A DNA stretch of 40,966 nt from a virus (lineage: Duplodnaviria > Caudoviricetes): IMG/VR virus record IMGVR_UViG_3300012942_000078, positions 1 through 40,966 of that record; one strand, given 5' to 3'. Shown here piece after piece: positions 1 through 40,966 of the stretch. The notes beneath the pieces were generated by a model that was not told where the DNA came from, searched no databases, and saw only the letters and a list, made by a program, of their open reading frames with translations. The position numbers and the translations under genes were made by a program. Within the stretch, counting starts at the first letter, position 1, and the number at the start of each line of letters is the position of its first letter.

Positions 1-59
1 AGACGGAATGCCGCCATGCCATGGCGGCTTCCCCGCCGGGTCCGGCGGTGGAAGAAGGG

Positions 60-88
60 TTGAAAGCGCAGGTCGGCTAGTCTAAAGG
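60..88 (+). promoter_or_regulatory. Putative host sigma70-type promoter of the interrupted tRNA
   Basis: TTGAAA (60-65), 17 nt, TAAAGG (83-88), just upstream of the tRNA-like fragment. Confidence 0.4.
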
Positions 89-99
89 GACGCCTCCGT

Positions 100-123
100 T
101 GGGGGATCGTCTAACGGTAGGAC
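100..123 (+). tRNA. Truncated 5' fragment of tRNA-Gln; probable attL core
   Basis: TGGGGGATCGTCTAACGGTAGGAC resembles the 5' acceptor strand + D-arm of alphaproteobacterial tRNA-Gln; the sequence then breaks into AT-rich non-tRNA DNA with no anticodon or T-arm. Confidence 0.65.
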
Positions 124-322
124 CATCCCAAGTCACTGTTATATATAGAGCGCGTCCAACTTTTCGCGGTCTGTTCACGCTTCAAAAAATCCAGCAATTC
201 CGCCATCGCGCAAACGCAGTTGGACGCCGCTCGACTCCATTCGCGCAAGGCGCTACCGCTTCCCGCGAGGAGTTGTCCCCATGGCTGAGGAATCCGGCTG
301 AAACCGCCAGGAGAACTCTGCC

Positions 323-625
323 GTGACCTTTTACGACCTTGCTGACCAACAACAGCAGATCGCCCGCGCCCAGCGCGCCGCCCTGGTCACTACCCTTCAG
401 GAGGCGGCGCAGGAAAGGTTTAGCATCTGGGTATTCTGCCCCTGGTGCGGCCGCTCGCACCTGGCGGATGCTCAATGGCTCACGAACCAGGTCAAAGACC
501 CGCCGAATATGCTGGACGAACTGGAGAAGCGCCTGCGCTGCGGCAGTTGCCGGCGCTGGGGTGCAAAGTTGATTCCCACAGACCGTACCATGGTCTCCTT
601 TGACCGCTTCCCGGGTGATCGCTGA
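323..625 (+). CDS. Small Zn-ribbon protein
   Basis: CPWC...CGSC motifs; AGGAG upstream of GTG. Confidence 0.7.
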   Translation: MTFYDLADQQQQIARAQRAALVTTLQEAAQERFSIWVFCPWCGRSHLADAQWLTNQVKDPPNMLDELEKRLRCGSCRRWGAKLIPTDRTMVSFDRFPGDR

Positions 626-638
626 TCATGGCGGCCAG

Positions 639-824
639 ATGGTGAGACTATTCTTTGCTGCCGGCTTCGCCCTGGTCTGCTGGCGCTCTAGCCTGGGGAT
701 CGCCGCACCGCTCCGGGCATACCGCCGGGGCGGCGACGGTCGTGCCCTGGCCATCGCGGGCGCGTGGACCATGCTTTGCGTCGGCGCCGGCGGCGCCTCG
801 CTATATCTGCTGGTGACGGCATGA
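639..824 (+). CDS. Small 2-TM membrane protein
   Basis: Two hydrophobic stretches; follows the Zn-ribbon gene; start uncertain. Confidence 0.5.
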   Translation: MVRLFFAAGFALVCWRSSLGIAAPLRAYRRGGDGRALAIAGAWTMLCVGAGGASLYLLVTA

Positions 825-1158
825 CCAAAAGTATTACGATCCCTGGCGGCTGATGCGCGGCGGCTCTGTCAAGGGCTGCACAAATTCCTTCGCCACATCG
901 TCGTCCAGGCCGGCCTGCCTCTTCGCTTCGGCATTTGCCAGATCCAGTAAATGCGCCAGCGGCAACCACGGCACATAAGGTTGCCTAAGACCAGGCCCAC
1001 TCCCGAGTGGGGATGTGGGGATTAGCCCGGCGCTGATCCCGGCCGGCGGCACCGGCGCCTTTGTCGGCGTGATGACCTGAAAAAGCGGGAAATTCCCGGC
1101 GGGGAAAATGCCTGCCTGGAAACCCAGGCTTTCCGCTGAAAATACTGGCGGGTAAGCC

Positions 1159-1196
1159 TTGCGCCGCCCTCATTCATGACCTATATATAGGTCATG
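1159..1196 (+). promoter_or_regulatory. Promoter overlapped by a perfect 22-bp palindromic operator
   Basis: TTGCGC-N17-TATATA (1159-1187); CATGACCTATATATAGGTCATG (1175-1196) is its own reverse complement. Confidence 0.7.
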
Positions 1197-1240
1197 GCGA
1201 TGGTCAATAGGGCCGCGCCGGAAGGGCAAGGAGGCCCGCC

Positions 1241-1669
1241 ATGGCTGGATATTGCGGTTACACAAAGTCTAATAACGCTCTCGCCGCCGAAGCGGAGGAC
1301 AAGCTGCCGTTGACGCGCGCCGTCGCCGCGCTCGCGGAAAGAGCGGGTGTGAAGCGCAGGCTTGCACGCGAGGTGCTGATGGCTCGCGGCGCGTGCGAGT
1401 GGCATCACACCTCCAAACGCTACAACCGCACCGATTATTATGATGTCGCTGCGGCATCTCGTTGGCTGCGATGGGCACCGCAGCGCGATGAGTTTGATCG
1501 TTCGTGGCGGGCGGCAGCGGCGGCAGCGCATAAAGGCTTTAGTGGTGACGCCGCTCACGCGCGCACCATGCCGATATTCGAGGCCGCGGCGGCAGCTATG
1601 AGTCTCACGGTCGAGCAGGTGCGCGCGCTTTACTATCGCTGCGAGGATGAAGGGGAGGGTGAAGCGTGA
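1241..1669 (+). CDS. Hypothetical protein (GY..SNNA / EWHHTS motifs)
   Basis: Strong RBS AAGGAGG; GTGA overlap with the next gene. Confidence 0.8.
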   Translation: MAGYCGYTKSNNALAAEAEDKLPLTRAVAALAERAGVKRRLAREVLMARGACEWHHTSKRYNRTDYYDVAAASRWLRWAPQRDEFDRSWRAAAAAAHKGFSGDAAHARTMPIFEAAAAAMSLTVEQVRALYYRCEDEGEGEA

Positions 1670-2133
1670 GCCTGACTGCTGCCGAGCTTCGCGCCTTGGG
1701 CCTGGCGGCCTGGGGCCATGAATGGCAATCGCCGTTGGCGCGTGCGGTCGGCGTGACGCCGCGCACCGTGCGGCGCTGGGCGTCCGGCGACACGCCAATC
1801 CCGGAGCGCGCAGAGGCTGACATCCGCCGCGCGCTCGGCGCGGAGGATGCGCCTGGCGGCCTGTGGCCGCGCGATGAATGGATCGTGCAGCGCGAGGATG
1901 GCGCGCGCATGTATGTCGCGCACACGCTGGCGCCACGCTTTATCGCGCGGGCGGTGGAGGTCGATGACGATGGCCGCCCGCTCGCCAGCGAGATCCCCGC
2001 CAACGTGCTGGACGGCGTGACCTATGCCAGCGGCGACCTGGTGCTGTGTGAGATCGCCTGGATCGACGCGCCGCCAGGACCGAAGGAGTTGACATCTCTG
2101 ATGGAAGGCGCCGCTGACGCGCTGGAAAAATAA
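1666..2133 (+). CDS. XRE-like HTH DNA-binding protein with extra C-terminal domain
   Basis: QSPLARAVGVTPRTVRRWASGDTPIP HTH. Confidence 0.8.
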   Translation: MSLTAAELRALGLAAWGHEWQSPLARAVGVTPRTVRRWASGDTPIPERAEADIRRALGAEDAPGGLWPRDEWIVQREDGARMYVAHTLAPRFIARAVEVDDDGRPLASEIPANVLDGVTYASGDLVLCEIAWIDAPPGPKELTSLMEGAADALEK

Positions 2134-2163
2134 AAAGCCCCGCTCGGCTTTCACCGGCGGGGC
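2132..2163 (-). terminator. Rho-independent terminator ending the late operon
   Basis: GCCCCGC...GCGGGGC stem followed by T5 on the minus strand, between convergent genes. Confidence 0.7.
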
Positions 2164-2197
2164 CAGGGTGCGCGACGCTCGGGGAGATCGAACGGCG

Positions 2198-2545
2198 CTA
2201 TTTATGAAAAATCGCGACAGCCGACATGATGCCGGCCAGAAGCCACGGCGCGCTTTCCGCCAGCCACGCCCCCAGGGACGCGCCGCCCTTCACGCGATTG
2301 CCGAGCGCTTCCAGCGCCTGGACCCGTTTTGACAGGATATCGACTCGCTTATCGAACTCCTTGGCTTCGATACGGATCACGCGCTCCCGCACATCATCGA
2401 TTTTTCCGCTCAGAGTTTCGAGATGCCGGGTCTGGGCGGCGATGTTCTCGCCCATCTGCCGAAGCACCGTGATCTCGATATGTTGCAAGGCTTCGGGCTT
2501 CTGCATGGGCATCATCACTTCTTGATCGCTGGTTGTCTCGCTCAC
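2198..2545 (-). CDS. Coiled-coil protein with C-terminal TM (lysis-associated, XhlA/holin-like)
   Basis: Heptad pattern, C-terminal hydrophobic helix, coupled to the Rz stop. Confidence 0.65.
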   Translation of the reverse strand: MSETTSDQEVMMPMQKPEALQHIEITVLRQMGENIAAQTRHLETLSGKIDDVRERVIRIEAKEFDKRVDILSKRVQALEALGNRVKGGASLGAWLAESAPWLLAGIMSAVAIFHK

Positions 2546-3129
2546 TTTCCACCCTCCACCGCCGCCTGAAGCGCGCTCAACTGCTCGGCGTTGTCGCGGG
2601 CGGCACCGAAATTCTGGGCGAGCAGGGCGACAAAATCAGACAGTGCAATGCCCGAGGCGGCGTCATCAGGCTGGCCGGGGGCGATAAGGGCGGCGACAAC
2701 ACCGGGATCGGAACCGGAGGCGGCGGCGTCGAACAGGCGCACAGCGCCGACAGGCACAACACAAGCAGCATCGCTTTTGGCAGAGACATAGATGGGCACC
2801 TTTCGGATGATGGTCTGGGTGACGGTCTGGGCGTGGTTGAGTCCGTCCTGATAGGCGGCGGCGATCTTGTCCTGGGCGGTGCGCTGGGCGGTCTGCGCGG
2901 CCAGCACGGCGGCTGTGGCCTGTGCCGCGAACTCGGCCTCAGCCTTCGCATCATCGGCCACCTGAAGCTTCAGCGCCGCCACCTGGGCCTTGTAGCCGCC
3001 GCCGAACATCGGCCAGCCGTCGATCTGGGCGGTCTGCCACGCAAAGGCCAGGGCGAACAGCATGGCTACGCCGGTGGCGACAGGCCCGGCGATCTTGCTG
3101 GTGAGCCAGCCCCACGCCAGGGCCACCAT
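2542..3129 (-). CDS. Rz-like inner-membrane spanin
   Basis: N-terminal TM, Ala-rich coiled coil, ACVVPVGAVRLFDAAA segment, lysis context. Confidence 0.75.
   Translation of the reverse strand: MVALAWGWLTSKIAGPVATGVAMLFALAFAWQTAQIDGWPMFGGGYKAQVAALKLQVADDAKAEAEFAAQATAAVLAAQTAQRTAQDKIAAAYQDGLNHAQTVTQTIIRKVPIYVSAKSDAACVVPVGAVRLFDAAASGSDPGVVAALIAPGQPDDAASGIALSDFVALLAQNFGAARDNAEQLSALQAAVEGGK
2577..2789 (-). CDS. Rz1-like outer-membrane lipoprotein spanin embedded in Rz
   Basis: Alternative frame MSLPKAMLLVLCLSALCAC (lipobox-like) followed by a Pro-rich mature part. Confidence 0.7.
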   Translation of the reverse strand: MSLPKAMLLVLCLSALCACSTPPPPVPIPVLSPPLSPPASLMTPPRALHCLILSPCSPRISVPPATTPSS

Positions 3130-3347
3130 CAGCCCTGCTCCCGCTTATCCTGCTTCACCAGGCGGCCGCCGATGCCCGCCGCCAGCAGGCCCAGCGTGAT
3201 GGTGGTGACAAGCCAATGCGGGACGTTCTGTTTCAGATCGTCTCCAAAGGCCGCCCAGGCCCCTTGCACGGCCACGGCCAGCGCCATGGCCTGGACAGAG
3301 AACCAGCGCCACGCACGGCGGGCGTCTTCGATGATCTCGAATTTCAT
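3129..3347 (-). CDS. Holin (2 TM)
   Basis: 72 aa, RAWRWFSVQAMALA..., basic C-terminus RLVKQ, AGGAG RBS. Confidence 0.75.
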   Translation of the reverse strand: MKFEIIEDARRAWRWFSVQAMALAVAVQGAWAAFGDDLKQNVPHWLVTTITLGLLAAGIGGRLVKQDKREQG

Positions 3348-3358
3348 AGTGGCTCCTA

Positions 3359-4048
3359 TTAAACAGCTAGGGTGGATTGCCGATGCGCCGCATCGAGGCG
3401 CCAACAGGCAATGTCAAAATATTTGGCCTCGACCTCGATACCGACGAAGCGGCGGCCTTGGCTGGCGGCGGCAATGCCGGTTGTTCCCGATCCCATGTAC
3501 GGATCACAGATGACTTGAGCATCGGCGCAGAAACCGATGCACCATTCCATGACTGAGATGGGCTTTTGAAATGGGTGAGCGCTGCTGGCGTGAGGCTCAA
3601 ATCCCGCCTCCATTGCAGCCGAGCTACCAGCGAAGGTCTTTTCCATCATGTAGATGCCGCGCCCCTTTGATAGCCACGCGACTTCACCATCCGCGAGGAA
3701 TGTCCCATAGGCATGGGGGCGCCGCTTCGCCCAGACCAAAAGTGATCCAGGCCCAAGGTGCTGCATGAAATTGTTGCACCCGAAGATCACCTGAACTCTG
3801 CCCGCTTGAAGCAGGTGAGACGGGTCGAACGGCGCATCGTCGCCTTTAATTTGTCCGTGATGTGCACCGCCACGGCCATTATGGCCGCGCGCCGTGTTAC
3901 CACCGCTGAAGCGTTTGCTGCTGCCGCTATGCTTGATGCCGTATGGCGGATCAGTCACGATCGCATCAACCCCGGCGAGCGTTGGCAGTATCTCGCGGCA
4001 GTCCCCGAGATAGAGCGTGGCATTCCCGATGTGTTCGACCCGGCTCAT
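3359..4048 (-). CDS. Beta-class N6A/N4C DNA methyltransferase
   Basis: LYLGDC, TDPPYG, HPFQKP, DPYMGSGTT motifs. Confidence 0.9.
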   Translation of the reverse strand: MSRVEHIGNATLYLGDCREILPTLAGVDAIVTDPPYGIKHSGSSKRFSGGNTARGHNGRGGAHHGQIKGDDAPFDPSHLLQAGRVQVIFGCNNFMQHLGPGSLLVWAKRRPHAYGTFLADGEVAWLSKGRGIYMMEKTFAGSSAAMEAGFEPHASSAHPFQKPISVMEWCIGFCADAQVICDPYMGSGTTGIAAASQGRRFVGIEVEAKYFDIACWRLDAAHRQSTLAV

Positions 4049-4061
4049 AAAACTGTTCTCT

Positions 4062-4208
4062 TCAAAGAAGCAGGCCGAGGCCGGCGAAGGCCGCAACGGT
4101 GACGGCGGCAAGCAGGAAGGCCGCCCGCCAGGAAATACCGGCTGACCACCACGCGGCGGCGAACAGCAGCCAGACCAGAAGCACGAGAACGGCGGCGGTG
4201 GTGCTCAT
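4062..4208 (-). CDS. 48-aa hydrophobic 2-TM peptide (not in the ORF track)
   Basis: MSTTAAVLVLLVWLLFAAAWWSAGISWRAAFLLAAVTVAAFAGLGLLL*, ATGA-coupled to the endolysin stop. Confidence 0.6.
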   Translation of the reverse strand: MSTTAAVLVLLVWLLFAAAWWSAGISWRAAFLLAAVTVAAFAGLGLLL

Positions 4209-4828
4209 GCCTGGAAAATCTCCATCGCCTTGGCGGTCAGGGCATGGCGCTGTTCAAGCCCGACAAGGCCGGGCCCGTTGATAATGCGGGTGACGCCCGC
4301 CACGTCACCAGCTCGTGCCGGCGCGGCGCAGCCATGGGCGGTCCAGAACCATAGAGCCGTAAGCACCGCGCCCTCCGGCTGAGCGACCTGATCGGGAAAA
4401 TCCTCGTAAGGATGGTTCAGCGCTGCTGCGGCGGCGCGGTAATTGGCCCTGCCGGTAAGCTGAAAGCAGCCCCGCCCCCGGAATCTCCAGCCGTCGTCGC
4501 TGCCCTCTTCGCCATTGCCCAAGCGCCCGGCATAGACCCGGTTGGCGATGGCTTGCGGTCCCTGCCGGATCAGCGCCGCCGCATCGACCTCGCCATGCAC
4601 GGCGCTGAACATCGCATCCAGCCGGGCCGGCGAGGTGTAACGAAGATTCTCCTCAAAGCGGGTAAAGCCCGCCGTCTCATGGCAAGCTTGGGCCAGGAAG
4701 CAGGCCCGCTCCGCCGCATCCACAATCCTGAAGCGCTGGAAGCCGGATTCCAGCGCCAGCGCCAGATCAGCGGCGTGTAGCACCTTGGGCGCCAGCGCGA
4801 TCAGCCGCGCCACTGTGACGATCGACAT
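4205..4828 (-). CDS. Glycoside hydrolase family 19 endolysin
   Basis: FLAQACHET, EENL, GWRFRGRG..QLTGRANY, TRIING motifs. Confidence 0.93.
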   Translation of the reverse strand: MSIVTVARLIALAPKVLHAADLALALESGFQRFRIVDAAERACFLAQACHETAGFTRFEENLRYTSPARLDAMFSAVHGEVDAAALIRQGPQAIANRVYAGRLGNGEEGSDDGWRFRGRGCFQLTGRANYRAAAAALNHPYEDFPDQVAQPEGAVLTALWFWTAHGCAAPARAGDVAGVTRIINGPGLVGLEQRHALTAKAMEIFQA

Positions 4829-5316
4829 CAATCGATCCGCGTGGCGCCGGGGAAGTCGTTCGCCGCCAGCCAATTGTAAATGTCGGATTTCAGGACCGTG
4901 CCATCGGGATTGATCGGAACGCCCACCTGAATCGGCTCGTTCCTCTTGACGCCGGGTTCGCTGGCATCCAGGGCTTCCCTCTGCGCTCTTTCCTGCGCTT
5001 CCAGGGCCTCCACCTGCTTTGTGAAGGCCACATGCTCGGCCTGGTGGCGGGCGCGCGTGGCCGCCCGTTCCTCTTCGCCCAGGTCCAGGAATTTGGCCCG
5101 GGCGGCGGCCTGCTCGTTCTTCTTCGCGATGATCTGATCCGGGATGGGTTTCAGAGCGGCCTTGGCCGCCTTGTGCCGAAGCCTGGTCGGCTTGTCGGTG
5201 AAGATTTCGATATGGGCGATCACCAGCCCGGTATCGAAATCCGCCTGATAGCTGCGGACATAGACGTAGCGCGGGGACGAGCCGAAGCTGTCCCGCACAT
5301 TGGCGAGAAGGGCCAT
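4828..5316 (-). CDS. Hypothetical protein (tail-fibre associated?)
   Basis: Coupled to the endolysin; central coiled coil. Confidence 0.7.
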   Translation of the reverse strand: MALLANVRDSFGSSPRYVYVRSYQADFDTGLVIAHIEIFTDKPTRLRHKAAKAALKPIPDQIIAKKNEQAAARAKFLDLGEEERAATRARHQAEHVAFTKQVEALEAQERAQREALDASEPGVKRNEPIQVGVPINPDGTVLKSDIYNWLAANDFPGATRID

Positions 5317-5333
5317 GGGATTTTCCTTTCGAG

Positions 5334-6404
5334 TTAGGCGGCTTCCAACGCCGCCAGGCGTGTTTCAAACACGGCATCGCGCGCGTCGAGTTCTTTGATC
5401 GCAGCCATGATGAGCGGAATATACTCTTCCTTCATTACAAGGCTGTTCTCCCCATCGGATGAGGCTGCAGCAGGCCAATGTTCTGCTGCGTCTTCATAAA
5501 ACAGAAATGCCCGCTTCTCCCGCTCATCTGGATCATCAATATATCGACCAAGGGATGTCTCATGGGCGGCGATGATAGAAGTGGCACCAGCAATTTGTTC
5601 GATATCTCTCTTCTTGCCCCGTTCCGAAATTGACCCCCAGGACGTTGCTCCCACAGCCAAAGCCATGCCACCACTGTCGCCAGAAATCACGTTGAACGAG
5701 TTGAGGCTGCGCAGGAATGTATTATTGGAATTGAAGTCAATATCGAGCGAGCCAGTGTCACCGGCCCCAGAATTGCGGGCAATATGAAGTGCAATATTTG
5801 ATGTCGAAGACGTGATAGATACCAGCCCTTCAACGACATTACCGCTGAACACTGCGCGCGATACCGTCATGGTCCCGATTATTGTCGGGGTGTGGATACC
5901 ATCAGAATCCCACGTCACGCCGTCCGGGCCAATGAGAGAACCCGAGAGCGTCGGGCTATCTGCCCGGACCACATCGCCAGTGCCGGTTGAATTGTCAGTC
6001 AGCAGGTCGGCCAGAACGTCCGCCGGCGCCTTTTTCACCCAGATACCGGTGTCCCCGACCAGCATGTCACCATCGCCCGGCGCATCGTCACCCATCATCT
6101 CCGCGATGGAGAGAATGGGGCCGTTGAGATATTCCAGCCACCGGACCGTGGTTTCCGCCAGCACGCGGCTGTCGGGAATGATCAGAACCGTATAGGCCGC
6201 ATCATCCGATGTTTCGCCGCCCCAATTCTCAACCAGCGTTGCGGTGCCCGCGTCAGCGTCGAGCGAGGCGATGGTGCCGCTGGCGCCGCCCTGCTGGAAA
6301 ATCCAGCCAGCGCGGAACAGCGAAACCGATACCCCGGCGAAGGTCACGGTCTTGCTGCCCGCCGTGGCTGCGGCCGTGCCATCATTGATATAGCCGTTGG
6401 CCAT
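5334..6404 (-). CDS. Tail fibre/spike with C-terminal S74-type intramolecular chaperone
   Basis: Fibre-like N-terminus; SERGKKRDI cleavage-like motif; C-terminal IPLIMAAIKELD..RLAALE coiled coil. Confidence 0.8.
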   Translation of the reverse strand: MANGYINDGTAAATAGSKTVTFAGVSVSLFRAGWIFQQGGASGTIASLDADAGTATLVENWGGETSDDAAYTVLIIPDSRVLAETTVRWLEYLNGPILSIAEMMGDDAPGDGDMLVGDTGIWVKKAPADVLADLLTDNSTGTGDVVRADSPTLSGSLIGPDGVTWDSDGIHTPTIIGTMTVSRAVFSGNVVEGLVSITSSTSNIALHIARNSGAGDTGSLDIDFNSNNTFLRSLNSFNVISGDSGGMALAVGATSWGSISERGKKRDIEQIAGATSIIAAHETSLGRYIDDPDEREKRAFLFYEDAAEHWPAAASSDGENSLVMKEEYIPLIMAAIKELDARDAVFETRLAALEAA

Positions 6405-6408
6405 GGCT

Positions 6409-6657
6409 TCAGCCCTCGATGGTCACGTTCGACGGCGGCGGAGATTTGAGCGCCGCCACCTGGTTCTTCAGGTCCTCGACCTCGGCCAGAGCCGTTTTCA
6501 GCGCCGCATGGGCCTTTTCCTTTTCGGCGCGCTCGATATCGAGTTCATAGGCCAGCGCGGCTCGGCGGCTCTGATGCTCCTGGCAAATCCGCTCCAACTC
6601 GCGGATGGCGGCATTGATGGGGTTGGCGGGCTGGGCGGCGGGTTCGGGTTTTGTCAT
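6409..6657 (-). CDS. Small coiled-coil tail-associated protein
   Basis: ATGA-coupled to the tail-tip gene. Confidence 0.7.
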   Translation of the reverse strand: MTKPEPAAQPANPINAAIRELERICQEHQSRRAALAYELDIERAEKEKAHAALKTALAEVEDLKNQVAALKSPPPSNVTIEG

Positions 6658-9600
6658 CGCAATACTTGCTCCTGATAGACAACGACTTCCTGTGTGTTGC
6701 TTCCACCTGTCGCCTCGATGCTGCCCTGGATAAACACCGTGCAGGTGCCAGTACCTGAAAAGCTGGCCGGCATGTCGCAGAGGAAGTAGAAGCATTCGTT
6801 CTGATCGGCGAAGGTGTCGCGATCCACCTTCTTCGTGAAGGTGTAATTCTTGCTATGCGTTCCATCCGTGATGGTGACGGCGACGATATAGGTGAAGGTG
6901 TGTGCGGTTCCGCTGGTCACCTCGCGCGTGGTCACACCAATGCTGACGGGGTTGCCGCCGTAGAGGTTCAGAACATCGGATGAAATGATCGTCTGCGCCG
7001 ATGTGTTGGGCGTAATGCTGCCCGCGCCGCGATGCACGGTGGTGGCCGAACCAACCTTCAGGTGGTTCGTTTCAACGGTATCGGCCTTGATGCTTTTGAT
7101 ATAGAGCGTGCCGCCACTGATGACCAGCGCGCTATCCAGGGAGGCTGCGTCCAGCCCATCAGTTATAACGGTCCGCTGCCCAACCAGCCACACGCTGCCG
7201 TCACCACCGGATGCGGTAATGTAAAGCCCTGGATTGGTGGACCCGCCCGCGTCGGAGGTGGCCGCCGACAAGCCGATGGTGGTGGTCGCACCTCCCAGGC
7301 TGGCCTCGGTGGTGAACCGCAGCCGTGCCGTGGCGATGCTGAGCCCGTAGGATGAATTGAGTTCATCCAGCAGGTTTGCCGTCGTCGTCAGATCGCTGGA
7401 ACTAGCCTTGGCCGCGATGGCTGTCGCCACGGTGGAAGACGGCGAATAGCTGCCGCCGATGGTGGCAGACAGGTCGGCGGTTTGACCCGACAGGACGGTG
7501 ATCTGCCCGCCCTGGGTATCCACCAGCACATTGGTGGCGGTAAGAGCAGAGGCATCTGCCTTGCCGGGCAATGCCGCATCCAGCGCCGTCACATCCTCTG
7601 CCAGCGCCGCCACTTCATTCGTGGCGACCGTGATTCTTTCGTCAAAGCTGGCCGTCAGATCACCAACCGCCTGGAGCGACCGCCGTATTTCCTGCCTGTT
7701 TGCGGCTGCCCCTAGCCCAAGCTCAGCCGCTGTCTGCGAAACCCCGTGCAATTGGTCCAGCACGTCCGCGAAACCCTGCCCCGTGAAGTCCATGAGCTGG
7801 CGGGCGGTGGGGCCGAAGTCGATGCGCTCGATAGCGATGTCCGGCGTGGTGATATCGAGCCAGCCGGACCAATCGGTGTCCCGGGTCGAAATCGGGCGGT
7901 ATTTGCCCCGCACCTGATATGCGGTGTCCGCCGACAGGTTGGCGGGCGGAATGAACTCCCCCAGATTGAACTGCTCTATGGAGTGCGGCGTCTCGCCCGA
8001 CCAGACAATAGCAGCGCTGCTGGTAAGACGGATTTCGATAATGACGCCATCGACATCATCGATGTCGGCCGTTCCCCACTCCACCTTAATGCCAGGCTTG
8101 GCCCTGCCGTCATCGCCATAGATGATCGCCTGTTCGACAGCCCAGCCGACCATGGCCTGGGACGGCACCACCTGCCCGGCAATCGGTACCGGCGTATATG
8201 TCCGGTAATCCGTCTCGCCATTCCAGTCATAATCGGCCGGATCGCCCTCGGTGAGTTTCAGCCCCTGGTCCAGGTTGTCCTGGTCAGCGGGGATTACCTC
8301 TTCGATCTTGTTGACATAGCCGTTTTCGGTGCTGGTCCAGGCAACCGCGTCGAAAGGGTCCAGCACCACAGCGCGCGGCGGCGCGATAACAGTGTGTTTG
8401 CGGAATTTGCGCTTTTCGTCCCGTGCAAACTTCATCAGGCCCTGGACCTGATCGCCATAGGGCACGAAATTATAGGCGATGGGCAGGATTTGCCGCTTGC
8501 CGCCGTCCGCTGCCTCCAAATCGGCGTCGAACAGCGCCGGGGCGTCCACCATCGTCCAGTTCTGTGCCGGGTCGGGCCAGGTCGCCGTCACCGCGTTATA
8601 GGTTTCTTCCTGTCCTGGCGAAGGATCGAACTGCTTGGCCTCGGTAATCAGAAGGTCGGCGTCGGTGAAACTCATCACCGGCGCACCGATGGCGCCGCTG
8701 CGGGTGATGAAGAGGCCGCCCGCTTCGGTCAGGCGGCCATTGTCGCACTTGTTGAGCTCGGTCAGCAGGTCGGCCGGGGCGGTATCGACGCTGACCATGC
8801 CGCCGCAACGGAATTGCGGCACCGGCACGCCCGGCTGATATTCGATCAGCGCCTTGTTGGCATTGATGGCGGCGAACCAGCTATCCAGCGGGCAGCAGCC
8901 GGCATGGCTGTTCTGCAGGCCATAGAGCCACTGGCCGTCATAGCTGATGCCGCGCAGTACATTATATTTGACCACCGCCGGCGCATTGCTCACCGCCCAG
9001 GTCGTTGGATCATCCCACCGTTGCGCGCCGCTGCCGCCGACCGTGCTGTCCAAGGTGGGATCATAGAGTTTGACCCCGCCCAAGATGAATTTGTAGTTCG
9101 GAAAATTGCTGAAAAAATACTTGTCGATCCGCGCGGTGACGCGCGCCCAGGCGATGCCATATCCCACCTGATCGCTGCCATAGGGATAGTCGGGATCGTC
9201 GCCGAAATTCGCAACCGACCATACATCGGCGGTTGTCTGGGTGCCGTCGAAGAACTTGACCCACAGATGGTCCCTGCCTTCGCCGCCCCGGAATTCCGGG
9301 ATCGCATAGCCCAGGTCGGCATCGGGCTCGCCGGCGCCATAGGTACAGACCTTATCGTCGCAGATGAAGCCGGTCAGCGTGGTGGGAAGGTCGGACAGCG
9401 CGATCCATCGGGTGAAATAGGCGTTCGGTGTGCCGTCGAATTTGCCCCAGGTGCGGGCCGGATAGGCTTCCGAGCCGGGATCCTGTGCCAGCCCGATAGG
9501 AAAGCGCCGCGGCACCGTGCCGCCCGATTGCAGCGTGGTCTGGATGCCGAATTTCTGCTGGCCGCCGCGCAGAACCTGCGAAAGGTAACTCAGGCCGGTG

Positions 9601-9773
9601 GAGAGCGTCGTCGCCACCAGGAAGGTCGTCACGGCGGCTGTGGTGGTGGTGACGCCGATATAGGACAACGCCGTGACGATAAAGCCCGAGATCGGGTCGG
9701 CCTGCGCCGGCTGGGTGGCGACCAGCATCGCGCCCAGCGCGGCGCCGAACAGGAATTTGCGGCTACGCCTCAT
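6654..9773 (-). CDS. Tail tip / host-specificity protein (J-like)
   Basis: ~1039 aa; GVKLYDP, WAVSNAPA motifs, FN3-like region, coiled-coil C-terminal half. Confidence 0.85.
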   Translation of the reverse strand: MRRSRKFLFGAALGAMLVATQPAQADPISGFIVTALSYIGVTTTTAAVTTFLVATTLSTGLSYLSQVLRGGQQKFGIQTTLQSGGTVPRRFPIGLAQDPGSEAYPARTWGKFDGTPNAYFTRWIALSDLPTTLTGFICDDKVCTYGAGEPDADLGYAIPEFRGGEGRDHLWVKFFDGTQTTADVWSVANFGDDPDYPYGSDQVGYGIAWARVTARIDKYFFSNFPNYKFILGGVKLYDPTLDSTVGGSGAQRWDDPTTWAVSNAPAVVKYNVLRGISYDGQWLYGLQNSHAGCCPLDSWFAAINANKALIEYQPGVPVPQFRCGGMVSVDTAPADLLTELNKCDNGRLTEAGGLFITRSGAIGAPVMSFTDADLLITEAKQFDPSPGQEETYNAVTATWPDPAQNWTMVDAPALFDADLEAADGGKRQILPIAYNFVPYGDQVQGLMKFARDEKRKFRKHTVIAPPRAVVLDPFDAVAWTSTENGYVNKIEEVIPADQDNLDQGLKLTEGDPADYDWNGETDYRTYTPVPIAGQVVPSQAMVGWAVEQAIIYGDDGRAKPGIKVEWGTADIDDVDGVIIEIRLTSSAAIVWSGETPHSIEQFNLGEFIPPANLSADTAYQVRGKYRPISTRDTDWSGWLDITTPDIAIERIDFGPTARQLMDFTGQGFADVLDQLHGVSQTAAELGLGAAANRQEIRRSLQAVGDLTASFDERITVATNEVAALAEDVTALDAALPGKADASALTATNVLVDTQGGQITVLSGQTADLSATIGGSYSPSSTVATAIAAKASSSDLTTTANLLDELNSSYGLSIATARLRFTTEASLGGATTTIGLSAATSDAGGSTNPGLYITASGGDGSVWLVGQRTVITDGLDAASLDSALVISGGTLYIKSIKADTVETNHLKVGSATTVHRGAGSITPNTSAQTIISSDVLNLYGGNPVSIGVTTREVTSGTAHTFTYIVAVTITDGTHSKNYTFTKKVDRDTFADQNECFYFLCDMPASFSGTGTCTVFIQGSIEATGGSNTQEVVVYQEQVLR

Positions 9774-10197
9774 GGTATGGCACCCGAAAAGCCCTAGCCG
9801 CACGGCGCATCGCCACGCTGGCGCGCCCTTTCAGTCCAAGCATCGAAATATGCCCGCCCACCACCATGCCCACGGCCTCGCCGACGCCCTGGCCCGGCGT
9901 TTCGACCAGAGCGATATCCCCGATCTGGACATGTGCCGGGGCGATCTCGGCGAAGATGCTGGCCAGGGCATCGCCCAGGCTGTCGAAGCCTTCCTCGGCC
10001 AGCACCGCCCTGGCGCCTTGCGCATCGCGGTAGCGCCCGCGATAGGGCGCGGCGAAGTCCTCGCCGGTCATGGCTTCCACAGCGCGCGCCACCAGCCGCA
10101 ACAGGCAATCGTCGCCATTCTCCCAGGAGAAAGGCACGGAATCGCAGGCGATCAGCGCGGCTGAGAGCCGCGCCCGCCATCCGGGTTGTCGTTTCAT
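9763..10197 (-). CDS. NlpC/P60-like tail protein (DUF6950-like)
   Basis: PFSW..DCL..A..VEAMTG.D, GDIALV. Confidence 0.75.
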   Translation of the reverse strand: MKRQPGWRARLSAALIACDSVPFSWENGDDCLLRLVARAVEAMTGEDFAAPYRGRYRDAQGARAVLAEEGFDSLGDALASIFAEIAPAHVQIGDIALVETPGQGVGEAVGMVVGGHISMLGLKGRASVAMRRAARAFRVPYHEA

Positions 10198-10823
10198 CAG
10201 TTGCTCTTGTTCGTGCCCCAGGACACCGGGACCTGGCCCGTCGCCGCGACCCAGCGGAAGAAGCGGTCGCCGGCATGGCGCCGCTGCTGGCTTTCGTCGC
10301 TTCGCAGGTCGGCATTGGTGTTGGTCAATTGCCGCGCCAGGCTGACGCAGTTGAGGACGGCCGTCGCCTGTCCGCCGCGCGCCGGGGTGGTGATGGGCGA
10401 GGTGTTGACGAAGCCGGCGAAGCGGCACCGGGCCGGCGCCACCAGCGCGCGCGGATTGGCGATGCTGAAAAGCGCCCGGTAAATCTGGATCGGTGCCCCG
10501 CGCATGTCATAACCGCGCAAGGCGCTTTCCACGTCGGCGTTCAACTGGCTTAGCGTCACGGCGACCTGGCGGATACTGAGGTCGGCGGCGGCGGGAATAT
10601 CGCCAATCGCCACCAGCGCGCCGCGCGAGGTGAAATTACGCGCGACAACCTCCTGGGTCAGACCATCGCGCACCTGGATTGAGCGGTTGCCGGTCCCGGT
10701 CCAGAAACCGAACGGCTTCTGCGCGCCGGTGGCGCGGTCACGCGCCCAGACATAGACCAAGCCGCGAAAGATGATCGACCGCGATTCATAGGCCGCCAGT
10801 TCCTCAGCCGTAAAATCCTTCAT
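10197..10823 (-). CDS. Tail hub-associated protein
   Basis: GFWTG, RSDESQQRRH.GDRFF; position after Dit. Confidence 0.75.
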   Translation of the reverse strand: MKDFTAEELAAYESRSIIFRGLVYVWARDRATGAQKPFGFWTGTGNRSIQVRDGLTQEVVARNFTSRGALVAIGDIPAAADLSIRQVAVTLSQLNADVESALRGYDMRGAPIQIYRALFSIANPRALVAPARCRFAGFVNTSPITTPARGGQATAVLNCVSLARQLTNTNADLRSDESQQRRHAGDRFFRWVAATGQVPVSWGTNKSN

Positions 10824-11479
10824 GGCGTCGGCACCTGAACGGCATCGAACGTGAAGCGGCCCGCCGCGCCATCCTTGGGAAAGTTGACGGAGCCTGGCTG
10901 TATGATCATGTGGCAGGCGGGCCGCTTCACAGCCACGGTATCGCCCACCGCCAGATCGAGCGGGATCGCGCCCCGCACCTCGAACAGATCGGTATCGCCC
11001 TCGGAATCGGCGGTGAAACCTTCCGCCAGCCGCCACAACGCCAGCGCCTGGGGATCGCCGTCGCCATAGGCGGAGGATGCCATGTCGCCGATGCTGCCGG
11101 TGAAACCTTCCGGCAAGTCCGACAGTGACAGGCTGACACCATCCTCGCCTATGGCCTTGATGGTGGCCGTCAGACCGGTGAAGTCCGCACCCGTGGGCCA
11201 GGAGCCCTTGGGATACAAGGCCGGATAATAGGCAGTGAAGTCATAGCCCAGGAACAAGCGACGGCCATTATCCAGCCCGGCCATTTTTCCGCGCCAATAG
11301 CGCAGTTCGTTGGCGGTCAGCCACTTGCTGGCGCCATGCCCGATCCACACCGGATCGGCCATCGACTTGACGATGGTGGTGTTGGCGCCATCCGTCGAGG
11401 CTTGATCGTTAGTCAGAAGGGCGAGCGAGAACCATCCCGGAAAACCATCCAGGATATCCTGCACCTGTGGAAGTGCCAT
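10820..11479 (-). CDS. Distal tail protein-like
   Basis: Directly after the tape measure; coupled. Confidence 0.65.
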   Translation of the reverse strand: MALPQVQDILDGFPGWFSLALLTNDQASTDGANTTIVKSMADPVWIGHGASKWLTANELRYWRGKMAGLDNGRRLFLGYDFTAYYPALYPKGSWPTGADFTGLTATIKAIGEDGVSLSLSDLPEGFTGSIGDMASSAYGDGDPQALALWRLAEGFTADSEGDTDLFEVRGAIPLDLAVGDTVAVKRPACHMIIQPGSVNFPKDGAAGRFTFDAVQVPTP

Positions 11480-13677
11480 CAATAACCCCGGTATGGATCG
11501 GTCACGAGTTGCCGGACACGGCCTGGCAACACATGCGTGTTGAACTGTTGCAGCCGCGTGGCGGCCGCCGTCGCGCCGGCGCGCTCGGCACGTGCCACGA
11601 TCTCATCCGTCACCACCGCGCCCGACAGATCGAAATGCTGCACGACCGTGGGCGCGCCCAGCCGCTCGGCGGCGGACGGAATGGGGGCCAGCCGGGGAAT
11701 TTTGAGATTCACCGGAATGGCGCCATCCTTCAGCGGCACGAAGGCTTCGGGGCCATCGCCTTCCCCGAACAGCGCCAGTTGCGGCGTATTGGCCACGCCG
11801 CCCCCGGCATATTTGCGCAGCGCGATCGGTCCCCGGCTGGTCATGATGCCGCCATCGGCGAAGCCGAAAAACGACGTGATGCCGTCGCTGAGCCAGTGGC
11901 TGGCCCCGCTGATCGCGCCGCCCAGTAGACCGCCGCCCGCCGTGCCCGATTGCCCAAACAGGCTGTCCAGCAGCGGCTGCATGACATACAGTTTCATGAT
12001 GGTCTGGGCGAGCTGGTCCAGAAAGTCAGCCGCGGCATCCTTCATGCTCTTGAAGCCGTGCAATCCGGCCACGGCGACATTCTCCATCCCCTGGCGCAGA
12101 TTGTTGGTAAGATCGATATTGTTCTGCAGCTGCTGCTGATAGCGCCAATCGGCGGCCAGCAGCTTCTGGTTCTTCTGGATATTGATGGTTTCGATCTGGT
12201 CGGCGGCGGCGGCGGCCACATTCACCAGTTGCTGTTCGGACGCCGCCTCGATCTTGGCCCGTTCGTCCGCCTTCTGCTGCTCCGAGACTTTCAGGGCATC
12301 CAGCGCCGCCAGGTCCGCGTCCCGGCGGCTGGCGATGGCGGCAATATCGGCATCCTTGCGCTGGTTGATCTTGTCGATGTCCAGCGCCGCCGTCTGGGTG
12401 ATCTGGGCTTGCAGCATGCCATAATAGGCCGCCGTCCCCTTGGCGGCATCGGGCGCCGCATCCAGCGTGGCCTTGACCATGTCGCCATAGGCATCCTGGC
12501 CTTTGGCGGCGCTCGCCGCCACGTCCTGATCCAGGCTCCGGTTCAGCGCCGCGATGCGGGCCGCCGCGCGCTTGGCGGCATCGGCATCCAGGACACCGCC
12601 AATCCCACCCCCAGCGGCCGGCGGCGCGGTCTTTCCGGCTTCGGGAACGCCGCCCTGGCCGATCAGGCCATCCATGACATGTTTGGAGGTGGCAAACCCC
12701 GCAATGCCACCGAGCAAGCCGCCAACGCCGATTCCAACGGCGGCGCCCCCAGGACCGAAGAAAGACCCGATTTCACCGCCCAGCATGGCGCCACCCTTGG
12801 CGCTGCGGAAGGCGACAAAGGCTTCGATCAGCAGCGGAAGATAAGGCGCCATCTTCACGATGGCGCCGCTGACCTCGCCCATCACCTGGCCAAAAGTCTG
12901 GATGCTCTGCTGGAATTGCGGCGTCTCGATTTCGCCGGCGAAGCCGGCGAAGCCGTTCATGAAGCCGACCAGTGCCTCGGTCTTGATGTCCTGCCAGGCG
13001 TCGAACAGCTGGTTGATCTTTTCCAGCTTGTCGGTGGGCAGCACCATGCCGAGTTTTTCGAACTGCGCCACCGCCTGGGCGATCCCCTTCGACCCTTGTG
13101 TCAGCCAGCCCAGATTGGCGATGCCGCCGCCGCCCAGCGCCATTTTGGCCACCGCCGCCTGCTGCGCCTTCGGCAGGGCGGCCAGCTTGTCGGACAGGTC
13201 CAGCAACGCCTGTTCAGGCCCATGGCGGATATCCACCCCCAGCTTGCTCATGACCTGGCTGAAGGGCGTCGTCTTCAGTTGCGCCTGCCCCACCGCCGCC
13301 GTGAAATGCGAAAGGCTATCGTTCAAGGTACCCTGGTCCACGCCGGCGCGACGGGCCAATATCCCCCAGCCCTGAAGATTCTCGGCCGAATAGCCCAGCG
13401 CTTTCGACGTGTTCAGCGTGCTGTCCGCCAGCGCATGGCTGCCGTCGATTAGGCCGCGGAACAATTCAATCCCGCCGATGGCCGCGAGCGATTTCTTGAA
13501 CCCATCGGCGATGCCGCTGAATCCCTTCGCCAGCTTGCTGTTGGTCTGGATCTGTTGCTGCACGATCTTGTCGCAACTGTCCTTGAAGACCTTCTCGGCC
13601 TTTTGCAGGTCCTTTTGCAGGTCGTTATAATTGGCCGTCATCTGCACGACCAGTTGAGCCAGATCGTCTTCGTCCAT
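11479..13677 (-). CDS. Tail tape measure protein
   Basis: 732 aa Ala/Gly-rich helical; C-terminal FADGG...GEGDGPEAFVPL. Confidence 0.9.
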   Translation of the reverse strand: MDEDDLAQLVVQMTANYNDLQKDLQKAEKVFKDSCDKIVQQQIQTNSKLAKGFSGIADGFKKSLAAIGGIELFRGLIDGSHALADSTLNTSKALGYSAENLQGWGILARRAGVDQGTLNDSLSHFTAAVGQAQLKTTPFSQVMSKLGVDIRHGPEQALLDLSDKLAALPKAQQAAVAKMALGGGGIANLGWLTQGSKGIAQAVAQFEKLGMVLPTDKLEKINQLFDAWQDIKTEALVGFMNGFAGFAGEIETPQFQQSIQTFGQVMGEVSGAIVKMAPYLPLLIEAFVAFRSAKGGAMLGGEIGSFFGPGGAAVGIGVGGLLGGIAGFATSKHVMDGLIGQGGVPEAGKTAPPAAGGGIGGVLDADAAKRAAARIAALNRSLDQDVAASAAKGQDAYGDMVKATLDAAPDAAKGTAAYYGMLQAQITQTAALDIDKINQRKDADIAAIASRRDADLAALDALKVSEQQKADERAKIEAASEQQLVNVAAAAADQIETINIQKNQKLLAADWRYQQQLQNNIDLTNNLRQGMENVAVAGLHGFKSMKDAAADFLDQLAQTIMKLYVMQPLLDSLFGQSGTAGGGLLGGAISGASHWLSDGITSFFGFADGGIMTSRGPIALRKYAGGGVANTPQLALFGEGDGPEAFVPLKDGAIPVNLKIPRLAPIPSAAERLGAPTVVQHFDLSGAVVTDEIVARAERAGATAAATRLQQFNTHVLPGRVRQLVTDPYRGY

Positions 13678-13681
13678 CGCT

Positions 13682-13924
13682 TCAAGCCAATCCGTGTTCG
13701 CGTTTCATCGCTTCGAAAGCGTCATCGCTGGGGGCTTCGGTCTTTTCGACCGTATTGGCGGCGCACCACCCATCCCAGCAGGCCATGAATTGCCACAGCG
13801 ACATGGCGCCGGCCTGGGCGGGGGTGAACCCCATTATGGCGCCGCGGGCATAGACGGCGGCGAAGGAGAGTTTTCCGCCGGCGCGCCCGCTGCCGCCGCC
13901 TCCATCGCCGCCTGATCTTTTCCC
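13682..13924 (-). CDS. Tail assembly chaperone T segment (reached by -1 frameshift)
   Basis: -1 frame open from slippery GGGAAAA (13924-13918); MGFTP...MSLWQFMAC. Confidence 0.7.
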   Translation of the reverse strand, partial: GKRSGGDGGGGSGRAGGKLSFAAVYARGAIMGFTPAQAGAMSLWQFMACWDGWCAANTVEKTEAPSDDAFEAMKREHGLA

Positions 13925-14244
13925 ACCGGATCGTCCGGCACGCCCGATATCGCCGCCATCAGCACCGCGCGGGCCGGCATATAGGATTCCGCGCGCGGAC
14001 GGGCATCGACATAACGCGCCACCAGGCTGACGGCGGCGCCAGGCGTGACCGCGCCGCCGCCGATCAGTCCCAGGCGGATGATCTCGCGCAGGTCGCGGGC
14101 ATGGGGCACACCCGCGAGCAAGCGGGCCAGGATCGCTTCCGGTCCCGCGCCGCATTTTTCCTGCAATTCCTCCAACTGGGCCAGCGGCAGCGCGAAGCGG
14201 TATTCCGCCCCATCGGCCCAGGGAAAGGTGACGGCACAATCCAT
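13834..14244 (-). CDS. Tail assembly chaperone G (GTA-gp10-like)
   Basis: WADGAEYRFAL..LEELQE..G.GP, IRLGLIGGG. Confidence 0.85.
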   Translation of the reverse strand: MDCAVTFPWADGAEYRFALPLAQLEELQEKCGAGPEAILARLLAGVPHARDLREIIRLGLIGGGAVTPGAAVSLVARYVDARPRAESYMPARAVLMAAISGVPDDPVGKDQAAMEAAAAGAPAENSPSPPSMPAAP

Positions 14245-14696
14245 TATGTACCCGCCGTGAAGATGAGCGCGCCATGGCTGCGGAAGGTCAGCGACACGGT
14301 GCAGGTGGTACGGCCGGTGCCGCCCGGGCCCGTGACCTGGAAGTCGGTCAGCTTCAGCCCGCCGTCGATGTGCGGCGCGGTCGCGCCGCCGAACCAGATC
14401 TGCGCGTTCTTGGCGTCATCCGACGCCAGCCAGGTGAAATAATCGTCCAGCGAAGCCAGGTCCAGCTTGCCGCTGCCGCTGACCTGGAGCGACATGCCGG
14501 TTTTATAGAAATCGGCCCAGGCCGGGGCGTCGGGATCGGCGGGGTCATAGACATAGTCTTCCTGGCCGCTGGTCGAGAATTGCAGGCCGCGGTCGGTATT
14601 GATCATCACCGGATGGGCGAAGGATTCATCCTCTGCGGCGCCATCGCCGATCTTGATGAACAGGCTCGTGCCCAACAACGTGGCGGGTTTGGTCAT
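14244..14696 (-). CDS. Major tail tube protein
   Basis: IKIGDGA, DPDAPAW, VSGSG. Confidence 0.85.
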   Translation of the reverse strand: MTKPATLLGTSLFIKIGDGAAEDESFAHPVMINTDRGLQFSTSGQEDYVYDPADPDAPAWADFYKTGMSLQVSGSGKLDLASLDDYFTWLASDDAKNAQIWFGGATAPHIDGGLKLTDFQVTGPGGTGRTTCTVSLTFRSHGALIFTAGT

Positions 14697-14722
14697 GACA
14701 TCTTCCTTTCAGGGTTTGAGGA

Positions 14723-15127
14723 TTAAAGTTCCGCGACGCCGCGCAGCATCAGGATGGCGTGCTTGGTGATGCCGTCGCCGTCGGTTTCGAAATTGTCGAT
14801 ATAACGGGTCAGCGACAGCATGCGGTTGCTGTCCAGCGCCACGCCCGGACGCAGGGCGCCGAATATGGCGGCGGCGATCTGCTTGGCCTCGACGCTGCCG
14901 ACGGCCCGCGACCAGACATCTATCTTGGGCAGGATTTCATAGCCTTCATAGTCGTCCGCCAGGTCGGCCTGGATGCTGCCGATCTCGACCTTGACGAACG
15001 GAAAGAGCACGTCGGACGGCACATCGTCATAGACCCGCGCCGGATCGCCCAGGAATGCCCTGACGCCGGCATCGGCTTTCAGCGCGGCGATGATCGCGTC
15101 CGTCACCGCCAGGGAGATATCGCTCAT
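14723..15127 (-). CDS. Tail terminator (DUF3168)
   Basis: ALKADAGV..RVYDDVP...FP, DVWSR, DGITKHA. Confidence 0.85.
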   Translation of the reverse strand: MSDISLAVTDAIIAALKADAGVRAFLGDPARVYDDVPSDVLFPFVKVEIGSIQADLADDYEGYEILPKIDVWSRAVGSVEAKQIAAAIFGALRPGVALDSNRMLSLTRYIDNFETDGDGITKHAILMLRGVAEL

Positions 15128-15747
15128 GCCGCCGCCCTGGCGCCATCCTTGATCGCCTTGCGCCAGGCGCGGCGGATCGCCTTGCGCGCCTCTTTGCGCT
15201 TCACCTTCCAGGCCCCATAAAAGAAGTGATAGCCCTTGGTTCCCGGATGGGTGCGATAAACGGCGCGGGCATGGGTGACCTGGTAATATTCCGGCGCCGT
15301 CACCCACTTGCCATTGACCTGACGGTAGGCCTTTTTCCGGCGCCGCCGCATATAGGTATAGCTGTAGGCCGAATCTTTCCTGCCAGGCCGGGTGCCGAAT
15401 TCGATCCAGCGCGCGTAATAGACATCGGCCGAGCCGGCATAGAGCGTCAGCACCAGCGCCGCGCCGGCAAATTTCACACGCTTTTTGGACCGGCTTCGCA
15501 GCACCGCCGCGCCGAACTTCGGCTCGCCCCAGGTCCAGCCTATGGAGTTGCGCAAGGCGCCCGCCTTCCGGTCCTTGTGCGGGCGTTTCAGCACCGGCGC
15601 CAGGGCACGCATGACGGAAACGGTCTTGTCCGCTTCCAGCGCCATGGCCTGCTTCAGTTCCGGCGCGACGGATTTGGCGATGGCCTGAAGCCGCGCCGCC
15701 ACCTGGCGCGCGGCGGCGCTGGTGTTGACCTTCATATGGACGGCCAT
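15124..15747 (-). CDS. HK97 gp10-like tail completion protein
   Basis: GALRNSI, YYARWIEFGT, basic. Confidence 0.85.
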   Translation of the reverse strand: MAVHMKVNTSAAARQVAARLQAIAKSVAPELKQAMALEADKTVSVMRALAPVLKRPHKDRKAGALRNSIGWTWGEPKFGAAVLRSRSKKRVKFAGAALVLTLYAGSADVYYARWIEFGTRPGRKDSAYSYTYMRRRRKKAYRQVNGKWVTAPEYYQVTHARAVYRTHPGTKGYHFFYGAWKVKRKEARKAIRRAWRKAIKDGARAAA

Positions 15748-15762
15748 GGCAGGCAGTCTCCC

Positions 15763-16107
15763 TCAATCGTTGGCGATGCCGGCCGTGGCCAGCAGTTGGA
15801 TCCATTGGTGGCGATCGTCATAGGCCGCCGCGGTGATGTTGAAGACGCGCTTGACATCGCGGGCGTCCAGGATGCGCCAGGACGTATCGATGGCCCGTGC
15901 GCCAATGCTATGGCGGATGGTGATGGCATAGGGCTGAATGCCCGCAAGCCGCTGTGCCTGGACCGCCTCATTGCCCTTCAGCGGCGAGACCCGTGCCGCA
16001 ACCGTGAACTGGGTTTGCCAGCCGCCCTTGACGTTTCCATGGCCGTCATCGGCTTCGACGCGCTTCTGGAACACCAAGCGGTCGCGCAGATCCCCGGCTT
16101 CGGTCAT
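15763..16107 (-). CDS. Head-tail adaptor / head closure (SPP1 gp16-like)
   Basis: AGDLRDRLVFQ, DGHGN. Confidence 0.85.
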   Translation of the reverse strand: MTEAGDLRDRLVFQKRVEADDGHGNVKGGWQTQFTVAARVSPLKGNEAVQAQRLAGIQPYAITIRHSIGARAIDTSWRILDARDVKRVFNITAAAYDDRHQWIQLLATAGIAND

Positions 16108-16661
16108 GACCAGGCCTCGGCCAGCATCAGGTCAGCCACGCCGAGCGGGACTTCCTTCAAATCGCCCCCGGTCGCTTCACGGTTCTGATAAAGATGCCCC
16201 ACCATCAAAAGGATCGCGGCGCGGACATGGGCTTCCACGGCATTTGCCGCGCCGCCCACGGTAAAGGTGACGGCCACCGGCTTCGGCCCGGGCCACGCCA
16301 GCGGCCAGATAGAACCCAAGGCGGGATAGATGACTGCCGCCTCGCCCTGGCTGGTGATGAGATAGGCCGATTCCTCCAGCGTCGAAACGCTGCCGTCGGC
16401 ATTGGTGAATGTCACCGAGTCCACCGCCGCCACCGGCGCCAGGGGCAGGCGCAAGCCGCACATCGGAAAATTCTGGATCACCCATTCGATGGTCTGGGTG
16501 CAATAGCGCCGCTGCACGCGGTTTTCCACGGCGCGGGTCGCTGCGGCGATCAACGCCGTGATCGTGGCGTCTTCATCTTCGAAATCGACGCGCAAATGAG
16601 CCTTCGCCTGTTCCAGCGTCACCGGCATTTCGGTTGGCGGCGTCACAAGGCGAAGGCTCAT
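16104..16661 (-). CDS. Head-tail connector (gp6/gp15-like)
   Basis: PVTLEQAKAHLRVD, AILLMVGHLYQNRE. Confidence 0.9.
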   Translation of the reverse strand: MSLRLVTPPTEMPVTLEQAKAHLRVDFEDEDATITALIAAATRAVENRVQRRYCTQTIEWVIQNFPMCGLRLPLAPVAAVDSVTFTNADGSVSTLEESAYLITSQGEAAVIYPALGSIWPLAWPGPKPVAVTFTVGGAANAVEAHVRAAILLMVGHLYQNREATGGDLKEVPLGVADLMLAEAWS

Positions 16662-16672
16662 GCTTGCGGCCC

Positions 16673-17098
16673 TCAGACGGTTTCGGCCAGGCTGTCGGCC
16701 GCATTATCGCCCGCCACGCCATAAGCGGCATCGAAGCCCTGCACCGTGCCCGCGATCAGGGTGGCGGCGGTGGCGGGCGTGATGGTCAGGCGGAAGAACT
16801 TGAATCCGTTGGCGAAGTCCAAATCCTCCTGCTTCAGGTCGATCTGTGCCTGCTTGCTGCCGGCGACAAGCTGGGTGATCGCCTTGGCGGCTACATCCTT
16901 GGCGCCGGCGCCGGCATTCGAGGTCGCCTGTTCCAGTTTGGCATCGACGGTGGCGTCTTCGCCCAGAGCACCGACCGACACCGTGGCCAGATAGTTGAGG
17001 AAGGTGGTTGCGTCGATCCATCCGCTGGATTTGGCGGCGGCCGAAGATTGCGGGTCGATGACGGCCACGATGGTAGCGCGCTGACTGGGGTTGAGCAT
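16673..17098 (-). CDS. Probable capsid decoration/accessory protein
   Basis: Immediately downstream of MCP; strong GAAAGGA RBS. Confidence 0.65.
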   Translation of the reverse strand: MLNPSQRATIVAVIDPQSSAAAKSSGWIDATTFLNYLATVSVGALGEDATVDAKLEQATSNAGAGAKDVAAKAITQLVAGSKQAQIDLKQEDLDFANGFKFFRLTITPATAATLIAGTVQGFDAAYGVAGDNAADSLAETV

Positions 17099-17170
17099 GA
17101 TTTGTCCTTTCGGAAAAGTGTTGCGGAAATTGACGCGGGACCGGCGGGCCCCGCGCCAGAAGACCGGGCG

Positions 17171-18478
17171 CTAAGCGCGGTCGGCCAGGGTGACGAAGTG
17201 CGACTTGGTGTTGGCGCCCTTCGCTGCCGCCACCGGCCCCGACAGATAGGGCTGGCCGCCCAACCGGAAGGTCCAGCGGAAGGCCTGGATGCCGTAATCG
17301 AAGAACAGGTGGATTGACGCGGCGAAATCGATCCCGCCGCCCTGCTTGGTCGCGGCCAGATAGCCGGACAGGTCGGAGACCACGATATCGCCCTTGTCGC
17401 CCAGCTTGCTGCAATGCTCGCTGAAGATGGTGGGTTTGCCGCGAATCGACCCCTCATAGGGCGAGGCCCCGCCGGGTTGGGTGTTCGGCAGGAAGAACGG
17501 GATATTGCCGATGGTGAGCGAGGCGAGTTGCGGCTCAACATCGGAATTGGCCAGCCAGATCGGACGCCCGCCCATGCGCAGCACGCGGCTGGACATGTTC
17601 AGGATGTTGTTGACCGACAGCGTATCGGCCGCCTGGGCATTATCCTTGGCCACTGTGACCAGGGCGTTGGAGTTCATGAAGCCCAGCGGCTTGCCGTTGC
17701 CGTCGCCCCACATGATGGCCTCCGAAGCTTGCCAGCGGATCGCCTGCGCCGCCTTGACGGTCAGACGGTTCTGCAAGCGCGGCGCATCTTGCAGGACTTC
17801 GTCCGTCGCCAGGACAAACGCATACAACTCGTGAAGCTGAAGCATCATCTGGCTGACGGCCGCCTTGCTGGCGGTCATCTGGGCGGCTTCCGCCCGCCAG
17901 AAGGCCTGCACCCCCGCCGCGCCCCAGGGCGTGGTTTCATCCTTGGGTACCTGGATGGCATTGGAGGTGGTGGGTTCGGGCGTGACCATGCCCAGAATGT
18001 CGGTGGGGTCGAACGCCAGTTCCCAGATGTTCTGGCGATATTCCACCGGCACCAGGAAGCCTTCACCCGCGCCGCCCTGGTTCTGGTGGAAGTTGGCCGG
18101 TGCCGCCAGACGCGGATCGATCTGATGGTTGACATAGGCGTTGCGCACCGACACCGCGAATTCCGACAGGTTCTTGAACCCATCGGTGGTGGTAGGATTG
18201 GGCTCATCGCTGCGCGCGGCGCTGCCGGCGGGCACGATGGCGCTGTTGGCGAAAAGACCTGCGCGGCGGGCCTGGCGTTCTTCCGCCGCGATCTCGGCGG
18301 ACAGGGATTCCACATCGCCTTCCAGCGCCGTGACTTCCTTGTCCAGCACATCGATGCGGGCCTTCTCGGCATCGCTCGCGTCGGACTTGGCCAGCAGGCC
18401 GTTCAGTTCCTCGGTCTTGCCGCGCCCCGCCGCCTTCTTGTCGGCAAGCTGCTGACGCAGTTTCTTCAGATCCTTCAT
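17171..18478 (-). CDS. HK97-fold major capsid protein
   Basis: N-terminal coiled delta domain, GEGFLVP, GDGNGKPLG. Confidence 0.95.
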   Translation of the reverse strand: MKDLKKLRQQLADKKAAGRGKTEELNGLLAKSDASDAEKARIDVLDKEVTALEGDVESLSAEIAAEERQARRAGLFANSAIVPAGSAARSDEPNPTTTDGFKNLSEFAVSVRNAYVNHQIDPRLAAPANFHQNQGGAGEGFLVPVEYRQNIWELAFDPTDILGMVTPEPTTSNAIQVPKDETTPWGAAGVQAFWRAEAAQMTASKAAVSQMMLQLHELYAFVLATDEVLQDAPRLQNRLTVKAAQAIRWQASEAIMWGDGNGKPLGFMNSNALVTVAKDNAQAADTLSVNNILNMSSRVLRMGGRPIWLANSDVEPQLASLTIGNIPFFLPNTQPGGASPYEGSIRGKPTIFSEHCSKLGDKGDIVVSDLSGYLAATKQGGGIDFAASIHLFFDYGIQAFRWTFRLGGQPYLSGPVAAAKGANTKSHFVTLADRA

Positions 18479-18568
18479 GGATCACACTCCTGTTGATCCG
18501 GGGCAACAAGCCTTCGCCCTGCGGCCCCGGTGGACGCAGGCGGCGGTCGTGAAAGCGGTTATGTGCGG

Positions 18569-19387
18569 TTAGAGAAACGCCATGGCGGAGCGGCGTTGCG
18601 GCGCCCGCCGCCCTGCCAGCGAGGACAGAACTTCGGGCAGCGTGCCGATGCGATCGGCCATGCCCAGGGAGACCGCCTTATCGGCCCCGATCACCCGGCC
18701 CTGACCGAAATCCTCGCGGACCTTGGCGCGGCTGACACCACGCCCGGCGGCGACGGCCTGGATGAATTCGTCATGGCTTTCATCGACGCTCGCCTGGGAA
18801 TAGGCCCGCGCTTCATCGCCCAACGGCTCGAAAGGATTGCCCTCGACCTTGAAGCGGCCGGAATGGATCAGGTTGATGGTGACGCCCAGGTCGGACAAAG
18901 CCTTCGACACGTCGATATGCATGCGATAGACGCCGATGGAGCCCACATCGGCCGACGGGCTCATCACGATTTCACTGGCCTGGCTGGCCAGCCAATAACC
19001 CGCCGATGCCGCCAGCGTGTTGACCACGGCCACGACTTTCTTGGCCTTGGCGGCTTCCGCCACCGCCGCCGCGGTTTCTGGTGTCCCGGCATAGGTGCCG
19101 CCCGGCGTGTCCATATCCATCACGATGGCGGATACATCGGGATTGTTGGCGGCGCTGCGCATGGAATTGCGCAGCCGCTCCAGCGATCCCCGAGCCGTCA
19201 TCAACCCTTGCACGGGGATGACCGCAATCATGCCGGCGCCGCCACTGCCGGTGGCGACCAGTTTGGCATCCGGCTCGGCAGCCGGACGGCCAAGGCGGAT
19301 CGCCGCCAGTTCCAGGTCCAGCGCATGCAGAGATTCCCCGGTCGCCGCGAGATAGGCGATCAGGGGATTCGATAGATCGAGTTTCAA
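18569..19387 (-). CDS. S49 family prohead protease
   Basis: DTPGG, AASAGYWLAS, GSIGV. Confidence 0.9.
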   Translation of the reverse strand: MKLDLSNPLIAYLAATGESLHALDLELAAIRLGRPAAEPDAKLVATGSGGAGMIAVIPVQGLMTARGSLERLRNSMRSAANNPDVSAIVMDMDTPGGTYAGTPETAAAVAEAAKAKKVVAVVNTLAASAGYWLASQASEIVMSPSADVGSIGVYRMHIDVSKALSDLGVTINLIHSGRFKVEGNPFEPLGDEARAYSQASVDESHDEFIQAVAAGRGVSRAKVREDFGQGRVIGADKAVSLGMADRIGTLPEVLSSLAGRRAPQRRSAMAFL

Positions 19388-20691
19388 GCTTCGTCTCCCT
19401 GCTTCGGGTTTGCCGGCTTCGGTGTCTTGGGCGGATCGGTCGGGTCGGCCTGACCAGCCGGTATCGCGCCCGACATGCCGGAACCCACGGGCGTCATGTT
19501 CAGTGGACGCAGATATTCATCGCCGCCTTCGACCGGATTCATGTGCAGGCGTTTGCGGATGTCATTGACGCTGAGCCAGCCCCATTGACGGCCCTGGGCG
19601 AAGGCCTGGAACTGCGCGGCGATGCCCGCATCCAGCATCGACAGGATGTTGAATTCCACCCGCAGCTTGCCGGTATCGTCCAGCAGAAGGTCGCGGCCGA
19701 GCCCTTCCTGGATTGCCGCCAGGAAGGGTGCCAGGAAATAGACCACGAATTCGATGCTTTGTTGCTCGATGTTGTTGTTGGTCGAACGGTCCAGAATCTG
19801 CACGCGATGTTGCTGGATATTGTGCATCACCCGGCAAAGCCCGGCATTGGCGGCTGCTACCGTTTCGATGAACTGTGCCTGATCGTTCTGAACGTCCAGC
19901 GGCGTGTATTTGACGCCATATTTCAACAGCCGGTCGCGATGGGCATTGTCGCCCGTGCCGCCCTCGCGCCAGGTGCGCAGAAAATCTTCCTGGTCTTCCT
20001 GCGATTTGAAGGTGCCGGGATGCTCAAGAACGCCGCCGCTACGGCCGGAGTTCTTGAAAAAGCGGGCGCCATATTGCTTGACGGCAATGGCTAGGCCAAT
20101 CGCCTCCATGCCCGTCTTATGCACCGGCAGGCCTTCCAGCCCATCGTCGCTGAGCGGGGGCTTGCGGATGTGACAAATGGCATCGTCGCGTAACACCAGA
20201 TCGGGAGCCATCACGCCGTCGGGCGCCAGGCCGGAAAAGGTGTAGAACAGCCGCCCATCGCGGCGCTCGATCTTCTTGCGCCGTCGCGGATGGATCAATT
20301 CCAGCGCGCCCAACGGATCGTCGCCGCTGGGCTGAATCTGGATATAGGCGTTACGGTAAAAGGCCAGATGCCGCGCCATTTCGTCAAAGAATTCCTGGCG
20401 CGTCTGACGCGCGTTCGGGCGCTGAAGCAGACGTGACAGGCGATGGGCAGGCAAGGGCTTTGTCTCGCCATCGCCGATTTCCTCGATAACCATCACCGGC
20501 AGGCTGGACGCAGGACCGGCTATCGCCTCCATCGCGGCCTGGACCACATCCAGTTGCAACGTGCCCATGTCGGTGACACGGACACCGGTGGTGGCGTAGT
20601 TGCCGCCATCGCCGCCCCAGAATCGCCCAAGCGTGACATCACGCCTGGGCTCGTACCCGAAAGCGTTCATCACGCGATCAAAAATTCCCAT
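19384..20691 (-). CDS. HK97-family portal protein
   Basis: PNARQT, FFKNSG, NNIEQQ, GWLSVNDIR. Confidence 0.93.
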   Translation of the reverse strand: MGIFDRVMNAFGYEPRRDVTLGRFWGGDGGNYATTGVRVTDMGTLQLDVVQAAMEAIAGPASSLPVMVIEEIGDGETKPLPAHRLSRLLQRPNARQTRQEFFDEMARHLAFYRNAYIQIQPSGDDPLGALELIHPRRRKKIERRDGRLFYTFSGLAPDGVMAPDLVLRDDAICHIRKPPLSDDGLEGLPVHKTGMEAIGLAIAVKQYGARFFKNSGRSGGVLEHPGTFKSQEDQEDFLRTWREGGTGDNAHRDRLLKYGVKYTPLDVQNDQAQFIETVAAANAGLCRVMHNIQQHRVQILDRSTNNNIEQQSIEFVVYFLAPFLAAIQEGLGRDLLLDDTGKLRVEFNILSMLDAGIAAQFQAFAQGRQWGWLSVNDIRKRLHMNPVEGGDEYLRPLNMTPVGSGMSGAIPAGQADPTDPPKTPKPANPKQGDEA

Positions 20692-20704
20692 TCCTAGACC
20701 TTTG

Positions 20705-22450
20705 CTAAACCGCTAGCGCGGCGTTGCCGGTGACAATCATGCCGTCATCGGTTGGCGCCGCAGCCGCCATCGCGTTCACGGCGGCGGCGATGCCATCGAT
20801 CTTTTCCGCCGACCGCTTCTTGGCCGGCATGTAATTCAGGTTTTCATCGAAGCGGACCACGGCGTTTCCCGCCATCCATCGCAGCACCGGATGGCCGCCA
20901 TGGTCGAATTGCCCGGCATAGACCAGCGTCTCCAGCCGTTTTGTCGGCTCGCCCAGACTTTGAACGCCCTGGCGGACCTTCAAAAGCATGTCGGCCGGCA
21001 CGCCATCATTCTGCAGGTCCGAGACCAGCTTCGTGGCGTTCCACGGATCGTAACCGATGCGCTGCACGTCGAACATTTCGCAGCCTTCCAGGATCGCCTT
21101 CTTGACAAAGTTCTGGTCAACGAAATCACCCGGCGTTGTTTCCAATGCCTGTGCGGCAAGCCACTTGTCGTAAGCAACTTCATCATCGCGGACCCGTTCG
21201 GCCAGCGTGTCTTCCGGCACCCAGAAGCGCGGCAACGCTATCCATGCCCCGCCATCTGCGTCCGGCGAGAACAGCCACAGCAACGCGGTGATGTCGCGGG
21301 TGGACGAAATATCGAAGCCACCATAGCAGGGGCGTCCGCGCAGGCTTTCCGCCCGGTCACGCCAGGCATGGCGGTCTGGCGCACACGCATCCCACTTCTT
21401 GATATTGAGCCAGCGGGTATGCGCCTCAATCCACTGATTGAGGTGGTAGCACCGAAAATGCGCTTCCGCCCGCGGATTACCCTTCGCGATCGCCACTTCC
21501 CGCCGCAGGAACGCCAAGGTCGGCGAGCGGCCCAACGATGGATTTGATCGACGCCAGACATCCTCGGACAGCCAATCGTCATTGTCATTGGCGGCGAAGA
21601 TAACCACCAGCGTGGTCGGATCATCGATCCGGCCGTCCAGTATCTTCTGGCTTTCCTCCCATAGCGCCATACCGGTGGGATTGGTCTTGGGCCCCGCCGT
21701 CGATGCGTAAAGTTCGATCGGCTGAAGCCGAGCCCCGGTCGATTGCCGCAGCACGGTCACGATTTCCAGCGACCGCCATTCGTGCATTTCATCGCCGGTG
21801 ATGACGGTGGCGCTACGGCCATGCTTACCTTCCGGCTTGCCTGGCAACAGTTCGAACCGCGCCTTGCGGCTGGGGATGTAAAGCCGTTTCTGGAACGGCT
21901 TGACCTCCCGTGCCAGCGATGGGGTGTTGGCCACCATCGCCTTCATCTTCTCGAAGATGATCTTGGCCTGGTTCTCATCGCGGGCGAAGACGAAGCCCTG
22001 GCCGCTATGGGTCCCCTCGATCGCGAAAAACAGCAGCGAGAGCGCCGACAGGAATTCGCTCTTGCCGTTCTTTCTTGGAATCCACAACAGCAGCCGGCGG
22101 AACAGTCGGACGTGGGCGACGGTCTCGCGACCTGTCAGCGGATCGGTGACTTCCGTTGGCACCTTCCAGCCCACCAGCAGCCGGACGATGATTTCTTGCC
22201 ATTCGGTCAGGACGAACGGAACACCTGCGAAGCGATCTTCCGTCAACGTGAACCAGCGCGGCCAATTTTGGACAACCTTGTCCGCCTTGGCCGCATCGAA
22301 CCAACTGGCTTTGACCGCCAACGCTCGCCGCCATGCGATCCGCGCCCATTCGTATGCCGGGTCCGATGCATGCCGCGCCAGCCATGGAGGTTCGGCACTG
22401 GACAGGACATTTGCGGGCGCAGCGGAATCCGCCGGCCGGGCATAGCCCAT
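20705..22450 (-). CDS. terL: Terminase large subunit
   Basis: PRKNGKS Walker A, DEMHE Walker B, YDPWNA, KIDG. Confidence 0.95.
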   Translation of the reverse strand: MGYARPADSAAPANVLSSAEPPWLARHASDPAYEWARIAWRRALAVKASWFDAAKADKVVQNWPRWFTLTEDRFAGVPFVLTEWQEIIVRLLVGWKVPTEVTDPLTGRETVAHVRLFRRLLLWIPRKNGKSEFLSALSLLFFAIEGTHSGQGFVFARDENQAKIIFEKMKAMVANTPSLAREVKPFQKRLYIPSRKARFELLPGKPEGKHGRSATVITGDEMHEWRSLEIVTVLRQSTGARLQPIELYASTAGPKTNPTGMALWEESQKILDGRIDDPTTLVVIFAANDNDDWLSEDVWRRSNPSLGRSPTLAFLRREVAIAKGNPRAEAHFRCYHLNQWIEAHTRWLNIKKWDACAPDRHAWRDRAESLRGRPCYGGFDISSTRDITALLWLFSPDADGGAWIALPRFWVPEDTLAERVRDDEVAYDKWLAAQALETTPGDFVDQNFVKKAILEGCEMFDVQRIGYDPWNATKLVSDLQNDGVPADMLLKVRQGVQSLGEPTKRLETLVYAGQFDHGGHPVLRWMAGNAVVRFDENLNYMPAKKRSAEKIDGIAAAVNAMAAAAPTDDGMIVTGNAALAV

Positions 22451-22453
22451 CGA

Positions 22454-23077
22454 TCAATTCGGAAGCGCGCCCGGTGGCGTGCTGTCCATTCCATCCATAG
22501 CGCCGATGGGGCCCGCGTCGGCGGCCACCGCACCACTTTGCTCCGGAGCAGTATTCGCCGCGAACAGGCCCAAAGGCGCGTCAGGACGATGGCTGGCGAT
22601 TTCCTTCATCAGCTTGGCCTGGTCCAGTGTCGTGAAACCAAACCGTTCCGAAAGCTGTGCCATGAATTTCATGGCGGTTTCGCGGCGAGATACGGCCGGA
22701 TTCTCGCGTGGCATGCGGTCGCCGGAAATCGTCCTCACCATGACGGAATATCCCTTCGCCAGGATTTCTTCATTGGCGATGACGAATTCGCCAACCCACA
22801 CACAGAACGCCGCGAACGTGTGACGATAGAGCGGATCGAGCAAATTCAGGTGCTTGAGGCGCGGGGCATACTCGTTCCAGACCGCCAACGCCGGCGCGAA
22901 GCGTTTGTCCAGGAATTGCGGCGGCGCCGCCGGATCGTTCTCCGATCCTGGCGCCGACGCCAGCAATCGCGCCAAGCGCTCCGCTTCTACCAATTGGCGC
23001 TCAGACTTCGACTGCCGCTTCCCGGGATAGCCCATCTGCTCTTGCTGTCCGGGCGCCTGCCCCTTCCGACCTCGCAT
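22454..23077 (-). CDS. terS: Terminase small subunit (P27 family)
   Basis: MRGRK, ENPAV, FGFT. Confidence 0.88.
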   Translation of the reverse strand: MRGRKGQAPGQQEQMGYPGKRQSKSERQLVEAERLARLLASAPGSENDPAAPPQFLDKRFAPALAVWNEYAPRLKHLNLLDPLYRHTFAAFCVWVGEFVIANEEILAKGYSVMVRTISGDRMPRENPAVSRRETAMKFMAQLSERFGFTTLDQAKLMKEIASHRPDAPLGLFAANTAPEQSGAVAADAGPIGAMDGMDSTPPGALPN

Positions 23078-23099
23078 GTCCCATCGAAGCCGACCGATG

Positions 23100-23210
23100 C
23101 CGACCCTCCTAACTGGTTGAAAAAAAAGAATTCCGCAATTTCGCGGAAAAACTTCGCTCATTGGCCGCCGGTCTCTGGGATTAAGGCCACAGAGATTTGA
23201 CCCCCCCCCC
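23100..23210 (-). other. Probable cos/packaging region
   Basis: HNH-terS intergenic; minus strand G-run followed by TCAAATCTCT...ACCGGC and T-tracts, as typical for HNH-associated cos phages. Confidence 0.5.
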
Positions 23211-23611
23211 TAGTCGCGCACGCCCGGGTATGCGTCGAGCGCTTCCGACAAGGTCGGCATGCCAAGCCGCCGCGCCAGCGCATCAATGGCGACCACGCCG
23301 GCGGCCTCGACCCTCTGCTTCATCCCACTGTGGCAGGCGGCACAACTGCTCACCCATAATAGGGCCAGCCAGAAAACCTCCACATCGCCACGATGGGGGT
23401 AGAGGTGATCGACCAATGTCGCGGCAGTCACTCGCCCATCTAACGCACAGTAGAGGCAGAGCCTATGAGTTCGCAGATGCACACGCACCGCCCGCCGCCA
23501 CGCCGGTCCGTAGAGACGGCGGGCGGCTGAGCCGCGCTCAAGATCGTAGAGCCGACGATCCGCCTGTCGGCTGCCTCCATGCGGACGATAGGTGGCGGGC
23601 GCGCGGGGCAT
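23210..23611 (-). CDS. Packaging-associated HNH endonuclease
   Basis: LCLYC, VDHLYPHRGD, CAACHS. Confidence 0.9.
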   Translation of the reverse strand: MPRAPATYRPHGGSRQADRRLYDLERGSAARRLYGPAWRRAVRVHLRTHRLCLYCALDGRVTAATLVDHLYPHRGDVEVFWLALLWVSSCAACHSGMKQRVEAAGVVAIDALARRLGMPTLSEALDAYPGVRD

Positions 23612-23632
23612 CAGCAGGTGACCTACTAAAGC

Positions 23633-23668
23633 AAAAGGCCCGGAGGGACGAATCTCTCCGGGCCTTTT
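23633..23668. terminator. Bidirectional hairpin terminator upstream of the late operon
   Basis: AAAAGGCCCGGAG...CTCCGGGCCTTTT. Confidence 0.7.
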
Positions 23669-23704
23669 CAGGGTGGCCGACTGTCCACCAAATTTCTTTC
23701 CCAA

Positions 23705-24448
23705 TCAAGCCGTCTGCCTGGTTTTTTTCAGGAGCGGCGGAAGCGCTTCTGTGCAGACGAACATGGTGAGCCTAAGTGCCTGCACTTGCCCGCGAAGTTG
23801 CTTCAGGGCGTCGCGCCATGCGCCATAGACCGCCATGGCCGCCTGGGCATCGCCGGGCAGGATACCCACAGCGGTGACATGCTGGTACCAACCCCTGCTC
23901 ACAACGCCGCTCCGCCGCTTCTTGTGCCAGACCACATCGCCCGGCTTGAATCGTACCTTCACTGGCTCTGGCCTATCGGGGCGCGTGGCCATGCTGGCGT
24001 GCAGCATAACCAGTCCGCGCACGTCGATCATGAGCGTGCCATCGGTCGGCCACGGCTTCCCCGGCATGTCCATGCCCCGAGGCCCCGTAGGTGGCTCGAT
24101 GCTGTAGCTTCCACGCGGCAAAGCGTGGTAGCGGGCGGCCCGCAGATCGTCGCCCAGGTCCAGCGTCACACGTCCCAGCTTCAACACTTCGCGATGGATG
24201 GCCCAGGCATCCTCGCTCGCGCGAAAGCCTTGTCCCACGCTGCTGTTGATCGGCACCCCTTCGTCGTTCCACAGGCTGGAATAGGCCGCCAGCGGCCCCG
24301 TCCTGCTGACGGTGACGGCCTGATCCTGCTGGGCCAAGTGCACCATCTGGGTGGCATAGGCCCACACCAGCAGGTTCTCGACCGGCAACGGCTGGCGGAT
24401 GCGCTCGCCCGCGTCCTGGCTGGACAGCTTGCCGCTGGCGCCGCTCAT
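23705..24448 (-). CDS. Putative late-gene regulator (Q position)
   Basis: VENLLVWAY motif; position between replication and late genes. Confidence 0.55.
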   Translation of the reverse strand: MSGASGKLSSQDAGERIRQPLPVENLLVWAYATQMVHLAQQDQAVTVSRTGPLAAYSSLWNDEGVPINSSVGQGFRASEDAWAIHREVLKLGRVTLDLGDDLRAARYHALPRGSYSIEPPTGPRGMDMPGKPWPTDGTLMIDVRGLVMLHASMATRPDRPEPVKVRFKPGDVVWHKKRRSGVVSRGWYQHVTAVGILPGDAQAAMAVYGAWRDALKQLRGQVQALRLTMFVCTEALPPLLKKTRQTA

Positions 24449-25230
24449 GCCGCCCCCTTCTTCGCCAGTCGGCATTTCACCGGTAGTCCAAGCAGTTCCT
24501 GCAGGCGCTGACTTTCGATGCTGACACGCGACAGGGCGGCCCTGCTCGGCGCCTCCAAAGCCCATTCCACCGCTGTTTCTCGAGAAATCCGGCAGGCGAA
24601 GAGCCACCAGCGGCAAAACCGCTCGCCGAACGCGCGCAAGGCCTGGTCTTGGTACGGTTCCCAGCACGGCAGCGCGGGCGGTGGGTTAACCGGCTCGACA
24701 GGGGGTTTGGGGGTTTTTCTGGACTCTGGTCTCTGGCTTCTGGGCCTTAACCCATCGCGCCGTTTTGGGTTATCCCCCTCACCCTTTGGGGGGTTATCCC
24801 CCCCGGTTAACCCCCCTATGGTCAGTCTTGGGTTGCCCCCGCCCTTGCCGTTGTTGCGATCGATCTCCCGCTTGTTGGCCGCGCGCACCATCCGGCGTGA
24901 CAGAATGGTGCCCTGCGGCACTTCCAGCGGGATCAGCAGCTGCACGTCGTCTGGCAACGGCTGACCGATGACGGAGAACACGCCCGCAATGCGTAACTCT
25001 TCCACCCAGCTCTTCACCTGCCGCTCGGAATCGCCCACCAGGTTGGCAAGTTGCGCGGTGCTGGGAGAGATACCCTCCACCAGCAGGAAGCCATATGGAA
25101 CCGCCTCATGCATAAGGCCGATCATGTCCAGCCACAGCGAGCGGGCGGCGCGGCTGCACATCTTCAGGCGCGGCTCCGCCCGCCAGTCGCCGTGAAAGAA
25201 CTTCTGCCATGGTTCGCGCTTGCTGCTCAC
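24445..25230 (-). CDS. Phage replication initiator
   Basis: PWQKFFHGDW...ARSLWLDMIGLMH, ILSRRMVR, GKGGGNP; internal iterons. Confidence 0.8.
   Translation of the reverse strand: MSSKREPWQKFFHGDWRAEPRLKMCSRAARSLWLDMIGLMHEAVPYGFLLVEGISPSTAQLANLVGDSERQVKSWVEELRIAGVFSVIGQPLPDDVQLLIPLEVPQGTILSRRMVRAANKREIDRNNGKGGGNPRLTIGGLTGGDNPPKGEGDNPKRRDGLRPRSQRPESRKTPKPPVEPVNPPPALPCWEPYQDQALRAFGERFCRWWLFACRISRETAVEWALEAPSRAALSRVSIESQRLQELLGLPVKCRLAKKGAA
24767..24840. repeat. Iteron-like repeats (probable ori)
   Basis: GGTTATCCCCC x2, GGTTAACCCCC and GGTTGCCCCC within the initiator gene. Confidence 0.6.
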
Positions 25231-25655
25231 CGCGCACCCCGCTCGGGCATGGGGATGGCGGCCAGAACGACGTTCGCCGGCATGGTGGCGCGCTCGCGCA
25301 GCCGGTCCAGCCAGGCGATACGGCTGCATGGCTGGCCGGGCCGGAAGTGGCAATCGTCCTGCTGCAGCAGCTTGCCGCACTGGCAATCGGCGAAAGCGAA
25401 GATTTCCGGCTCGGCCTGATGCAGGGCGAGTGCCAGGGCCGCCTCCTTCGGAGTCTCGACCTTGCCGCGTTCCAGCAGCAATGCCTCGGCCTGGATGGCG
25501 AGCGGCAGGATGCGCTCTGCGTAGAGCGCGATCGCCGTGGCATCGTCCGGCGAGGGCTTGATCAGCCCCTGGCGGTCTTTCCGCCTCAGGCGTGACATGG
25601 TGCTGAGAAACTGTAATCGGGTGACAATCATGGCGGTGATGTTGGTTGCTTTCAA
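25227..25655 (-). CDS. Hypothetical protein with Cys cluster
   Basis: Coupled operon gene; start uncertain (alternative 25598). Confidence 0.6.
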   Translation of the reverse strand: MKATNITAMIVTRLQFLSTMSRLRRKDRQGLIKPSPDDATAIALYAERILPLAIQAEALLLERGKVETPKEAALALALHQAEPEIFAFADCQCGKLLQQDDCHFRPGQPCSRIAWLDRLRERATMPANVVLAAIPMPERGAR

Positions 25656-26077
25656 TGATCGTTCGCGCCGCGCGCCATGGCGTTGGCTGCTTCGCAGAGT
25701 GGGCAGATGCAGCCGGGTTCATGGGCGGCATCGAGAGCGGCGCGCGCCTCAAGGGCCGCGATGCAGACCGCCAATGCAACGGTCGGACCTTCTCCCTCAC
25801 CGATAGGAAGTTCATCGTCGCACGGCAGGAACACTTGCGCGCCACCGATGGGCTCATCCGGCCGGTCCTTGCCGTATCCCATCATCCAGAAGGTATCTTC
25901 CGGGATCAGGGTGACGGCGGCGTCCAGGCTGCCCGTATAATGCGGCGATATCTCTACTGCCGGTTCGTCGGCCTCGACCTTGTGCAGCGTCACGGCCCCG
26001 ACCGCGCGAGCGATTTCATTATCCAGCGCTCGATCTGGCCCGGCTGCGGCATTCAACTTATCGATCAAATGTTGCAT
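25652..26077 (-). CDS. Hypothetical phage protein
   Basis: GPDRALDNEIA, YTGSLDAAVTLIP, ALAVCIAAL. Confidence 0.75.
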   Translation of the reverse strand: MQHLIDKLNAAAGPDRALDNEIARAVGAVTLHKVEADEPAVEISPHYTGSLDAAVTLIPEDTFWMMGYGKDRPDEPIGGAQVFLPCDDELPIGEGEGPTVALAVCIAALEARAALDAAHEPGCICPLCEAANAMARGANDH

Positions 26078-26130
26078 GGGTCGTTCCTACCCTGCGACCA
26101 AAGCATTGAGCCCGGCCTGGTCAAGCGCCA

Positions 26131-26436
26131 TCAATGAACCCCGTTAAGGCGCATGTTGCGATTGTGTTGGGCCTTCGCCTCAGCGGCCATCTTCCCGAAC
26201 TCGCACTGACCGACCAGCATCGGGTTGGTGATGCGGAGGGCTGCGACAGCGCCGGCATAGTCCATGGTGCCACGCTCGACCGCGCAATGGTTGCCATAGT
26301 CGCTTTCCATGTCGCCGTCCCAACAAGTGGTAAGGCCAGCGACGTGCCCTGCCACATACAAGGGGCAATACTGGATCGCGTTCTTGTGCGGGCAGTCGAT
26401 GAATGTCTTGGCCTGGCGCAAATTCCGCTCCATCAT
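26131..26436 (-). CDS. Hypothetical Cys-rich protein
   Basis: ATGA-coupled to the DUF1643 gene. Confidence 0.6.
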   Translation of the reverse strand: MMERNLRQAKTFIDCPHKNAIQYCPLYVAGHVAGLTTCWDGDMESDYGNHCAVERGTMDYAGAVAALRITNPMLVGQCEFGKMAAEAKAQHNRNMRLNGVH

Positions 26437-27050
26437 TTCCATTTGGTCAGTTGAAAGTCGTCGGGAACGCGGCTTTTGCCGCGCGCCAGCGGGTGGCGTG
26501 GTGTGCCGTTGCTGTTCGTGCCCAGGCAGAGCCATTCGACCGGCGCAAACTCTTCATCGCCCCAGTCGGCATCCGTGGCGTAGGCGAGACATTCCAGAAA
26601 GTCCGTGATGATCTCAGGCGGCAGGCAGTTGCCCCAGATGGCGATGCGGGTCTTGGTCGCCAGCAGCAGTGGAACGCACTCGTTTATGTTGCGCTGCCAT
26701 AGCTCAGCCTCCGGCGTCGGGTCGTTCTCCCAGCTAATTCGCTTCCACCAGGCGATGGCATCTGCCGGGCTGGATGATTGATGCGGGACAGCGTTGATGA
26801 CCACCATGCTGCCAAAGCCGTGCCGCAGGCTAAAATCCATCATGCGCTGCATACTGGGATCGTCGCGCAAGCCATCCGCGTCGCTGGGGTTGGCGCCGCA
26901 CCACAGGGCACAAGGTCCGGCGCCCCAGGCGCGCTTTGCCCACCATCGGCAACCATCAGACAGGGACGCCTCGCGCAATGGATCGCGGACGCGGGCCACG
27001 GCCGGCGGCATATCAGCGAAGAGGGCGGCTTGCAGCACGACGGGCTCCAA
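26433..27050 (-). CDS. DUF1643 family protein
   Basis: NPSDAD..DDP, AIWGN, LGTNSNGTPRHPL. Confidence 0.85.
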   Translation of the reverse strand: MEPVVLQAALFADMPPAVARVRDPLREASLSDGCRWWAKRAWGAGPCALWCGANPSDADGLRDDPSMQRMMDFSLRHGFGSMVVINAVPHQSSSPADAIAWWKRISWENDPTPEAELWQRNINECVPLLLATKTRIAIWGNCLPPEIITDFLECLAYATDADWGDEEFAPVEWLCLGTNSNGTPRHPLARGKSRVPDDFQLTKWK

Positions 27051-27791
27051 TTATGTTGCGTTGTGGTGGGCCATTATGGCTTCACCGATGATTTGCGGGA
27101 TTTCGGGGACGACAGCGTTTCCGAGCCGCTCGGTTCGACGCCGGCGGTCCACATAATCGGAAAACCCATCGCCCACTCGAGCAGATCGACAGGCGGATTC
27201 CAGCCATACACTTTCGCGATTGCGGTTATACGCGCGCTGTATCTGCCCTGGCTCAATGTAGTGTCGGCGAAGCCCCATCCCCGCTTCCCCATCGACTTGG
27301 TGGGGCGTGGCAAGAAGATAAAGTCTGTCTCCTTCGAATGGGGCTCCAACGGAGGAAGCGCGTAAGCAATGCCATTCTGCGTCATACCCGATCTCGGCCA
27401 GCCCGCAGAGAATGCGGTCCAGCCCTCGATGAAGCAGCGCTGCTGAGTTTTCCAGGATCGCGACTTTGGGTCCCACGTCGCTAATAATTCGCAGGTACTC
27501 GAACCATAGGCCTGATCGCTCGCCATCAAGGCCTTTGCCAGTTCCGGCGGGGCTGATGTCCTGGCAGGGGAAGCCGCCGCAGATGACATTGGGAACAATT
27601 CCATCTGCTCTAAGGCGCTCAGCGGTGATGGACCGCACATCGTCGTAGCAGGGCACACCAGGCCAATGCTTGGCGAGGACGGCGCGGGCGTGCGCCTCGA
27701 TCGCGCAGAACGCGACGGTGCGCATCCCGGCTCTTTCGAGTCCGAGGCTGAAACCGCCGATGCCGCTAAAGAGGTCGAGGACATTCACCAA
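27051..27791 (-). CDS. C5-cytosine DNA methyltransferase, alpha polypeptide (motifs I-VIII, X)
   Basis: DLFSGIGG, GGFPCQD, ENS, LGNAVVP. Confidence 0.9.
   Translation of the reverse strand: MVNVLDLFSGIGGFSLGLERAGMRTVAFCAIEAHARAVLAKHWPGVPCYDDVRSITAERLRADGIVPNVICGGFPCQDISPAGTGKGLDGERSGLWFEYLRIISDVGPKVAILENSAALLHRGLDRILCGLAEIGYDAEWHCLRASSVGAPFEGDRLYLLATPHQVDGEAGMGLRRHYIEPGQIQRAYNRNRESVWLESACRSARVGDGFSDYVDRRRRTERLGNAVVPEIPQIIGEAIMAHHNAT
27074..27604 (-). CDS. Nested alternative-frame beta polypeptide carrying motif IX
   Basis: Ends in LLEWAMGFPIMWT; frame is open 27784-27074; start uncertain. Confidence 0.7.
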   Translation of the reverse strand: MELFPMSSAAASPARTSAPPELAKALMASDQAYGSSTCELLATWDPKSRSWKTQQRCFIEGWTAFSAGWPRSGMTQNGIAYALPPLEPHSKETDFIFLPRPTKSMGKRGWGFADTTLSQGRYSARITAIAKVYGWNPPVDLLEWAMGFPIMWTAGVEPSGSETLSSPKSRKSSVKP

Positions 27792-27798
27792 TCGCTCC

Positions 27799-27981
27799 TC
27801 AAATCGTCTGATTGATGGCGGCGCGCCAGCCTGACAGAAACCAAAGCCATGCTTGGGTGAGCGGGCCGTGCCCGAATTGCCTGTCCTTCATGTCAAGCGC
27901 GAACGATCCGCGTTGCAATGGTGTGGCGTCTTCCCAGGACTTCACACCCTTAAGCCCTTCGGTGATTTCTTCCGGCGTCAT
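27799..27981 (-). CDS. Small hypothetical protein
   Basis: 60 aa, operon-coupled. Confidence 0.55.
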   Translation of the reverse strand: MTPEEITEGLKGVKSWEDATPLQRGSFALDMKDRQFGHGPLTQAWLWFLSGWRAAINQTI

Positions 27982-27992
27982 CAGGCCCTCCC

Positions 27993-28334
27993 CTAGCGCG
28001 CGCTGCGAAGATGGCGGGCGAGTTCGGCAACCAGCAGCGCGCCAGCCCGGACTTGATTGCGATGGAGAGATTTCGGCTTCCACCATTCGGCGTGCCAAGG
28101 CCAATACCTCATAGCCGGCGGATCATTCGGCATTGTCCAGCCTGTCAGCGCGTAGCAGCCAGCAGCCCGCGCCATTTCCCCGGTGCGGTGAGCGTCATCA
28201 TGCGCTGGGGTCCAGCCTTCCGCCTCGACTTGGCGCACTCGCTCAGCAGCAATGTCCGCTAGGGCGAACACGCTCTCCTGATCCAGTTCCATCAGCCGCT
28301 TCACCGGGCCTTCAAGGACAGTCGGAATTGTCAT
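27993..28334 (-). CDS. Ead/Ea22-associated-type domain protein
   Basis: AAER.RQ...EGW...HDD.H..GEMARAA..YA, WPW...WWKP. Confidence 0.8.
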   Translation of the reverse strand: MTIPTVLEGPVKRLMELDQESVFALADIAAERVRQVEAEGWTPAHDDAHRTGEMARAAGCYALTGWTMPNDPPAMRYWPWHAEWWKPKSLHRNQVRAGALLVAELARHLRSAR

Positions 28335-28349
28335 GGTGATGGCTCCCCT

Positions 28350-28832
28350 CTATGGACCGTCCGCTTCCGGCGGACGAAGGCTGTCAACATGCGTGCCGCA
28401 GTGGCAGCAAATCTTGGTGCTGGCGCTGACGTGACCGGGGCAGGAATCCTCTGTGTAGAGAAACTTCGCCGGCATGACGACCTTGAGGTCGATCTGATGG
28501 TCTGGGTGGTTGCGATCCCACAGCGCATACCAGTGATGGCCGAACAGCGTCGTTCCGCGATTACCCATCGTGACGCCGAGGTCATGGACAAGCTGCAGCA
28601 CCAGACTATCGGGATGCTTGAAGTCTTGTGGCTGGCGCCAGGGTACGGCCACTAGGTCAATATCGCGGACCAGCGAGCCGCCGACAAAAAGACCATAGCC
28701 GCGTGCCCGGAACACGCCCGTCGCGGTCCCGATGAATTGCAACGCCCACAACTTGCGGCGCGCGGCTTCGTCCGGACTGAACAGGTGCCCCTTCGGAATT
28801 TCCTTGTACTCAACTTCCGGTGATGGTCGCAT
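28350..28832 (-). CDS. Nucleotidyltransferase-like protein with C-terminal Cys cluster
   Basis: VGGSLVRDIDLVAVPW; CPGH...CCHCG. Confidence 0.6.
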   Translation of the reverse strand: MRPSPEVEYKEIPKGHLFSPDEAARRKLWALQFIGTATGVFRARGYGLFVGGSLVRDIDLVAVPWRQPQDFKHPDSLVLQLVHDLGVTMGNRGTTLFGHHWYALWDRNHPDHQIDLKVVMPAKFLYTEDSCPGHVSASTKICCHCGTHVDSLRPPEADGP

Positions 28833-28843
28833 CGGTGGCTCCT

Positions 28844-29437
28844 CTATCTCTGTTTCTTGCGCATGAGCGGGTTGGTCCGCGCATACACGGTGCTGGGTTT
28901 GATCTTCAGATGCGGAAAACAGCGCACGATTTCCTCGGCCGTCATCTTCTTGCGGCGCATCGCCGCCATCGTGCGCGCATCGGCGGCCGAGACCTTGGGC
29001 TTGCGGCCCAGCCACATGCCCTTGCGCCGGCACTCATCCATGCCGCGCTTCGTACGTACAATGATCTGGTCGCGTTCGAACTCGGCCATGGCGCCGGTTA
29101 TGGCCAGCATCAGCTTGCCGCTGGGCGTGGTGTTATCCAGGTGCGGCTCGGTCAGGCTGCGCCATTCCACGCCCTCGGTCGCCAGATCGCGCAGGATGCC
29201 TAGTATCTGGGGAAGTTCGCGGCCCATGCGCGAGAGCGAATGAAACAACAGCGTGTCGCCGCATTCGAGAAACTTCATCATCAGCGCGAACATGGGCCGC
29301 TTGGCGTTCACGGCGCTGATTTTCTCGACGAAGAGGTTGCTGACACCGGCCGCTTTCAGCGCGGTCAACTGCACATCAAGGCTCTGATCCTCGGTGGAGA
29401 CGCGGGCATAGCCGATGGTCCGCGCCGTCGCAGGCAT
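28844..29437 (-). CDS. Serine resolvase/invertase
   Basis: IGYARVSTEDQ, EKISA, GD.L, MAEFER...RTKRG, GRKP, C-terminal HTH. Confidence 0.92.
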   Translation of the reverse strand: MPATARTIGYARVSTEDQSLDVQLTALKAAGVSNLFVEKISAVNAKRPMFALMMKFLECGDTLLFHSLSRMGRELPQILGILRDLATEGVEWRSLTEPHLDNTTPSGKLMLAITGAMAEFERDQIIVRTKRGMDECRRKGMWLGRKPKVSAADARTMAAMRRKKMTAEEIVRCFPHLKIKPSTVYARTNPLMRKKQR

Positions 29438-29514
29438 GGCGGCACCGCCTTTCAGCAGCGGCGCTGACGCCACTTTCCCGGAATGGGAACGCACCACCTT
29501 TTTGTGAATCCCCC

Positions 29515-30051
29515 TCATGGCACCGTTCCATAATAGTGGCGGCGAAGGGTGGATTCGCTGATCCTGCCGCCGAAGATGCGCACCGCCGTCTCCCACGAAA
29601 TCTCGGGATCATTGGCGATGTTGCGGATTACCCAGTCGGCGGCGATCTCGGCGCGGCCCTGCTCGGCGGCTTGGCCTTTGGCGCGACCGCCTTCACGGCC
29701 CCGCCGCCGCGCCATCTTGCGGTCGCCGAAGCGCGTGCGGCCGATCAGCACCGCCGCCCGTTGCAGCATCTCGGAGACGGTTTCATCCTGCGGGTGGATC
29801 ACGTCCACCACACGGATGCGGATACGCTCCAGCCCGGCCATCACCTGAGCGACGGCGGCGCGGGCCTGGCCGAAGACCCGCAGATCGGGCGCGACCAGCA
29901 GCTTGCCGGGACGCCCCCGGAAGGTATCCAGACAACGGCCCAGCGTTTCCGCGCCGCGACCATCGATATAGATGGCCTTGTCCGTCAGGCCATAGGCCTG
30001 CAAGGCGGGCAGATACTGCCGGTTCCGAATAAAGCCGCGCACGATGGTCAC
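29515..30051 (-). CDS. Degenerate resolvase-like protein with C-terminal HTH
   Basis: GTGA-coupled to ParB; RGFIR, LLVAPDLRVFG, ISESTLRRHY. Confidence 0.6.
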   Translation of the reverse strand: MTIVRGFIRNRQYLPALQAYGLTDKAIYIDGRGAETLGRCLDTFRGRPGKLLVAPDLRVFGQARAAVAQVMAGLERIRIRVVDVIHPQDETVSEMLQRAAVLIGRTRFGDRKMARRRGREGGRAKGQAAEQGRAEIAADWVIRNIANDPEISWETAVRIFGGRISESTLRRHYYGTVP

Positions 30052-31925
30052 TTCTTTTTCCGCTTTGGCGCGGGTTTCTTGACGGCCTTGACCTTCTTCG
30101 CGCCGGGGCCGGTGTAGCCGGCGGGCCGCAATTCGCCCGGCAGCCATTTGGCCGGCGGGCAATTCTCGCGGGCATAGGCGACCAGGTCGGCTTTGGCGCT
30201 GTCCTCGCTGAAATCGCCCTCGGCCTTGCCGAACACGTCGATGATGGCCGAAAGCGCCATGGCCTTCGGGGCGCGGTCGAAATAGGCACCGGCGTCGAAG
30301 CGCTTGTGAATCAGCGGCACCATCACCTTGGGATCGACGGCATCGACCAGCGCCGCCACATCGCCGTCCGTCATCGCATGGCGCTCGGCGTTGAAAGCGT
30401 CGAACTTGAGGGATGCCGCCACCACCTGGGCGAACAAGGCCTCGCGCTGCTGCGGCTTCATCTTCAGGAACAGCGAGAGGTTCTTGGCGAAACCCTCGGC
30501 GCTGGACAGTTTCAGCGTATTGACGCCCATGCCGAAATGGCGAAGCCGCACCGGCAACCCGTCGCTGTTGACGGCGAAGGCAGCCAGTGCCGCCGCCATG
30601 GCCAGATTGAAATTGCCCGCCAGCGCCATGGCCGCCGCCTCGGTCAGCGTCACCGCCAGGTCGGAGGCCTGGGCGTTGGAAATCCGGGGTGCCGGCGCCG
30701 CTTCCGGCTCCTGCGCCGTGCCGCCGTCCTTTGCCGATCCCTTGGCGGCCGGCAGCGCTGCCGCCTCTTCCTTTTCTTCCGGCGGAATGATGACACCCGC
30801 CGCGATGCCAAGGCGGCCTTCCCGCGTGATGAAGACCACACAACCGCTCTTGGCCTTCTGGCGCGGGGTAAAGGCCCGCAGCGCGGCGGCTTCATGGATG
30901 CCGTCGCGCTCGCTGGTCAGCGTATATAAGGTGTCATCGTCCAATTCTTCCTGGTCCAGCCGCTGCGCGATCGCCGCCAGCCGCGCCTTCTCGGCCACGG
31001 TAAGGTCGGCCTTGGGTTCCGAACGGCCATAATGGCGCCAGGCGGCGGGCATGGCGTCGGCGGGCTTGGCCCAGGACCAGCCTTCCAGGCTGGTCAGCCG
31101 CAGGGCTTCGGCCTCCAGTTTCTCCGTCGCCATCATCGCCGCCAGTGCGGCATCGGAAACGCCATGAATGCCGTTGAACAGGTCTTCATGGATGACGCCG
31201 CCGCGCGCGCGATAGGCGTCCAGCCCGACAAACTCCACAAAGCGCGCGCCATCGCCCTGATCGGGCACCAGGGCGGCGCGTACCGCGGCGGGGTAAAGAT
31301 TGTTGGACTTGCGCAGGCGCTGAAAAAGCTTGAACTGATCCTTCTTATCGATCAGGCGGGTGAATTCCTGCACCGTATCCTGTCCGATTGCCTCCCCGCG
31401 CCAGGCCTTCAGGATGTCGGGGTGGATCGCGCCCAGGGCGATGCGCTGGCGCACCACCCGCTTGTCGATGCCGTAATGGGCGGCGATGGCCGCTTCGTCC
31501 ATGCCACCGCTGCGCAATTCGGCGAAGGCCTCGAACTGGTCGATGGGATGCAGCGGCAGGCGGTTCAATTGCTCCGTCAGCGATTCGTGCAGCGCCTCCT
31601 GCGGCGTCAGGTTATCAATCAGGAAGACTGGCACTGTCTCCCGCGCGCCGGCGCGGTCGCGCAAATTCATCTGGCTGGCCAGCAGGCGCCGCTCGCCCAC
31701 ATGCACCCAGTAATCGCCGCCGCCATCCTCGACCGGGAAGGCGCGCAAGGGCTGCAACACGCCCTGGTCATGGATCGACTGCTGCAATTCGGGCAGCGAG
31801 ATTTCATGCCCGCTCTTGCGCGGGTTGGCGGCGAACAGCGGATGCTGGTGGCCGGGCCGCAGCCTTGCGATCGGAAACGCTTCGTCGAAGACGGCAAGAT
31901 GCTGCGCCATGTCAGGCTGCTCCAT
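30048..31925 (-). CDS. Large ParB/Spo0J-family protein
   Basis: NPRK, L..SI...GVLQPL, GERRLLA, LHPIDQFEAF, HTH. Confidence 0.88.
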   Translation of the reverse strand: MEQPDMAQHLAVFDEAFPIARLRPGHQHPLFAANPRKSGHEISLPELQQSIHDQGVLQPLRAFPVEDGGGDYWVHVGERRLLASQMNLRDRAGARETVPVFLIDNLTPQEALHESLTEQLNRLPLHPIDQFEAFAELRSGGMDEAAIAAHYGIDKRVVRQRIALGAIHPDILKAWRGEAIGQDTVQEFTRLIDKKDQFKLFQRLRKSNNLYPAAVRAALVPDQGDGARFVEFVGLDAYRARGGVIHEDLFNGIHGVSDAALAAMMATEKLEAEALRLTSLEGWSWAKPADAMPAAWRHYGRSEPKADLTVAEKARLAAIAQRLDQEELDDDTLYTLTSERDGIHEAAALRAFTPRQKAKSGCVVFITREGRLGIAAGVIIPPEEKEEAAALPAAKGSAKDGGTAQEPEAAPAPRISNAQASDLAVTLTEAAAMALAGNFNLAMAAALAAFAVNSDGLPVRLRHFGMGVNTLKLSSAEGFAKNLSLFLKMKPQQREALFAQVVAASLKFDAFNAERHAMTDGDVAALVDAVDPKVMVPLIHKRFDAGAYFDRAPKAMALSAIIDVFGKAEGDFSEDSAKADLVAYARENCPPAKWLPGELRPAGYTGPGAKKVKAVKKPAPKRKKK

Positions 31926-32592
31926 GGGGGTTGAGGGTGGGCAGGAACCGCCTGTCGGGTTCCTTGACGATCAGGGGCGAGCCGCTGTGACCGGCTTCCC
32001 AGATGAAAATGGCATAGTCGGTGACGCCGCCTTTCAGCTTCGGCCCGGCATAGCCGTCGCGGTGCATCATCTTCCATCGCGATTTGGGGATGATCACGCG
32101 CGCCAGCGGAATGCGGGTCTGCTGCCAGATCGGCGCGCCCTTGCGGATGTCGCCAGCGCCGGTGTCGTCGATCAGGTGTTGCGGCGCCAGATAGCGCAGC
32201 CGCAGGATCATGGCGACGTAATCGTAATTGGCGCAGGCTTTCAGGATGAAGGCGTCGGCCCGGTCGAACGGCGGGTTGGTGAAGCAGGCGATGCGGCGGC
32301 GCTGCGCCTCGCTCTTGGTGCCGAAGTCCGGCGCCAGGAAGTCCTGCACATGACTGTCGGGACAGCCGCGGTCGATCAAATCGCTGGCGATGACCTTGAA
32401 GCCGGCATCGCGCAGCGGGATCACCAGGGCGCCGTCGCCGCAGGCCGGTTCGAAGATGAAATCGAAGCGCTTCAGCCGCCCGCCCTCGACCGCCAGAAGG
32501 CAGGGCACGGCTTCATCGCCGCTGCGATGGAAGTTCTGCGGATGGGCATTGGCGCGGTCGCGCCGTTCATTCTCGACACTGTGGAAGTTCAT
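31912..32592 (-). CDS. Adenine-type DNA methyltransferase (NPPF)
   Basis: EPACGDG, ASDLIDRG, DFL, TNPPF. Confidence 0.82.
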   Translation of the reverse strand: MNFHSVENERRDRANAHPQNFHRSGDEAVPCLLAVEGGRLKRFDFIFEPACGDGALVIPLRDAGFKVIASDLIDRGCPDSHVQDFLAPDFGTKSEAQRRRIACFTNPPFDRADAFILKACANYDYVAMILRLRYLAPQHLIDDTGAGDIRKGAPIWQQTRIPLARVIIPKSRWKMMHRDGYAGPKLKGGVTDYAIFIWEAGHSGSPLIVKEPDRRFLPTLNPHGAA

Positions 32593-32596
32593 CGGG

Positions 32597-33124
32597 CTAA
32601 CCCCACATCCTGGCGAAGAAGGCTTCGGCGGTGCGCTGCCTTTCCGGCTTGGCGGGGTCCGCCTGCGGGCGCGGCTTCGCCACCGCGCGTGCCATGTGGT
32701 GCGCGCAATAGGGTTGACCGCTCAACGGCGGGTGCCCGCAATAATGGAAATCCGGGTTTCCCACATCGCCGTGCGGCCAGCGGCAATGACAGACCTTCAG
32801 GTCCATGGTGCCTATGCGCGCGCCGTCCGGCAGGCGAAGCGCCTCCAACTCCGGCACGGACGCCACAACGGCCTGCCGCTTTGGCTTCACGCTGATCTGC
32901 CGATTCCTGATCAGGCTTCGCGGCTGCCCGGGAACGCCATACCGCTTGCCGTCATTGGACTGCTTCGGCATGCCGCGACCGCCAAGGTCCAGACGATTCA
33001 GCTTGCCCAGGACGGCGCTGCGTGACCGCCCTCCAAGCCTGTGCGCGATTTGCGCGGCTGAAAGACCTTCCTTCCACCAGCGCGTCAGCGCCGCGATCTC
33101 TTTTTCGCTCCACCCTTCCCTCAT
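32597..33124 (-). CDS. gcrA: GcrA-family regulator (phage homolog)
   Basis: W..GLSAAQIA..LGG.SRSAVLGKLNRL; CRWP.GD...FHYCG...PYCAHH. Confidence 0.88.
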   Translation of the reverse strand: MREGWSEKEIAALTRWWKEGLSAAQIAHRLGGRSRSAVLGKLNRLDLGGRGMPKQSNDGKRYGVPGQPRSLIRNRQISVKPKRQAVVASVPELEALRLPDGARIGTMDLKVCHCRWPHGDVGNPDFHYCGHPPLSGQPYCAHHMARAVAKPRPQADPAKPERQRTAEAFFARMWG

Positions 33125-33396
33125 CACCGCGCCCCCATCAGCGCCGCCAGGGGCGGGCGCAGTTCGGTGGGCCAGCTTGCGCCGGCGGCGGCGATTGGCG
33201 GCGCGAAGCGTTCGCCCGGCCAGGCCAGCAGCCTGCCCCGCCGCACCAGGGCGTCCAGGCAGATACGCACGATGCTGCGGTCCAGCCGCGTGGCGGCGAT
33301 GATCTGCTGGATCTGAAAATTGCCCTTGGCGGAACACAGGGCCTGGGCGGCGCTTTCGACGCTGGTCAGGTGACCGCTCTCAACCCTTGCCTGCAT
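33124..33396 (-). CDS. Small winged-helix protein
   Basis: IIAATRLDRSIVRICLDALVRRG. Confidence 0.6.
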   Translation of the reverse strand: MQARVESGHLTSVESAAQALCSAKGNFQIQQIIAATRLDRSIVRICLDALVRRGRLLAWPGERFAPPIAAAGASWPTELRPPLAALMGAR

Positions 33397-33441
33397 TGCT
33401 CAAACCCCTTCGACAAACCGCCCGCTACGCCCTTCTTCCGA

Positions 33442-33768
33442 TCAGGCCCGTCGTCGCCGCTCGCCCAACTTTTCCTCGCTGGTGACGATGAACCCGCTTT
33501 GCAGGACCTCGGCGCAGGCACGCAGGTCGCGCGCCGCCACGAACCAGTCATCCGGCGCCATGGTCGGCAGGTGGCGCAGGATGGCGCGGCCCTGCTCCGC
33601 CACCTTGGCCTTGCCGCCATGCGCCTTCTCGATGCGCGTCTCGGGGATGCGGTCGGCCTCGCGCGCGGCGATGGCCCGCGCCGCCGGCACGGCGATGCCG
33701 TGCGCGGCCACGCGGAACGCCAGCACCAGGCGGGCGAGAGGATCGGGGCGGGGGCGGCGATATCCCAT
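33442..33768 (-). CDS. Hypothetical protein
   Basis: Coupled operon gene. Confidence 0.6.
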   Translation of the reverse strand: MGYRRPRPDPLARLVLAFRVAAHGIAVPAARAIAAREADRIPETRIEKAHGGKAKVAEQGRAILRHLPTMAPDDWFVAARDLRACAEVLQSGFIVTSEEKLGERRRRA

Positions 33769-34094
33769 CAGCCGCCCCCCAGCATCAGGTTGCGGATGGT
33801 GGTTTCGATACGGCTGGCCAGCAGCTTTTCCGCTTCCCGCAATCCCTCAAGCTGGATCAGCGCGGCGTCCGTGTGGCCCCCATCCAGCAATTTGTCGATG
33901 GCGTCCTGGGCGGTGATGAAATGCTCGGACATGGCGCGGCGCACCAGCAGCGCCCGCGCCGCCGCGGCGACGGGAAAAGGGTGCGCCGGGCGGGCGGGCG
34001 AAGAAACGCCCGCGTCACCGGATGCTGCAGCACCGGCCCCTTCGACAGAGGGGAATTGCCGGGCGCCCGGCGCGTAAGGGACGGAGACTTTCAT
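33768..34094 (-). CDS. Hypothetical protein
   Basis: ATGA-coupled to the CII-like gene. Confidence 0.6.
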   Translation of the reverse strand: MKVSVPYAPGARQFPSVEGAGAAASGDAGVSSPARPAHPFPVAAAARALLVRRAMSEHFITAQDAIDKLLDGGHTDAALIQLEGLREAEKLLASRIETTIRNLMLGGG

Positions 34095-34639
34095 GCGTCC
34101 ACCCCGTCCATCAGGCGCGCGCGCAACCCGACCAGGGTGGCGGTGTGGGCATCGGTGCGGCGCAGAAGGTCGGCGCGCTCGGCATCGCTCAGCTTGCCGT
34201 CGGCCAAGGCCCGCATCAGTTCGGCAACCAGCGCGCCCATGGTCACGGCGATGTCGCCGCCGATATCGGCCAGGGCTTCGCCCTCGGCCAGCGTGCCGGG
34301 GGTGAGGAAGACGCCGCCGGCCAGATGCGCGAAGTCGCAGGCGAAGGCCGTCACCGCCTTGATCTCTGTCAGGCGGCGCGCGCGATCCAGCGAAAGGTCG
34401 CTGCCGCGCGCTTCGGGGTCGGTGAAGCCATAGACCTGCGATGGTCCCAGGTCAAAGATCACGCCGACCATCTTGGCGCCGCCGGCCTCGGCGAAGGCAT
34501 CGGCCACCACCTGCTTGGTGCTGCCATAGATGCGCGGCTTGATCGCCCGCATCGCCGCCGGAACCGGCGCCCGGCGTTCCGGTATCGCCCGCCCGCCGCG
34601 ACCGCCATTGTGCCGGCCATGAACAGGACGCTTCGCCAT
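34091..34639 (-). CDS. CII-like phage regulatory protein
   Basis: Follows cro; AGG..., ALADGKLSDAER C-terminus. Confidence 0.7.
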   Translation of the reverse strand: MAKRPVHGRHNGGRGGRAIPERRAPVPAAMRAIKPRIYGSTKQVVADAFAEAGGAKMVGVIFDLGPSQVYGFTDPEARGSDLSLDRARRLTEIKAVTAFACDFAHLAGGVFLTPGTLAEGEALADIGGDIAVTMGALVAELMRALADGKLSDAERADLLRRTDAHTATLVGLRARLMDGVDA

Positions 34640-34905
34640 CAACGCCCCCCGGCATGGGCGCGGCGGCGGCGCGGAACATCGCGCGCTATGGCGGGCGGCG
34701 CTGCGCCATTGTCGTTGCCGGCGGATGCCAGCCCGTCCACCGCCCGCTCCAGCGCGGCCAGGGTGCGGCGGGTGGGATTCCATCCTGGCGTCCCCGCGCC
34801 CGAAAGGTTCGACCGCTGGATTCCGGCGAGCGCCGCCAGCCCCCGCTTGGAGATTTTCTTCAGCGCCGCTTCGACGCGGGCAACGGACGATTCGATGGCC
34901 AGCAT
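34639..34905 (-). CDS. Cro-like HTH protein
   Basis: ISKRGLAALAGIQRSNL..WNPTRRTL; divergent from the repressor; near-leaderless after its promoter. Confidence 0.75.
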   Translation of the reverse strand: MLAIESSVARVEAALKKISKRGLAALAGIQRSNLSGAGTPGWNPTRRTLAALERAVDGLASAGNDNGAAPPAIARDVPRRRRAHAGGR

Positions 34906-34916
34906 GGGCGGACCAT

Positions 34917-34940
34917 TGGACGATATAACGTCCATGTCAA
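34917..34940 (-). promoter_or_regulatory. Leftward lytic promoter-operator
   Basis: TTGACA + TGGACG-N6-CGTCCA inverted repeat; identical copy at 36997-37020. Confidence 0.8.
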
Positions 34941-34972
34941 CTGCCGCCGCGAAATTATGCCTCGGCGGCTAT

Positions 34973-34986
34973 GGCAATATATTGCC
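34973..34986. promoter_or_regulatory. 14-bp palindrome upstream of the repressor
   Basis: GGCAATATATTGCC. Confidence 0.45.
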
Positions 34987-35007
34987 CGCTACGGAAGTTT
35001 CCGGCGC

Positions 35008-35628
35008 ATGAACGATGACGACCTCCGCGCAGCTCTTCGGGCGTTTATGGCCCGGAAGAAGATCAAATCACTAAGTGCATGGTCCACGGCCGCAGGAAAA
35101 AACAGGCACTTTGTCGAGCAATATCTTAACGGCAGTGCCAAAAACATTTCCTTCAGCGCGGTCGCGGATTTGGCCGCGGCGCAGGACGGCACCATTTTCG
35201 ATATTCTTGGAATGAAATCACGCCCGCCTAGCGGCATGGTGCAGATCCCGTTCCTGGCCATCACCGTCGAACTGGGCGGGCGCATCGTGACGGGGGCAGA
35301 TAAAGGCCGGCCGCCAATGCTGATGCCCCGCTCCTGGCTGGAACGTCATGCCTTCGGCGAGGCCGGGCGGCTGTTCATGTGGCAGATGAAGGTGGCCTAT
35401 GACGAAGGCCATGCCGGCGACCTGATCGCCATCGATCTGCGCACCGTCAACCCGCGCCGCATGCCCGGCTATTATGCCATCGCCAATGACGGCACCGTGA
35501 TGGTGCGCAAGATTCAGCCCCTGGCCGGCGATACCCTGCGCATCATGGCCGAAGGCGCGCCTTTCGATACATCCTCGGCCCAGGTGAATATCATCGGTCG
35601 CGCCGTCTGGCGCGGAGGTGACATTTAG
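35008..35628 (+). CDS. CI-like repressor (HTH + degenerate S24 domain)
   Basis: N-terminal HTH; GDLIAID, GYYAI, IIGRAVW S24 fold. Confidence 0.82.
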   Translation: MNDDDLRAALRAFMARKKIKSLSAWSTAAGKNRHFVEQYLNGSAKNISFSAVADLAAAQDGTIFDILGMKSRPPSGMVQIPFLAITVELGGRIVTGADKGRPPMLMPRSWLERHAFGEAGRLFMWQMKVAYDEGHAGDLIAIDLRTVNPRRMPGYYAIANDGTVMVRKIQPLAGDTLRIMAEGAPFDTSSAQVNIIGRAVWRGGDI

Positions 35629-35634
35629 CAGTGA

Positions 35635-35901
35635 CTAACGCATTGCCCGGCCGATGGCTTCATAACTGCCTTTGCACGTCGCGAAACCGTCATCCCAGCC
35701 TTGCTTGTAGATTTCGTCCTTGCCGTAGCGCAGAACATCTTTCGTAAATTTATAATATGGATTTCCCGCAGCGACTTTGCCCGAGTTACATCCACCGGCA
35801 TACCCTTCTCGATAGGCGGGCGGCCCTGCGGGAGCCTGATTGGCATTAATCGCGCAACCTCCCAAGATGGCTAAAAACAGCATCAGCACAAAAGGCTTCA
35901 T
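35635..35901 (-). CDS. Small lipoprotein
   Basis: MKPFVLMLFLAILGGC lipobox; repeated Y..G[YW]..G..[ST]. Confidence 0.8.
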   Translation of the reverse strand: MKPFVLMLFLAILGGCAINANQAPAGPPAYREGYAGGCNSGKVAAGNPYYKFTKDVLRYGKDEIYKQGWDDGFATCKGSYEAIGRAMR

Positions 35902-36383
35902 CCTCCCTCCACAGTATGGCCAGACGATTCCTGAACTTCTAATTGGCGATGCATTACGGCGGAAAGACTGTTTCCCGGTGGCGCCAGCACCAACACTTTC
36001 AGATCAAGATAATCATCATTTTCATAGATGGAATATAATTCTGCTGCGATAGCGATATTTCTGCTGATAAAATTTTCGTGGACGAAGGAAGCGATGGAGG
36101 CGCCCAGATATCCGATGTGCCATTTGCGCTGCCATAACCAAACCAGGACCCTTCCCTCAATAACGCCATCAACGGCAATTGCATTCGGATCCACCGGATT
36201 ATTCGGCTCGGGCCGCAATTCAACACCATAGCGGCGGTTGCCTCTCTCCGCGCTTTCCGCCGCTCGGCAGAAGCGGCGTACGCGCCTCTTTCTATGTTGG
36301 ACACCCATAACAGGAATCGTTGTTGAGGCGATGACCCAATCGCCGGGCGGTCGATACCGGTCAAGGCAATATTTCCGGCCCAT
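35898..36383 (-). CDS. HIRAN-domain protein
   Basis: VMGVQHR, LRPEPNNPVDPNAIAV, HIGYL. Confidence 0.8.
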   Translation of the reverse strand: MGRKYCLDRYRPPGDWVIASTTIPVMGVQHRKRRVRRFCRAAESAERGNRRYGVELRPEPNNPVDPNAIAVDGVIEGRVLVWLWQRKWHIGYLGASIASFVHENFISRNIAIAAELYSIYENDDYLDLKVLVLAPPGNSLSAVMHRQLEVQESSGHTVEGG

Positions 36384-36400
36384 CCCTCCCCCTGTTTTCC

Positions 36401-36907
36401 TCAGAACCGGAACGCCAGCCCCGTCGTGACGATATCGACATCGTTCCAGGCGCTCTGGCGATGATAGCTGGCGCGCAGATCGATGCGTTTGGTCAGCCGC
36501 AGCTCAAAGCCGCCGCCGGCGCGCCAGCCGGCGCGGCTGACGCTGATCGTGCCGAGACTTCCCGCATCGGCGCTTTCAGTGGCATAGCCGCTGCCGCCCG
36601 ACACGAATAGCGAGAAGCGCCGCCCCAGCGGCAGGAACGTCAGCGCATCGACATAGGCGTTGTTGACCGTCACCCCGCTGACACTGGAAAGGGAATCGCC
36701 GATCTCCAGGCCGAAGTAACGGCTGGGCCGCCATCCGGCGGCCACATTCCCACCGTTCAGGATGATCCCGGAGGATGAGGCGTGCGCGTAATCGACCGCG
36801 CCATACCACCAGCGCGCGGCATAGGGATCGCGCTGAACCTGCGCCGCCGCCGGTACCGTCGCCACAAGCAAAAACACCGCGCCGAAGCGCCAGCCGCGTA
36901 GCCCCAT
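36401..36907 (-). CDS. Outer-membrane beta-barrel (OmpA/Ail/Lom-like)
   Basis: Signal peptide, YFGLEIG, AGGGFEL, C-terminal GLAFRF. Confidence 0.82.
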   Translation of the reverse strand: MGLRGWRFGAVFLLVATVPAAAQVQRDPYAARWWYGAVDYAHASSSGIILNGGNVAAGWRPSRYFGLEIGDSLSSVSGVTVNNAYVDALTFLPLGRRFSLFVSGGSGYATESADAGSLGTISVSRAGWRAGGGFELRLTKRIDLRASYHRQSAWNDVDIVTTGLAFRF

Positions 36908-36996
36908 TGCGCAATTTCCCCCCGGAAACCCGTCCCAATTCCGCACACTGACGCGCAAGTTGCAAGGGTTCCGGTCAGGAGCGCCCTGTCGGCAAC

Positions 36997-37026
36997 TTGA
37001 CATGGACGTTATATCGTCCATATATC
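36997..37026 (+). promoter_or_regulatory. Rightward early promoter-operator
   Basis: TTGACATGGACGTTATATCGTCCA then TATATC. Confidence 0.8.
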
Positions 37027-37055
37027 GCTCCGACTGATCGGAGGTTACGGGCGCC

Positions 37056-37172
37056 ATGTCCGGCCCTCCATCACCGCGGAGGGCTGGCGTCATGGACCTG
37101 GTTGTCATCGGAGTTTTGGCCTTCCTGGCCGATATCGTCGGCGATATCGCCGCCATGCCGGTGCCGGCATGA
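37056..37172 (+). CDS. 38-aa hydrophobic peptide (not in the ORF track)
   Basis: GGAGG upstream; VMDLVVIGVLAFLA; ATGA-coupled to the next gene. Confidence 0.45.
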   Translation: MSGPPSPRRAGVMDLVVIGVLAFLADIVGDIAAMPVPA

Positions 37173-37429
37173 GAACCGCACCCGACACCGGCGAAAGCAG
37201 CGCCAGCATCAACCGCCGCGCCGATGACGCAGCATGGCCTTTCGTCCGCGCCGAACTGGAAAGCGGCGCCACGCTGCTTCGCATTCCCAAACTGCGACGG
37301 GCTTATCCGGATCGGGGAAACGGCCCTTATGGCCGGGGCCTGAACGATGTCCGTGTTCGCAAGCTGGAACGCGAAGGCATCCTTCGCCATATCGGCGTGG
37401 ACCGCTATGCGCTGGCGGCGGCGCCATGA
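37169..37429 (+). CDS. Hypothetical protein (winged-helix-like C-terminus)
   Basis: VRKLEREGILRHIGVDRYAL. Confidence 0.65.
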   Translation: MRTAPDTGESSASINRRADDAAWPFVRAELESGATLLRIPKLRRAYPDRGNGPYGRGLNDVRVRKLEREGILRHIGVDRYALAAAP

Positions 37430-37587
37430 CCAACACCGTCCGCCTCTACTGGGCGCAGATCGCGCGGATGGAAGCCGACCGCCGTGCCGAAGAGCGGCGC
37501 ATGGCCCGGCGCGAAATGTTCAATACGCTCGCCCTGGTGGCGGTGCTGGCGGTCATCATCCTGATATCGCTGCGGGTGCCGGGATGA
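37426..37587 (+). CDS. Small protein with C-terminal TM
   Basis: ATGA coupling; LALVAVLAVIILISL. Confidence 0.6.
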   Translation: MTNTVRLYWAQIARMEADRRAEERRMARREMFNTLALVAVLAVIILISLRVPG

Positions 37588-37721
37588 CGCCGTTGGGCCG
37601 CGAAGACCTGGACGCGATCGCGGCCCATGGCACGCGCGGAGGCGCGTTGCCGCCCGGCTTCTGGATCGTGGCCAGTCTTGCCGCCCTGGCGCTCGCCGCC
37701 TTCGGCGCGGTGCTGCTGTGA
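37584..37721 (+). CDS. Small protein with C-terminal TM
   Basis: ATGA coupling; FWIVASLAALALAAFGAVLL. Confidence 0.6.
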   Translation: MTPLGREDLDAIAAHGTRGGALPPGFWIVASLAALALAAFGAVLL

Positions 37722-37957
37722 GCCCGGCCGCGCATAGCGATTATGGCGTTCATCGCCACCCGTCGGACCGGATCATGCCGCGCACCCAGCGCGAGGCCGG
37801 CATCGACTGGCGCGGCTGGGAGGGCCGGCTGCACCCACAGCGCCCCTGGCTGTCGATCATCGCCATCACCCTGGCCGCGACGGCGGGCAGCTTTTTCCTG
37901 CTGGCACTTTGCGCCTGGGGCCGTGACGCGCTGCTGGCGGCGGGATGGATTCAATAG
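37718..37957 (+). CDS. Small protein with C-terminal TM
   Basis: GTGA coupling; WLSIIAITLAATAGSFFLLAL. Confidence 0.6.
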   Translation: MSPAAHSDYGVHRHPSDRIMPRTQREAGIDWRGWEGRLHPQRPWLSIIAITLAATAGSFFLLALCAWGRDALLAAGWIQ

Positions 37958-37966
37958 GGGCGGGAC

Positions 37967-38521
37967 ATGAAGGCACAGACACGCGGCGGCGCCGCCATCG
38001 AAACCGGCGTCAACCTGGTGGTGGGATTCGGCCTCTCCTGGGCGATCAACTGTTGGTGCCTGCCGCTGTTCGGGATGCAGCCCAGCCTTGGCGCGCTCTG
38101 GGGCCTGGGCGGCATCTTCACCGCCGCCAGCATCATGCGCCAATTCTGCCTGCGCCGCCTGTTCGAATGGCTGCGCATCCGCAAGGCCCCGCCGGAATTC
38201 CTCTATATCGCCCAGGAACTGGCGGCCGAACGCAATCGCCAGATCATAAGCGAGGGCTACGACCTCGCCCATGACGATCAGTATCACCGGGGCGAACTGC
38301 AACGCGCCGCCGCCTGGTATGCCCTGGCGGGCGCGCGCTGGACAAATGCCACGCTGCCGCCCTGCGACCTTGGGCTCTTCGCCAGCAACACCTATGGCTG
38401 GCCCTGGGACCGCTCGTTCTGGCGCCCCACCACGGCGCGCCGCGACCTGGTGAAGGCCGGCGCCCTGATCATCGCCGCTATCGGCCGCATCGATCGCGCC
38501 GCCCGCCAGGTGCGCAAATGA
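37967..38521 (+). CDS. 2-TM domain fused to Ead/Ea22-associated-type domain
   Basis: ETGVNLVVGF...PLFG...RRLFE then AAERNRQ..EGY...HDD...WPW..WRP. Confidence 0.75.
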   Translation: MKAQTRGGAAIETGVNLVVGFGLSWAINCWCLPLFGMQPSLGALWGLGGIFTAASIMRQFCLRRLFEWLRIRKAPPEFLYIAQELAAERNRQIISEGYDLAHDDQYHRGELQRAAAWYALAGARWTNATLPPCDLGLFASNTYGWPWDRSFWRPTTARRDLVKAGALIIAAIGRIDRAARQVRK

Positions 38522-38778
38522 AGGACCGCTTCGGCCGTTCCATACAGGTCGGCTGGCCTGAGCATCACATCCTCTGGATCGAGGCGGCGATGACATTGCC
38601 CCGCGCAGAGCGCAATGTCGCATTCAACGACATCGCGGAGATGACGGGGCGCGGTTACGCCTCGGTCTATTACAAGTATCGGGACATCCTGCGCGAACGC
38701 GAAGCCGCCAAGCGACGCAGCGATCTCGCCGCGCAATCACGGGCGCACCAGGAAGCCGCCGCATCGGTGCGCGCATGA
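38518..38778 (+). CDS. Small HTH/Myb-like protein
   Basis: W....L...DIAEMTGRGYASV. Confidence 0.65.
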   Translation: MKDRFGRSIQVGWPEHHILWIEAAMTLPRAERNVAFNDIAEMTGRGYASVYYKYRDILREREAAKRRSDLAAQSRAHQEAAASVRA

Positions 38779-39065
38779 CCGGCACCAGCGACGATTACGT
38801 GAAGGTCCAGGGCAAGGCGCGGCATGTCCGCGACAATTCTGTCCTGTTCTCGGTCGGCGACGGCGTTTCGCGCGGCGCCTGGATACCGCGCAGCCTGCTC
38901 CATGGTGCCGACGATCTGCAATTGCGTGACCGCGCCCACCAGATCAACCGCACCGGCACCAATGTCGGCACGCCGATGGTGCTGCGCATCCGCCGCTGGA
39001 AGGCCGAGGAAGTCGGCTTCACGGGCGATGCCGATGATCAGACCGCCGATCTGTTCCCAACCTGA
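38775..39065 (+). CDS. Small beta-rich hypothetical phage protein
   Basis: AWIPRSLL...RWKAEEVGF. Confidence 0.7.
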   Translation: MTGTSDDYVKVQGKARHVRDNSVLFSVGDGVSRGAWIPRSLLHGADDLQLRDRAHQINRTGTNVGTPMVLRIRRWKAEEVGFTGDADDQTADLFPT

Positions 39066-39088
39066 ATTTTCCAAAGGAGACGAAAAAC

Positions 39089-39961
39089 ATGACATCACTT
39101 ACAAAAACCAATCCCAATGCACCGGCCATAATCGCGACCGGGGCCCAACAGATTTCCATTCTCGCAGGCACGGTATTGGGCGGCTTTCACTTCGGCGCGG
39201 ACACGGCGGTCGATATCGCCCCCGACCTTTTGCAGCCGGGCCGCGATTACGCCGTCACCGTGGCGGACGGCCGGATCAGCGTGACCGAACTGTCCTCACC
39301 TACCCTGGCCGACGATGTGCTGGGCGGCTTCCACTTCGCGCCGGGCGGCAACGCCGCCGCGCGCAATGGCGGCGACACCACCCCGGCCATCAATCCCTAT
39401 TCCATCTGGGACCGGAACTTCCGCCCGGCCTGCGATGATCCGCGCGGCATGACGCGGGTGGAACTGGAGGGTGGCAAAGCCTTCTGGTGCGACATCTACC
39501 TGACGGCGGCGGAACACAGCCTGGGCACCAGCCGCTTCGGTGCCACCATCGCGGACGGCGATGACATCCCGCAGAAGGCCGGTGACAAGGAGTTCGACAG
39601 CTTCGATTATGAAGCCGCCAAGGCCGTCCTGGCGCATCACGGCAAGGGCCTGCTGAACATCTATGAGTTCTTCGCCGCCGCCATCGGTGTGACCGAGAAA
39701 TCGGCGCCGCGCCGCGATCCCAAGACCACCAAGCTTGACGCTCCGCGAACGAGCAAGTGGGGCGTGATGCAGGCCACCGGCAACATGTGGGTCTGGGGCA
39801 CGGACGGTGATCCCGACATGCCGCGCGCGTCTATCTTCGGCGGCTCCTGGCTCTACGGCGGCTACGCGGGATCGCGTTACGCGTATCTCGGCTACTGGCC
39901 GGACTGCTCGCGCGACAGTTTCGGCGCGCGCGGGCGCAGTGACCACCTGCAACTTGGATAG
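39089..39961 (+). CDS. Mtd-like C-type-lectin-fold protein; DGR target 1
   Basis: GGFHFAPG, INPYSIWD..FRP..DPRGM, FWCDIYL, TSKWGV.QA.G..W.W, FGARG..DHL as in Bordetella BPP-1 Mtd; AAAGGAG RBS. Confidence 0.9.
   Translation: MTSLTKTNPNAPAIIATGAQQISILAGTVLGGFHFGADTAVDIAPDLLQPGRDYAVTVADGRISVTELSSPTLADDVLGGFHFAPGGNAAARNGGDTTPAINPYSIWDRNFRPACDDPRGMTRVELEGGKAFWCDIYLTAAEHSLGTSRFGATIADGDDIPQKAGDKEFDSFDYEAAKAVLAHHGKGLLNIYEFFAAAIGVTEKSAPRRDPKTTKLDAPRTSKWGVMQATGNMWVWGTDGDPDMPRASIFGGSWLYGGYAGSRYAYLGYWPDCSRDSFGARGRSDHLQLG
39817..39961 (+). repeat. DGR variable region VR1 with G/C tract and IMH-like end
   Basis: 145-bp near-identical repeat of 40777-40921, 11 mismatches, none synonymous. Confidence 0.85.
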
Positions 39962-39980
39962 AAGCCGCGACAGCGGCTTC
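39961..39980 (+). other. DGR target-recognition hairpin 1
   Basis: GAAGCCGC-GACA-GCGGCTTC starting at the G of the stop codon. Confidence 0.8.
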
Positions 39981-40003
39981 CGCAACCTTTGAACAGGGAA
40001 ACC

Positions 40004-40921
40004 ATGACCATGAAAAAGCGCACCACCAAGAAAGCGCCCGCCGCCAGAAAGGCGCCACTCATCAAGCGTGACAAGGCCAGCCCGGCAATCAGGATCGTCG
40101 GCGGCGATGCCAAGGTGAAGGCAGGCGTCACGTTCCGTGGCGCCCCCATCAAGAAGGACCTGGCCGTCGCGGCACCTGCAGGCGGCTATATGCCGGGTTG
40201 CGACTATGTCGTGACCATCGTGCGCGGCAAAGCCGTGGCGCAGCCGATGGCATCGGCCAGCATACCGGCGAACGCCATTGGCGGCTTTCATTTCGCGCCT
40301 GGCGGGAACGCGGCGGCGGAGGCGGGCGGCGATGGCGTGCCGGCGATCAACCCGCATTCCATCTGGGATCGCAACTTCCGGCCGGCCTGCAAAGACCCGC
40401 GCGGCATGACCCTGGTGGACGTGCCCGGCAAGGGCCGTATCTGGTGCGATATCTACCTGCTCGGCAAAGACCACCTGGAACAGGGCACCAGCAGGTTCGG
40501 CGTCACCATCGCGGACGGGACCGACCGCCCGCAGAACCCCGCCGGCGGCACCTTCGCGAAGTTCGATTATGCGGCGGCGTGCGCGGTGATGAAACACCAC
40601 GACAAGAAATTGCTGGGCGCCGAGGAATTCTTCACCGCCACCATCGGCGTCATCGAAAAGACCGCCGCGACGGGGGAGCCGAAATCCACCGGCCTGGACG
40701 CGCCACGGACCAGCCGGTGGGGCGTGATGCAGGCGACGGGCAACATGTGGGTCTGGGGCACGGACGGCCATCCCACCATGCCGCGCGCGTCTCTCTTCGG
40801 CGGCTCCTGGCTCGACGGCGGCTGCGCGGGATCGCGTTGCGCGAGTCTCGTCTACTGGCCGGACTACTCGCTCGACTGTTTCGGCGCGCGCGGGCGCAGT
40901 GACCACCTGCAACTTGCATAG
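40004..40921 (+). CDS. Mtd-like C-type-lectin-fold protein; DGR target 2
   Basis: Paralog of 39089-39961 with a basic N-terminal extension; start 40004 or 40010. Confidence 0.9.
   Translation: MTMKKRTTKKAPAARKAPLIKRDKASPAIRIVGGDAKVKAGVTFRGAPIKKDLAVAAPAGGYMPGCDYVVTIVRGKAVAQPMASASIPANAIGGFHFAPGGNAAAEAGGDGVPAINPHSIWDRNFRPACKDPRGMTLVDVPGKGRIWCDIYLLGKDHLEQGTSRFGVTIADGTDRPQNPAGGTFAKFDYAAACAVMKHHDKKLLGAEEFFTATIGVIEKTAATGEPKSTGLDAPRTSRWGVMQATGNMWVWGTDGHPTMPRASLFGGSWLDGGCAGSRCASLVYWPDYSLDCFGARGRSDHLQLA
40777..40921 (+). repeat. DGR variable region VR2 with G/C tract and IMH-like end
   Basis: Copy of VR1 at offset 960 bp. Confidence 0.85.
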
Positions 40922-40940
40922 CCGCCGCGACAGCGGCGGC
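40921..40940 (+). other. DGR target-recognition hairpin 2
   Basis: GCCGCCGC-GACA-GCGGCGGC. Confidence 0.8.
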
Positions 40941-40966
40941 AGGATTCCTGCCCGATGATCACCAGG

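What the first reader, a model, noticed from the sequence alone, without database searches (positions are those of the whole stretch)
39089..40921. DGR targets are N-terminally truncated Mtd homologs in the early operon, not the tail module
Both proteins follow BPP-1 Mtd (recalled from memory) from the beta-sandwich onward (LTKTNPNAPA / LIKRDKASPA ~ FIKADKSAVA; GRDYAV ~ GTDYAI) but lack its ~50-residue N-terminal beta-prism and any signal peptide. They lie ~30 kb from the tail genes, on the opposite strand, downstream of the repressor-controlled early promoter, in a siphovirus that has its own fibre and tip genes. Inference: hypervariable ligand-binding proteins with a non-virion, intracellular role (e.g. 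binding host defence or regulatory proteins), or heterotrimers combining two variable surfaces. This would be an unusual use of a tropism-switching cassette and is the best candidate for an undescribed system here.
Basis: partly seen in the sequence, partly recalled or inferred. Interest (0 to 1): 0.85.

Follow-up and report, generated by a model that had tools for sequence, protein, structure and literature searches.

The report
Phage DGR diversifying likely non-virion binders
This soil phage genome carries, among its early-type genes, two shortened copies of a known tail-tip receptor-binding protein whose binding faces are rewritten by a targeted-mutation retroelement, and because they have lost the parts that likely attach them to the virus particle they probably act inside the infected cell as a variable set of binders, most likely against host defence proteins (untested).

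Summary
Both ORFs are Mtd from residue ~55 onward (PDB E 4e-48; model TM 0.89 to 1YU0). The contig ends four codons into avd, so no template repeat (TR) or reverse transcriptase (RT) is in the window. Contigs of run X1 supply avd, TR and RT, and all 10 VR1/VR2 differences fall on TR adenines. The proteins belong to one clade of ~300-aa targets, found mostly in prophages of Hyphomicrobiales. The clade lacks both the beta-prism and the trimer-bracing beta2-beta3 loop, and its residue composition has shifted from fibre-like to cytoplasm-like. In 24 of 24 phage genomes, with contractile, non-contractile and probably podovirus tails, the genes lie among early or replication genes. No docking partner was found. 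One prophage rewrites both a tail-type Mtd and a remote early short copy from a single TR. Best reading (0.5): early cytoplasmic binders of variable host proteins, probably defence factors. Partner, expression and location are untested. The heterotrimer idea is doubtful. The scan reported this layout before in five other genomes; my literature searches found no description of it.

The parts
34917..34940 (-). Leftward (cro-side) promoter/operator: TTGACA plus palindrome, exact inverted copy of 36997-37020
   Evidence: I20, 24 nt, 100%
35008..35628 (+). CI-like repressor
   Evidence: phrog_4 E 8.9e-5
36997..37026 (+). Rightward early promoter/operator that likely drives the cassette operon (inferred)
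   Evidence: no + strand terminator found downstream
37169..39065 (+). Seven small, mostly translationally coupled early-type ORFs, including a DUF7220 protein (37967-38521)
39089..39961 (+). Target 1: short Mtd (beta-sandwich plus C-type lectin fold; no beta-prism, no beta2-beta3 loop), net charge -10 outside the VR
39824..39947 (+). VR1 and its GC-rich 3' end (stretch matched by the TR contig of run X1)
   Evidence: 13 differences, the 10 printed all read A in the contig
39961..39980 (+). Hairpin after VR1: 8-bp stem, GACA loop (fits the GRNA loop of phage DGRs)
   Evidence: PMC3240598 Fig. 5 legend
40004..40921 (+). Target 2: short Mtd, 58% identical to target 1, Lys-rich N-terminus, net charge +13
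40784..40907 (+). VR2
   Evidence: 13 of 13 differences from the partly inferred TR lie at A
40921..40940 (+). Hairpin after VR2: 8-bp GC stem, GACA loop
40955..40966 (+). First four codons of avd; the rest of avd, TR and RT lie beyond the contig end
   Evidence: same junction in L001; X1 contigs of 473 and 3184 nt cover avd, TR and RT of L001

Best explanation
The two genes are targets of a BPP-1-type diversity-generating retroelement whose avd, template and reverse transcriptase lie just past the contig end, and their products are likely made early after induction or infection and likely stay in the cytoplasm as stand-alone, probably non-trimeric binders that would stick to and neutralise variable host proteins, most likely anti-phage defence factors. 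Shown: DGR anatomy, adenine-specific rewriting of both VRs from one TR, the Mtd sandwich plus lectin fold, loss of the beta-prism and beta2-beta3 loop, placement in the repressor-flanked early arm, and purifying selection. Inferred: repression in the lysogen and co-expression of targets and mutator on induction, so that progeny carry new VR pairs. Each incoming genome would then express its own variant in the newly infected cell, so selection acts in cis without the phenotypic mixing that a tail protein suffers. Two or three targets per cassette would widen the repertoire. The partner class (defence protein) is a guess from timing and location, not from any binding evidence.
For: Placement: 24 of 24 genomes (23 near-complete records plus the window) have the gene in early or replication arms, 12 opposite to and 12 upstream of the structural strand; nearest labelled tail gene 13.8-37.7 kb in the 19 measurable. 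Bacterial-genome and control loci: short-loop type 0 of 33 with a tail marker within 6 kb and 28 of 33 with an early marker; long-loop type 6 of 17 tail, 0 of 17 early, 11 neither; 33 loci could not be classified. Carriers: 9 of 23 with tail sheath (two families), several siphovirus types, one record with podovirus-type genes. Only Mtd (24), RT (22) and avd (21) are widely shared. A 52-sequence beta-prism HMM and BPP-1 fibre bbp9 find nothing in six frames of these genomes, while the controls are positive. One clade of 29 (support 0.96): 24 have 17 or fewer residues before the sandwich; 104 of 113 outside have more than 40. The loop holding Mtd Tyr322/Tyr333, which braces the neighbouring protomer (PMC2408619), is cut from 32 to 14 residues in 23 of 29. 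Charged-minus-polar index: clade median +5.0 (range -1.6 to 10.8), long relatives -11.8 (-18.3 to -3.6), GC-matched subset -10.7; same-phage early enzymes +10, tail proteins -5.3. L274/L282: one TR in a tail module rewrites a tail-type Mtd (11 of 14 mismatches at A) and a short early copy 26 kb away (13 of 13), so early placement follows the target, not the RT. dN/dS 0.20-0.27 between close relatives; Cys depleted at AAY codons, 3 versus 22.9 expected.
Against: No expression, proteomic, localisation or binding data, and no partner identified. The clade is one evolutionary event, so the composition shift and loop loss are not independent counts, and the 24 genomes share ancestry of the cassette. 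The composition index overlaps 'structural' proteins as a whole (median +2.7). The beta-sandwich, which also promotes Mtd trimers (PMC6328139), is retained. Mtd binds with micromolar Kd and needs avidity (PMC2408619), which a monomer would lack. Cys depletion also appears in the small tail-type control (0 versus 3.0, 7 VRs) and could reflect an oxidising setting. The few in-clade fusions to ParB, ProQ and HTH look like read-through or recombination accidents and were not counted as support. Nine short proteins fall outside the clade and their contexts were not checked.
Confidence: 0.5

Rival explanations
1. Virion receptor-binding or decoration protein, made early, that docks on tail or capsid by a route not visible in sequence; an ordinary tropism switch in an unusual place.
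For: Fold, VR layout and cassette order match BPP-1. PHROG calls it a tail protein. The beta-sandwich is kept. An Mtd gene sits next to capsid genes in S-CBS3, so docking sites vary. Viral DGR targets are mostly annotated as tail proteins (PMC8144416 section 9).
Against: No anchor, no shared partner across myo-, sipho- and probable podovirus carriers, never found in a late operon. Composition unlike tail-type Mtd. One phage keeps a true tail-type Mtd as well. This window has its own likely fibre.
Confidence: 0.17
2. Soluble protein released at lysis that masks receptors on debris or neighbouring cells, or acts as a decoy.
For: It descends from a surface-binding protein, has no anchor, and Cys is depleted on the binding face.
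Against: Early rather than late placement. A released protein is a shared good, weakly tied to the genome that encodes the variant. The VRs differ from the tail VR where both exist.
Confidence: 0.1
3. Prophage-encoded defence sensor or inhibitor, expressed in the lysogen from an internal promoter and aimed at superinfecting phages.
For: Cytoplasmic DGR-diversified lectin-fold sensors are proposed for multicellular bacteria (PMC10907252), and DGR-based immunity has been hypothesised (PMC10053308).
Against: No effector domain or conserved effector neighbour (50 different upstream gene clusters in 62 loci). It sits in tightly coupled operons behind repressor-type operators. No promoter was found upstream of target 1.
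Confidence: 0.1
4. Hitch-hiking or vestigial cassette parked in a dispensable region, with the targets serving only as retrohoming substrates.
For: Highly variable neighbours. RT is absent from 8 of 72 fetched stretches, some of them cut by contig ends. This window's VRs hold more Cys than the family (2 of 10 versus 3 of 360 AAY codons).
Against: dN/dS 0.20-0.27, intact well-folding proteins (pLDDT 97), non-random VR residues, remote copies kept, and two copies kept without RT in G013.
Confidence: 0.08
5. Early-made internal virion protein that is packaged and injected with the DNA (like T4 internal proteins, recalled).
For: It would reconcile early placement, a cytoplasmic target and variable short N-termini.
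Against: No conserved N-terminal targeting motif. Carriers have unrelated head types. A 300-residue two-domain fold is large for passage through a tail.
Confidence: 0.05

Closest known systems
Bordetella phage BPP-1 DGR (mtd-avd-TR-brt) and Mtd, PDB 1YU0-1YU4
   Same: Cassette order, adenine-specific VR rewriting, 8-bp hairpin with GRNA loop, beta-sandwich plus C-type lectin fold (TM 0.89, about 39% identity).
   Different: BPP-1 mtd ends the late operon directly after fibre gene bbp9 and has the beta-prism and beta2-beta3 loop. Here both are absent, there are two targets, and the genes lie in the early arm opposite the late genes.
Fibre-fused Mtd relatives (S-CBS1/3, P12026, DUF2793-, collagen- or T7-fibre-fused proteins)
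   Same: Same C-terminal two-domain unit at 32-45% identity.
   Different: They carry long N-terminal extensions, some with fibre-type Pfam domains. Where a context could be labelled they lie in structural modules, and their composition is Ser/Thr/Asn-rich.
Monomeric cellular DGR proteins TvpA, TaqVP, AvpA; clade-5 cytoplasmic antigen-sensor candidates
   Same: Stand-alone lectin-fold variable proteins; some predicted cytoplasmic (PMC6328139, PMC10907252).
   Different: Those described in the passages read are cellular and not Mtd-derived; the clade-5 ones are tied to effector or NTPase systems. These are phage early genes with no effector domain.
Multi-target DGRs (Wu et al. 2018, PMC5758913)
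   Same: Two targets from one TR (13% of DGRs in that survey).
   Different: That survey's 12 Mtd-domain targets are described as BPP-1-sized or longer and read as tail proteins; no truncated early class appears in the passages read.

Membership tests
Diversity-generating retroelement (BPP-1 type) | TR-VR pair differing at TR adenines | tested here: met
   X1 contig versus VR1: 10 printed of 13 differences are all A; 10 of 10 VR1/VR2 differences lie at TR A; family 651 of 692. The TR is outside the window.
Diversity-generating retroelement (BPP-1 type) | DGR reverse transcriptase after TR | tested here: met
   The 3184-nt X1 contig runs from the TR over the whole L001 RT frame (183 differences, 8 compensating 1-nt gaps); the family RT is phrog_1423. 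Catalytic residues of this copy were not read.
Diversity-generating retroelement (BPP-1 type) | avd accessory gene | tested here: met
   First four codons in the window; a 473-nt X1 contig covers L001 avd; family is phrog_3206.
Diversity-generating retroelement (BPP-1 type) | GC-rich VR end and downstream hairpin | tested here: met
   8-bp stems with GACA loop after both stops.
Diversity-generating retroelement (BPP-1 type) | Ongoing retrohoming | not testable with these tools
   Only contigs of one run are held; no raw reads or RNA.
Mtd tail receptor-binding protein | beta-sandwich plus C-type lectin fold with C-terminal VR | tested here: met
Mtd tail receptor-binding protein | N-terminal beta-prism or other fibre anchor | tested here: not met
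   Alignment starts at Mtd residue 55; prism HMM finds nothing in the window or 23 carrier genomes.
Mtd tail receptor-binding protein | beta2-beta3 loop (Tyr322, Tyr333) bracing the neighbouring protomer | tested here: not met
   Mtd 313-333 is replaced by about 3 residues.
Mtd tail receptor-binding protein | Encoded in the late or tail module beside its fibre | tested here: not met
Mtd tail receptor-binding protein | Obligate trimer, present in virions, determines tropism | not testable with these tools
   Needs biochemistry and virion proteomics.
Phage anti-defence proteins | Binds and inhibits a host defence system | not testable with these tools
   No partner known; inferred from early cytoplasmic placement only.

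The most novel reading that the evidence does not exclude
Temperate phages of soil Alphaproteobacteria have turned a tail-tip adhesin into an intracellular antibody-like repertoire: a DGR that pre-generates early cytoplasmic inhibitors against whatever defence proteins the next host carries, that is, adaptive counter-defence by targeted hypermutation.
Probability: 0.33. Interest if true: 0.92.

Novelty: new variant of a known kind. Interest (0 to 1): 0.7.

Why it matters
Phage DGRs are taken to diversify virion receptor-binding proteins, and databases label this clade 'tail protein'. A widespread clade that has shed its anchor and trimer brace and moved into early operons would be, as far as my searches show, an undescribed use of phage hypermutation inside the cell. 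It would make a standing question testable: whether DGRs take part in defence and counter-defence. Cultured lysogens carrying it exist (Rhizobium, Mesorhizobium, Bradyrhizobium, Shinella). A small, possibly monomeric cytoplasmic lectin-fold scaffold with its own mutator could also be useful for binder engineering.

Tried and rejected
RT-motif and TR search inside the window: none; no terminal repeats, so not a closed circle. ARAGORN and Rfam found no tRNA for the tRNA-like remnant near 101-123. First structure model from 44 close relatives was poor (pLDDT 55.6) and was replaced by a 147-row alignment. Homotrimer prediction: no answer, score 0.01, no evidence either way. No RNA holder listed. 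No plasmid match and no cultured phage above 41% identity, so no published virion proteome could be checked. Split beta-prism or bbp9-like partner: not found. In-clade fusions to ParB, ProQ, HTH and a TSCPD-like protein were considered as Rosetta-stone evidence and set aside as single, probably accidental events. Acidic-basic pairing of the two targets is not general (2 of 26 pairs have a strongly basic member). Cys usage as a cytoplasm test does not discriminate: depleted in both sets, control only 7 VRs. A second tree to place L274 and P0359 was not obtained, so L274's membership of the clade rests on its short N-terminus, short loop and 48% identity. Literature searches found no description of truncated early-operon Mtd targets; the library lacks most subscription journals, and supplementary tables of the DGR surveys (Wu 2018, Roux 2021), which may list members, were not read.

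Full report
Observation. The window is a whole 40,966-bp contig of a temperate siphovirus-type phage: HK97-type head, non-contractile tail with Dit and central fibre, and lysis genes, all on the minus strand, plus a likely side fibre at 5334-6404 (ESM Atlas feature score 0.93 to S74 tail-fibre clusters, a lead only). The two ORFs hit Pfam mtd_2nd but not Mtd_N. Target 1 aligns to BPP-1 Mtd residues 55-380 (E 3.9e-48). An AlphaFold model from a 147-row alignment (pLDDT 97.4) matches 1YU0 at TM 0.89. Both genes lie on the plus strand, at the end of a run of coupled small ORFs that starts behind a TTGACA-plus-palindrome element at 36997-37020. An exact inverted copy of that element lies on the other side of the repressor-like gene. 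This is the layout of a lambdoid early switch (established knowledge); activity was not tested and the generic promoter scan did not call the site.

Is it a DGR? Not within the window: there is no RT motif and no third copy of the VR. The contig ends four codons into avd, at the same junction as relative L001, which continues avd-TR-RT. One public run holds the stretch (X1, soil metagenome; it may be the source sample, so it is not independent). Its contigs supply the missing part: 473 nt from the end of target 2 across avd, and 3184 nt that start with the TR and cover the whole L001 RT frame. That contig differs from VR1 at 13 places, and the 10 printed all read A. All 10 VR1/VR2 differences fall on TR adenines. 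Both stops are followed by an 8-bp hairpin with a GACA loop, which fits the GRNA-loop hairpin required in BPP-1 (PMC3240598, passages). I did not see this RT's catalytic residues.

The family. A protein search returned 1021 relatives of 159-508 aa; 117 of the 120 listed are 277-336 aa. Of 72 close viral loci, 64 have an RT, 37 show two targets and 35 show one. In the 44 loci that the trimmed analysis could parse, 651 of 692 TR-VR mismatches are at adenines. The untrimmed count over 98 of 112 targets was 1231 of 1562. Named hosts are mostly Hyphomicrobiales. No plasmid and no cultured phage above 41% identity carries it. In a FastTree tree of 142 sequences without the VR, the short forms make one clade of 29 (support 0.96). 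In it, 24 have at most 17 residues before the sandwich; 104 of the 113 outside have more than 40, and 9 outside are short. Long relatives include collagen, DUF2793, T7-fibre, PTR and Mtd_N fusions.

Placement. I took 42 of the 76 loci (the longer contigs) to their records and fetched 23: all 20 rated at least 90% complete plus three at 84-88%. In all 23 and in the window the gene lies among methylases, ParB-like genes, clamps, primases, HD phosphatases, repressors and integrases. Twelve of 24 are on the strand opposite the structural genes, often with the integrase downstream; 12 are on the same strand, upstream of replication and terminase genes. The nearest labelled tail gene is 13.8-37.7 kb away in the 19 measurable. 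Nine of 23 have a tail sheath (two families); others are siphoviruses of several kinds, and one record with two elements has podovirus-type genes beside the cassette. Beyond Mtd, RT and avd, no gene is shared by more than 15 of 24. A beta-prism HMM and BPP-1 fibre bbp9 find nothing in these genomes, although bbp9 homologues sit directly upstream of Mtd in six control loci. In an independent set of bacterial-genome and control loci, short-loop copies had a tail marker within 6 kb in 0 of 33 loci and an early marker in 28; long-loop copies 6 and 0 of 17; 33 loci could not be classified. BPP-1, P12026 and S-CBS3 all place mtd among structural genes.

Remodelling. Besides the beta-prism, the clade has lost the beta2-beta3 loop. 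In Mtd this loop gives Tyr322 and Tyr333 to the neighbouring protomer's binding site (PMC2408619, passages); the span shrinks from 32 residues to 14 in 23 of 29. Prism and sandwich promote Mtd's obligate trimer, while other DGR proteins are monomers (PMC6328139, passages). A BPP-1-like trimer or heterotrimer is therefore doubtful, though the sandwich remains. Composition has shifted: charged minus Ser/Thr/Asn/Gln is +5.0 in the clade and -11.8 in long relatives, with no overlap (-10.7 in a GC-matched subset). Early enzymes of the same phages score +10, tail proteins -5.3, and all structural proteins together +2.7. This is one lineage, so it counts once. The proteins are under purifying selection (dN/dS 0.20-0.27) and VR residues are non-random (Cys 3 versus 22.9 expected at 360 AAY codons).

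A natural control. One prophage contig (L274/L282) has a 484-aa tail-type Mtd with avd-TR-RT between baseplate and sheath genes, and a 317-aa short-loop copy 26 kb away between a methylase-like gene and a replication initiator. The same TR explains both VRs (11 of 14 and 13 of 13 mismatches at A). A phage with a diversified tail protein thus also keeps the short early form, and early placement there cannot be explained by the RT's needs. It is a single case and its tree position was not established.

Mechanism. The best-supported reading is an early cytoplasmic binder. On induction the repressor would release the operon, targets and mutator would be made together, and progeny would carry new VR pairs. 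Each infecting genome would then express its own pair at once, so selection is in cis. The likeliest useful partners at that time and place are variable host proteins that limit the phage, such as defence factors; this last step is a guess. The main difficulty is affinity: Mtd binds at micromolar Kd and relies on avidity (PMC2408619), so a monomer would need high early expression or tighter selection. Rivals are a virion protein with a hidden docking route (0.17), a lysis-released decoy (0.10), a lysogen defence sensor (0.10), a hitch-hiker (0.08) and an injected internal protein (0.05).

Novelty. It is a member of the BPP-1-type DGRs, but its targets fail three tested features of Mtd tail proteins. 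Surveys treat viral DGR targets as mostly tail proteins (PMC8144416, section 9 and passages; PMC5758913, passages). DGR-based immunity has been proposed for cells (PMC10053308, part 1 and passages; PMC10907252, passages). PMC11661182 (passages) added nothing on this clade. Eight searches found no account of it; subscription journals are mostly missing and supplements were not read. The scan's own notes report the same layout in five other genomes; these are not independent support. Not mentioned in the short notes shown, and tested here: recovery of this phage's missing TR and RT, the loop loss, the composition shift, tail-type independence and the dual-target control. Verdict: real, a new variant of a known kind, interest 0.7.

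Noticed in passing
window 36401-36907 (-) and 35898-36383 (-): A secreted-looking outer-membrane beta-barrel gene (PF13505, E 3e-9) and a HIRAN-like gene (E 8e-5, under cut-off) sit between the repressor and the rightward promoter; candidates for lysogenic conversion or superinfection exclusion.
   Followed up: partly
window 101-123: Looks like the 5' end of a tRNA (recalled resemblance) and may be an attachment-site remnant; ARAGORN and Rfam found nothing.
   Followed up: partly
window 39824-39947 and 40784-40907: This phage's VRs have Cys at 2 of 10 AAY codons against 3 of 360 in the family (Fisher p 0.006); they may be recent, not yet selected variants.
   Followed up: partly
L282:7482-8936 and L274:7965-8918: One TR rewrites both a tail-type Mtd and a short early-operon Mtd 26 kb away in the same prophage contig.
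   Followed up: yes
G013 (L021): A complete phage record keeps two short Mtd genes but has no RT, avd or TR.
   Followed up: partly
L245, L267: Three tandem short Mtd targets before avd.
   Followed up: no
P0359, P0268: Short, charged Mtd relatives outside the clade; P0359 also has a short loop, so it may be an independent loss of anchor and loop, or a long-branch artefact. Context unknown.
   Followed up: partly
window 40004-40070: Target 2 belongs to a rare basic subtype with a Lys-rich N-terminus (net +13; family median -10), paired with an acidic partner also in L010.
   Followed up: partly
L078:7835-8995: Synechococcus phage S-CBS3 has its Mtd homologue two genes after the major capsid gene, not in the tail module; possibly a head decoration.
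   Followed up: no
run X1, 3184-nt contig after the RT: The next ORF begins like a family also seen beside the cassette in L009; the integrase was not seen.
   Followed up: no
window 3359-4111, 27074-27784, 31912-32592, 28844-29437: Three DNA-methyltransferase-like genes, one inside the lysis module, and a resolvase/invertase gene.
   Followed up: no
window 37967-38521 and 27993-28334: Two copies of the same unknown domain (phrog_6628/9434), one fused to DUF7220, in opposite early arms.
   Followed up: no
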